This document shows positions 1 through 64,000 of a DNA stretch of 64,000 bases, in pieces. Both the position numbers and the translations under genes were made by a program. Source of the DNA: Leidyana gryllorum EB-2025a (taxonomy: Eukaryota; Protista; Apicomplexa); NCBI GenBank assembly GCA_048772705.1, contig JBLWGC010000185.1, positions 70,436 to 134,435 on the forward strand. The letters run 5' to 3'. Numbering within the stretch: position 1 is the first letter of the stretch; each line of letters starts with the position of its first letter. Below the pieces are notes generated by a model. That model saw only the letters and a program-made list of their open reading frames with translations, was not told where the DNA came from and made no database searches.

Positions 1-726
1 AAACATCGCGTTGAAAGCAGAATTGGCATTTTGTGAGGATCCGACGAGGTCTCGGCGACCAGTGTATTTGACTTGATACTGGATATCCCGAGACTCAACA
101 TTTCGGACAGTTCGGCACCCAGTAGGATACTCTATATATATATACGGGGCCTTCCCCTCCAAAATCAGATTACTCAAAGTCTCGTCACTGACCACAACTT
201 CTGGAGTGCCGTCCTCTGCTTCCAAGGGAACCTTTTCATTGTCCGAAGGGCCCACTTCGCCCCCCACCACTCTGCAGTCGCGTCGGTCCACGGTCAAAGC
301 GTTGGACTCCGAGGGCTGACGCTGCACATAACGCACGTGATAGGGACACTCCTCCGGGGGGGGACTCGCTTCGCTCTCGAGGGGGTCAAGTCGAAATGAC
401 AGGCGGCCAGACGGCACCGGGTACACAAGTGCACGACCGTGAACGGGAAAAAGCTCCAAGACGTCAAAACCCATTCGAACAGTCTGCAAAGCCGTGCCAA
501 TGACACACGTTGGAAAATGGACAGCCGTCAAGTTGTGCTTCGATATGAATTCGCATTCCGAAGGCACACTCAACAGACACTCATTGACCCCCTCCACATT
601 AACGACCTCTCGTTCTGAACAGTACTCTGTCATACATTCCGGGTTCGAGTCTGTCAGAACTACAAAATTGTAAATGTAACCGCTGCAGCAAACGCTCAGT
701 AATGCCACCAACAGCCAACCATTCAT
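1..726 (-). CDS. Secreted Cys-containing hypothetical protein, 5' part (runs off the window start)
   Basis: Uninterrupted minus-strand frame from ATG 726 to base 1, absent from the ORF track because it has no stop in the window: MNGWLLVALLSVCCSGYIYNFVVLTDSNPECMTEYC... The hydrophobic N-terminus looks like a signal peptide. Confidence 0.7.
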   Translation of the reverse strand, partial: MNGWLLVALLSVCCSGYIYNFVVLTDSNPECMTEYCSEREVVNVEGVNECLLSVPSECEFISKHNLTAVHFPTCVIGTALQTVRMGFDVLELFPVHGRALVYPVPSGRLSFRLDPLESEASPPPEECPYHVRYVQRQPSESNALTVDRRDCRVVGGEVGPSDNEKVPLEAEDGTPEVVVSDETLSNLILEGKAPYIYIEYPTGCRTVRNVESRDIQYQVKYTGRRDLVGSSQNANSAFNAMF

Positions 727-765
727 TCTCCCATAAATATATAACCGTTCCAAAAGAAAAACTAT

Positions 766-2585
766 ATGGCAGGCAGGAAAGCCCCCAAATCGGGGAAGTC
801 AAAGAAGGCTCTCGCCAAAGACTTAGTCAAGAAGACCGCCAAGAAACTCAAGAAACTGCAACCAGCCAATCAAATCGACTTTGACCGTCTCACCTCACTC
901 AAGAAACTCAACTACCAAGATGCCCACACCACCAAAAATGCTAAAGCGGCAAACGCCGATATAGAAACTCAGCGAACCGTTCACCTCGTCGTCGGAAACC
1001 GATCCTGGCCATCACTCCTCAACCTACTCAAAGATGGACTACCCATCAAAAGAATCGAAGCTCTCACAGGCATCATGCACCTCATCATTGAGACACCACC
1101 CTCCGTCGCCCTCATTGGACCACAACTCTTACAAGCCTTGACCCTCAGGCTCATCGATGATCACGATCTCGTTCGTCAATACGCCATCGACGTCGTAGCC
1201 GCCGTACTCAAAGCCCTCGAAGAACACGGAGCCCCAGGAGCCATGGAGGCCTTCGGACAAACCAATAAATCACTCCTTTGGCTCCAATTGAGAACCATCA
1301 TGTCCCATATACAACCCCTCAAACGACTAGAGGGCATCAAATTGCTTCATATCTGGCTACGCAGCGCCACTCCTTCGCTCTTCCAAGATCGCGCATTCAT
1401 TTTAAGGGTAAGCCGCAGCCTTCAAAGCTCTCACCATATCCTTATCGCTCACAGATATTCCCAATGATCTTGTCCCACCTTCCAATCGGGTTGAAACCGG
1501 GAAACCTCAAAGGGAAGACCAAAAATGCTGAACAGCAGACCCGGTCCCTCACCATATGGGATGACGCTTTTCAGCCTGTCACATCACGCTGGGGACCTAT
1601 CGTCGCCGCCAATCTTCTCTACCTCTTCTGGGATATGACACGCCCACACCGCGCTTCCGGAGCCCCTTTTGGAGCCGCCGATGGAGGTCTGGTAACTCAG
1701 GTACCTTTTGGGGAGACCCTGGAGCTGGTGCTCAGGCCCAAGTACGAAGCGGAAGAAGAGTGTGTGCACACGCGAGACAAGGCGCACTGCTATACAATCA
1801 TGGAGTATGCTGCTAATCTCGTCAGATCCGCCTTGGCAACAGCCGAAGATCCCCAATATCGGAAATTAGGTGGCAACAAACTCGCCAATATGGCTCTGGT
1901 CGGGGTCTGCATCATGCGGTGGGTGGTCGCCCTTCTCATGCTCAGGTGCAATGTCGCAAGTGATCGCGTGGATGTAGTGGCTTCGCCCATTGCGAGAACC
2001 ACCGCCAGTGTCAGACTGGCAACACTGCTGTTCAGGAAACCAGAAGAGAAGGGTTACGTGTCGACCGCAGAGTTCTTTGAACACGGACGCCGAGGAAGTA
2101 TGTTTTTGCAGTGCGTAGCAGATTTGGTCAGGGCTGCTTCCGTGCGTAAGGGTGAGACTGCTGCATCCCGAGTTGGTTTAGAGGTCGAAGTTCTCTTGTT
2201 GGAGCTACTACTCTGTGAAGACGAGTCTACTATTAGTGGCGGTCGATCTCATCTGGCTTTGAGGTCAAAAGCAGAGGCCATCGCTGTGACTCTGGCAGAT
2301 GCTCGGAAAGCCCAGAAGCTCGAGACCGCATCCTCTCCCACTGGAGTATCGACTAACATTAATAGTAGCGAGTGGGTAGACAGGGACGTAGCAGCCGAGC
2401 TTCCCAGCCCGGCACCTCTCACTGGGGAGGTTCTAAAGACTTGTTTTGATGGAAGGGCTTTGCTACAGGGCATGGAGGCTGGGGGAGAAGAACATACTCT
2501 GAGGTGGCTCGATCAGTGTCGCCCTTTTTTGTCTCGCAGCCAGACGAGTGACACCGACGAAACTGACATTGAAGTTGAAGCGTGA
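766..2585 (+). CDS. Ipi1/TEX10-like pre-60S (Rix1 complex) HEAT protein, spliced
   Basis: Lys-rich N-terminus, then DFDRL...TVHL, SLLNLL...RIEALTGI, LIDDHDLVRQ and IMSHI...RLEGIKLL, matching the Ipi1_N layout. Intron ~1408-1454 (gtaagc...cacag) joins ORFs 766-1467 and 1278-2585. The 3' end is uncertain because another GT-AG intron lies at 2595-2640. Confidence 0.65.
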
Positions 2586-3005
2586 CTACCGGAGGTAAGG
2601 GGCTGAGGGGGCACTGCTGATAGTCTCTGGTCACTTGTAGAAAATCGGTATCTAACAAATTCGCACCAAGCCTGAACGGAATCTTCCGCCCGTTGACGCC
2701 GGAAGAAGGCCCACCAGCACGGTCATACATCACAAAGAGGATCTCACATGCGATCTCAGATAGAAGATTAGCTTTTCGACCCTCATTGTCAGACGAGCAA
2801 AGCTCGCTGTCAGGAGTTCGAAGTGATTCAGGATTGCATCATGCGTCTCGAACATTTGAACATATATAATATGAACATTACTGGCGAACAATGGGTAGAG
2901 AAAGTGTAAAACAAAATCAAATAAGTGAGCAAAGACGAATCGGTCAACTGGAAGTACAATGTAAATTTGTGCTATACAAATATATTTTTGTTGGGTTGGG
3001 TCGCG

Positions 3006-6000
3006 TCATGGAGGAGCAGCGGTTTGAGCCTGAGCCTGAGCTGCTTGGCGTTGAGCCTTGAAGGCTAACAGATTGGCTTGTCGTCTAGCTCGTAATTTGA
3101 CAGGATCGAGAATTGGGGCCGCAGACAACTTGGACGGATCTGGTGAAGGCTCTGGTGCTGGATGAACGGCTGCTTCCTTTATAGTATTGGCATCGTTGGT
3201 CTCAGTCCCTCTGACGAAGACTAGTGCAGCATTGCTTGTGACAGGCATGGTGGCCTTTCGGACACCAGTACGGTGTTTAGTCGCAAAACACGAGGTTTGA
3301 ACGGGATCAGGTCTCTCACGCGGGAGCAGCGGTACTGATTCCAACAAAGATTTACGATACCCAGCTGCTCAGCACAATATGAGATCAGTAGTAGATCCAA
3401 AACCGCGAACTTACGATACTTGAATGCGAGATCATCCAGCGTCTTGGGGACAGCCCGCCGACCAACAGCACGAGTGTATGCTTCGGCTATGTATGCTGCT
3501 ACCTTCTCACTGTCATTATGCAACAAAGTGTAGATATGAGCCCGCTTGTTCTGCTCGTCTATTACTGTAGAGGGCAGAGCTTCGGCAGAGGCAAAGGTTG
3601 ATCGCCACACAAACTCGTACGCTGTCTTTGGCGGATCGTAGCTGATCACCGCCGCGAATTTTATGCGCCGCAGCATCTTGAGAGCCATAGCCGTTGTAGT
3701 GACCACCACATCTGACGACAGAGTTTCCGGTGTTGGCAAGCTGGCATCGGGGAGTAAATGGGTCGTTGAGGCACAGAACGGTAGTAGCAAGCCCACAATG
3801 TCACTGCACCGGGGATGCGATGCCCCAAAGATCAATATACGCCCGTACGGCTGGAACTTGGGGGCATTCTGGCCTGCGCGAACGGAGACACACGATGTGA
3901 CAAACACCACACATATTGATGCAGTACTTACTTAACCAAGCAAATTTCTTCTCCTCGCTCCCTTTCACGAGGAAGCGGTGCTCCGTGTTGTCTTCCACGC
4001 GGAAAGCGTCATGTGAATCAATTCGAACTGTTACGGGACGGTTGAAAGCCTCCCGCACGAACTGTTCAACCAGTGCATCTTGCGCGCTCGAGATCACCAG
4101 CAGTTGCTTGTCCTCTCGCGTTTGACTCAACACCACATGAGCAATGGACGCGTCGTATTCGAGTGTCCCGCCGATATCGGCGAATACCAGAAAGCTCACA
4201 TCCTCCAGTGGCAATCTCTCTACAATGAGGAGTCAAGTCAAAGGTCATCGAGTAGGAGCAGTAGGATGGCATCTTTCATGTGTCATCCCGCGGACGTCAA
4301 TATCAAGTCGCGTTCAGCTTACCATTATCAATGGCCCAGAGCCCAAGCACTGCCTCGGCCGACCCCACCACCATCAGAGTCTCACCGGTGGTGAGATATT
4401 GGGACAGTGGGGTGTCTGTGGTCACACAGGCGATATCGATCCCATGAGACGGTCCATCACATATTGCATTCCATCGCTTCAAGGCGCTGCACAACTGTTC
4501 AGCGGCTTTGTCAGTCGAGCAAATGAAAAGAGAGATGGGCGATTTGACCCAGTGACATCCAGAAGTCGCAAGCTGAAGAGGGAATGGAGAGTGAGACACA
4601 ATTGGCTCTTCGGCTGTCGGAAGCCAATGTGGAAGAGAGCCCCACCTGTTGAAGCAGATGATCGATGGGAGCCAAAGCTCCCAGAAAGAGCGAGAAGGCA
4701 TAGTCGTCCAGTTCCCAGTCCCCCAAACCGCCTCCCGAGAGAAGGCCAGAGTCGTCATAAGGGGGTGGGACCAGAACACTGCAATTGCGGCCGGAGGCCA
4801 GAAGGGGCAACAACTGGCACTCCAAAGGACTGGGGACCAACTTTTGGGCAGCACGTTGCTTTAAAAGCGTGCGTAATATAGAATTGGGACCCTAGCGCCT
4901 GGTAGGGACAGGAAGAATGTAGGCCACTCACCAGGGGAGCCAAGGTAGACTCCAAGTGACCATAATCACTTATGAGTTTGGGGACATTGAGACCAGATGT
5001 CATTATGCGGAGGTCTCTACGGATACGAGCAATGCGCTCGAATGAGGTCGCAGTAAGGTCAGGCGACTCCAGATACCAAGGCTTCAGAGAGGCATGAGAA
5101 AACAGAATACCATTATAGAAGACACCAGCAGACAAACACAACTAAGCTTCCATGGGTCGGTCGTCAAGTCTGCACCGGCCGAACAACTGATGCCCCCCAA
5201 CGCCACCCGTAGAGTTCACACTCACCTTCTCAATTCGAGGCAGTCTAGACGGACGTTGACGCTCGCTGGTCATCTGCTCCCAGTCAAACGAAGAAGGTAT
5301 TTTGGGGTAACGTGTGGAAGAAGGCGCTGGCAAGTGGCCATGAGTACTTTCGCGCTGCGGAAAAAGAAGGTGTGAGTGGCAGCGATTGATAGCACGATGC
5401 ACATTAACGCCCGCACAGTAGTCTCAGACTCGATGCACAGCGCACGATCGTTCGTCGATCGATTACTTGAGTGTGCATCATCATAGTGCACATGGTGAGT
5501 TGAGTACAGAGACGGGTGCAGCTGGCTGCCGCTATGGATTGCGGATTCGTGTGGCTCACCTTTCTTGGCGAGTCGTCTTCACTGCTTTCCACTTCTGGAA
5601 CGAAAGGTTCTGAGGTGGGTTCGGCCGTACGTGCCATCTTGCTTCTTCGTCCCATTTGCATGAGTTTCCGGAGTTCTTCTGGGGTTATTTCTGCTTCCGC
5701 ATCGCCTTCGCCGCCGCTGTCGCTAGAGTTGTCATCGGAGTGAGGTCTCTTCTTAGCGAGATGCTCATAGAGGTCGGCAACATCCCCTCTGCCTGCGTCT
5801 TCGATTTTATCCATGAGCTCTTCTTCATTAGGTCTGGATGCTCGTTTACTATCTCCAGCAGCTTGTTCGGCAGCAAGGTTCTTCATGAAAGCATCTAAGG
5901 GGTCTTCTTCAGCGTTATCATTTTGGTCATCAGTCTCATCATTGGTCGCTGGTTTGTTAGTCAATTCTTCCTCTTCATTGAACCAAGCCTCTTCGTCTTC

Positions 6001-6024
6001 TTGCTCCCGCCCCCTGGCATCCAT
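3006..6024 (-). CDS. DDX42/Prp5-like DEAD-box-fold protein with degenerate catalytic motifs, multi-exon
   Basis: N-terminal EEDPLDAFM, then RRDLRIMTSG..PK, LEDVSFLVF, KKFAWL, ILIF, VISYD, YTLL and VPKTLDDLA in the DDX42 order. Several GT-AG introns, e.g. 5355-5559. Confidence 0.7.
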
Positions 6025-6045
6025 AGTGAGCAAAAATTGTGAGAA

Positions 6046-9000
6046 ATGAACCTTCGGTCTGTAATGGTATTTATCGCACCTTATTGGTTTGGCTTAGGAT
6101 TGGTTTGCAAAGATGACATGTCAGAACTCTATGGCGGGGGCGGTATGGCACTGCCGGAGTTACAATTAGACGGCAAGAGACGAGTCCTATCAGCACTCAC
6201 ACCGCCTCCTTCTGTCCACCAAAGCTTATCAACGGAATTGGATGTGTTGATTCCGGTGCTGCTCGATGCGATTTCTCTGATTGATCAAATGGGCCTCCCC
6301 CCGTCAGAGGCGCTCCCACACTATTTGGATCCCGTATTGGCTGACAGTCTATTGACCATTCTGAACCCGCTGAGCGAAGCTTTCTACCAAGCTGCTCTCC
6401 TGGAAACGCTGGATGCGCTCCCCGAGGGCTCTGCGAGAGCTGCCGAGCCTCCCGATATGCCCCGGAACGATTCCACTGTGCTTACTGACGGAGAGCGAGC
6501 CTTCGTTGAAGAGACTCTTCTACGCGCTCTGTACCAAGCTGTGTGGGACGACGGCATACAGCTGTTGCCGCGCTCCGTCTCCGATTGGGAACTCGCGCAG
6601 AAGGAGTACGAGTTGAATCATCTGAGACTCTTCGTTGACGCTGTTCATCGCGCAGTTCATCGTATGAACAATACTTCCACCTCAGAGGCGACGACGCCGG
6701 CGGAGCGGCTCTCCGGGCTACGGTTGACCAAACGAGCTGTGGACAATCAGCAAGCGGCCGTCGATAAAGTCGTCAGACGACTTCAGCAACAGCAGTCTGG
6801 CGGTCCTCTGGGGGCCATAATGGGTCGACTGGGAGGCGGCAATGGTGGTGGACTCTCAAATTTGGTCCAAAGCTTCGTGGTCAAAGAGCTCGACGGCACC
6901 GGTTCCAGAAGTAAAAGTGCTTTCCGAATGGATCCGAGGTGTGACGCGCACGAGAAGGGTACCTGCTGCTTCTTCGGAGACCTGTGTGATCCGATAGCTC
7001 AGTGCGTCGCAGAAACCAATCCCCAGTCATTGGGCGACTTGGCCAAGTTGGTACCACAGTGCATCTGCCCAGAAGGATTCAAAGGCGATGGACGCAAACG
7101 CGGAGACGGATGCGTCAACATTGATGAATGTAAAGAGGGACTCGCCTATTGTGACCAGAAATGCATAGATATGGCTCCGGGATACCGCTGTGAGTGCCGT
7201 GACGGCTTCAGACTCCAGCCGGACGCCCGAACCTGTCGAGACATTGACGAATGCAAAGAAGGCTTGCACGATTGCGACGATGTATGTATCAATACCAAAG
7301 GAGGTTTTGAGTGTGGATGCTCATCTGGGTACAAACCCGACCCAGCGAACCCACACAAATGCAATGATATAGATGAATGTCTTGAAGCCAGCATCAGTAA
7401 TCGCGAACTGTGTCAGTTCATGGATATGTGTACCAATCTACCCGGGTCATATAGCTGCTGGTGCCCCCAGGGGACTATGCCGGACCCAGACAGTCCCGGT
7501 GCGTGCATTGATATTGATGAATGCACTGACTTGGATGAGGACCCCTGCCCCAATAGTCGTGGCGGCGGCGGCACATTTGATCCTGCCGCCCCGACACAAT
7601 GGTGCGAGAATGTGTATGGTGGCTACAACTGTATGTGTCTCCCCGGTCTTAAGGAAGCCAAGACAACAGCCCCTGATCCTTTGCGAGATCTGCGACCACG
7701 TGAAATTAGCGCTTACGACGGACGCGAAATTGATTTACGTCAACAACAGTCAGTAATTCGAGCTTCTGAGTTGTTGTGTGCTGATATCGACGAGTGCCGT
7801 GAGGATGCACACATGTGTCCAGGTGACGATGTACAATGTGTTAACGAATATCGATCTGCTTTTTGTCGATGTTTGGAGCCCGGAAAGCAGTGGAACGCTT
7901 CAACCAAACGTTGTTACAAAGACATCACGTGTCGTGCCGATACTTGTGGTACAGACCCTAATTCAATGTGTGTCCAGTATGATGACGATTTTGAATGCAC
8001 TTGCCGTGAAGGCTTCCAAGTTGGACGCCACACGGCTGAAAAGTCTGAGTTTAGCTGCGAAGATGTCAATGAATGTGCAGCTTCCAATGATATTTGTCCA
8101 CCGAATTCTACCTGTCAAAACTTGATAGGCACTTACAAATGTGTTTGCGATCATGGATTTCTGCAAGCCGCTGACGGCACATGTCTGGATATCGATGAAT
8201 GTGCAGCCGGAGCGTGTGCAGGCCCCTGTCTAAATTTGGACGGAGCTTTCACATGCGGTTGTCCACACGGAACAATGGCGAAAGGACGTACAGATCCCAC
8301 CCAAGTACGAATGTGGTCACTTCTGAACGACAAAATTAATTCGGCGCACTCTCAAGATACGCGAATCGCTGCGTTCCATGTTGAGACTCGGGAATCTAAG
8401 TTGAGTTGTGAACGTTACGATGTGTGTACAGAATCTGAAGGATTGCTTTGCGGTGCGGGAGCTCAATGTCGAGGTACTGAAGGCACCTTCAGCTGTGTCT
8501 GTCCCATCGGAACCGAGATGAGGGCCACAAAAGTCAAAGACTATCCGCTATTGGAAGATACACTCACCCGTCAGATATCACTCCACATCCGCACTCTTCC
8601 ATTTGATGCTGTATCCGATCTCGATCCACTGACCCTACTCACTGCCGTAGCCTCCTTAGAGCCTCCAGCCCCACTATGGAAGATCAACGCTATCCCTTGG
8701 CAAGCGTCTTCGCGCTTTCACATTCATCGAACTGAGAAGCAAACAACAGCCTTATTGGATCACCCTTCCCGTGAGACAATGTTGGCATTATTGCTCGAAC
8801 TGATCTCCGAAGCTGAAGTGACCTCATGTGAGCCTCGCGACTTGCCCCGAAACAGTTTACCAACTCGTTTCGCCTTCCTTCTGAGTACTCCACCCCCTGC
8901 GCCACACAAGTCGCAATTCCCTCCTCGCACTGTGGCGCCTCCTCCTCCAGTCGCTGCAGCTGTGGACTATGACGGCAACAAGAAGCGACGTCCCAATTCA

Positions 9001-10593
9001 GGAGGTTTAGTCGGAGGATTACTATCCCAACTCGGACGTTTCACGAAGCCTCAGTCTCCCGTGCGGCGGGCGAACACCCAACCCATTGTCAATACGGAAG
9101 GGTTTCCCTTGGAGGACGTCGACGAGATCGTGGACGAGTCGCTGGAAGCGGCTTTGTCTGATGGAGAGGTCACATTGGTCGCTGGGCCGGGACAGTTCGG
9201 ACTGGACGGCCCCAATGGATTGCCACCCCGAACGCCTCGGTACCTCTACGACGACATTGGCGGAGCTGTGGCTTTGAATGTGTCTGAAGTGCGTTTGGCC
9301 GATCGCAAGCGGACTCGCAAACTCCGGGAGTTCTTGGAGACTCGATTAAAGCGCGCCGAGGGCTCACTTAACGTTGTCGATGTACACCGTCGTCTCAACT
9401 ATTTGTCATCGTCCACTACGCCCTCTGATGTCGGGAGCGACGAGATGAACGGCAACGATAGCCAAACTGAGACGAGGAAGTCTGAGGGTTGGAACGCCTA
9501 TTGGCTGTTGGAACGTGTGATAGGCCCAAATGCGACGGCCTCCGTGAAACCTTTAGTCTCAGACGTGATGGATTTGTGGAAGTCATCGGGAGACACAATG
9601 GCACTGATGCGCAAAGCGGCTCGGGTGGTGTCGGATATAACCAAAACGGACGAGGAGTGTGAGGGGGGCGAGAAGAAGTGTAGCGGGTGGTCGAACTTTT
9701 ACGAAGAGGTCAAATCGTATGTCAAATCCTCAGAGTTTTACGCGGTGGAGGAGAAGACTGTGGAATCTTTGACAGAATATCTGCAGCGAAGTGGATCTGT
9801 GGCCTCAAATGGCGGTGGTGATAATGATGACAGCCGCACCATCGAGGCGTTACTGCTGACGACAATTCTGGAGCATTTGAGTCGGGCTGTGCCCGAACTC
9901 GGGTTGCTGACGCGTCCGCTGATGGAGCTTAGTCGACTGCAGCAGACAGAGTCGACGGCTTCGGGATCTTCTGAGAGCCACGGTGTGTCTGAGGTGATGA
10001 GCGATCTTTTGCGGAATCAGACCATTGGACGCGAACTTCCGATACTGAGACTGGCCACAGCCGACGAAAAGGGAGTGGAGCGGCTGCGTAGAGCGGTTCG
10101 CGCTTTGATGGAGAGTGGAGGTGGCGATCGGGCGGTACCACACACCGTACAGACGATATTGGAGAATGGTCCAAATGGAACGGGCCCGTTGTTGAAAGAG
10201 GGAATGTTGAGAGCGGTTCATTCTGAAGGTATTGAGGATCTGATTGTGACAACGACAAAGATGTGGACGAGCGATGAAGTTATCAAATCTCTGGGTGGCG
10301 GTGGCGATAAGAACGGGACGGCGACGCGCGCTCTGTTTGGAAGAATGAACAATATCGCAGCTTTAATCACTTTGGTTCCGAACCGAATGCTCCGACCATC
10401 GGGTCCTTTCCGAAACATTGTGAGCTCTCTTATGGGAGGCTTTGAATTACTGAATGGGAAGAATAACAACAGTACACAAGACGGCGGTATGGTGAAGCAG
10501 TTGGTCCAATCGTTGGTTCCCGGGGGTGGCGGTGGGCGAATGATATCACCGAAACCCATTCGGAAGATTGGAGATGCGACTGCTGCTGATTGA
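6046..10593 (+). CDS. Secreted calcium-binding EGF-repeat protein (microneme/adhesin-like)
   Basis: 1515-aa single ORF with a hydrophobic N-terminus. About a dozen C-x-D-I-D-E-C...C-x-N-x-x-G-x-Y/F-x-C-x-C units lie in the central third, flanked by helical non-Cys regions. Confidence 0.85.
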   Translation: MNLRSVMVFIAPYWFGLGLVCKDDMSELYGGGGMALPELQLDGKRRVLSALTPPPSVHQSLSTELDVLIPVLLDAISLIDQMGLPPSEALPHYLDPVLADSLLTILNPLSEAFYQAALLETLDALPEGSARAAEPPDMPRNDSTVLTDGERAFVEETLLRALYQAVWDDGIQLLPRSVSDWELAQKEYELNHLRLFVDAVHRAVHRMNNTSTSEATTPAERLSGLRLTKRAVDNQQAAVDKVVRRLQQQQSGGPLGAIMGRLGGGNGGGLSNLVQSFVVKELDGTGSRSKSAFRMDPRCDAHEKGTCCFFGDLCDPIAQCVAETNPQSLGDLAKLVPQCICPEGFKGDGRKRGDGCVNIDECKEGLAYCDQKCIDMAPGYRCECRDGFRLQPDARTCRDIDECKEGLHDCDDVCINTKGGFECGCSSGYKPDPANPHKCNDIDECLEASISNRELCQFMDMCTNLPGSYSCWCPQGTMPDPDSPGACIDIDECTDLDEDPCPNSRGGGGTFDPAAPTQWCENVYGGYNCMCLPGLKEAKTTAPDPLRDLRPREISAYDGREIDLRQQQSVIRASELLCADIDECREDAHMCPGDDVQCVNEYRSAFCRCLEPGKQWNASTKRCYKDITCRADTCGTDPNSMCVQYDDDFECTCREGFQVGRHTAEKSEFSCEDVNECAASNDICPPNSTCQNLIGTYKCVCDHGFLQAADGTCLDIDECAAGACAGPCLNLDGAFTCGCPHGTMAKGRTDPTQVRMWSLLNDKINSAHSQDTRIAAFHVETRESKLSCERYDVCTESEGLLCGAGAQCRGTEGTFSCVCPIGTEMRATKVKDYPLLEDTLTRQISLHIRTLPFDAVSDLDPLTLLTAVASLEPPAPLWKINAIPWQASSRFHIHRTEKQTTALLDHPSRETMLALLLELISEAEVTSCEPRDLPRNSLPTRFAFLLSTPPPAPHKSQFPPRTVAPPPPVAAAVDYDGNKKRRPNSGGLVGGLLSQLGRFTKPQSPVRRANTQPIVNTEGFPLEDVDEIVDESLEAALSDGEVTLVAGPGQFGLDGPNGLPPRTPRYLYDDIGGAVALNVSEVRLADRKRTRKLREFLETRLKRAEGSLNVVDVHRRLNYLSSSTTPSDVGSDEMNGNDSQTETRKSEGWNAYWLLERVIGPNATASVKPLVSDVMDLWKSSGDTMALMRKAARVVSDITKTDEECEGGEKKCSGWSNFYEEVKSYVKSSEFYAVEEKTVESLTEYLQRSGSVASNGGGDNDDSRTIEALLLTTILEHLSRAVPELGLLTRPLMELSRLQQTESTASGSSESHGVSEVMSDLLRNQTIGRELPILRLATADEKGVERLRRAVRALMESGGGDRAVPHTVQTILENGPNGTGPLLKEGMLRAVHSEGIEDLIVTTTKMWTSDEVIKSLGGGGDKNGTATRALFGRMNNIAALITLVPNRMLRPSGPFRNIVSSLMGGFELLNGKNNNSTQDGGMVKQLVQSLVPGGGGGRMISPKPIRKIGDATAAD

Positions 10594-10609
10594 GACGTCA
10601 GTCAGTCAG

Positions 10610-12201
10610 TCAGTCATCACCTTTGGGGTCGTAGATGAGAGTGTGTGCTGCAACTAATGGCAGTGGGTACTCTGTGGTGGGTTTTGTGAGTTCGACCACA
10701 GTGTTGCCGATAGTGGTTGTGAGTGTATCTGGGGATGGACGAACCGCAATCCGATCGAATAACTGAGAGAGAAAGCGATATGACCTCTTCTTTGCTGATG
10801 TGTATGTGTCTCACCTGGTTGGGTCTTTCGCCTCGCATATACACCGAGGGTCGCATGTAGAGGTCCCGTCTCCGATAGACGCGTTCCATATCTGCAGCGT
10901 TTTGAGAGAGAGAGCCGAGTATCTCGACATCGCGAGTGGCTTCTGTGGTAATGGGGTCCGGGGGCATGGGGCCCTGATCCGGGTAGAGGGCTCGAAGTCG
11001 AGGATTGTCATCCACTAGATTGAGTTCGCGGGCGTTGCTGAGTGTGGTGAGTTCTCTGAGCTCTCTGAGCATTGCACAGGAGCCATAGTACATATCGATC
11101 AGGAAGTGTTCGAAAGCCTCAACTCGGTCGGTCAAGTGTGAGACCAAACCCAACTCATTGTCATACATTTGTATTTCACTCTTCATCCCGGCAACCATTG
11201 CATAGAGATCTTTGATATTCTCCTCTGTAACATTGAGACGTTGATGTTCTCTCAGGAGTTCGTGAGACACTCGGTCGAAAGGCAGCGATAACAGCTGAGC
11301 CTTGTGAGTCTTGCGAGGAGTCATGATTTCCTTCAGATATGTGGACGCCGGTTCTATGACGGGTTTGATGGCTGTGAGAGGCTGTGAAACACAGTGCGAC
11401 GGTGGTGGGACTCACTCTTCCCCGTTGTATTCACATTTTGTTGCAGCCGTCGTCTGTTGGCCATCTGACGGCTCAGCGGGAGACAGCCGACAAAGTTTTG
11501 CTGACGAAGGATTGGGGTACACAACTTGAACTCTTTCTGAGAAACGAACGCGATTGGATATCACATCCGGACGCACGACAGACATTACCGAGAGCATTCC
11601 CAGAGTGTCTTCGACCACACCGATACAACTTGTCGAGGCCAACTTGAGGTGCCACCGATCTACGGCCTCCACACACCGGTCGTCAGCGGGACTTGTCCGA
11701 CTCGGATCGCGTCGAATGCTCCGAAGCAGACTGCCTAAGACTTGAACATTACTGTTCTTCGAATAGCCGAGTGGAAAGTCAAAACAGTTCACATCGTCCA
11801 CCGCCATTGTCACCGATCCTCGCCCGTCCCGCTCAAATTGCTCCAGAGTGTACCCCGGCGGAACCATTATTGCTGCCATTATAGCTGCCACGGGCGGAGA
11901 CGACCGAAACGTCATCCCAACCAGTTCGAGACTTATTATACGAACCTTCTCATTCGTCATATAGTTGTCGTCCGATGATATCGTAACCTTCCCGTGCTTC
12001 AAATCCTCCTCTGTCGTCAGATACGATATCAACTGACCGTCCGCCGCATAGAATCCAACCAGTATTTCTGCATCACAAAAAGTCTACAACGCTCAACACC
12101 CATTACGACCCACCAAAGTCGGTGTCCCAAAGATTCAACGGCACACCCGCGCGCAATGTGAGCCACACGGCCTCACTACTGGCCCCTGATTTCTGCTGCA
12201 T
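10610..12201 (-). CDS. Hypothetical protein with N-terminal TerD-like domain and coiled coil, multi-exon
   Basis: Manual splicing joins ORFs 11412-12032 and 10617-11324 via GT-AG introns. The N-terminus DFEILVGFYAADGQLISYL...ISSDDN...IISLEL...GYTLEQFE...FDFPL...VLGSLLR...WHLK follows the TerD pattern loosely. Confidence 0.5.
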
Positions 12202-12305
12202 GTGATCCACATTAACACGGTGCACCTCCCCATTGGGGGCAGTCGCGGGAAAGATGTGTGGCGTTCGGCAGAGCGGAAAAGTAACAACATCAGGGAGATA
12301 AGAAT

Positions 12306-14681
12306 ATGCGTAGTCACATCTTGCCCTTTGTGTTGCCGCTCGTCCTGGGCGCCGTGTGGGAGGTCAAGGATCTTCTACCCGTCTTGTCCGCCACTGTGGA
12401 AGCGCAAATCGGTGAACGTAAGATCAACACGCCAACCACCACCTTCACTCACCCACTCCAGTCGCCAAACACCTCCAGGCGGAACCGCATTCCGCACCGC
12501 CACGCTTCCAGCAAGAACATCGCAGCCGACTTCGTCAAGAACTCAATGAACTAGTCCGGGAGGTATGGCACGCTGAGAATGAATACTCCAGACGAACCAC
12601 CGGACTGGCCTTGGTTCCTGATGAACTGGTCGCCCAGTCTCCAGTGAAGTTGCGCGATCAAGCAGGATTTCGGCAACTTCAGGAGGACGATGATGCTTTG
12701 CCAGACGACAGCATGCTCCTTTTTGAGCTCGATGCCGAGGGCATATCTAAGATCTTCAACGAGAGCTTAGCCGCTGCTACCGCTCCCTGTAAGCTCACAC
12801 AATTGCGCTCACCCAAACTTATCGCCTTTGATAGTGAAATCGCTATACAAGCTCACCAAAGCGCAAGACGGAGGTGCCGTTAGCGCTTTAGCGTTGAAAG
12901 AGTAAGTTGGGTCCACATGAACCACCCTTCCTACGCCTGCCCGAGTCACCTGTCCGATCGTTCTCATCTCACACACACGTGTGTGCTCCATGCGTTCCCG
13001 GAGACATGATATCGCAGAGATCTGTATCCTCGACCCAAGAAGCTTCTGGAAGGCAGAAGACAACAGCGGAATGATAGCGGGTTCCCCCTCAAGTTTCAGC
13101 TCGGTGACTTCGTGATCATGACATCTGTTGAAAAGGTCATCGCCAATCGACATGCCATGGGCGAAATGGCTAGCGCAACCACTGATCATTTCAAGAAGGT
13201 GGCTTTCGTGTGGCCTTTCGCCAACCGGTTCGCCGGATTACAGCGGGATGTGCTGCCCATCTATAATGACCTTTTGCCGGTCTTACAGGGCACTACTTAT
13301 AGAGCCCTTTCCGCTTTGATGGAGATGAGCCCGAGACGTATCAATGGTATGACCTTTGTATCAGCGGCCATGGAGTTGGTAACCTTGCTGACACGGATGC
13401 AAAGCATGGGCGATGTGCTGCTTCCGTTGACAGGGGTTTTGCTCACTGAGCTGGAGGAAGGTGCGTCTGTGATGGAGTCGTACCTTCCATTGCTGGAAGA
13501 GTATATTCCTCAAGTACGGCGCTTCCTCCCGACAGTGAAAGAGTTAGATCCTTACTACGGCAAGATGGCAGAGGGGATTGATCGTACCCTTGTTGCTGCC
13601 CAGCCGGTCTTGCAAGATTTCAAAAAGATGATTGGACCCTACTCCAAGGCATCTCCGAGGATCCGCAAGCTGATGGAAATTGTCGCTGGTCTCAGCATGG
13701 ACTTCTCAGACACGATGGAAGAGTATTTGGAGCGTCTGACTCGTGAGGCACCAGCGATATTGGAGTTTTATGACGACCCTGATGGGTTTGTACCTGTCTT
13801 GGCGACGAATCTAATCTCTGTGATTAGACGCAGTGGTCTGCCAGCAAGATTCCCGTCCTTGAGAAGTTTCATGCCTGAGATCAATGAGATGCGTCCAGCA
13901 ATGCGTGAATTCTTGACCGGATTACAAGCTCATCTGCCAAAATTGGTGGAAGAGATGATACCTTTAGCGGCCAGTATGCCTCGTCACGATGGGGCGTTTG
14001 AACATCTGAGCGACTTTTTGGTACACGCGAGTATTGCAGGCAGTGCTTTCAACTCGACACTGCTCCCGTCTTTGACGTCCCTCATGGAAGTTGTCGATCC
14101 GTTCATGGACTCGCTCAATGCCCCAGTGATCAATCTGGTGGTGGTTTTGCCGTTGCTCGCAACGACTGTGAGCTCTTTGTTATCGACTCTGCCGCGCACG
14201 GCTGCGTTATTGCCTGCGGTGTCGCCGCTTATGGCATCACTGCACAACTTGACGGGCCATATCGCCCCGGTCTTGCCCAGCGTTACGGGGCTGCTGGACG
14301 CTGCTGGAGATTGGGAGGATTCTCATTTGAACCGCATGAGGGGTCATCTAGTCGCTGTTTTGAGTGAGGCACCCCGATTGTTCGGGAAGGAGACAATTGC
14401 AATCGTGCCTTTGCCGACGGAATCGACGATTTACGCGAACGTCTCTGGGAAAGCAACGAGTGCGACTCGGACGCCAACGACTACATCGACGACGGCGACA
14501 AAGGGAGGCGAGAAGAGGTAATTACGTATGAAGTGATCGCTTTTTTCTGTACAGGATGGTTGTGAAACTGATGCCCCTGGATGAGGAGAGGGTGGCTGAA
14601 CTGATAGGGGAAGAAGAAGAAGAGGATGAATTGCCTGAGGAGGCGAGACAGATGATGATGAGTGCTCAGATAAGTACTTAG
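12306..14681 (+). CDS. Secreted amphipathic-helix-repeat protein, multi-exon
   Basis: Signal-like MRSHILPFVLPLVLGA and a 469-aa exon with Pro-punctuated Leu/Met helices. Intron 12902-13017 restores the frame, and a final exon ends at TAG 14679-14681. Early exon junctions are uncertain. Confidence 0.6.
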
Positions 14682-14693
14682 ATAGTTAGATGT

Positions 14694-15062
14694 TTAGTTA
14701 TTAAGCACTGCGAGAATATCATTCTCAGTGATGAAGGTAACTTCTTCATCTTTTTCATCGGCGAACTTGTACCCTTTGAAACTGTTGTAGAGGGCTATGT
14801 CCCCTACTTTTACCGATTTGACCGGAATATGTTGACCATTCGTTGGGTTTACGCGCCCCGGACCCACAGCCAGAACCTAAGAGCAGCAATTTACCATAGA
14901 TGGTTGTCGTCGCAAGCAGTAGCCCACCTTAGCTTTGGTGATTGACATCATGTTGTCCCTGTCTGGGATGATGTACAGTCCCTTTTCCGTCACTTCATTG
15001 GGCTTAATCACCTTCAGCAGTATATTGTCGAAGGTTGGTTTGAGTTTCGTCGCAAGGCTCAT
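14694..15062 (-). CDS. CPN10: Chaperonin 10 (Cpn10/Hsp10)
   Basis: LKPTFDNILLK...TEKGLYI...|VLAVGPGR...SVKVGD...ENDILAVL, with one intron. Confidence 0.9.
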
Positions 15063-15077
15063 TTGACAAATTTCTGG

Positions 15078-16056
15078 CTACGAACGCAGGTACACAGTCT
15101 GAGGGCACTGTGCGGCGCAGCACACACGTGTGTATTTTGAGTAGCTAAACTTCAGCTTACCTTCCAGGCGTCGATACAGTGCACTCCGAGCCACTGCAAA
15201 GTCAGCAAGGCGGGCATCGTGAGATCGACAACGCTGCAGTAGAAATACGGTGTTGCAGAGGGTCCGAGCACCTACCTGTCGATGCAGAAAAAGACTGTTC
15301 CCAGAACCACAAGGGGTAGGAGCGCGAGGTACACAGTGGCTACCCACGACGTCTGGCGCGGACTTGGTACTATGATGGTCAATGCTGCGTAGGCAGTGTA
15401 GAGGCGGAGAGGTGTCCGTGATGTGACTCACTAGCGAGGAGCTGAGCGATCAGCACACATTGAATGATCAGACGTCGAACTGGGAATGCAGGGAGGGGCA
15501 TCAGAATGAGATAGAAACTGCCTTGATTGGGCTTGTATGGTTCTAGAGCGTTGTTTGAGGCGGGAGAGAGCCGGAGCTTACTCAATAGCTTGAGCTGTGC
15601 TGTGAGCCATAAGACGGTGACTGCAGTTCCAACATAGGCTTGATAGAGGGGGCGACCAGGAGGCTCTTTGTTTCCCTTCAACTGCAAGACCAGGCCTTGT
15701 TGTATCGGAACCGCATCATCATTATCTGCAGAGCACACGCGTGTGTGTGTGCGTGTGTATGAGGCGAAAGTGTCACCTGTGGTGGTGTCTTCAGCTGACG
15801 GCATGTTGATAGCTATGTCGTGGTCGCCGGTGTGTCTTCTGTGGCAATGGGTTTGCCATTGGGCGACATGGTCATGGTCTACGCGGCCAGCGATCCCAAC
15901 CCGTTGTTCGGGTAGTAAGACCTGAACATATCCTGGATCAGAATTACGGGGTGTTGGACATATGAGGCTAGAGAGTACATGTTTATGTAGACGGAATTCG
16001 ACGGGCTGGACAAAGTCGGAGAGAGGTGCCGACCAGGGTTGGCTGGCCCCATCCAT
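15078..16056 (-). CDS. Hypothetical multi-pass membrane protein, multi-exon
   Basis: Spliced frame ...LIAQLLA|TLTIIVPSPRQTSWVATVYLALLPLVVLGTVFFCID|SVVDLTMPALLTLQWLG...WK|CPQTVYLRS* contains several hydrophobic segments. Confidence 0.5.
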
Positions 16057-16116
16057 TTGTTGGGGTGGCAAATATTGTGGGCATGCGTGGTCTGTGTTGT
16101 GGTTGTGTGGGGAAGT

Positions 16117-18958
16117 ATGTCTGACCAGGAAGAGCGAGGTTCAAATGCTAAACTTGGGCCCCCTAAGAAATCGGTTAGGCTGACGCCGGATCAGGCTGCT
16201 CGGACTCCAGCTGAGACGCATTCATTTCAGCGGAGGAAAACGTTGCAGCCCAGCACACTTCGGAAGACTTTGGTGCAGAAGACGCTGAATGCGCCGTCCC
16301 GAGATCGTAAGAATGAGCCAGGGGCCAGCAAGAAGGAGGAGTCACCGGCCAGAGGCGCTGGGCCACTGGACACCATGGAGCAACGATTAGCGGAGTTACG
16401 AGCGCAGGTGGAGAGTGCGGGTCTGAAAGATCGCGTAGGAAGCGATATGTCAGCGGAGGACGGCCGTTCGCAGTCTCCGGGAGCCGTGTCGAGTTCGCGT
16501 GACTCTCGGTCGGACGACAACCCGTTCCGTACCCACGAAGAGACGGATGCCTTTTTCTCCAATTACATTAAGCGTCAGGAAACCTTAAAGACTAACAGAG
16601 TGCTGAAGAATTTAGGTCTGCGCTCTACGACAGACGATCTGTTGCCGGGGGCAGAATGGGCCGATATGGCTGTCGAAGAGCCCTCGGCTCTCGAGAGGTG
16701 GTTGGCTATGGAGGAGAACAGCGACAGTGACTCGGGTCGCGAGGACGACAATCCCGTGGCAACGATGCGTCGGCGGTGTCGTCGACATTTGTATCTCCAT
16801 CAGAGAGCGCGATATCTGTATCAGAATCGCAACAATTGGCTCAATAGGATCCGTCAGTGGAGAGATGAGGAAATGAGAGAGATTCAGAAAATTGATGGAA
16901 GACTCGAATCGAAGCTCAGCGGTATCGCCAATGTGATTCAAAATCATCAGAAGGAATGCCGATTCCTTCGCAAAGGTTTGGAACGCCAAATGGGAATCCA
17001 ATTGGCCAATGTTGCCAACAAGGGGTGGTTCAAAACTGGTCAGGGTGGTGTCGTCGATCTCAGACCCGTCATGGCGCCTTTCCTCGCCAGCCGGGGCGCC
17101 TATAAAAGGGCTCACTCGGATCCGTCCGCTCGGACGAAGAAAGAAGGAGAAGAAGGGGCCGACACCGCCGGAGAGCACACGGGAAGGGGCGTCAGATTCG
17201 AAGATCCCAAACCTTTCGGAATGGAACCTCGTCAGGGAGGCCCTCTTGTCGGCCGCACAGCCAGTCTGGTTCGGAGGGCCACCTCTATGGGCAGCACGGG
17301 TGCAGCTCTGAAACGCCGCGCCTCGCTGGGATCCACGGCCCTCATCAAACGACCCTCTTTCATGGCCCTCGCCAATGGGCTCTTTGGAGGGGAAAGACGG
17401 ACCAACGCCTTCTCCAATGTCAAATTCGCCCGATCAATGAGAGACAGCGACTTGGAGGAAGTTGAGAACCGTCAGAAAGCAATTCAGGCCAAATTCAAAC
17501 AGCTCGAGAATATTAAACTCAGCAGAATCGATGACTATTCGGTCTCCCCCTTACAAAGAGCCCTCCTCAAATATGAACTTTTCGAAATGACTCGAGACGA
17601 AGCTGTATTGGATCTCAATGATTGGAGAATGATCTTCCCTCGATCCGACATCAGCAGTCTCCTCCCCTGGCTCGGAAAGCGCATGCGGAACGGCGAGGCC
17701 GTTACCGATTACGCTATGAAGAACAATCGACGGTTTGTTCATATCTATTCTAAGGGAGGCATCAGAGACGCTCGTGCTGAGGAACACGTCAAAACAGAAC
17801 GATCAAACCAGATTCTAGCGATGCTCAGAAAGAAAATCGACGAACTTCGAGACGATGAAGAAATCATCATCAATCAAACTCGCCAAGCAAAGGACGCTCT
17901 CCCCAAGATGCTCAAAAGCAGCTGGGTACCCAAACGCTTCCGCGAATGTGGTATGGACGATGAGGAGATCACAAAGGTGAGATCACTAAAAGACCCACGT
18001 GCCAGGAAACGGCTGGCTGAGTTGCTGTGTGCGCGTATAAAGTTTGCTCCCCGCAAACTGCACTATCTGTGCGCGCATCTGCTGTGCTCGCGGTTGCAAT
18101 TCATTATTGATGCACATACATGCGATGATGATCATGAGTAAATATACATCGTTGCTATCCAATGCTTAATAAGTGCAAGACCTATTCTTCTTTACTTTGC
18201 AGATTATCCGGAAGCGATATTACGAGGAAAAGGAACGACGGGATCGCCTGACCAACTCGTTGCCTGGCGGACTGAGTGCCGTGCCCTTGCAGCCTCCTCG
18301 CGCTCCTTACAAAGAGCATCCCGAGACTCCACCTCCAGTCGATCTAAGCCACAAACAGACTATGTTGGCTGGACAGTCCACCATGGACGCAGCACACACC
18401 CATCGTGCCAAGAGCATTAGCCCTGCAGATAATGATGATGACGAGGACGGCACAGGTGCCCTCGCAGCGGGAGGTCTCATAGGAGTTCTCACAGACAAGG
18501 ACGGCGCACCCGCTGATGAAGATGGGCCATTGACTGCTGGAGATAAACAATTCACCACCTTCTTCTTGAACGCCCTCGGCATCGACCCGAAGAGTCTCCT
18601 GACAGGAGACGAAGAACAGGGAGTCGATGAAAACGCTGTTCGGGAGGACGCTCGATTGCCTGGTTTCACGCCACAAGACGAGAAAGTCCAGTTGTTCGCT
18701 TGTCAAACCACGATGGCCGATGTAATGAACAATACTAAGGCCAATCTCGAGGATCTATACTCCATCGTCAATGACCAGGACGAACAGCCACGCCTTGTTC
18801 TGGAGACGAAACAAACGGAACAAGACAAACCTTGGGGACACTTCTTAACCGGACGTGGTCAACAAAGGATTGTACATAAATACTATCAACTCGATGATGC
18901 GGACGCCGATATGCTACCCGCCTGGGTGCAAACAGCGCAGACCGAAAGACAGGTGTGA
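16117..18958 (+). CDS. Hypothetical charged/coiled-coil protein, two exons
   Basis: ORFs 16039-18141 and 18173-18958 are joined in frame by intron 17977-18202 (gtgaga...ttgcag). Confidence 0.7.
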
Positions 18959-19267
18959 GGCCAGACGCACACACGGCGAGGCACTCAGTCAGTCTCCCTT
19001 CTCTTCTAGCACGCTCACTCGCACAATTAACCCTCCCTTCACACAGAAAACAAAATAGTCCCCAATGTGAAGAGTGAGACACGGAGAGTGGGTGTGTGGA
19101 GAGTGTTGTCGAGGCAGAAACAAGAAGGCATTGACAATGGCAATGGCAAGGATTCAGCACCTGGAGCAGCTAGGTGGAAAGGAAGCCGCCTTGGATCTTG
19201 AACAGCCGCCTCGTCACCTACGAGCTCGCTGAGTGCCTTGGTGTGCTTCATACTTCTTTGGCATTCT

Positions 19268-21152
19268 TCAAGGAGAGGTCGCCATCACCGACTGCTGCTC
19301 CAGATTGACATTTCGGGACCACGGACGCCCATATATGGTGCACAAGAAGGGGACGCCGATACACAATCCGAACCAGAAATAGTAATTGCCAAACAGAGTA
19401 GCCTTATGCAACCGGCTCATACTCATCAGTGGGATCTGGCACATCATGATGACAAACATGTATGGCCTGAACAACCCAAGAGCCACAGACTGCGTAGCAC
19501 ACACGTGTGTGCGTTTGGAATGAGCGAAGGAGACACACGAAGAGTGCCTACCAGGAAGGTCTCGTGCAGCAATGCAGAGAACATGAAGGTTGCAACGGAT
19601 GCGACCATCTTATTATTCTGCACAATTGTTATTGTTTGACAGATTGCAATGACATTTATTATGAGTTTACCTTTGTGGCCAAACTTGGCACGTAGACGTG
19701 TCGGAGTAAGAATTCGTGAACAGGTTTGTTCCATTTGCGGGCCAGTTCGTCCCACGTGGTGCAGTTCCACCAGTCCTGTGGCACAGAAGGGCGTGGAAGA
19801 ATTTCTTTGTTCTCAGGACTCACATGATAGAACTCGCGATCCCCAAAGTCAGTGATCTCAGCCAACATATTGAGGATACATTCGAACATGAAATAGAAGA
19901 ATAGGAAATCCATGATGAGAAGCGGAACGACCATCCTGATGGAGGGAAGTTTGGGTCAGTGACAGGATGCCTGATTTTTGCGCTCACCTCGCCCAGGTGT
20001 GAAGCATGGAGTACTTGTGGGACTCAGCGAAGACAGGGAGCATTAGATCTGCTGCAACAAGGTAGACGAGCATCTGAAAGATAGATTGGGGTAAGAGTTA
20101 GCTTGAATTTTGAAGATTACCAGAGTGCCAATGAGGAGAATGGTTTTCTTGAGGAAGTACATAGGACGGAAAGGATGGGGTGCCCTGGGGTAGTCGGTCT
20201 CATAGACCAATATAGGGGCGAGGAGAAAGCGTGCAAAATCCTTGAGCGTGAGTTTTTCCGCGACGGAAGAGTCTTCTTCGACTAGGTCAATGCTGGTTGT
20301 AGCATAAGAGTGCATCTTCATATAGTGTATCATGGTAACGGAGAGGGCGAAGGTGGAGGGGAAGATGGCGAGCGAGTTGCGTCGGACTAGAATGGACACA
20401 GTGATGATCATTATGGCCTGAAAGGAGTGTTTGGCGACCGATACGCGGTGCTTTGTCATTAATCCTTTTAAATAGGCCTGAACGAGACCGAAGGATGTGA
20501 ATGACCAACAAAAGCAGGCCAGCCACGTGCCCATCAAAATCCAGAACGGCGCAAACGCGGCTCGCGCCAACTGCGAAGAGGAGTTTGTTTGGGTCGATGA
20601 GAGCGAGCCGGCGATGACTTACTGTGCGGTCGAAGAAGTACCCCTTCTCTATCTTGTTATACGTTGGGTTCGCGATGATATAACAGAGGGAGACGATGTC
20701 TGCATTGTAAAGCGAGTTGGGGGCGAGTTGGGGCGAGTTGGGGCGAGTTGGGGGCGAGTTGGGGGCGAGTTGGGGCGAGTTGGGGCGAGTTGGGGGCGAG
20801 TTGGGGCGAGTTGGGGCGAGTTGGGGGCGAGTTGGGGCGAGTTGGGGGCGAGTTGGGGCGAGTTGGGACGAGTTGGGGGTGAGTGGTGCAGGTGAGTGAG
20901 GATTTGACGGGAGTACTTACGAGCGAGCGTCAAGAGTCCGACATAGTTTGATCGTGAGAGGTCCGAGTCGGGGTCGCAAGAGTCTAGACGAGAGGGTCGA
21001 ACAGAGCGGACAAAGTTGCCTATTTTGGGTTTAGGCGTGCCTTTGGCGGAGCCCTGTGTTGGGGAGGCGGGTGCCTTGGAGGAGGCGGTAGAGCTGGTTT
21101 CCGCCTCCATACGGAGGCGCGGGCCCTCACGCGGGGTGGTAGCGGAGACCAT
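19268..21152 (-). CDS. DGAT1: MBOAT diacylglycerol/sterol O-acyltransferase (DGAT1/ACAT family), multi-exon
   Basis: [60 protein letters not shown] (catalytic His) and FGNYYFW. Confidence 0.85.
20712..20881. repeat. G-rich minisatellite (GGGG[G]CGAGTT)n, ~16 copies, in a DGAT1 intron
   Basis: Directly visible 10-11-nt tandem units. Confidence 0.95.
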
Positions 21153-21171
21153 CTTAGGCAAAAATTAACCA

Positions 21172-24100
21172 ATGAGGCCAACCCAATTCTCGGAGCGAGC
21201 CGTCTTTCTCGACCGGCCAACGCGACGTCGTCCACCTCCTGCGTTTCTGGCACACTGGTTTTGGGCTTCTCGGCTTAAACTGGCAGCAAAACGCAAAGAC
21301 CCCTCGCGGCCAGTGGTGATACTGGAAGTTTCGGACGAGCCACCAACAAAGTCACGGAAGCGCGTAGTCCCGATGGCGGCCAGACGATCTCTGACGTTTA
21401 TATCCTCTGACTCGTCGTCGTCTTCTGCCAGCGATGAGGAGGTATCCATAGTTCGGACCAGTCGCCCAGTCAAACGTACTGACGCCCAACCGCCGACGAA
21501 ACACGACCCCGATGACGGCTGCTATTCGAGCCTCGAGGAAGGAGAGGTCCCCGAGAGAAGACGTCCGGCCCCCGCCGCCCCTAAAGAAGTGTGGTACTCG
21601 AGCGGTGATGAGGAAGAAGCAGCAGCAGAGAAGAAAGACAATAGTGTTGGCAAACGTTCAACTCACAATGGCCGCCAGTACACGTCCAGTCGGGCGGCCT
21701 GCAATGTGGTCCGTACCATTGCCCCCTCTCGCGACAGCAGAAGACGATCTCGGTCCCCCCCCTCCCGTTCCGGCCGAGCGCGACCCGTCTCCCCTTCGCC
21801 CTCCCCCTCCCCCTCCCCCCGGCGCCATCATCGACGCTCGCCCTCTCCCAAACCCCGCGGCCACCGTAACGATTACGTTCCCTCTTCGGAAGAGGACGAG
21901 GGACAAATCAAACTCCGCAATATAAGCAGACGACGACGACGACGTCAACCACGCGACGCCGCCTACTCGGACGACGAGGAACCTTCTTCACACGACGAGG
22001 GACGGAGACGCCGCAGCTATTCCTCTGACGATAACCGACGCAAGAAACCCGCCCTCCGTCGCCGCGTCTCGCCCCGCCGCGTCTCGCGCTCAGTCTCGTC
22101 TTCGTCCTCGGACAACGAAGAGGTCGCTGTCACTCGCCGACCTCTCAATCTGCCCGCGCAAAAGGGCGGCAGATACTCTGACGAAGAGGACGGGAGATAT
22201 TATGACGACCGCTCGGACGACCGGTCCCGTTCCTCCTCGCCGTCCGGCAGCGACAGCGGACGGAGGGGATATCGACGCAGACCTGAGCATTACGACGTCT
22301 CGGAGGCACAGCATCGGGGTCGAATCGTCGGCATCGGGCGGAAGCTTCAGCCCACCGCTGTGGTTGTCAACGAGTCATTAGCGGCTCCTCCATCGTCGTC
22401 GTTGAGATCGAAACTGTTGACGTCGTCTCAGGGAACCACCACCAACGGATCTCAACTGTTGACGTCGTCTCAGGGAACCACCACCGGATCTCCGGCTATG
22501 GGAATTCGTATCGCTCCTCCGTCGTAAGTTTGCACCGCCGCTCAGCTTCACCTTTTTCGTCTCCCCCACAGAATGGCGGCCGCAGCAGCTTTAGAAGCGG
22601 CTGGGAAAATCGTCCCGGCGTGGATGACCAAAGGAGAGGTGGTCCACAAGACGCTGGAGGAACTCGAAGAAGAGGCCAAACAGAAGACGATGGAACACAC
22701 CAAGAAGGCCAATGCGCGACTGAAGATTGACGATGCCGTCATCCAACAGCGACTTCAGGAAAAGTCTCGAACATTGGGCGGGACTCCGCTTCGGCGAATA
22801 CGGCCGCCTCGTGGAGCACCCCCCAACCGTAATGTGAGAATGAACCACCTAATGCGGTGACAAAAGCTCCCCATCTGAAGGTTCCATCAGTTGCCTCTGT
22901 AATCAAAAGTGCGGGAAAATCAGTGCCTTCGCCTAAACATCGACAAAGCGCTGCCTCCTCGCCTCTCAACCCCCTTCTGTCGCGCCCTGCCCTCTCCAAG
23001 CCTCAGCCGCGGAAAACATCCACCTCCTCGGCACCAAAGTCGGGAACAACAGCTACCGCCCCCACAGGGCGCACCACCACACCCAACAACCGCCCCCCAC
23101 TACCGCCTCCCAAGCCGGAGAGAACCGCCTCGGTGCACTCAGCTTCCACCTCCACGAAGCCGCCCAAAGCACCCAGCCCCAGAAAGGACTCGTCATCCAA
23201 ATCGTCAATCTCCACCTCCACAGCGCCCACCCGGGGATCCACTTCCACCATCAACCTCACCAAAATTGAGATCGCTACACTCCGCACTGTAGAACGCCAT
23301 CTCAGCGCACTACCGCCCGGCATCGTGGACCCACCTATCAACTCCACTGCCCAGAAAGGCGCATCCTCGCCCTCCGCGGCCCTCCCGCCCTGGAAGTCGT
23401 TGATCAAAGAGAATCCGTCCCCATCGGACCGCTTAACGCTGTTCGCAGCCCACCGCGGAGTGCGCCTTGGCGCTATAATCGCTATGCAGGCCTGCAACGC
23501 ACAAAGCATATATATACCCCCTTTGGTCACTGCTTTCCATCGTAACATATTCCAAATGATGTGGTGGGATCATTACTTCACTCGATCTGTAACCAACGGA
23601 ATCGATCTGGCATCTGTATACCTTGAAGCTCACAAGGGCGCCATACCTGAAATTGAAGGCTGCTGGGAACTCTTCAAGTCAAACTATGTCGCGTCCCAAG
23701 TCCAAACCAAGGATAGATCACCCAGACTCAAGAAGATTGCACCCACAAAGATCGTTGACATTATAGCTGAATATTGCCATTTCAGTTTTGAACCAAAAGG
23801 GTCATCACAGTATTGGTGGTATCGTGGTCTCTTGCACGAATTGCTCCGAAACACAAAGTATGCGAATCTGGATCAATATCCATTTGACTTTCGAGGTTCC
23901 GTTGGTATTAACATTTTTCCACCACCTCCGCCTTCCCCCGCCACTTCCAAGTCACAGGGCCGGTGCGTAATATCTGCAGACAACAATCTCACCAATGTCG
24001 GTGCCTATGAGTCATTCTGTGCCTATTACGCCGCTGATGTTGCTGCTTCTGTGCTGAGGGCCCTCCCACAATTGCCGTCGCCGAAAGGACACACGTGTGT

Positions 24101-27100
24101 GTTCGCCATTGATGTTCCCACATTAACCTATGCTTTCAACTCTTTGCTTAGTCAATTGATGCGTTGGCAAGTCGGTGTTGCACAACAACGCTGTAGCCTT
24201 CAAGCGCGCCAATCGTCTGCACAAATGCTGACATACTTCCTGTCACGAGGTCCCGATCATGTGTGGTGCACAAACAGTCTAAAATGTGAGCTGATCTCTA
24301 CCATCAGACGTTCCATCCGAGTCATGCCGCTCACCGAGGTGCCCTCTCAGCGCTCGTCGATCTGGTATTATTTCAAAACCCCTAGCGTCCTGAGGATCGT
24401 CCTCCAACACCTTAACCTTGATTATCGTGAAAGTATATTGGAACGGGCTAGAGAGGACCTTGGAGACCGTGGGCGAAGCGCTAGATGGCACTGGCTCAAA
24501 CGATTCTTCGAGACTGCGTGCAAGGGTTCTGTGAGTTTTGACGTTGGACTGGACCGGTATCGATTTGATTTTCGATATTTTGTTCCGACGGCTAATGGCG
24601 CTGACTCCACACCCAGTGCCTCCCCACCCATCTGCCGAGACTACCTTCGCCCGATAGCAATTCCTTTGGATCCCCAGCAACCTGTGAGGAGGAAACAGCT
24701 CACAATGCCCTGGCCGATCTCCTTCTTCGTTCATGACGACGGACAGAAGCAGCATAACAGCCGACGAGTCACTTGTAGTCCTCAGACCCAGGCCATGAAT
24801 CGAGGATCTATTGTGGCAGATTGTCTGCTGGTGGGTATCGTTAGCTCCAAGCCGCCTATCAAGACTGGTGACGGAGGAATAGCATATGTAGATGTCGAGT
24901 TGCTGCGGAGATGTGTCACTCAAGAGCTCGAAACGATGGATATTGATACTGATCCCCACAAAGCGCCGTTTGAAGTCAAGCAGTTGGCAAAGAATCTTCG
25001 GGAAGCGATCAATATGAATGGTGGCAAAGAGGTGTGGCTCAATGGGCCTCCGAAGAATCGGCATACAATATGGGTGCCGTTCGAGTTGGACGACCGCAAC
25101 GCTCCGTTGTGGTTGAGCGAAGCTATTGTCAATACAATCAATGTGGGTGACATTAAAGTTCCGCCGCCTGACAATTTGCGGTATTGGTGGCTCCGAGGTT
25201 TGTGGGGAACGTTATTGCGGCACACCCCCTACGAGAATCTGGATCGACCGCCGATAGATCTTCGGCAAAATCTGGCCATTTCTCCCCCTTTGGTGGCTCT
25301 CTCCCAAAAGAACCATCGAGCTTTCCAGCTGGGCATTGAGTGTGGACACCGCTTTCAGCGCATTGTCCTCGAAGGGTCGCTTGCAGCCACGTCCACAGCG
25401 AAAGCTTTCTCCATAACGCGTCTGCCGCTCCTGAGCGAAGCCGTCAAAGGATGTCTCGCCGCCTTTAGACAGATTGCCTCCGACACCCGGATTTTGAGCA
25501 CCGTCATCGAGTGTGCGGAGAAATGTCGCAACTTTTATGAGAGTACCGGTCAATGCCCGACTGACAACGTTTATGGGAGGATATCGTCCGCCTGTTTGCC
25601 AGTTGAGTCCATGACTGATTACAATTGGCTCGCCTCTGCCCTCTACTGTTGTTTCACACAAGTCAACATCGAGCCTCCACTGAAAGGCGGGTTTGACCTC
25701 ATTTACAAAGTAAATGTGTCAGCCTGGTGGCGTGCGCGGGGTTTCTTCACTCTTCTGCTTCATCTCAGTCCCTTTGCCCATTTAGACACGCGACCCTTCG
25801 ACTTTGGTCTCGAGGCAGCGGCACAAGCGAATAAGGCTGACAGCTCCGACATCAGCGAGTCACAATCGGAGAGTTTGGCTAATCAAAGCACTGAGCGACC
25901 AGAGGCAGTCTCCCGAGCGGTGGAAAAGGCTCCGACACGCTCGAAAGATGCAGACGTACACAAGCGTCAAGCTGCCGCGGAAGAAAGAGCTGTTCGGCCC
26001 CCCGTCGTGACCCAGGTGACCTCTGGAGAGGCAACTGGAACTGGAACTGGAAACACCGTCACTGGCTTGTGTCCCAGTCCACCGGTTCCCTCAGAGCCCG
26101 TGGCACCAGTGCCCTCACCTTCGGGAACGAGCAATATGTCGCGCATTACCTCCGCGTCTCCGACCCTTGAGGAGGCCACAGAGGAGTACCGACTATTGGA
26201 TCCTTCGGGAGACGAGGCGGACAACTTTGTCAATATGGGAATGGATTACGCCTACCGACTCTTACGGTCGCTTCCGTTAGCAAAGATTGTCGCTGGCGGC
26301 GACCCGGAGGGGGATCAGGAGGCAGATGAGCGGTTTGAAGTGATTAAATCGCAGAAGCCGACCCCATCGACGTCACCTCGCAAAGGAACGAAAAGGTTCA
26401 ACTCTGCCCTGAGAGCTCTCGCCACATATTTTGTTATCGTTTATGGAGGGGATGACGACGAGAGCGAGGAGTCGAGCCGAGCAGTTGTGGAGCAGGCGTT
26501 CGGCACTCTGCTTAAGAGCGCTCAGAGCACGCTGGAGGCTCTCAGAACGACTCAGAAGGTCGCCGACTGCAGATCTTTCGCATTGGCGGTGGTACATCGG
26601 ACACCACCCAAATATTGGAAGTTTGACAATGATCTGAGTGTGACGCCTGATTACTGGCTGCTGATGGGATTCTGGAGAATCTTTCTGCGGGGCACTCCGT
26701 ATCGACATTTGACAACGAAACCAATTGATATGCGTCGGACTGTGAAACGCGGAGGCGTTCGGATTGTGCGAGTGCTACCGAGACTTACAACTCCGTCACA
26801 GGGGTGGTCACAATCCAGCAGATGGGCCGCCGGAAGGTTGTCGGGGCTCTTTGATGTGATGGATGGGCAACTGGAGTGCACAGGTGCCAAGCTGGTGATT
26901 GACGAGGTGACTGCGGGGGAGGGCTGGTCGGCATTCTTCAAGTGGGCCATCAAGGACTCGGGTCGGATGATGGAGTGGCAATCGAACGAAGGGGGGGACA
27001 TCGAGGCACTCAGGACATTGTCTAAGAGACTGACTGCATCAGTGAGTTTCCAGGCAGTGGAAGGCGGTAGTGTGGAGTCTGTGGTCGCCCCCTGGGTGTC

Positions 27101-27641
27101 GAGAACAAAGTTGGCGTTTGTGGAAGTGATGGTGAAGCAGGTCAAACAATATGATCTGTGCGCACTCCGTACAGAGGATGTGAAAGCGTATGTGTGGGTT
27201 CGTGCGTTCTGCGAGAGTCTGGTGGTGGACACCCCGTACGAGTCACTGACTGTGAAGCCTCTGGACTTTCGAGTGCCACAAGTTGTGCCGGGACTTCAGC
27301 CGGCGAGATTTACGGGAATTATGGAGCTCCATAGTGCAGCGGGACCAGCGGACGGGAAAGTAGCGATGTCTGTGGGAGTGATCCACAAGTCGTACTACAG
27401 CTTATATTATCGAGCACTCGGAAATCTTCGGTTACAACGCGTGGATTGCGATCCGATCGTTTTACTGCCCCCGTTACGACCAAGTACAGTGGGACGCCTC
27501 TGGAGTACGATCACCGGTCGGACGGCCGGCGACGAACCACCACACACACCAACAGAGTCGTCACCCTCGAGTACACCGACCAGTGAATCGCCACTTGTGC
27601 GAGCTATGAAGTTCTTCTTCCGATCTGGAAGTGCCGTCTGA
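21172..27641 (+). CDS. Giant hypothetical protein (~2100 aa): RS/Pro-rich disordered N-terminus plus six repeated helical modules
   Basis: ORFs 21172-22527, 22573-22860 and 22857-27641 join in frame through introns ~22524-22571 and 22829-22867. The last ORF opens at a GTG just after an in-frame stop, with no ATG near its start. An alternative start is ATG 21373. Confidence 0.7.
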
Positions 27642-27748
27642 GACGACGAGCAGCAGCAAGCAAGCAGGCCAGAAGGGTGGTAAAAGGCTAGGCTGTGATT
27701 GTAATTGTTGGGGTTGATGGGCACTGACTGACATATGACAGAAGAAGC

Positions 27749-28333
27749 TTAGAAAGTATATGAATGGTGCTGCTGCGAAGCGGTAAGCATATTTGTAGTG
27801 CCCTTTAGGTCGACCTGTCCTCCGATGGGGAGGAGGCCGATACCAGCTGCCGCATACGCAAAATATCCCAGCATAACTAGCGAAAGGACTATGTAAACCG
27901 CACGTTGGAGAACGAGGTTCACCGGGAAGTCCACCGACTTCTGCAGGTCGTCAAACTGTTTGTTCCCACTCATTAGAACTCTGAAGGCTGTGAGCATCGC
28001 GTATCCGACAATGATGAATGAAAAGAAACCGCTTCCAGTCATCCAGATCATAAAGGCATTCAGAGCCAAACTCTTCACCGGCATAGTCGCAAGAGCCCAG
28101 GCGTTCTTCTGTATCACAGCCTTAGCTGCAACGCTGGACGTATTCTGCCACGCACTGCTGACACCTTCGCTGGTCTCAACACGTAGACGCTCCTCCTCTT
28201 GAACTATAGCTTCAGCCACATCGCGGCTCTGTAAAGACTTGAGTAGCGTTCCATGACACTTCCAGTTGACCAACTGGTTCAGAGCTTTATTGGACTTGCG
28301 CCCTGAGACCCCCCACCGACGCAAAGCTTCCAT
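27749..28333 (-). CDS. EMC4: ER membrane protein complex subunit 4
   Basis: KNAWALATMPVKSLALNAFMIWMTGSG...YAAAGIGLLP (DUF1077 pattern). Confidence 0.8.
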   Translation of the reverse strand: MEALRRWGVSGRKSNKALNQLVNWKCHGTLLKSLQSRDVAEAIVQEEERLRVETSEGVSSAWQNTSSVAAKAVIQKNAWALATMPVKSLALNAFMIWMTGSGFFSFIIVGYAMLTAFRVLMSGNKQFDDLQKSVDFPVNLVLQRAVYIVLSLVMLGYFAYAAAGIGLLPIGGQVDLKGTTNMLTASQQHHSYTF

Positions 28334-28360
28334 TCTGGAGTGAGGAATTTTTGAGTAAGG

Positions 28361-29208
28361 ATGTTGAGGACCCACGGAGCTGCTCGGCGGCAGCCCGTGC
28401 AGAAGGACTCCACGGTACCCCAACCCGCTCAGATACGTCTTCAGAAAGGTGAGCCTACCGTCGCCTCCAACATTACCCACATCGATCAAACAGAATTCAG
28501 CGAATTGGAACTACCGCCCCAGTGTGTTCTTGTTGACGTCAAGCAAGAGGACCTGGCGGAGTTCGGCGTGATAATCAAGCCAGACACTGGATACTGGCAG
28601 GTGAAGTTCCACAAACTTGTGTTCGAACATGTGCGTGTGTGTGCGCGGGCGCGGGCGCGAGCCCGACTGGAGATGGGTGTAACGACTTTAATAACGACTA
28701 TTGGTGTGAATCTGGGCTCTGGGTGCTGAACTGTTGTCTGTATGCCAACTTGCAGGGCGGTAAGTTCCGATTCAAGATCAACGTCCCCGTGACCTACCCC
28801 CACGATCCCCCCAAAGTGCGGTGTGAAACAAAGGTATGGTAGCAGTTGGCGTCGAAGGACGTTTGATCCTTCGTCACTGCTTCCTGTGTAATATGGTCGC
28901 TGGCAGGTATTCCACCCCAATATTGATTTGGAGGGAGCAGTATGCCTCAATATACTACGCGCCGAGTGGCGTCCTGTGTTATCGCTGTATGCGGTCATTG
29001 CAGGCCTACTGCATCTTTTCCTGGTAATTGAGGTTTTGTTTTCGCTGAGAAATGTGTGTGTGAATAGGCACCAGAGGTCTTTGAGCCCCTGAATCAGACG
29101 GCTGCTGATGAGTTATCACGTAACCCGTACCATTTTGGGGAAATGGTGAAAGCTTCGATGCAAGGCCGCGTTTTTTGGAAGGGGATAGCCTTCCCTGCAG
29201 TGCTTTGA
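28361..29208 (+). CDS. UBC12: NEDD8-conjugating E2 enzyme, 5 exons
   Basis: AQIRLQK|EFSELELP...IKPDTGYWQ|GGKFRF...[13 protein letters not shown]|[25 protein letters not shown]...PLN. Confidence 0.88.
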
Positions 29209-29244
29209 TAGAGAAATTTCGCATTACTTTGGTACAGACAAGTG

Positions 29245-30900
29245 ATGCTGAGCGGCAATGTGAGTGACCTTTTAATGAGCCCCGAAACACTGGGTAGCTG
29301 TGCAGATAGCTCCAACACTTGACACGGATGTTCGGGCGGCTTTACGAGAACGAGGACAGCCTCAGACCTTGTTTGGAGAGGGGGTGGGTCCATTTTTCGT
29401 CACACTCGCGATTGAATCCTTTTTAGCCATTTGAAAGGAGAGAGCGTCTCAAAGCCCTCTTAGTCCAACAGTCATCGACGGAGCGAATATCGACCACCAC
29501 TGCCCAAGATGCTGCCGACGAGCCCATAGTGGTAAGTGGTGAAAAGTGTGTGTGTGTGTATATCTACTGGCGTGTGTGGCAGGAGGAGTTGTTCTTTACG
29601 GAGGGAACGGCGGCTTTGAAGGCTGCGCGTTTGTGGGTGGCTCGTTATTCGATCCCGCGATCTCACGCACGTCTGCAAGCGTATCGAGAACGATTTCAAA
29701 ACGAGAATCCCTTGGAGGCTGAGGCGGAGCGATTGTCTTTCAACAATGATATACAGCGCCGATTACAGATTCAGTTGAGTCAGTCGGCGGATACGCGGCC
29801 GTTGAGTGCGGGCGCGTTCTCCCCGGACTCGAAGTATTTGGCTACGGGATCTTTCTCATCGAACATCCATTTTTGGAGCACGCAGGACGGCCAGAAGGTG
29901 GGCAGCGTGGCGCCCGATATTCACCTGGAGCGGGTCCACGGGCTCGCCTGGTACCCTTTCTGGCGGTCTTCGGACGAGAGCGGCGCACCGAACTCGTCGT
30001 CGGACCTTTTGGCTCTGGCGTCTTGCGACGCTGGTGGGCAGGTGTGCTTATGGAAGTGGGGAGATCAGAGCGAGCCGGCTGCTCGTGTGGGAATGCTTCT
30101 TGGGCACGAGGACAGAGTGAATCGATTAGACTTTCACCCGAGCGGTCGTTATTTGGCCTCGAGTTCCCACGACGAGACGTGGAGATGGTGGGATCTGCAG
30201 ACCCAAACAGAATTGTTGCTACAAGAAGGGCACGCGCGAGCTGTCTATGCTGTGAGGCATCACCCCGACGGTTCCATTGTGCTTTCATCGGACTTGGGAG
30301 GCGTTATGCGGGGGTGGGATCTGCGTACGGGGCGTACAGTGATGACTCTGACTGGTCACGTCAAACAGGTTCTGAGTTTGGACTTTCACCCAATGAGTGA
30401 GTGCTTCAATGTGTTTGGGCTCCAATTGACTGTCAATGTCACCGCGTTGTCTCAGGTTCTCACATTGTCGCGTCGGCTTCTGGAGATCGAACAGTAAAAC
30501 TGTGGGATATCCGGAAAGCGGACTGTTTCGAGACGGTTTTGGCCCATAAGAATCTGATCAGTACTGTCAAGTTTGAGGTGAGTGCGGCTGCAGGCGGTGC
30601 AGACTTTGACTGACTCTCTGTTTGCAGCCAAAAGAAGGCCGTTATATGTTGACTGCGGGTTTCGATCGCGAAGCGCGTCTTTGGTCGAGCGACACTTACA
30701 CGTGTTTCAAAGTGCTGCCGGGGCACGAAGGGTTTATAATGTCTGCGGACATCGCGCCAGGTGGGTGGGACTTATTAGAGTTGTGGACATTATTAGAGTT
30801 TGCAGATGGACGGCGTGTCGGGACGATGGGTTACGATCGAACGTTCAAATTGTGGCACACGGTGGATGAGGATGACGGTATGGGTGAGGGAAACGGCTAA
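29245..30900 (+). CDS. PRP4: U4/U6 snRNP WD40 protein Prp4, multi-exon
   Basis: SFM motif PTLDTDVRAALRERGQPQTLFGEG|PFERRERL, then FFTEG...ARLWVARYSIPR and WD40 repeats including FHPSGRYLASSSHDETWRWWD..LLLQEGH. Confidence 0.92.
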
Positions 30901-30929
30901 AAATATATTGGATTTTTTGGGGGCTGGCG

Positions 30930-32248
30930 ATGAGTGACGAGACGAGCAGACAGAAGAGAGAGTTGGAGGAGACGGTCGACCCCACGACAGCGACTGCTGA
31001 GCCCGAGGTCAAGAAGATCCGAGTTGATGATGGGGAACAGCAGCAGAAGGAGAAGGAGACTGCTGCCGGCAGTGGGGAGGTCGACTTGGCCAGAGTGAAG
31101 AGACAGGTGGAGTATTATCTGAGTGACGATAATCTCCGATATGACCAATTCTTCCATCCGATCATTGCGAACGATCCCGAGCACTGGCTGCCAATGGGCA
31201 ATATACTGAGCTGCAAACGCATTCAGAACCTCAAAGCCACTGCGGAGGACATTGTCGAGGCTCTCAAAGACAGTGCACTCGAAGTGGCCAAGGCCGATGA
31301 TGGCAGCTACAAAATCCGTCGTGCCGCCCCTCTCCCGCCTTTGGAGCAGAGACCCGAGCGTCCGGCCCGCGGGGAGGGTCGGTTTGAGCGCAACTCTGCC
31401 GGCGGTAACGCCAAGAAGGCCGCAGATCTCCACAACGCCGGAGTCATTGTGCGCCTCGAAGGCATTCCGACCGAGGCGAGTTGGGAGACGCTCAAAACCG
31501 CTTTGGCGGCCAAGTTGCCGACGCCCCCCGCGCCCCCCGCCGGGCCCGACGGCAAAGAGCGGAAACCCTATTCGGCTATTCAGTTTATTTCCAAACCGAC
31601 TTCGGCTCGAACGGCGATTGCTTTGCTGCAGCCGTTCGAGAACGACGTCGAGCGACTGACTGCCGGAGAAGAGTTTGGCTCTTTCGAGGCTGACGGGGCC
31701 CAAGTCAAAGTGTCAGTGGTGACTGACTTCAATGAGGCTCAGGACTTTCTGCGCTCCCTCCCCCAAATCATCCGCAAGAAACGCGAACGGGAACTCCTCC
31801 GCAAAAGACGCGAACTCGCCAGCAAACCCATTCTCATGGGAGGCAATACCTTTGGATCTATAGAGCATCTCCGCAGATGCCTCAAAGAAGTACAAAGCGA
31901 ACTCGCACCTGGAAAGGTCGTCAACGCAAAGACCTCTGCTGTGGTAAGCCATACCGGAAACGACTCTCACTCACTCACTCTCTTCGTCAGCTCAAAGATC
32001 TCTTGGCATATCACCCCAACGGCGCGTCGAAGCTAAAGGACTTCCAGGAGTTCAAAGTTGACGCCCAGACCTTCCCGGGCAACAAGGGTGAACAGACCAC
32101 CAAGTGTTTCTTTGTTGTGCGTACCGATGGTTCGGTTGAAGACTTCTCAGTGCAGAAGTGCTTTGCTCAACTCGTCAGAAACCCTCCTTTTGCCCCCACA
32201 CCCGCCGAAGACGCCGAGAAGGAAAACAACGAAGCAGCAGCTGCTTAG
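30930..32248 (+). CDS. La-domain RNA-binding protein with C-terminal DUF3223/DCL-like domain
   Basis: La motif RQVEYYLSDDNLRYDQF, an RRM-like segment, and a C-terminal exon LLAYHP...KCFFVVRTDGSVEDFSVQKC. Confidence 0.85.
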
Positions 32249-32267
32249 AAATTCACCAACACTATCA

Positions 32268-34040
32268 ATGAAATACCATTACCTTTTCGTTCTGCTCGTT
32301 AACAAGGCCCCAGCAGGAGCCGCCCTCTCTCCGTGGCCCTCAACACCGCCTCCCAGTGATGAATGGTCAACTCCAATACCCGGACCCATAGGACCAGCCG
32401 TCCCAGCCAAACCCAACCAACCACCCACACACGCACCGGACTATCCCAAGATTGTACCCAATGTCCAACGAATATATCAACGCAAACCACCACGCAACGG
32501 ACAGCCTCTCCTCAGCGGTGTCATAGAACCCTATCGGCCCCCCGCACCCCAAACCGACCAATATGACCCCACTGAAATTAATCATAGACCCCAACCGAGC
32601 AGCAATGCCGCCGGCGGGGGCCCCACAACGGCCTCGGGAGCCTTCCGAGTGCCCTCAATGCTCCCAGTCCCGATGGCCCTCCCAAACTTTGGTGCCGCCG
32701 GTGGCCGTCGTCCTGACCCCCAAATGATCGGCAATCAACAACAACCCGCAGCCACCCCCAATTCGCCCCCAAGACCCCCCTCGCATCTGTACAGAGGTGA
32801 CCAACGCCCGGACCACCGCCCGGACGACCAACCTCCCGACTCGTTGTCGCGCCAAAGTACCGCAGACACCTGGCGCAGTTCTGACCATCAATCCTACAAT
32901 GCCGCCGGCGACTCTCGCAATGGACAACGAGACCACTCCGGCGCCACACGCTGGTCGGATGCTCCCACCGGCGCCCAGAACGCTTGGCAGCAGCAGCAAC
33001 AACAACATAACAACTCCCCCCCCTCGCCATATCAACTGGGGACCACAATGCACCCGCCGACTGTTGATCCATATGATCCAAACGGCAACAGAAGTGGACA
33101 ACGGCCTTCAACGGATCCATCTTATGGTCGGTATGGGGAAACTCCTCATAACGGCGGATATCAGAGTCCTCACCCATTCAACCAACAACAACAACAGACT
33201 CCCACCAACCAATACGACAACTGGGGACGCCAACAACAGACTCCCACCAACCAATATGACAACTGGGGACGCCAACAGACTCCATCGCCGTATCAGCAAG
33301 GATCCTACCCCTATCAGAAGCAGCAACAGCAAACCCACTACGGCGGACCAGAGCCGACATACCTTCGTGGAGACTCCCAGTCCCGCACCCACACGGGACC
33401 TCAGAGCTCAATGTGGTCACCACGTGATACAGATGATGCTGATTTCGCACCATATGATGGCCGGGAGAGACCCCCATCCCCCAGAAACGAAAACGATTAC
33501 GGACGAGACCGGACGCGCACAGTGGCAACACCTGATCAGTCGAGCTATTCCTCGTATGGAGGGCTCAACCATCAGACTGACAACAGCCGTTCTCACCAAA
33601 CCTCGCCCAATCGTCACTCAGCTTCGCCCTCAGACTCAATATACCAGACGGCACCCTGGCGCGACTCCGCCGTCTCCAATCCATCAGGACCCAGACACTC
33701 GCTAGGACGCCAGTCTCTCGATGCTGGACAGCACAACAGCAACACTGACCCCGCCTCGAGCTTCTGGTCCGAATTAGCCCGGCCCAGCGGTGAACATCAG
33801 CGCTACGAACCCTCGACACCGAACTTCACCCAGGACGACCCCCGCCGTAGCAATCGGCCTTCTGAATATCTATTCAGGGCACACGCACCCAACGGGCCCC
33901 CACCAATCCCAAGTCGACCCGATGTCATCTCGGAACGTAATAGACCCCGCCAATACTCGAATGTGAACAGTGGTCGCCCCTCCACTTCATCTTCGCGTAC
34001 CGGTGGTTATTCTGGATCCTCCAGAGCATCCAGACACTAA
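32268..34040 (+). CDS. Low-complexity Pro/Gln/Ser/Tyr-rich protein, possibly secreted
   Basis: Long ORF with short hydrophobic N-terminus MKYHYLFVLLV and an internal duplication QQQTPTNQYDNWGR x2. Confidence 0.6.
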   Translation: MKYHYLFVLLVNKAPAGAALSPWPSTPPPSDEWSTPIPGPIGPAVPAKPNQPPTHAPDYPKIVPNVQRIYQRKPPRNGQPLLSGVIEPYRPPAPQTDQYDPTEINHRPQPSSNAAGGGPTTASGAFRVPSMLPVPMALPNFGAAGGRRPDPQMIGNQQQPAATPNSPPRPPSHLYRGDQRPDHRPDDQPPDSLSRQSTADTWRSSDHQSYNAAGDSRNGQRDHSGATRWSDAPTGAQNAWQQQQQQHNNSPPSPYQLGTTMHPPTVDPYDPNGNRSGQRPSTDPSYGRYGETPHNGGYQSPHPFNQQQQQTPTNQYDNWGRQQQTPTNQYDNWGRQQTPSPYQQGSYPYQKQQQQTHYGGPEPTYLRGDSQSRTHTGPQSSMWSPRDTDDADFAPYDGRERPPSPRNENDYGRDRTRTVATPDQSSYSSYGGLNHQTDNSRSHQTSPNRHSASPSDSIYQTAPWRDSAVSNPSGPRHSLGRQSLDAGQHNSNTDPASSFWSELARPSGEHQRYEPSTPNFTQDDPRRSNRPSEYLFRAHAPNGPPPIPSRPDVISERNRPRQYSNVNSGRPSTSSSRTGGYSGSSRASRH

Positions 34041-34110
34041 TGCTCAGATAATAGAAAGAAGGGAAACAGTTCATAAGCAAACCTTAGTGCAAACTATAGT
34101 TCAGACTTGG

Positions 34111-36788
34111 CTATCCGGAAGAAGATGAGATTGTGTAACTGCTTGTGTCGGAATCAAAACTTGACGAACCTTCGGATCGGGATGTCGCATCCGAGTGACT
34201 CCCGCTGTACGAGCCTGAAGAAGAGGAATAGAAAGAGGATGAACCCGAAAGAGAACTGTCAAAAGAGTCGGAAGTGCGCCGTGGGTTCCGCTCATGTCCT
34301 GCTACGTCTGAAACCTCATTGCTGGAGGCCGGAGTGGACGCAAACGCAACAGTTTCTCTCTTGCTCGTCTGAGTATTTGGCTGGCGGTTGTCTGCCACTC
34401 CATCAGCGGCTTTTGGTGCTGCAGGAGGTCCCGCAGGAGCGTTGAATAATGCCGCACCAGGTGGAGGTGGCAAATGATCTGGCCAAATCCTGAACAATCC
34501 AGTGGGATTGTCGCGTTCGAGCGGAGTTCTCCGGCCATCATTCTGCATTGAGGTACTCGCGTCTTGGAGAGCCGTAATGTCTGCGGCATCCGTATAGATC
34601 TCAGGTGCTTGGCACGCCTTGTTGCGTCCAAAGCCTTTGCTCTCCCGTTCCTGGTCGGGAGTCTCAAACTTGGGGAATTGTGCCACGAGGAGCTCGGCCA
34701 AGTACTGTCTAACGCTCGTCCGTTCATCTAACCATCTCAACCCGAAACCTGCCATGTCCAGCTTGGCGCGAATGCCCTCGGCAACTAAACGGAAAGATTC
34801 CGGCATCAGTGGAGGAGAGTTGGAGTACCAATAACAAAGGGCTGCTGGGCTATCCAATGTCATGTGAAGTTGTGCTGACGCTAAGGTATCAGAAAAGCCT
34901 TCCATACTATCGTCCTTTAATATTGGAGTCAAATACTCTTTCTGAATCACGTCTGCACTGTCAATGGTTTTGGCTACCAGATCTTTGGTGCTCTCCTGCG
35001 ATCACATTTGGGTGTCATCGAGCCCACCGACAGTTCTCTACTCACCTCAATTAGCTTTATAAGTTCTACGAACTTGTCTGTGACTTGCTGCATCACTGCT
35101 CGGCTCTCTTCTTGGTGCCGTTTGGCGGAGGCTTCCATTTGCTGTCTGAAATGTGCTATTCCCTGTTTGTATCCCTTGAGTTTTGGCGATAGGTACGTCC
35201 GTATAGTGAATGTGATCCAGCGCATCGCTGGCTCTCCACTGAGAACATCGTGACCAAAGTGACGGCCGCCTTTGACGCAACACCGAGCGCATATGCCGAT
35301 TGACTCGCAAGTCTTGCACCAAAATTGAACGGGTTCGGACAAATGGACCATACATCTGTAATCTATCTTGTCAGCCTTTTCGGATCCCATTTGCCATCTC
35401 TTTGGCATCAGAAGGCCAACTTGACGAAGGTCTTTCAGCGTCATCGTACTCGCCATGTCGGGTTCCTGGCCGTTAGGAGCTTTCAACGGCACTTTCTGCG
35501 AGCCGATGGCTGATGGGGCGGTCCTGGGTGGTGATCCCATCGCCATATGATTTGCAGCTGAGGCCCCGTAGAGGAAGTTGATGTTGCCTGGGCCAGGACC
35601 ACTGGGATAAGGCTCTTGTGGTCCGCCTCCCATGGCAGCACCGCCTCCTGATCTTTTCTGATCTGCGTAGGACATTGCAGTGGAGCCGATGATCTCGGGG
35701 TCACCCATTTCATTTATGCGGACTTGAGCAATTCGATGTTGGAGCCAATCTGAGCTCAAACCGCTTTCCCCATGTACCGCCTCTGTGCAGCAGGGACACA
35801 TGAACTCCTGGCAAGCATAACAAAACTGGAGAGGCTGATTTGATCGAGTTCTGCAAATAGCGCAATACGTCGGAGGCCGGCTGAAGGCGTTGTGAAGCTT
35901 GGATGACATGGGTGTCACACGATTGTATCGAACGAAACCAGGAATATTATTGGCATTCGCTGGGTTGAGAGGCCGTGCGTTGGGCGGCAAAGGGGGGCAT
36001 CCAGTCAGTGCTGATCTCAACTGCGGGGTCAGCCGCATCACTTTCCCGCAAATAGGGCAAGCAATAACACCTGTGCGGAACATTGTCAGGTCTCCCAAGG
36101 CAAAAGTCTTGGCAGAGCAGCTCAGGCATAGCCCATGGCCACAAGGGAGAGTTGCGTAGCTGTCACAAGGACGCGTGCAAACATTGCATTTCACACCTTT
36201 GTGAGGAGGCTTTGGGGGCCAAGGGTTAAGGGCTGCCCCTTCACTCAGCGAGGAGGGCATTGCTGAGGTATCTGCAGCCTGACTCGTTGGCAGTTGAGAC
36301 GTTGGCTGTGAGGATGCTGGCATGGAAGAAGGTTCCCCACTTGGTGGAACGGAGGATGTCTGAGGTTCCGACTGTTCTGTTGTCGTCTGCGGTGCTGATG
36401 AGCCTTCCCGGATGACTTTCTTCTGAATTTCATCAGAGTCTGAGGACGAGCTCCTGGATTTGTTGCCCTTCTTTCGCTGGCTCGGAAATGCTGAGATTTC
36501 GATGCTCGACTCGGACGTTGGTGTAGATGATGATGATGAACTAGAGCTGAGAGACGCAGATCGTGTTGGGAGTCGCGGTTTGGAGGTCGTCAGGGGGCGT
36601 GCAGACCTCGCGGCCCGTACAACGGATCTCGAGACAGTGCCAAAGCGGCTGCGTTGGAGGGACGCGCGATTCTTCCTGGGGGGTTGTGGAGGGCCATATG
36701 ACACGTTTCTGGGTGGTTTCTGCTCATCATTGTGAATAGGCTTAGGTCCATTGTCCACACTGGAATTCGTGTCTATCAGGGTTGACAT
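34111..36788 (-). CDS. RING + two B-box + coiled-coil (RBCC/TRIM-like) protein
   Basis: C3HC4 RING (CNVC...LPCGHGLCLSC...CPIC), B-box (CAIC...FCYACQEFMCPCCTEAVH...H), B-box (CMVH...FWCKTC...ICARC...HFGHDV), then a helical region. One intron near 34996-35045. Confidence 0.85.
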
Positions 36789-38549
36789 TCCAGCGCCACA
36801 AGCAAATTGTCAATCACTTTGCGTTCGTCAAAACCGAAATACGCCAAGGCATCCAATATGGCGCCTGCACAGCGGTACTTGGAGAAACAAATCTGCAGGA
36901 GGGATTTCAATTGAGCGAAGCACACACGTGTGTCGTCGGTTACATTTTGAGTTGGCTTTTGTGCACTTCGAGCCAAAAGGAATCGGCTCGTTTGACTATG
37001 GATGTTGTCGGGCACGTTTTCGTCCTGAACACCGGTCAGAGCTTTCACAAAGTCATCCTGCGCGTTGCCGACACAGCAGCCATTCGCACCGGGAATTGTG
37101 AACATATCCATATCATTTCCCGAATCACCGCAAGCCATGACCTGACAAGGGTGTGAAGGGGCTTGCAAGCTCTGGATCGTACCTGTTTCGGCTCAGCACC
37201 ATAAAGGTTTGCCAGGAACTCAATTGAAGTCCGTTTGCCTCCAGAGGGGGGAAGAACATCCAGGTATCTGTAGAAATAGCAAATTCAGTTGCAAGGGAAC
37301 CGTTTTTCCTTCTCCGCTCACTTCCACTCGCCAGGACCTGACATCAGGATGTGGTACTTCTCCAAAGACTTGGAAAGGAACTGACAACCGCGTAAAATCT
37401 GTGGCTATGGGAGGCTTTACCTCCAATGAAGCCTCAATGGTAGGTTTGAGGGTCACGAGATCATTGATATTCACTGAAACCGAGACCCGATAGGGGTCAT
37501 GCCAGACCGAGCCATTGATAAAAGCGTCTGGCAAGATTGTCTGAGAGATTAGATTGGTCAGATCGAACTTTCAAGGAGCGGTCGCTCACAACCCACCCGG
37601 ATGATTTCCTCAGCTTCCAATCGGTCGATTTCTGCTTCCATTTTGTGTCGCCAGACGCCGTGGAGGCGAGCGTGATACCTGGTGGGACACCAGGAGGGTC
37701 CCTCCAAGTCAGCATCTTGAATAGTTTCATCAAAATTCTCCTCCTTGTATCCAGGAGCGGCTAAATATCGTTTTCTATCGATTGAGGGGATGTGTGAGTG
37801 GTCGGGCGATGGGTCGGTGTCGACGGGGAAGGTATATATCTCAGTGCCAACGCCACAGATGGCATAATCTGGACGAAGAAGGTTGTTGGCCTTGGCGCCC
37901 TTGAGGAAGTCCTTGAGGTTGCGACCCGTAGAATAGATCTGAATGACCGCTGATCCCTGGGTGGAGGCGTCCGAACTCACCAGCGAAGAGCCTCTAAACT
38001 TGTGATGACGCATCCAATGATCGTTAAATCGTCTGAGCGCTTCGTCATCCCCGAGTAGGGTGCCGTCCAGATCGGTGACCAGCATCATTTTGGGGCCTGC
38101 GAGTCACGAGGAAGTGAGACTCAGTCGATCAGAGGACGGGTATTTGAAATCGGTGCCCTTTTGGACCCGATACTGACCTTTGACTGCGGTGAGTTTACCA
38201 CCACAGAGTGTATAGATGTGCGGTTCAGAGTGATCGGTGGTGATAGAGTGAGGAAGTGAGATGACATAGTTCTTAGTGCCAAAGTCCGCAGGAGGATTGT
38301 CCCACTGAGACTTTGTGAAGTTACACATGACAAATTCAAGAGTCGAGTGGACATCAGAGATAACAGTGCTTTGCCATCGTGGCTCTCCAAGTGAGGTGCA
38401 TTTCTACGATAGATAACAAATACCACATCATCAACGGAAACATCACTAACTTGTAATATACTGTCCTCCCATTGGCCGTCCTGCCGTTTGGTGTAATGTA
38501 TCACGGCCGGGTCCCACGCCGACCGATAGAAGATGACTACTGAGGGCAT
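36776..38549 (-). CDS. Sucrose-phosphatase-like HAD-IIB hydrolase with N-terminal carbohydrate-binding module, multi-exon
   Basis: HAD motifs MLVTDLDGTL, YSTGR, PDYAICGVGTEIY and ACGDSGND...VGNA. The N-terminus AWDPAVIHY...W...SQWDNP...NYVI resembles starch-binding CBMs. Confidence 0.8.
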
Positions 38550-38672
38550 CGGAGCGCTGCGGGGGCTGATAGAGGAAGGGTGACAGGTGGAAAAGACAGA
38601 ACGCGAACAGCCTGAAATCGATGGTTTGGGGAGTTTTTTTTCGCAGCCCAGGCGGTGTGAAGCGGAGCGAAT

Positions 38673-39016
38673 ATGGCACGTGACTTAGCAAGACCAAGCC
38701 AGGCGAGCGAACTCCGCAAGCACAAGTTCAAGCGCCTCGTTCCCGTAAGCATCGATTCCGTCCGTCCACCCCTACATATCACTATCACAGACTCCGAACT
38801 CCTTTTTCATGGATGTTCGCTGCAATGGCTGTTTCACCATAACGACCGTCTACTCTCATGCCCAAACTGTCGTAGTGTGCAAGGAGTGAGTCTCAGCTTC
38901 GTGCACGTTCTCTGTCGTCATTTTCCGTTTACTATCGCAGTTGCTCGACTATCCTGTGTCGCCCAGGTGGAGGCAAGGCCCGCCTCTCTGAAGGATGCCA
39001 CTTCCGCAAGAAGTGA
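38673..39016 (+). CDS. RPS27: 40S ribosomal protein S27 (eS27), 3 exons
   Basis: [10 protein letters not shown]|[31 protein letters not shown].|[24 protein letters not shown]. Confidence 0.96.
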
Positions 39017-39320
39017 ATGTACTCTCTGCTTGCTGCTTAGGCTCCGCCCGCTGCTGCACACCACACAAACCTAAACCAACAAAACCAGTTATCGGCATCA
39101 ATCTACGCAAAATTAGGCCCAACACGCTACTTGCTACCCTCCAATCACCTCACGCAGACACAATGTATGCAGCATGGCCAGTCTGCGCCACAAACTCGTC
39201 CCCTCAACCCCCCCACTGTGACTATCGCTATCATCACGCACTTCTCACGGTAGAAAAAATTATTCAGGGGTCGCTTTTAGAGTCGGCCTGAAACAAAGGT
39301 CAGAAAGAAGAATACAAACA

Positions 39321-40239
39321 ATGGACGTACCACCCGATGTTGGCCAAATGGCGAGCGATCCTCAGATGGACATGCGCCTTATACCGCAACCTGGCCAGCC
39401 AGGAGCTCCCCAAGGGCCTCCGGGCGCTCCAGGAGCCATGGGCATGATGCCACCCGATGGAATGATCATGACACAGTCGGGTGCTCCCGGCATGGCACCT
39501 TATTATGTCGCCCCTCCTCATATGCAACACCCCCAATATCTCCCTCAACAAGGTATGGCACAACCCAGCCATGCAGGCGGAGGCAAGGCGAGACTTCAGT
39601 GCCACGCCTGTTCCAAACTACTCGAATATGATGCTGGAGCTCAATACGTCCAGGTAGGTATCGTTGAGTTGAGAGGTTCATCGATCTTTTCGCAGTGCTT
39701 CTCCTGCAGTACCATGAATTCTGTTCAGCAAAAGTCTCAAGTTGGCGGCAGAGTAAGTCTCGGAGCTGTTATTTCCTATCTATAGCTCTTCCTTCTCACA
39801 GGTCCTGAGTATGCTGTGCGCCATGTGCAATACCACCAACTTAGCACCGTATGGAGTTAACTATGTGCGCTGTGGAACCTGTCACACCATCTCACAAGTA
39901 AGTTGAAAAGTTGCTGTTCGGAGAGAAACCGACTCTGCGCAGGTGTCTCATGCCTATCGAGTGGAGCTGCAACCCCAATCGGGTCCCACCGGCCAGCCCA
40001 TGCCTCAAGCACCGCAAAGATACCCATATGCGACTCCTGACCAAATGCAGCAAGCCGCAATGATGCAGCAGATGGCTGGTGCCCAGCACCCTGGAGCGGG
40101 ACAGCATCCTCAGCAAGGTGGCAATCTCGTTGATAAAGGAATGGGAGCACCTGATGTCCCACCCACTCCTCCCATTGAAGCCGGTGGAGATGGCAAGTCC
40201 AACGTAAACGATCATGCCAACGGGTACGGACAGCAGTAA
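39321..40239 (+). CDS. LSD1-type zinc finger protein with Pro/Gln/Met-rich flanks, multi-exon
   Basis: CHACSKLLEYDAGAQYVQ|CFSCSTMN and CAMCNTTNLAPYGVNYVRCGTCHTIS. Confidence 0.8.
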
Positions 40240-40251
40240 GAGTCCAGCGTC

Positions 40252-40759
40252 CTACGCCATCAGCTTGGAGGCTGCGGAGAGAGCGCTGGCCGCCACGGGA
40301 TTGGGTACCATAGAAATGAGGGGCAACACAGCCGCCTGCACCACATCCCTGTGAAATGACGTTTTATCCGCTTTGTGCCTCTCTACTAGACGCTCATCAC
40401 ACTAACCTAATACGATTCTTGTGCGTTTGAAGCAAACGTTGAAGTTGGTTCACATATTCTTCATCATCTGCCAGCTGCACAGCTAACTCCAATTTCAGTA
40501 ATGAATCTGGTGAGCAACAACAAAAGTTGCCAATCGCAGCTATAGACTTGCCTAACGTTGCTAGGGTATCTTCGACCGCTTCCTGCGGTGTGTGCAAACG
40601 TAGCCTGAAGTTGGGTTGTCCTACGAATAGGTTTTAGATTGTGAGCTGAATGAGCGACGTACCAATCAGAGCGGACTGAACTGTCCCCACCGTGTCAGGA
40701 CTTTGCTGCACGGCATAGGAAGACAACAAGGACCCAAAAATGAGGAAATAGGGTATCAT
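40252..40759 (-). CDS. Small secreted hypothetical protein, 3 exons
   Basis: MIPYFLIFGSLLSSYA signal-like start splices in frame into ORF 40397-40597 and a final exon ...SKLMA*. Confidence 0.6.
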
Positions 40760-40801
40760 CGCACGTGTGTGTCAGGCGATGATGAACAGGTGAAAATGCG
40801 T

Positions 40802-43800
40802 TTAATCGTCACAGCTGAGATGTCCAGTAGATTTCGTAAGTGGATTGACATGTATAACATCGGTATGCCGTCTTGAGCGGCCATCGGAGCCAGCAGTGGT
40901 GTAAGCTCTGGTTCGATGGCCATGTATCTGTCTTGGGCTGGATGAAGAGCTGAGCCGGTGCATGGGTCGAGTCACAGGGAGTTGGTTGGGGGACCTAGCG
41001 GGGGAAGAGCGCAAACTCGATATATCCGAGGGTGTTCCGGGCCAGACTTGAAGAGGTAGCGATGGTGGGGGCGCGGGACTCAAGCAGTAGTCACGTTCAC
41101 TGGCCTGATATGATAGGCGAATAGGTGATGGTGGAGACGGAGCCGTTTGATCATGTGACACGCGCTTGACGGGTTCCGGTAGTGCGGCCAGAACGCGTTC
41201 AAGTAACAGTGGGAGCGGCTCTTTTGGCTCCTCTTTGACAGGCTTTGGGTATTGATCAAACGCAATGCTTTGAACGGCTGTCAGCTTGGTGTTGAGATCC
41301 CGAACGCTTCGGCTTCGAGTGGCCAGTATCCACAGCCGGTCGGCAATGTCAATGGTGGGTAATTTTTCCATTAAGATCTCAGTAGGAACTGCGAGCTTTG
41401 TACCTGCGCGATTCAAAGCCGACCATCGATACCGATTATAACACAATCGAGTCATGATTTCATTGCTGTGGAGATTGCATGATGAGTTAGACGTCCGCCG
41501 CTTCCAGCTCACTTGTAATTTCCATGTTGGTCCAACGTCGACAACTCTTCAGCTAGCGGCTGCAGGCAGAGAGTGATGAGAAGTTGAGGGGACGTTTCTG
41601 GTCGCTTCCCGGACTCACTGTCACAACGTATTCCAAAAATCCCGCCTGGGACTTGGCGAATTTAGCGTGTTCCCACACATTACACATCGGCGATTGTGGA
41701 AGGCCAAGATGCTCTTCGTCCAGGCCTTGCTGGTAAAACTCCGAGACAACTCGGTAAGACCAAAGCTGGTGCTCCCGCCACGCAATAATTCCATGTGACA
41801 AGTCGGCAAGCTTCACCGTCATTCGCAGGATCATTCTGTATCAAAGATAGATCGATCGCGATCGTGTGTGTGTGTGTGTGCGGGGGTGTATATGTGTGTG
41901 TTCAATGATCTGCTCACCTGATGTCCGCCTGATTGTTTTTGTAATCAAAATCTTCAGCGTTTCGGCGAACTCTGAACTTAGAGATTGCTGAAAAGTGGCA
42001 CGACATGTCGGTGTCGAGAATTGCTAGAATAATTAGCTCCCTCATGCTATGATACTGCGGGTTCGTGAGGTTCTGAAATATATTGACCTCTGACGAAATC
42101 AATGCGAACCGAAAACAAAGGTAGGCATGATAACGCTCCAGCACCGCCTTCTCTCCGTACACCGTCGACTGCCCAGCCAGAAACGTTAATCATCCGCTTC
42201 CACCATACACGGCTTACGATGACGGAGCGACAGTTGACTTGAAAGGCGTTATTACGCCCCGGGTGACCTACATCGTGCGCAAGACAGCCCAGCGTGCACG
42301 CGGCCATGTCCAGACCATCGAGCTGTGGTTGGGACACAGATCCACCGCTGCCACAACACAGTCAAACACCACACATAACCACAAAACTTACTCTCCCCAA
42401 CACCCCAACAAGCCCACAATCACCGTAAACATATGAGCGACCATGGCTCCATGGACAGCCGAGTGATACGGATTGGGAAAGTAACGAGCGTTCACTTGGC
42501 ACAAGTATCTCCGAAGAGTTACCTCGGGAACCCCCAGTGTTTCAAGATATGGTGTTAGGAGAGCGCAACCGACCTCAACCAGAATTTTATCGTAACGTGT
42601 GGCCAACTCAAGCATCGGCAAAGAGGGATCGCGACCCACCGCGACGAGATCTTCCCCATTCTAATAACTCGATGTGAGGGCTCACACACTTTACACACAC
42701 GCCATCCACACACTGTACACGCACACAATATATGGCATACCATTGTGGGCGAGTAAAGCCTTTCTTCTGTCCAAAAGGCAGGTTGCGTCTCTCGCTCCGG
42801 TGTAGTGAGGTCCTCTCCTGTACAGCGGTTGGTTTGAAGCTCAAGGGTTCCAAGACCTTTTCCGGCGAGTAGCTGCACGTATCGCATTTCCATCTGGGTA
42901 TCGAGGTCATCCGTCACGCAGTCGGTATCCCCAACTCGTCCGAAGGTGTCGGCGCTGAGAAGAGCCTCATTACAGTAGCGTAAGATTTCGTCGGCTTCGA
43001 GAATCTGGGGGTCGCCAGTGCGCTGACGCTCAAAAGCAGCTCTCTGCAACGAAAGCTGGGCTCTCTTAAGCCTATATATGAGCGTCTCAATCAAGGTTTC
43101 GCCGCGTGCTTTACGGCGGTTGAGATGACGAAGCTTAAGACGCTCCACACGAATACGATCGGCCTGCGAGGCCAAAAATGTTAGGCGCTCGCTCTTTTCT
43201 GTCTGCCCGCGGCCGAGGTAGGCAAAGGCTATGATACACACATTGAAGAAGACCTGGATCCATCTGCCATCAATGATCGGATAGTAGTGACACTGACACA
43301 CTGACACCCACATACACACACACACACACACACTCAGACACTTTCAGATATGTTCAGTGCAGATCACACTGAATAGCCGTGTCGCGCGACGGTCAAACAT
43401 TGCTTTATGCTCCATTAAGGTGAGTCTACCAGAGGGCAGAAGACAAGACGTCACGGCACGTCACATCACTTTCGCATGTGGGAGTCGGCTTACTCTAGAG
43501 CGACTTCCAGGCCAGTCGATACACCATGGCGTGAACTGTAGATCAGCTCAAATGCAAAAGCCGCTGACATCCCCATTAACAGCACGTGCGGAATTAACGA
43601 CAGCCGTGTCCTGCAGAGGACGTGGAAGTGGGTTGACAAGGGTGTGACACCAAGTGTGCCACACAGTGTGTGGCACAAGGGGGAGTCACACACCGCCACA
43701 TCGCCACACACTGCCCTTTACTTGTTGGGGGGGCGAGTGTGTGAGTGTGTTTCCATCCACATTGGTTAGTGGTGCGCACCTGGTGGCCAGAATTTGATCA

Positions 43801-44526
43801 TAGACGAGGGCATACACGAGAACAAGAAGGAGCATGACGCTATCAATGTAGTGACGGACGACCTTATTATCATCCTCCTCGATTCCATGATGGAGGACGT
43901 TTTCGCCGTGGCTAGTTTGTAGGAGGAGACTGAAAAACCATGCAACCCAACCCGTCAGTAGGGGGAGAAGAGACGCGTATGCCCAGCTCTCCGGCCCAAG
44001 TCCACACAAATCGTGTGAAGCCGTCAGGAGATTGATGAGTATCGCACAAACGCCAACTGCTCCAATAACGTGGAGAGTAGCCTCGGCCCAGACGAGTGCT
44101 GAGTCTCGGATCAGCAGCCCAAAAACCAGCCAAGCCGAGAGCTGAGAAGCGAAGAGTGCCGAAACACCAATTGGGGCGCGGAAGGGATAGGTACTGGCGA
44201 GATGCTTGGCAAAACCACGTTCCGTCACCAAGTCATCGAACCTGGAAAGATTAGTCAGTCAGTCAGTGGTGTGCTCGAAGGCCTCACTGTAGTAAGCAGG
44301 TCCGCTTCTTGAAGGGCTGGACGAGTTGCGCCAAGTCATCGCGGGATCCACCATCGTTGGGAACCAGTCTGGGGAGTTGGGTGTTGGAGGGAACGCGAGG
44401 GCCTTCGGGTGTGCTGGAGTCTGCCGAGAGATTCCGCAGCAGCAGCAGACTGGAGTGGGGTAATGTCTGGACACTGGGGGAGAAACGGAGGGCGACGTTG
44501 GGGCCTTCTTCTAACTCAGCGCTCAT
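40802..44526 (-). CDS. Membrane-anchored class I cyclic nucleotide phosphodiesterase (copy 1), multi-exon
   Basis: N-terminal TM segments, then PYHSAVHGAMVAH, AHDVGHPGRNNAF, LERYH, TDMSCHF, KLADLSH, EFYQQG and KSQAGF. Confidence 0.9.
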
Positions 44527-44650
44527 TATCGTATCATTCGGCTAAACAACGAACATATACATTGAACGTATACACTTCCCCCTCGCTCGCTCGCTCGCTG
44601 TAACCGACCTCCAAAATCTCGACATCAGACACAGGGGGCTGGCTGGCTGG

Positions 44651-46034
44651 CTATCGTGGCTTTCCCTTCTGCAACGCTCGGGGCGAGATCAGGTCCCGCC
44701 CTCCTCGTGGACTAACGACTCCCGTTGTCGGATCTACCTCCCAGCTATCACGCCTAGAAAGATCCAAAGCCCCCGGTCTACTACTGGTACCACCTTCTTC
44801 CTCCTCGCTCTCTTCTTCTTCTTCTTCTTCCTCCTCCTCTTCCTCCGAGCTTTCCTCTTCTTCGCTCTCTTCCTCTTCCTCGCTTTCCTCCTCTTCGCTC
44901 TCGTCTTCCTCCTCGTCTTCCCCGGCCTCGGACCCAGCAGCCGGGGTCACGGTCTCTGTCCGGGCGGCAACATTCTCCATCACCTTCTTGACCTCCTGGA
45001 TACCCATTGGGTCAGTGTTGATTTCGTCCACAGTTTTACTCCGCATCGCCTGAATCAGCACAGCCTCACACCAGAATGGCGGAGCCGTCTTGATGCTCTT
45101 CACCTCGTCCGGAATCGGTACCGTGTCGCCCTTCTCCTTGTACATCTCCCATTTGTGCTTATTGAATAACACCTTTGACATCAAAACCTGACTGTACTCT
45201 CCGGTGAAGTCCACTTCCTGAAGCTCCAAAGCGAGCGGCTGCATCGAAAGTGTGTCTGAGAACCGCCCTCTAAACACTCTCAACTCACTATAACGACGAA
45301 CTGGAGGAAACCAGCCTGGGACTTGGCAAAGTCTCCATGGGTCTTCGAGTCACACAGGGGAGAGATCGGCATCTTCAAAGATGCCTCCTCGGCTCCCTGT
45401 TGATAAAACTCCTCTGTCACTCGAAGTGACCAACTCAAATGCTGATTCCACTCCACAAAACCGTGACTCAGATCAGCCATCTTCATACACAGCCTCAACA
45501 CCAATCTATAGAGCGCGAAAACATCACAATATCACACATTGGTCACTCACTGCGCGTCTTCCAAATTGCGCGTGATGTCAAACTTGTCAGAGCTCCGACG
45601 AACCTTAAACTTGCTGATAGACGCAAAATGCTGCGACATATCCGTGATCAATATAAAGTCAATGATGCTCGATCGCACACTCCGGTAATCTGCAACTGAC
45701 AGCTTCTGGAAAACATTCACTTCAGCTCCAATCTGTGCGTAACGGAAAGCCAAGAAACAGTGATAAGACTCCAAAATCGACACATCGTTATACATACGCG
45801 CCAACAGACCACTCTGATTCAGGTAAAAGTTGTTGTTCCGCCCAGGATGCCCAACATCGTGACCCAATGCGCCAATCACCAACGCGAACCGATCCAAATC
45901 TCGAACTCTGCACACAAAAGAAGCAATTGAATCAAGTCCAACCACCCGTTCTCCCCCAACACGTCTCACTCACACGCGATCACAACGGACACATGGAGAC
46001 ACGGACACATGGAGGCACACACACATGGAGACAC

Positions 46035-46067
<33 letters not shown>

Positions 46068-48013
46068 ACTTACTTTGTGTCAATCTGCAGCATTTTGGTA
46101 ATGACCGAAGCCATATGAGCCACCATTGCTCCGTGACAGGCATTATGGTACGGGTTCTTGTGGTAACGACGTTGAATTTGGTAAAGGTATTTGGTGATCA
46201 CAGTCTTGTCGACCTTGATGAGGTCCATCATTGGGAAGAGTAGCGCTTGGCCAAAGTGAACCAGAATGTTGGGATTCTTGTCGAACAGCTGTTGCGCAGA
46301 GAAAGAGAGAGTGATGTATTCAACGTTGACCAAGATGCGTTCAACTTACCGGCAGCAGAGACATGTTGGGGTCCTTCCCAGCCTTCTCCCACACTTCTGG
46401 ATCAACAGTAAAGGTTGGCATAATGTCAGAAGTGAAGAACTCCTGTTGATCGAAAGCCGGCCTTAGACAGTCCTCACCAGTGCGGCGAGCACCGGCACCT
46501 TTGTCTCCGCCTGCGCCGCCTGTGCGTTTGCCGAGTTGGAACATGTTGATGAATCTGTTCTCTTCGGAAGCCTCCACGCCCTCCTGCGGAGCTCCAACCG
46601 CGAAGAGGTCGTCTGTATCGAGCAGAATTTCCACACATTGACGCAAAATCTCATCCAGTTCCAGCAGTCCGGCGTCACCGTGAGCGGAACGCTCGAAGGC
46701 CGCTGCCTGGAGAGTGGTTTGAGTCTTTTTAACAGAGTGGATCAGATCCTCCACAACAGTCTCAGCTTTGCCCTTTTTGCGCTGTTTCTGTGCTTCTCGC
46801 AGTTCTCGCAATCTGATTCTGTCGTCGCGCACATCGATAAACGCGATGCGCTCGGCCATTTCCTTGTGGAGACGTCCAATGTAAGCTTGTGTGATGAGAC
46901 CCAAGACGACCATTGATTGCACCACTCTGACGGGGGGGGTGTGATGTTAGAGACGGTACTTATCGGTTGTCGACTCACCCAGTCAATACAATGGTGGGGA
47001 CAATCTCGCGGGTGCCCAAATCAGTGAAAGTGTAAATGGTCAACACGCGACTCGCGACGTATAGGAGTAACGATAGCACGTGCATATGGAACACCAAATA
47101 TGTCCTGCAAGTAGTATAGTGGTGTCAGTCATTGTAAGAAGGCAACTATTGAACGACGAAGACAAAGACACTATCGGTGGAGACGGAGACGGAGACACAG
47201 ACATTATCGGGACGGAGACACAGACATTATCGGGACGGAGACACAGACAAACACACGGTGTGCAAGAAAGATGGTTGGTTACCTGGTATTCATTAGCTGA
47301 TCGTAGATGGCGAAGAGAAGGAAGAGAATGACGAGGATGGCGGTATCGGACCAGAATTTGAATTGGATGGCACTAAAGACACTGAGGACTGATGACTGTA
47401 GCTGTTCTCGTCTCAGATCGCCATCGACGAGCACAGCAATGAGCCAAAGGATCCATAGAAGATAAAAGGGGAAAGTGCAAAAGTAGCAGGATGCCTCTGG
47501 ATGTGCTTTCATGCATGGGATTGAATTCGAACATCCAAGAAGAATGATGAGGAGAAGGGAAGTGCCATTGCAAAAGTCAAAGATCAGTTTCCAGACATAG
47601 TCATTGATGGCCAGAATCTCTTGCATCATAAGAGCACTGAAGGTGGTCCATATAATGATGATAACTATAGCCAGATATAAACCCGTTATTGGATTCCGAA
47701 ATCTGTATGTCGGTTTAATGGACTCAACATACTCGGCTTCCACCTTGGGATCTTTAAACTTGAGCCAAACACCCAATGACAAATGCGCTTTGTATCGTTG
47801 CCAATGCCTTCCCCCATATGTCTGCCAAATAGCCGCCGCCAAACCTCTGGTGTCTGTCGCTTGCGAGTCCGCTGCAGAGGTGTCGCCTAGAGATTTCGTT
47901 TGCCGACCCCGCTGAAAGGGGTCTCCCGATATATTAGACTCGGCGTGGGCTGCACGGGAACTCGTACGCTCCATACTCTGTGCGGGTAAAGCCCGCGACT
48001 CATTCCTCTCCAT
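44651..48013 (-). CDS. Membrane-anchored class I cyclic nucleotide phosphodiesterase (copy 2), multi-exon, acidic C-terminal tail
   Basis: TM segments, then PYHNACHGAMVAH, GHDVGHPGRNNNF, LESYH, TDMSQHF, KMADLSH, EFYQQG, KSQAGF and a poly-Glu tract. Confidence 0.9.
47188..47249. repeat. 23-nt intronic tandem repeat (GACGGAGACACAGACATTATCGG) x~2.7
   Basis: Directly visible in a PDE copy 2 intron. Confidence 0.85.
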
Positions 48014-48072
48014 CAAATAGTGTACAAACAACCAAAGGTGCACGCGCGTGGTGCGCACTTGAGCTTTGATGC

Positions 48073-51000
48073 TCATGCAGTATTCGCAAGGCTTTCCAGA
48101 AACTTCTCGTACCGCACTGATACTTCTATCACAGTGTCAGAAAACTCACGAGGACAACGACTCCTCAGCTCCCGTAAATACTGCTGTGCTCGACTCGTAT
48201 CGATCGCATAAGGATCCTCCCTACAGTACACCTCAACTCCCAAATCCATCTCCAAATGCCGATCCTCCAAGCTGTCCATTAGCAACGCACGACTTAGCTT
48301 ACTTCGCCCGCTCTCAAACGATTGAGCGTCGGCTGCTGTCGCCAATACGCGGTCACGGGGCTCAGCCCGCATTGGGTCCGCTAATGAACTCAATAACCCC
48401 TGTAGCCCCAGGAAGAACGGCGGACATTCACAAACCGCCACATCCTCTACCAACACTCGACCACCCACAGAAAATACCCATGGCCCGCATGCTTTAGCCT
48501 CACGTCGACGGTCACTTATTTTCAAAAGTGTGTCGATTCCTCCTGTCGTGTGCAGCAGATAATCCCATCTGTGACAGTCCTCAGTTGTCAACAATACTGG
48601 AGTCTGACGGACAGCCACATCAAATGGCTTGCAATCAGCCGCCTTTGCCGCTGACCCATCACCACCACCCTGTATTCTCTGTAGCCGGCTATCCACAGTC
48701 TGCAGCACTGCCCCAAAAGCGCCCGTGATCTGATATACCATCAAAGACGTCATATAAGCCGTCCTTTCACGACTGATTTCGCCACTCTTGATGCATAAAT
48801 ACAGGCACATCTGCGAAATAGCAATAGCACACACGTGTGTGTCTCGTTCCAAATGTCCATTCTACTTACCTGAAGACATGCGAGCTGCTTTTGACGGCTC
48901 AACCGACGCATAGACGCAACCAATTCGTGACACTTGAGCTTCCAAAGCTTTTCGTCTCCTCCTTCAGTTAACATGTCTTCCATCTTCCGATGTACCAAAT
49001 CGATCTCTATCTGTCCTTGAAGGTGCAGATAGATCAATGTTGAGGGAGGAAGATTCCGAACCGCACTCAATTGCCCGTCCTGTACTTCCCAATAGTGCTG
49101 CATCACCTTTACATCCTTCTTGTCTTTCAGCTTCTGAATTTGAGACATCAGGAGCGCTACGCTTCCCAGCACCGGCTCGGAATTTCCATAATCTCGAACC
49201 ACGGGATAGACGAAGTTCTTGAGAATCCCCGATAGACATTCCAGAACGGCTTTGCGGGACAGTTGCGCATAAAGACTCATCTGACTTTGAGCCACCACAG
49301 ATTCCGTCCCTGTTTCAGCTTCTTTCACCGTCACCATGGCTCGTTTCAGTGTCTGTCGCCATGCCAGAGGCACTAAACGAGCGGTGGCATTCTCGCGGAG
49401 TGACCGCTCCACCTCGGAGTCGTCTTCATTATTCACGGTGTGCTGTGCCAACAGGACCAAACTTGTCAGCTGGCGAATGACAATGATCTCATAGATCCCG
49501 TCTGGACCACCCTCCGGAGCAAGATCTGATTGGTTCCGAGGTTCTCGGCAGGTCCTGAGCAACGATGCCAACCAGTCCCGCGGGGGAAGCACCAGGGCCA
49601 AGGGTAAGAGGGACAGCATGACAAAGTGTGCTCTCAGCCGACGACTCAACGGATGTGACCAAAAGGCCAATGATACATCACTCAAGAGCGATGCCAACGA
49701 ATTGTCCTTGGGGCAGTGCGCGATACACAGCTTCCACAATGCGATGATTGCATTTTCAACAGAAACATCACTGGGATCTTTGATGTGAGCAGTGATGTAC
49801 TCGTCGGCGAGTGGGGCTAAGATCTGTCTCAAGTTCAGATCTGGCAGCACAGATACGGTGGTTAAGGCTTCCAATAGAGTAGTGCGCTCCGCAATGCCAG
49901 CCCCACTGTCCGACTTGAGGCGAACCATCGCCCATCGGGCCAAATTGTCGTGAGGGAGCGAATCCAATGTCAGTGAGGGATCTCTGAAGCGTCCTTTGGA
50001 ATGTAGGATCGAATAGTGACTGACTCACCGATAGCATCGCAGGACTTGGTGCAGCACTCCCAAGAAATGTATACCAACTGGAGAGGCATTCTGCATAGAA
50101 ACTTTGGTCGCTTCTTCTGCAGCAGGACCGGCAGAAGCGCCCGCCCGGAGTGAGAATGCTTTGCGGGTATTGGCGAGCCAGAAGATCAATGCTTTCCCGG
50201 CGAGTTCTCTCTGCGGTCCGACTGGGATCTTCGCCATTGTGAAGAAGACTTGAATGGGCTGTTGAAGATGATTTTTGAGATCACCCGGTTGCTGCAGGAG
50301 CGATGGCAGAATGGTCTGAATGCCCAACAGCGAGAATGCGCCGAGGATAGGACAGAGTTTCTCGCTTTCCACAGCGAAACTGCCCAAATTCAATTCCATC
50401 AAAGCGTTGAGTTGAGAGAGGGTCAAAGACCGCACTTTGTTGCGATCATTGACATCCAGTGAGATTGCCCCACCCAACAATTGGCACCGCGCCCAATACC
50501 TCCAGGCTGCGCTCTGTGCGACTGGAGCCATCGCGTCCATCGCTTCGTCCATATCTTGAACAGTGGCTGGACAAAGTGATTAAAAGAGCGCAGCTGAAAA
50601 GACTCACCAGAACCCAGTTGGGTGAGACGGGGCAGTACAGCAGCGGTCCAGATAGCTCCGTGATCAGCCTGGTCTTTCAAGTTGATTCCCTTTGCCGTTT
50701 CTGCGATTTTACGCAGTAACGCGGGGTCGAAGGTGGTATTGAGGATGTGGAGATCAGCATAGGCCAGAATGACGTACTGCAGGGGCGCAGCAGAGTCTTG
50801 GGCGATGAGCAAAAGTACGTCTCTGATCGCTCCCGCCTCCGCGGGATGACTGAACCCTTTGAGAGCGGCTTCGCTGGCGATGCCCAGCGTTCCGGCGGCC
50901 AGGATGAGGCGGCGGGGTGGTGATTCGGGTCCAGTGTGGAAGGCAACGTTTCTCTGTCGCAGATTGCAGATAGGCTGTACAGCGTGTCGCCGGAGGCCTC

Positions 51001-54000
51001 CAAAGGCAGCGACTGCGTCAAAACAGGTGTTGGCGTACTCGGGTACCCCGTTGACGAGGTGGATGGTGGATAGCACAGTGGCACTAATGGCGAAGACGAA
51101 TCCCGAGGTCATAACGGACTCGGTGCGGTCGAGTTCTGGGGCCGACATGTTGTTGATGGCTGCCTGCATATAGTCCAGGAGTCGGCCTGCGATATGAGAC
51201 GCAACGGCGGCGTTGACGAGTGCCAATCCTCCAAAGGCCAGCAGTATTTTGACCAGCGAGTCCATATTCTTTGATGGCGACACAGTGGGGTCAGCATTGG
51301 CCTGGTGCTGGTTGTTGGCAGATTTAGCTGTGGGGGATTTGACTGTATCCCACAAGAATGAGTTGAGATAGTTGTAGATGTCCCAGGCGGACTCTGTGAC
51401 ACTGGTCATTGTGCAGGCGCTCAGATATCTGCGGTGTTGGAATGATTTTGTGGGGACATCAAAGTGTGGCTCACCGAGCGAAGAGAGGGCGGAATTGGTG
51501 TTGCACTGCGGTGTACCATAAAAGTAGACAAGTTTCCCATTGCGCTGGGCATTCTGCATTGTCGCGGGCGTCACTGAGAGTCATTGGAGCCATTGGTGCC
51601 GAGTTGAAGACGATACGTTTCAAGAGGGCTTTGAATCGTTCCTTTCGCTCGGCTGTTGCCCCAGCGGCGTTGTCTCCGCTGCTCGTTGGCGGGCTGTAGA
51701 GGACCAATTCTGCGAGCGGAATGAGGTCCTTTGAAGGGGAGACGGCGAATCGCGGGTGTAAGGCGCGGCTGGACATCCCAATCAACGGGTGGTTGACGTT
51801 TCCCACTGTAAGAGGGCGGTGGGTATGAGAGTGACGCTATGGAGTGGCTCACCTTTTCGGAGTCGGTGACCGATGGCGTCCCGATGCACTCCCATTAATT
51901 GGTGTAGGGCCAATGTGGGGATATCCTGAAGGGTTATATCCCCGTTGGTAAGAAGTTTGAGAAAGTTGGATGGAGTCTCCAGTCCAGCGTATGGGCCCAG
52001 ATAGATGGGCTGAGAGAGGTAAACCCCTAACGGATCGTCGCTGGCGTCAGCCAGAGCCAATCGATGGGTTTCTCTGAGGAGGGGTAGAAGGGTTTGAACC
52101 ACAGCTGCTCGACGTCCACTGTCCCAGTTAGTTGTGAGCCATGGAGTGAGGGTTTTGAGGACATCGTCCTCAATCCAATCGCCGTCGTCCTCCGGCAGCG
52201 GCTCATTTTTGACGACTTTCAGAAAGCGGGGCAAAGTATTACCGTCGACAAATTGGCTCAACAAACTGCTCAGCCACGTCGAGCCCTTCACGTCTGTGAC
52301 TCGCTGCATCCACTGGAGGCCGGGGCGCAGAATCAGCATATCGTAGAAATCTTTGGTTTGGGCAGCCCCGACATAGAGAAGGCGGTTCGCCAGTCTCAAT
52401 GCCAGCGCCCGGTCCTTTTCACACAGCTGTGAACCCCACAAAGGCGCCAAGAGGTTCTTTTGAAATGTCGAATACACAGAGACCGGCTCGATCTCCGCGG
52501 CTTCGATCAGATACGAGATCCCCCGATCTTCAGCGGTCACCAATGCACAAAACTTGGAATAGGGCAATCCATCTTGAGCAAACAGTCTCACGCCCATCAG
52601 TCCGGCCAAACTCTGTGATTCAGTGCCACCGCTCTCCTTATTTGCACGAGTGATCGCCTCGCAGGCAGAGAGGACCATTTTGTAAATGGTCTGTGAAAGA
52701 TAAATGATAGTGACCAACGGAGAGGTGAACTCACAGGAGCCAATTGGCGATCTCTGGAGAGACTGGCCAAACAGATTAAGCTCACGATATCCTTCTGATC
52801 TATCGCTCGTTGGTGGAGAATCGGAGCGTTCTCCGCCAGAGCGAAGGCCGCCGGACTGGCCTTACTCAAGACGATCGGACGATTTGTCTCCAAATTAGCC
52901 ACACACACTGGCTGCGAGGTCCAGGCCAAAAGCTGTGTCATAATACCCAAACACAGGGGAGACGAGCGGTCTTGGTGGTAAAATAAGAGCCCTCCCAAGA
53001 GCGCTCGCAAGATGGGACTGAAAGGTGCGCCCGTCAAGGGCGACAACGCGTGCCAAGCTGCAACATTGTCACTCTTGCTCAGACGGAATAAAGGTGAAAA
53101 TAAGTCCAACAGGTCGCAAATGAGCGACAGCTCGGGCGTAGGGCAATAGTGGCCCCATACTGCGTACCACGTTTCCAGCGGCTTTTGCGATAACACGCAC
53201 TCTGATTTCTCGCTCAACCCTTGCAGTGCTTGGACTTTTATGAGCTCCAGTTTAGCCGCCACAGCGGAAGCTGGGAACCGCTGAAGCATTAATCGACTCA
53301 GTACCAATGCCAAACTGGACATCATCGCCACATTTGTGGTCTCCAACGAAGAAGCCATTATCTGCAACCCGTGCACTGCTTCCAGTGCCAACAATGTGTC
53401 TTCTTCGGGAATGGGTTGACGAATTAGCCCGTCCACCAGACGCATCATCAGGGCCGCTCGCATATTGTCTACTGCCAAGACTTCAACAGAGTCATGGGTG
53501 ATCGGCTGTAGCATGGGAACAAGATGCGACCGTGTCAATCGGATTAGGGAGGCCAATGGTTGCGGATCACCGAAACTTAGGAGCTCCAGAACCAGAAAGA
53601 AGATCCGGCGTGATGATTCAACGCGGATTTGTTCATCCACGATCCCCTGGAGACACCGAAAGAGTGTGTGGCACACACGTTCGAGCTCTGTGGGTCCTGC
53701 TTTGTTGATGCATTCAAAGTAATTGAACTTGATACAACTCCTGAACAGCTGGAGACGCGACACTTCAGAGGATAGATATCGAGTTACGCTCTCGAAAACG
53801 TGCGGAAAGGACGGTCTCTGTCAGACAAGTTGTGTTGTTCTGTGATCATATCATTGATGATGGCTTACATCCCGAACAGCCAAGGGCAGTAGTTTGTCGA
53901 GGAAGAACTCGATCAAGAAGGTTTCAGCAGCTGCATTGCGCTCGCCTCCTAGACAGAAGGAGGATCGCAGATCCGCCCACACGAAGCCCGCAAGAGTTCG

Positions 54001-54575
54001 GTCGGCGATGACCAGCCTCTCGAGGAGATAGCAAACTTCATCTGCTTCGGACTTGATGGCGCCATGATGGATGGCGTGGAGAGCTCTTTTGACGAAGATT
54101 GAGATGAGCGGACAGAGGTTGGGGGCTTTAGTGGCGACTAAAGCCGTGAACTCGTTCATGAGGGTGCGAAAGGGCACTCCATTGGCCTCCACGAGCCTGA
54201 ACAAGCCATCAACATAGAGCTGTGCTCTGCCTCCGAGCGTTGCTGTACTGGGGCCGGTTGCGAGTGAGGCCACTGGGAGAAAGGAGGAGAAGGTTTGGGT
54301 GGGAGATACTATCGGGTCTTACATCGTCCCATGAGGCGGGCTTGCAGCATTTTGGCGTTGGCAGCATCCTTTAGGACTCGTGTGTCTTCATTGACACATA
54401 GGGCGAGGAGCTTATTGATAGCGGACTGAGCGACCATAGGAACGACCGATAGATGGAGGTTCTCATCGCAGCTCCAGGATGTGACATCGCCAGTGATAGA
54501 GCTGATGTCTTTGACAGCATTTTCCTGCCATTCGAGTCGAGTCCAGGCCTCTTTGAAGTCCTTAGGTACGGACAT
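48073..54575 (-). CDS. Large (~2000 aa) Leu-rich alpha-solenoid (HEAT/ARM-like) protein, multi-exon
   Basis: A chain of long minus-strand ORFs separated by short GT-AG introns, with helical Leu/Ala-rich composition. The family was not identified. Confidence 0.6.
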
Positions 54576-54678
54576 TCAAAAAGCTGAAAAGGGTCGTGGG
54601 CTCTGTGCTTGGTATACGGACCGGTTCAACATGTACAGCGATGAGGGAGTCTTTTGATTGTTGTAAGTTGTCCGAAAA

Positions 54679-55374
54679 ATGCCGAAACGAGCAGCGGTAA
54701 ATCAGCCTGAAGGCGGAGAAGGTACGAAGCGAACGCGAAGTGGGAGCAAAGACATAACCCCACCCGCCAAAGAGAAAAGGGTTACGCCTGTGAGGGGTGC
54801 TGTATTGCCGATTCTGACTGCCAACAAAGTGGATGGCCAAGGCTGCACCATTGCTCGAATATTCAGATTAGGCAATGTCGAGTTTGTCCGGAATGATGTG
54901 GAGGAAGACTACAATGCGCGGCATTCCACAACCGGCACTTTGCCCATGTTGGAAGTTGCAGGCCGAGTCTACACCGAGTATCTGGCCATACTGCTGTATG
55001 CGGCCAACCGAGCTGGCCTGGAGCCCGTTGACCCTCTCGATCAGATGAGAGTGGTGAACATTCTGCGGTACATGGAGCGTCTGTGGCCCATCACCTGGAA
55101 GGCTATGGCTCCGGCGGGAACGCCCTCACAACGGGAGGCGGTCGAAGAGCTCTGCACGCACCTCAAAAAGCTCGACAGATTAGTTGGCGACGGAATGCGA
55201 GATGGCTATTGTGTCAACGGCAAATTAACAGCCGCAGACATTGCTATTTGGGGCTGTGCTGTGTTCTACCAGGTGAACCCCGCGCAGCTTCCTATCCCGA
55301 AAGTGTCGACAGACTGTCCCAATCTGTGGGCAGTACGTCACAATGTGGAACAGAAACACCCCGAAGTCCCATAG
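54679..55374 (+). CDS. Glutathione S-transferase-fold protein (atypical active site)
   Basis: GTLPMLEVAGRVYTEYLAILLYAANRAGL (cis-Pro loop/helix 3) and YCVNGKLTAADIAI (N-capping box). Intronless. Confidence 0.8.
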   Translation: MPKRAAVNQPEGGEGTKRTRSGSKDITPPAKEKRVTPVRGAVLPILTANKVDGQGCTIARIFRLGNVEFVRNDVEEDYNARHSTTGTLPMLEVAGRVYTEYLAILLYAANRAGLEPVDPLDQMRVVNILRYMERLWPITWKAMAPAGTPSQREAVEELCTHLKKLDRLVGDGMRDGYCVNGKLTAADIAIWGCAVFYQVNPAQLPIPKVSTDCPNLWAVRHNVEQKHPEVP

Positions 55375-55582
55375 TTACTACGCCGTCGTCGTCATTGTGG
55401 TGGTGTGTGTAGATGCGTGTTATCGGTGGTGCTTTGCGCGACATACTGGAACCAAAGATTTGATAGTGAACTCCTTTGCCTCAAAATGTGCGATCCAACT
55501 CGCGTGAATCCCAAATTGTGCAGTGACACCCGAAACGGACGCATGTAATGTGTCAAACTGTGAATACCGAAGAGAATCCAAT

Positions 55583-56141
55583 ATGTGTAAGTGATGAAAA
55601 GAGACCGATTGATATGTCTTGTGTGGCAGCGGCATACGAAGTAGAATTGATCAATTTCGAACCTCAAGAGATGACCGCTTTGGTCAGAGACTTCCACGGA
55701 CACTATAAGGACGCTCTGGATGAGCGAGCTAAAGTCCAGCAAGACTTTGCTGGAAAGCCGCATCTGGAACAAGAGCGGTTCGTCATGCTCATGTTCGACG
55801 ATCCCCATCAGTGTCCCAAGGACAAGTGCCTCTCATCAGTCGGATATGTTTGTGGCTCCAATGCACCCGAGAACGAACCCACGCCCGAGTACAAGAAGAA
55901 AGACCTCAAGGGCGCCTTCGCTCGAGTGAAGACCAACAAGAAGAAGGCTGAGGATCTCGGTGAGATCCAATGCTACCTGTGGAAGACTTATCTGCCGGAG
56001 AACAATATCACCCCTCGCACTGGAGAGGAAGATTTCTGTCTACAGATCGTCCATACGGGCGACGGGGATGTGGAAGTCCTCAATGAAGTACTCGTGCCCA
56101 TAGACGCTTCCCACGTCACCGAGAAGCAGAAGAAAGAGTAG
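55583..56141 (+). CDS. GyrI-like small-molecule-binding protein 1 (no signal peptide)
   Basis: ATG T|intron 55587-55629|CG gives MSAYEVELINFEP...FHGHY...MFDDPHQCPKDKCLSSVG...YLWKTYLPE...EVLVPI. Confidence 0.75.
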
Positions 56142-56225
56142 ACTGCGCCAAGGGGAATAACTGTTCATAAACGAAGCATACACAAGGAGGCTCTTTCATC
56201 AATTAACTCAATACTCCCAATGTAG

Positions 56226-56590
56226 TACTTTCTGATTCTACCATACCAGGCTTATGACTGATTGTGAAGGGTAACCGACAGGATTGAGTTGAATATTAAG
56301 CGCCATGACTGGCCGTAAAGCCTTCGCGGTGGCATTAAAGTCGTATCTTGCGGTTTCTCTTACCCGCAATCTTTGCCACACACGCGTGTGCTACTTTCGG
56401 ACGATGGGTTTAGGTGGGTCAACCCATGCTACAAGACTCATTATTGTTACAATTGGCACGGAATTGGTTGCCGAACCGCAATCCAGTCTATCTACCTGCA
56501 CACTGTAAGGACATCGGCGGATGTGTGACGATGTCCCGGAAAGCGTACATTGCAGCGTGGGAACGAGTCTGAGTGCTAATCGGTGTTTTT
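56226..56590 (+). ncRNA. Candidate structured non-coding RNA (unassigned)
   Basis: Unusually long spacer with several perfect hairpins, box C-like GTGACGA (56525), box D CTGA (56569) and T5 (56586). The strand is a guess. Confidence 0.3.
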
Positions 56591-56683
56591 ACGGTGTCGT
56601 TACGGCGTCTGGAGAGAGCACAGCGCGATGTGTGGGTGTGGAAGGTCTCGTTTTTCGATGTCCCTGTGAGGGTCGCCCGGGGT

Positions 56684-57435
56684 ATGAAGAGTGTGTTTAG
56701 CGCGCTGATCGGTCTGGCGCTGGCTTACGAGTTGCCTGAGTGGCTATTCAGAGGCGTTGAGACACCATGGCGACAGTTGCCGCGGGTGATCGGAGTGGGT
56801 CAGGACGAAGCATGTGAGTGACTGGAAGTCGATCGACAGGTCTGAATGACATGGGTACAGTTTCGTTACAGAAGCCGCGCGTTAGGAACTACAAGGACGG
56901 CATACCGTGTGTGTGCAGTTATTCGGCGGAGACAAGTTTCTCGGAGGTATTATTGCGAGCGTCTCACTTGAAGCACTTTGCGGCTTTGAATGGGTTGTTG
57001 GCTTCGACATCGCACCCACGTCGGTGGTTCGTGCTGATGGACGTGCCATTGCCGAGCAATTTGGATCCCTACAGTATGGACTTTGAGAGTGTGATCTGTG
57101 TGGACATTGACAGTGTGGGGATGAAGCGTTCTGAGTTTCGTTACGTTCGGAACGACACTGACATTGGTTACATTGGTTTCGGTAACTATTTGTCGGTATT
57201 ATTTGAAGGGCCGCGGGCGTCTTTACCGAAGGCGATTCATCAGCTGCTTACATCGACGGAGGTGGTTGACCGGCGATTGGATCGTCACCGTCCGATAATT
57301 GAGGAGGTGTCTCCCCATTCAATGACAAAAGCATTGAGTCGTCATGTTGTACCGGCGGAGCGAGTGAGTAGCGATGTGCCATTGCCGTGGATTCATATTC
57401 CGTCTCGTTCGGTTTTGTGGATACCGATCCTGTGA
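56684..57435 (+). CDS. GyrI-like protein 2, secreted, two exons
   Basis: Signal-like MKSVFSALIGLALA, then GNYLSVLFEGPRASLPKAIHQL...RPIIEE...VLWIPI, matching the second GyrI half. Confidence 0.6.
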
Positions 57436-57456
57436 GACTTTTCTTCCTCCGAGTCA

Positions 57457-58536
57457 ATGAAGACTTGGTGGTTGGCTGCGCTGTGCTCATTATCGGTGCA
57501 CGGGTTTGAGGGAGGGCACTTTCCCTTTAACCTGTTTCACGGCCGGCACAGTCGGAAACCCCACCCGAGCAAATCGTCGCCGAGTCAGAACCGCAATATA
57601 ATTGAGGATGATTTGGGACGTCAGCAGGAGGTCTACTTTGCGAATTTCAGTGAACCTTTACGACTTGCGCTGTTGCGTCACGATGGGCCCGCTGAGCGGA
57701 CTCTATTGCTGTTCGCTCGCGTGGAAGCATTGGCACGCGAACACAATCTATTGCCTCCCGGGGAGACTCCCCGTTTATTTGGTTTATATTGGGACAGCCG
57801 AGGGGCGCCTGAGTTGAAGAAGGACCGGTCGGCGGCTGGTGTGTTGGTCCGGACGATTCCGGATCACGTCTCTGAACCTGACCTTCTGTTTGTTGAGACT
57901 CGGAGGGGCCCACATGTGGTGATGCATCAACACGGAGAGCACAGCAAAATCGGAACTCTGTATTCGACGATTTATAACAGAGTGTTTGACAAATGGAATC
58001 TCGAAAATCGCACTCAGACTTTGGACGGCGACGACGATTATGGGGCCGACAGCGACGATGAGGCCCCCTATGGCGAGGAGGAGAGGCGAAAGTCGTCTGC
58101 CAAGAAGAAGCCGTCATCGACAAAACACGGCAAGAAGCGGTTGCTCAAAAAGGGGGCCACCAGCTCCCCGACTCCGGCTGCAACGACGACGTCCGCGAGT
58201 TCGTTGACGAGTTCGACGTCGACGACGACCACCACCACAAAGGCGACGTCAAAAGGAGGAAAGAAGAAGGAGAAGAAGACAACGACGTCTACGGCCGCCA
58301 CTGGCGGCGACGGGGGTTCATCGGACGCGGGGGGAGCCGAGCCAGAATTGATTGATGAGGAGGACAGCAGTGAGTCGGCCGACGATCGTCAGACCATTCC
58401 GGACGAGGCTCCCGTGTTGGAGGAATATGGAATGGTCCCTTCGACCGCTATCGCGTGGTCGTCAGAGTTGGTGACAGTGTTATATGTACCGATAGCCTCA
58501 ATGCCCCCGAACGTCACTCCAGAGGCATTGAGCTGA
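57457..58536 (+). CDS. GyrI-like protein 3, secreted, with low-complexity insert
   Basis: Signal MKTWWLAALCSLSVHG, then LRLALLRHDGP...FGLYWD...GPHVVMHQHGEHSKIGTLYSTIY...[insert]...APVLEEY...ELVTVLYVPI. Confidence 0.75.
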   Translation: MKTWWLAALCSLSVHGFEGGHFPFNLFHGRHSRKPHPSKSSPSQNRNIIEDDLGRQQEVYFANFSEPLRLALLRHDGPAERTLLLFARVEALAREHNLLPPGETPRLFGLYWDSRGAPELKKDRSAAGVLVRTIPDHVSEPDLLFVETRRGPHVVMHQHGEHSKIGTLYSTIYNRVFDKWNLENRTQTLDGDDDYGADSDDEAPYGEEERRKSSAKKKPSSTKHGKKRLLKKGATSSPTPAATTTSASSLTSSTSTTTTTTKATSKGGKKKEKKTTTSTAATGGDGGSSDAGGAEPELIDEEDSSESADDRQTIPDEAPVLEEYGMVPSTAIAWSSELVTVLYVPIASMPPNVTPEALS

Positions 58537-58671
58537 TTGACTGACTGTCTGTGATGAATGGGTGAGAAGGAGGGGTGAGTGACTCAGTGAGTGACTCAGT
58601 CAGTGACTCACTCAACTTGGCTGACTCACTCAACCTCCCTTACTCACACTCACTGCTCGACGACTCGTATT

Positions 58672-59688
58672 TCAAGCAGCATAGGCGTAGAGTGGTTCTT
58701 CTTCACCGGGGAGGGCAGTGTCGTCAGTGGTGGTTATATATCCAGTCGAGTCGTGTTTGTTGAGGGCGGTGGAGGCGTTGTTGAGGAGAAGGGGAGTGGT
58801 TTCATCGACGGAGACGGGCATTCCTCTTTGTTCTTGGAGTTCGCAGTATTTGGATAGAGAGACGAATCTCCAGCCTTGGCTGGTGGCTTCGGGTATGAGT
58901 TGGGCCATTGCGTTATAGGAGTGTTCTCGGTCGTGTACGACAATGATAGCTCCGCTGTGGAGACGGTGTTTGACGAACCATTTGACAAAGCCTTCCTTCT
59001 TGATTTGGGCGTCCCAGGGGTAAAGGTCTCCGAGTACACATTTGTAGCCGTTGCGTTTGACGACTTGGAGCATCGCGTCATTGAACCATCCTGAGCCGGG
59101 CCTGAACCACTTTCGAGCGAGACGTGGAGCGGTATCGGTTGGCCAGAGTCTTTTATCGGTTTCCCGTAGCTGTCTTTCGAATTCCTCAATAGAGAGTTTG
59201 ATGCTGGGGAAGTCTCCCATCATGTGGTTTCCCGTCTCGCAGCCGATATTCCATATTCTCCGCTGCACTTCTTTCCGATACGCGCCGGTGATGGTGTTGC
59301 CCATAACCATAAAAGTTGCGGTGGCATTGTTGGCCTCGAGCAGATCCAAGTAGTCGGGTGTCCAGTGGCTAATGGCGTCGTCGATCGTGAGGGCGACGAC
59401 CTTTTCGATGGGCGGTTCGAATTTCCAGAGCACATTGGGCCACTTCTTCGCTGCACTTTTGATGAGCCAACGGTGTTGCAGAAACCCTGACATTGCCAAG
59501 AAAAATGCAACGAACAATATAACCCCCACAACGATCAATCCAATAGTGCACCAATCCATTCCGTAATAGTCTTTGTTCTTGGAGGAGCGTTTCGATTGTT
59601 CTTTCGAGCGCTGTTCTTCAAAATCTCCCTCCGCAGAGGTCTCCGAACACGTTTTCGCCCTCTCAATGCTTCTCCGCGTTAAAACCAT
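58672..59688 (-). CDS. Membrane-anchored polysaccharide deacetylase (CE4/NodB family)
   Basis: Single N-terminal TM, then VALTIDDA, ATFMVMG, ETGNHM, WFRPGSG, YPWD and GAIIVVHD. Intronless. Confidence 0.88.
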   Translation of the reverse strand: MVLTRRSIERAKTCSETSAEGDFEEQRSKEQSKRSSKNKDYYGMDWCTIGLIVVGVILFVAFFLAMSGFLQHRWLIKSAAKKWPNVLWKFEPPIEKVVALTIDDAISHWTPDYLDLLEANNATATFMVMGNTITGAYRKEVQRRIWNIGCETGNHMMGDFPSIKLSIEEFERQLRETDKRLWPTDTAPRLARKWFRPGSGWFNDAMLQVVKRNGYKCVLGDLYPWDAQIKKEGFVKWFVKHRLHSGAIIVVHDREHSYNAMAQLIPEATSQGWRFVSLSKYCELQEQRGMPVSVDETTPLLLNNASTALNKHDSTGYITTTDDTALPGEEEPLYAYAA

Positions 59689-59694
59689 TTTTCG

Positions 59695-61247
59695 ATGTCC
59701 TCAGCGGCACTCACTTTTGAGGAGACGGTGCTGAGAGAGCTCGAAGCCTTGGACGCTGCTGATGGACAACAGCAACCCGCCGCCCGCAACAGTAACGTCA
59801 TTGTCATCAGCGGACTGAGCCCCGATGCCACTCCCGTTGACCTCCACCGCCTATTCGCGCATCAAGAACCCCAACTCGTCTCGGTGGACATTGTCAAAGA
59901 CCCGGAAACAGGCCGCAGTGCCGGATACGCCAACATTGTACTCGAGTCACCCGAAGCCGCTGAACAGGCCATCGATGTATTGGGCGGAGAAGGCGCGCGC
60001 GTCTTAGTCGGGAATCACGGGTGAGACCACTGCACTCGGCTCTCTCTCTAAGTAACTATCTCCCTCACACTCGCAGGACGGGCATTGTGCGCTTCAGTCA
60101 GACGGCGAGTCCCAATGACTTGGACCATTACCATTTGTATATCGGAGATTTGGCAGAACCCGTCACCGAAAAGGCCGTTATTCAGTATCTCACTGACCTC
60201 TGGGAGCTCTTTACACCGCCCCCCAACTGTCCAGAAGTACTCAAGTTGGGACCCGTCTCCATCAGACTCCCCCGAGACCCCATCACACGAACCCCAATGC
60301 ACTTCTGCTTTGTCAAATTCGACTATCCCAATGTCCCACAGGTCTTATTGAGGCTCTATGAACAAATGGTGAGCGGCCGCAGCCAACGTGGCGACAAATC
60401 CAACGTGGCGACAAATCCAACGTGGCGACAAATCCAACGTGGCGACAAATCCACCCCCCCCTTGCAGACGGAAGAAGAGACTATGCCCAAGTTTCACGGC
60501 AAAACGCCAGTGATGCGCGAGCTCAAGCCCAGACCGCCAATGACTATCGAAGGCGAACAGCCGCTGTCCAAACAGGAGGCACCAATGTGGTCAAATACCA
60601 CAATTTGCGCGATGGGCTTACCCGATGATGCCAGTGAGGTAAGTTGGCGCAGTGCCACTCAATGCTGCCACACGCTGTGTCTCCCACAGAGAGACCTCCG
60701 GAAACATTTCGGAGCCTTCGGGGAGATAACTTCTGTCAAAGTCGCCGTCATGAAGCATTTGGCACTCATTCGGTTCCGTCAAAACGCGTGTGCACTCGCC
60801 GCAATGACCCAACTGGAGGGTGTCCCCTTCCGAGATCGGGTAAGTCACTCAGTCACTTTCAGTCAGACACACACACATTGTTTGTCGTCGTTCGGCTAAA
60901 ACTGTATTCGTTGTCCACAGATCATTCGTCTGTTCTGGGCGCGGTCGAAGAATCCGGTGCTCACCAAGGATCCAACTCAGGCCATGCAGGAGGCCGAGAG
61001 GGCAACTGCTGACAGGTTGGAGGCCGAACAGTGGGCGAAAGCAATGAAACCCCGGAGACGCGAAGAGACGGATTTAGCGGCTGAAAACTCAAAGAAGGCT
61101 CGAACCGATGCTCGCGACGCTGATTTGACCCCCGCCGAGAGGGCCAAATGGGCCGCAGAGCTGGTCAACTCGCTGACACGTAGTACAAATGTTCAGCCAT
61201 TGATCGCACCTCCGCCACCACCGCCCCCACCGCCACCGGCCACGTGA
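59695..61247 (+). CDS. Three-RRM RNA-binding protein, multi-exon
   Basis: IVISGL...TGRSAGYANI; LYIGDL...HFCFVKF; ICAMGL...FGAFGEI...ALIRF. Poly-Pro C-terminus. Confidence 0.8.
60383..60453. repeat. 17-nt perfect tandem repeat (CCAACGTGGCGACAAAT) x4 in an intron
   Basis: Units start at 60383, 60400, 60417 and 60434, inside the predicted intron 60369-60466. Confidence 0.95.
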
Positions 61248-61342
61248 AAATACCTTTGCGGCCGCAGGTGTGCAGATCTGCCCTGGGTATATAGCTAGGA
61301 TTTATATATTTAGGTTCGAAAAGTTCTTTGGTTGTGGACACT

Positions 61343-63327
61343 ATGGAAGGCGATCTGCGCTCGTACCTGATGAATGCGGTGGCACCGCTCATGGAGTCTT
61401 TCCTCATGGAGGTGTCTATCAGCCGCCCTGCAGACGCTCTCGACGCGCTATCCGCCTTTGTCCGTCGGAAAGAAGCCGAGCGCGCGAGACGTGGCTCACT
61501 GCGATCAAACGATACAGAGCGCCTGATGGCAGAGCCTTCCGAATTGATGCCTGATCGGGCCTCCAACCCCCAATGTGTTTCGTGTGACAGATACCGACGC
61601 CTATTCAGTCATCTACGTCACCATTTTCTTGCTGTAGCCTATGAAATACTACAACTCGCACAAGTCCCGCCATGGCACCTCTCCGACGCTGTAAAAAGGG
61701 CCCGAAAGAGAACCCTTACAGTCTGTCGCGACCTCTCCCGAGGAGCCGACAACGCGGACAATAATGGCGCAATCATCAAAACACGCGGAGCCGCTAGCAC
61801 CTCCTCAAGCTGCACAAGTGACGACGACGACCTGGCAGACTCGCTTCCGGACATTTTCACGAAGCGGCCACAAGGTTGGCGGTCGGGGGTACGCGAGGTA
61901 AGCTACATAAATCTAGACTGACCGTTTTGAGGAGATGATCCCACATCTCTCATGTTGGCACACTCACACTGTGTGCTGCCCGTGTAACACACCCTTGACA
62001 CACCCCTCACACGCCCTTTGGCACACCCCTCACACCTCTTGCAGTCGGTGCGCGGTGAATCCACTCGGGACATGGAAGCTTTCCAATTGCCACACTATCA
62101 CAAGAATAACGAGGAGGCGGGAGTGTTGGCTAAGAATTTGGAAACTTGCGTCATTTTCTCTTCAATTACCGAGCCTGCTCAACGCAGGCGACTCATTGAC
62201 AGCATGAAGCCAATGGTGGGTGTTTGGCGACGGCAGACTACAACAGTAATCTCTCTTCGTTCAGTCGATACCGAAAGACTTTGTTCTATTACGACAAGGC
62301 GACTCCGGAGATGGGATGTATGTGATCGGGAAAGGCACACTACGTGTGGATCGGGAGAGCAATGGGTCAGTACGGCAACTCCGCGTCGTGGGTGCGGGAG
62401 AGGTTGTCGGGGAACTTGCCGTTCTACATCACGCCCCACGTTCGTCGACAGTTACAGCGATGGAAGCGTAAGTTGCAAAGGGGGGAGTGAGCGTGTCGTT
62501 CGGCGAGAGGGAGTGTGTGTGTGTGTGGGAGAGTGTGACCTTCGCACATGATGTAATGGTGTTGGCAGATGTGACTTATGGTTCCTCGATCGCCAATCTT
62601 TTAACCTGTTGGCGCGGGAAGAGGCCAAGAAGAAACGTGATCACTTTGAAAACTTCCTCAAGTCAGTGCCCGTGCTGGAGCCTATGGGAATGTATGCGCG
62701 AGGACGTCTCGCTGATGCCCTCAAGGAACGATCTTTTGCCGTAAGCCGTCTCAAAGAGAATTCCTTCCACATTTGCTCAGGCCGGCGAGATCGTTATCCA
62801 AGAAGGGGAAGTGAAGGCGAGCGCCTTTTACTTAATTATCGAGGGCAAAGCCGTTGCCACACGCGGAAGTACCAAGGTGAGATCGATCCCCTCGTCGCAG
62901 AATCAGTCACTTAAAATCATTACACTCAGTCGCGCGACTACGGTGAGTTCGATTACTTTGGCGAGGTTGCCTTGCTACAAGGCGGGCCGCGCCAGGCCAC
63001 CGTTCAAGCTACTTCACCTCTAAAAGTGAGTACAACCAACCTCTCAGCCTCCCCAATAATAGAGCGTTTCATTCCCATACCATTGTCTCCAAACCACTCG
63101 ACAACCAGTGCAGTTTCCCTTTTCCACTTGTTGGCCCAAAGATCTCCTTTGATGGTCTCCCACACTCTTCACACACTATTCACACACCCTTCACACACAC
63201 TCGTCGCACCCCCTTCACACACACACTCGTCACACAGGTCGCAATGATTGACAAGCGAGTGTTCAAACGGGTGATGAGCGACGTTTTGCAGTCGCTGCGA
63301 GAAGGGATCAAGTCCTACAATGCGTGA
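61343..63327 (+). CDS. cAMP-dependent protein kinase regulatory subunit-like, multi-exon
   Basis: N-terminal RIIa/Dpy-30-like docking helix (YLMNAVAPLMESFLMEVSISRPAD) and two cNMP-binding domains with cassettes VGELAVLHHAPRSSTV and FGEVALLQGGPRQATV. Confidence 0.85.
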
Positions 63328-63401
63328 CTCGCCGGTGTTGTGACTGAATACTCACGGGCATCGGAGAGATCCCTCGTTACGTTATATATATAGTTAGTCA
63401 G

Positions 63402-64000
63402 TCAGTCGAACTGAAGGCTCTCTAGCAATGGATCCGAGAACGATGAGGGCTTTTTCTGTCCAAAAATAGCCATATCGACTCAGAAGAACAATACAGTGAA
63501 CCACCATCAAAACATCACTCTCCCACATCTCCACTCACCTTTGCACTCGAAGACCGATTAACCAAACTCATAATGGAAGGGGTGCTTTGCCCCCCACTCT
63601 TAGCTTTGGCTTTGGCCTTCGATTTCGCTTTCCCTTTCGCTTTCGCTTTGGCGGCCGGAGAAGACTTGGCCTTCACTCGGGCCCGCTTAGCGGGAGGGGC
63701 CTCTTCGATCTCCGCCACATCTTCTTCCCCTTCGTCTCCACTGCTGTCAGTCATAACAGCGAGAAAACGCGCTGACGTTTGACTTCGTCTGTTTCCCGTT
63801 GTCGTCGCCGTTGCCGTCGCCGTTGAGGGCACTGGCGGCTCCTCGGCCATTGACCCGCTGTCATCCTCAGCCATACTGTCGGCCGAGGACGAGAACAGCG
63901 GCCTCTTGACTTGAGGCACACAGCTCACATTGGGGGTCATCGCCCCCAAATCCAAAGCCTCTCCTTCCGAAGCCGTGAGAGCGGCTGTCGTTTCGCACGA
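63402..64000 (-). CDS. 3' end of a hypothetical protein with acidic/Lys-Ala-rich tail (partial)
   Basis: ORF 63515-63955 plus a spliced last exon KKPSSFSDPLLESLQFD*. NLS-like PPAKRARVK. Confidence 0.55.

Follow-up and report, generated by a model that had tools for sequence, protein, structure and literature searches.

A run of five adjacent genes in the gregarine Leidyana gryllorum EB-2025a raises the question of whether neighbouring genes with small-molecule- or glycan-handling folds form a single system. The first-pass annotation of the window (the whole stretch of DNA analysed, 64,000 nt) had read them as an intron-poor island comprising a GST, three GyrI-like genes (copies 1 to 3), and a surface CE4 deacetylase. 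All five open reading frames were confirmed at their coordinates, and a single intron is predicted over the five genes, in agreement with the intron-poor description. We favour, with a probability of roughly 0.55, an old tandem array in which three GyrI-like genes have diverged strongly, with copy 3 belonging to a secreted gregarine family and with the GST-like and CE4 genes as mere neighbours. The array would thereby represent a gregarine variant of a known domain family, in which copy 3 is split by an insert and has a signal peptide-like N-terminus.

GyrI-like domains consist of a duplicated beta-alpha-beta-beta module and bind small molecules. Copy 3 (57457-58536, + strand; 359 aa) is a GyrI-like protein: it scored 31.7 bits against the Pfam GyrI-like model (cut-off 26). 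Its AF2 model has a core with pLDDT above 90 and an insert below 50. All Foldseek matches of the model were GyrI-like or SOUL proteins, and all Atlas matches were GyrI-like. With VIA-align, Z values of 10.4-14.8 were obtained to 16 GyrI-like/SOUL chains over the whole domain across the insert, and the next row fell to 4.4. Because the AF2 model was built on an alignment that included bacterial GyrI-like sequences, it demonstrates compatibility with the fold and not an independent discovery of it. E322 lies in the sole column conserved in at least 90% of 63 aligned sequences. A pocket glutamate is highly conserved in the GyrI-like family, as in BmrR (E253) and Lin2189 (E185) (PMC5684135), and copy 3 keeps this near-invariant residue.

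The predicted architecture of copy 3 begins with a signal-peptide-like segment (aa 1-16) and a His/Pro/Ser-rich linker. The N-terminal part of the domain (approximately aa 47-185; 57595-58011) is separated from the C-terminal part (aa 315-347; 58399-58497), which aligns to positions 128-157 of the HMM, by a disordered insert (aa 189-310; 58021-58386) in the loop preceding the fifth strand. Ser (20), Thr (20), Lys (16), and acidic residues are abundant in the insert of 122 aa, whose composition looks mucin-like. With such a long, disordered, Ser/Thr-rich segment, copy 3 could be mainly a structural glycoprotein of the surface coat or cyst wall, in which the insert does the work and the GyrI-like domain serves only as a folded scaffold. 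We consider this very unlikely, since no other part of the protein is as poorly conserved as the insert in length and sequence, whereas the core and the pocket glutamate are conserved across three species.

An exhaustive HMMER search of 1.84 billion representative proteins with copy 3 returned two true relatives only, together with one match to a repeat protein; no bacterial protein attained an E value of 0.001. One relative belongs to Blabericola migrator, a cockroach gregarine whose transcriptome was published previously (PMC8051059), and the other is a EukProt entry. Both orthologues (P0001 and P0002) have the architecture of copy 3: their N-termini are hydrophobic, and an insert rich in acidic residues and Ser occupies the identical site. 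The His-rich stretch that follows the signal peptide of copy 3 is more pronounced in both of them. Judged by these sequences, copy 3 belongs to a predicted secreted family common to several gregarines.

Copy 1 (55548-56141, + strand; 197 aa, domain approximately aa 29-190) remained below the Pfam cut-off, with E values of 0.03-0.04 for GyrI-like and 0.02 for Cass2. Against our own HMM, built from 69 bacterial GyrI-like domains, aa 36-159 aligned to positions 22-131 with P 2.4e-5, a score reached by none of 3000 shuffles. The language-model features (Atlas) gave a value of 0.93, and 28 of the 30 neighbours were GyrI-like. Copy 1 is probably a GyrI-like protein and, lacking a signal peptide, probably cytosolic.

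The support for copy 2 is weak. No Pfam match was found for the whole protein or its halves, and no PDB match was obtained. The own-HMM score had P 0.012 (aa 107-131 on positions 96-120); 13 of 3000 shuffles reached it, and one of 70 decoy ORFs tied with it. In a comparison of HMM scores with negative controls, all five candidates (the three copies and the two orthologues) outranked every control. An hhalign comparison gave P 0.015 over the same region, and the best-aligned stretch was the beta4-alpha2 segment of the HMM, as for bona fide members. Atlas features had a value of 0.91, and 22 of the 30 neighbours belonged to the family (17 GyrI-like and 5 Cass2), with a recognition score below the reliability mark of the tool. 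The single-sequence AlphaFold model had a pLDDT of 33. Copy 2 also showed no similarity to either of the other copies or to their profile. These results could mean that GyrI-like proteins are limited to copy 3 and perhaps copy 1, with copy 2 as a lineage-specific orphan of unrelated origin and no three-gene family. We regard this as unlikely. P0002 is a genuine orthologue of copy 3 and likewise has no Pfam match and the same own-HMM P as copy 2. Moreover, the language-model neighbours of copy 2 are specifically of the GyrI/Cass2 family to which both flanking genes belong, which would hardly be expected by chance, and its aligned segment is collinear with the GyrI-like domain. The assignment of copy 2 as GyrI-like is only suggestive. 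Of the three GyrI-like genes originally proposed, one is thus secure, one probable, and one suggestive.

Signal peptides were assessed from hydrophobicity and conservation only, and the earlier claim of two secreted copies held better for copy 3, whose hydrophobic N-terminus recurs in both orthologues. Copy 2 gains a signal peptide only when a predicted intron of 47 nt (56814-56860, + strand; GTGAGT ... ACAG, frame preserved) is removed by splicing. Predicted exon 1 (56684-56813, + strand) then provides the start codon and a signal-peptide-like hydrophobic N-terminus, with a Kyte-Doolittle 12-residue maximum of 2.19 at aa 3, and exon 2 (56861-57435, + strand; approximately 190 aa) encodes the candidate GyrI-like domain. 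Introns of approximately 50-56 nt with GTRAG donors occur in two neighbouring genes, but the copy 2 intron lacks their pyrimidine tract. The alternative, unspliced start at 56851 yields no signal peptide. Copy 2 may be secreted.

The three copies had been described as having low mutual similarity; in fact, no residual similarity was detected in mutual sequence or profile comparisons. Searches of the 15.5-Mb genome with the Pfam GyrI-like, Cass2, and SOUL models, the three proteins, and a profile of the copy 3 family revealed no further copy. Hence, chance adjacency of three genes with the same fold is very unlikely, and ancient tandem duplication is the simplest origin. As the copies share no detectable similarity, their common descent is argued solely from fold, adjacency, and rarity. 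The proposed local expansion accordingly stands as a cluster of GyrI-like genes, and not as a duplication proven by sequence similarity.

The array is flanked by the GST-fold gene (54679-55374, + strand), which encodes 231 aa with a basic N-terminal extension of approximately 40 aa. Its Pfam scores were all below the cut-offs (GST_C_2, E 2e-4; GST_C_3, E 6e-4; GST_N_2, E 8e-3), and in the PDB the squid sigma-class GST 1gsq matched at E 6.8e-6, with roughly ten further GSTs at E<0.02. The name GST is thus supported at the level of the fold only. Judged by eye, the position of the catalytic Tyr is occupied by Ala; the protein seems to lack this residue, which weakens a role in detoxification.

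On the other side, the CE4 (NodB-type) deacetylase gene (58672-59688, - strand; 338 aa) is convergent with copy 3. The Polysacc_deac_1 model matched at E 2e-15, CE4 structures in the PDB matched down to E 8e-15, and partial NCBIfam matches to PdaB, PgdA, and NodB were found. A single transmembrane segment (aa 46-69; 59482-59553) precedes the catalytic domain (approximately aa 94-283; 58840-59409) in a type II membrane topology, so that a membrane-anchored CE4 enzyme does adjoin the GyrI-like cluster. The gene is single-copy in the genome. A GH18 chitinase cluster is also present, and no chitin synthase was detected in a six-frame, exon-by-exon search, a weak result given that the controls were silent for PF01644. 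The enzyme probably deacetylates GlcNAc polymers extracellularly, and its substrate would plausibly be host peritrophic chitin.

The first-pass annotation proposed a single island at the host/microbiome interface, possibly acquired by HGT, whose five genes function together: the GST and the GyrI-like proteins would detoxify gut compounds, and the CE4 enzyme would act on chitin or the bacterial wall. Their adjacency, their folds, the very short intergenic distances (21-173 nt), and the prevalence of the GyrI-like and CE4 families in bacteria fit this proposal. However, short spacing is general in the window, where the start codons of the CE4 gene and an RRM gene lie 6 nt apart, and adjacency in a compact genome is weak evidence of functional coupling. 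The GC3 of the five genes (0.58-0.64) is native when compared with that of their neighbours (0.56-0.63). No close relative of the CE4 protein was found among 185,579 scanned prokaryote genomes, which, with the lack of bacterial matches to copy 3 at E 0.001, speaks against the HGT claim. Nothing in the sequences supports a recent HGT, the functional island is unsupported, and the proposal as a whole is highly doubtful. Most likely, the GST-like and CE4 genes are real genes native to the genome and just neighbours of the array.

By analogy with free-standing bacterial GyrI-like proteins, we infer that the array products would sequester compounds of a hydrophobic, aromatic, or cationic nature by binding them. 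Possible ligands are gut xenobiotics, microbial toxins, and porphyrins, which copy 3 (and perhaps copy 2) would meet extracellularly and copy 1 intracellularly.

Among known systems, the CE4 protein resembles SpPgdA (2c1g), PdaC (6h8l), and the fungal CDAs (2y8u/2iw0) in its NodB homology domain and in motif 1 (TIDD, 101-104; catalytic base and metal Asp). Motif definitions follow a previous report (PMC5855634). The Arg-Pro of motif 3 (RPGSG, 196-200) and the His-Asp of motif 5 (IIVVHD, 248-253) are shared with chitin and peptidoglycan deacetylases. In contrast, motif 2 is HMMGD (155-159) instead of H(S/T)xxH, with the second metal-binding His replaced by Asp and the Ser/Thr by Met. Unlike the known CE4 structures, to which its identity is approximately 25-30%, the gregarine enzyme is anchored by a transmembrane segment and carries a cytosolic tail at its N-terminus.

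SOUL/HEBP proteins are eukaryotic and have a fold related to that of copy 3 (Z 12.6 for SOUL and 11.5 for HEBP; Foldseek E 1.6e-3 to 4e-3). Accordingly, copy 3, being secreted and carrying a His-rich linker, might buffer or scavenge heme or tetrapyrroles in the insect gut, with cytosolic copy 1 as a heme/porphyrin chaperone; the stronger His-rich stretches of the orthologues fit such a role. Yet sequence identity is 6-7%, the SOUL signal (PF04832) is absent throughout the genome, and the conserved pocket glutamate is a feature usually seen in proteins that bind cations and drugs. Bacterial drug-binding GyrI-like proteins also score somewhat higher (Z 14-15), in a comparison biased by the alignment used. 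A heme-binding role is quite unlikely.

In copy 3 the disordered region interrupts the GyrI-like domain, whereas in TEX264 it follows the domain. In both, an N-terminal hydrophobic segment for the secretory pathway precedes the domain. TEX264 is a metazoan ER-membrane protein (PMC7062751). No TEX264 structure was among the structural matches of copy 3, and the HMMER search yielded the two gregarine-type orthologues and the repeat protein only.

The cyclopropanoid cyclopropyl hydrolases (Lin2189/YtkR7) share the fold of copy 3 (Foldseek E 1.3e-4; VIA Z 12.3). A Glu-x-Tyr (E322, Y324) is placed at the position of Lin2189 E185/Y187 by family-consensus alignment, which is too little to claim hydrolase activity. 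This subfamily is defined by a second acidic residue (E157) and an aromatic cage (PMC5684135). The fold of the whole domain is also shared with SbmC/GyrI (1jyh), CTR107 and SAV2435 (5kax, 5kat), CtaZ (7zhd), and STM3175/AlbA-type proteins (7r3w). To the free-standing bacterial GyrI-like proteins, Z values were 12-14.8 with an rmsd of approximately 3 Å over 146-154 aligned residues, and the pocket glutamate is conserved; like them, the gregarine domain is free-standing, without a fused DNA-binding domain. Unlike these bacterial proteins, those of the gregarine come from a eukaryote, and their identity to the 60 bacterial sequences compared does not exceed 20%. In copy 3, the domain is also interrupted by the disordered insert and preceded by a predicted signal peptide and a His-rich linker.

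The five ORFs claimed in the first-pass annotation are each present in the Leidyana gryllorum window. A GST-like gene (54679-55374) is followed by three neighbouring genes, copy 1 (55548-56141), copy 2 (56818-57435, plus a predicted upstream exon), and copy 3 (57457-58536), all on the plus strand, and then by a CE4 deacetylase gene on the minus strand (58672-59688). GyrI-like domains are known chiefly as bacterial drug sensors and sequestration proteins; the known eukaryotic forms are TEX264 and SOUL/HEBP. The first-pass annotation had called all three copies GyrI-like and two of them secreted, and had read the five genes as a candidate host/microbiome-interface island, possibly acquired by horizontal gene transfer (HGT).

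The GyrI-like assignment is secure for copy 3. The 359-aa protein matches the Pfam GyrI-like model (PF06445) over aa 66-185 with 31.7 bits, above the gathering cut-off of 26 bits, and it was the sole match when the genome was scanned with PF06445 (33 bits). Its homology to the family rests on the Pfam score. An exhaustive phmmer search with aa 46-200 against 1.84 billion representatives returned two true relatives only, both EukProt entries: P0001 (288 aa, E 1e-20, 40% identity to copy 3) and P0002 (263 aa, E 1e-13). One of the pair comes from the cockroach gregarine Blabericola migrator, the transcriptome of which has been described (PMC8051059). A further match, P0003 (2295 aa), is probably an unrelated repeat protein; its five alignments (E 2.6e-8) all fall on the same 28 residues of copy 3 (query aa 78-105). 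Word-seeded searches returned no homologue for copy 1, copy 2, or aa 1-200 of copy 3; the same method missed P0001 in spite of its 40% identity, so these blanks mean little. A scan of metagenome contigs turned up no relative of the copy-3 family.

P0001 and P0002 have the same layout as copy 3, namely a hydrophobic N-terminus, a His-rich stretch, the N-terminal part of the domain, an acidic and Ser-rich insert, and a C-terminal segment. The last is strongly conserved with the orthologues (67% identity over 39 residues). The insert of copy 3 comprises 122 residues, including 20 Ser, 20 Thr, 16 Lys, and 23 Asp or Glu, and is located in the alpha2-beta5 loop. In an alignment of the copy-3 family to 60 GyrI-like domains from Bacillota, the elements beta4-alpha2 and beta5-beta6 are matched by the second half of copy 3 and its post-insert segment. 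E322 of copy 3, which is kept in P0001 and P0002, falls in the sole column of this alignment conserved in at least 90% of the sequences. The glutamate equivalent to BmrR E253 and Lin2189 E185 has been called highly conserved (PMC5684135). The cyclopropanoid hydrolase subfamily is defined by the acidic pair E157 and E185 and an aromatic cage of Y46, W85, W99, F154, and Y187 (PMC5684135); of these residues, the equivalents of E185 and Y187 were placed in copy 3 by consensus alignment. The linker after the signal peptide of copy 3 is His-rich (window 57520-57600), and the corresponding stretch in P0001 and P0002 (aa 20-45) is richer still, with runs of 4-5 His. Such a linker could be pH-sensitive or bind metal or heme.

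The AF2 model of copy 3 was built on the alignment with bacterial family members and thus tests fold compatibility. Its pLDDT exceeds 90 for aa ~50-185 and 320-359 and is below 50 for the insert (aa 189-310). A VIA-align comparison of the model with 48,161 PDB representatives gave Z scores of 10.4-14.8 for 16 chains, the next row scoring 4.4. All 16 chains are GyrI-like or SOUL/HEBP, and they include STM3175, SbmC, BrlR, CtaZ, EcmrR, SOUL, Lin2189, BmrR, SAV2435, Cass2, p22HBP, Rob, and CTR107. Structure prediction with Foldseek, which the first-pass annotation had proposed as a check, returned GyrI-like and SOUL matches for copy 3 in the PDB and the ESM Atlas, in agreement with VIA-align. In the model, copy 3 is predicted to have the duplicated beta-alpha-beta-beta (SHS2) fold that forms a ligand cleft. 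The resemblance to SOUL/HEBP is at the fold level only, as the whole genome was blank at E≤1 for the SOUL/HEBP profile PF04832.

Copy 1 (197 aa) is probably GyrI-like, judging from profile and language-model comparisons of its sequence. It scored 14.6-14.9 bits (E 0.03-0.04) with the Pfam GyrI-like model, under the cut-off, and a collinear match to Cass2 (E 0.02) was likewise below cut-off; Pfam searches with its half-proteins gave nothing beyond the whole-protein matches. An HMM was then built from 69 GyrI-like domains taken from bacterial genomes. In a pre-specified test against this single-family profile, copy 1 was the best of all targets (aa 36-159, P 2.4e-5), a score reached by 0 of 3000 shuffles. 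Among its language-model neighbours, 28 of 30 were GyrI-like; the highest score was 0.93, with 197 features shared. A signal peptide is absent, and the position of the conserved Glu seems to be occupied by Gln or Cys. Nothing relevant came out of sequence searches of the PDB, whether with copy 1, with copy 2, or with the copy-3 family profile.

For copy 2, the evidence of GyrI-like membership is suggestive only. No Pfam match was obtained with its ORF, the two halves of the ORF, or the version starting at an alternative ATG; its predicted exons were searched one by one. P0002, whose family membership is certain, likewise lacks a Pfam match and reached P 0.0097 against the same bacterial HMM; hence, the Pfam blank of copy 2 is no evidence against membership. 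Copy 2 itself gave P 0.012 with this HMM and P 0.015 in hhalign. The HMM score was attained by 13 of 3000 shuffles and equalled by one of 70 window ORFs used as decoys. Both alignments lie on the beta4-alpha2 segment, where a Gly-x-Tyr ... Gly-Pro pattern is followed by a helix and where bona fide members align too. An HMM made from the mixed alignment of the copy-3 family and the Bacillota domains brought no gain in sensitivity for copies 1 and 2. The language-model neighbours of copy 2 were GyrI-like (17/30) or Cass2 (5/30), with a score of 0.91 and 183 shared features, at a recognition score under the reliability mark. A Glu-Glu pair, placed by eye, may stand at the position of the conserved Glu. 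A single-sequence AF2 model of exon 2 had a pLDDT of 33 and was left out of the evidence. We nevertheless consider it likely that copy 2 belongs to the family because the genes on both sides are of the same rare family.

Secretion, claimed for two of the copies, is upheld in copy 3 by the hydrophobic N-terminus that it has in common with its orthologues, and depends in copy 2 on a predicted 47-nt intron. The ORF of copy 2 begins with GTG. An upstream ATG at 56684 opens a signal-peptide-like exon (KD 2.19), which would be joined to the ORF through a GTGAGT donor at 56814 and an AG at 56859-60 with the frame kept. Introns of neighbouring genes are ~50-56 nt long with GTRAG donors and a pyrimidine tract, whereas the predicted intron is without such a tract. 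Alternatively, an in-frame ATG at 56851 would start an unspliced protein in which a signal peptide is absent. A single spliced gene made of copies 2 and 3 was also considered and rejected: just one GT..AG pair bridges the stop, with a span of 22 nt, and it leads into a stop codon.

BLASTP among the three copies showed no similarity, nor did hhalign when copies 1 and 2 were compared with the copy-3 family profile. Genome searches with PF06445, PF14526, PF04832, the three proteins, and the copy-3 family profile recovered the known loci only, with no further copy. Three side-by-side genes of one rare fold are best explained by an ancient tandem duplication followed by extreme divergence. The (inferred) tandem paralogues would then illustrate how far divergence can go, the fold being kept and the sequence similarity gone.

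Every Pfam GST match of the GST-like gene is below its cut-off. GSTs in the PDB match it at E 7e-6 to 0.02, the best being squid sigma GST. By eye, Ala stands at the position of the sigma-class catalytic Tyr and Cys at the start of helix 1, and the protein carries a basic 40-residue N-terminal extension. Any detoxification role of this gene is hypothetical.

The surface CE4 deacetylase of the first-pass annotation was confirmed by family match and topology. The protein matches Polysacc_deac_1 with 57.3 bits (cut-off 23.1, E 2e-15). The proposed Pfam check came out positive for copy 3 and this gene, under the cut-off for copy 1, and blank for copy 2. There are partial matches to the PdaB, PdaA, PgdA, and NodB models, the best structure matches are bacterial CE4 enzymes (E 1e-14), and the gene is single-copy in the genome. 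A 45-residue N-terminal tail of basic and acidic residues precedes one transmembrane segment (aa 46-69, KD 3.37), indicating a type II topology that places the catalytic domain on the non-cytosolic side. The motifs were read by published CE4 definitions (PMC5855634). Motif 1 (TIDD, aa 101-104) aligns to TFDD of SpPgdA, with both Asp residues, the catalytic base and the metal Asp, kept. Motif 3 (FRPGSG, aa 195-200) aligns to RPPYG of 2c1g with Arg-Pro kept, and motif 5 (IIVVHD, aa 248-253) aligns to MHD of 2c1g with His-Asp, the catalytic acid, kept. Motif 2 (HMMGD, aa 155-159; window 59215-59224) departs from H(S/T)xxH: aligned to HSWSH of 2c1g, it keeps the first His and has Asp in place of the second metal-binding His and Met in place of Ser/Thr. 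This Asp may still bind metal, and the enzyme may well be active with an atypical metal site, which we flag here. At least four GH18 chitinase genes form a tandem cluster of native GC on another contig (C143:44799-52135; E 1e-39 to 2e-45), and no chitin synthase gave a Pfam signal in the genome, although this negative is weak. The CE4 enzyme could therefore plausibly act on host chitin. GH18 fragments were also seen at the start of contig C143.

The window (C185:70436-134435) belongs to a genome of 15.5 Mb in 237 contigs with ~52% GC, and it is gene-dense with short introns (~50-56 nt). An RRM protein gene lies downstream of the cluster, and a probable large multi-exon gene lies upstream on the minus strand; neither flank looks like an island boundary. 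Long minus-strand ORFs of 88-405 aa with short gaps between them occupy 48750-54575; at least two gaps read as short introns, the run is probably a single large multi-exon gene, and no Pfam domain was found in its four largest ORFs. The stop of copy 2 and the ATG of copy 3 are separated by 21 nt on the same strand (window 57433-57459). The start of copy 3 is backed by the orthologues; hence, its 5' UTR or promoter overlaps copy 2, or the two are co-transcribed. The CE4 and RRM genes (minus and plus strand, respectively) diverge from start codons 6 nt apart (window 59688-59695). These tiny intergenic distances reflect general compactness. Near 60022-60077, the RRM gene is interrupted by a 56-nt intron whose donor is GTGAGA. 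The spacer between copies 1 and 2 (56142-56683, 540 nt) far exceeds the others in the cluster and contains a 67-aa ORF (56305-56508), predicted only. Rfam and tRNA scans of 54000-60500, including this spacer, had no match.

An origin by a very old HGT is conceivable. None of the evidence favours it. The codon-position GC of the cluster genes equals that of their neighbours, and the copy-3 family is present in at least two other species. No bacterial protein near copy 3 appeared among the 1.84 billion representatives, and a pattern scan of prokaryote genomes, which detects close relatives only, found none for the CE4 protein. The observation of the first-pass annotation thus holds in part, and its reading as an HGT-derived interface island is mostly unsupported. 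The locus instead holds a member of a secreted, split GyrI-like family of gregarines, set in a tandem array of diverged paralogues that are probably GyrI-like and beside an atypical membrane-anchored CE4. This result stands at the annotation level and is no new system.

A literature search found no paper that mentions GyrI-like proteins together with gregarines. Binding of gut compounds by the secreted copy, if real, would reveal the chemical means by which early-branching apicomplexans deal with the insect gut and its microbiota. The GyrI-like family would then also gain an extracellular, split-domain form. Sequestration of ligands would be the most likely mechanism. We give a probability of roughly one in four to the proposal that this lineage-specific family of secreted split proteins, with its intracellular paralogues, acts outside the cell as a sponge that takes up xenobiotics of the gut, bacterial toxins, or tetrapyrroles. 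Such a sponge, if real, would be a eukaryotic parasite's counterpart of the bacterial drug-sequestration proteins AlbA/STM3175 and CtaZ, acting in the lumen of the host gut.
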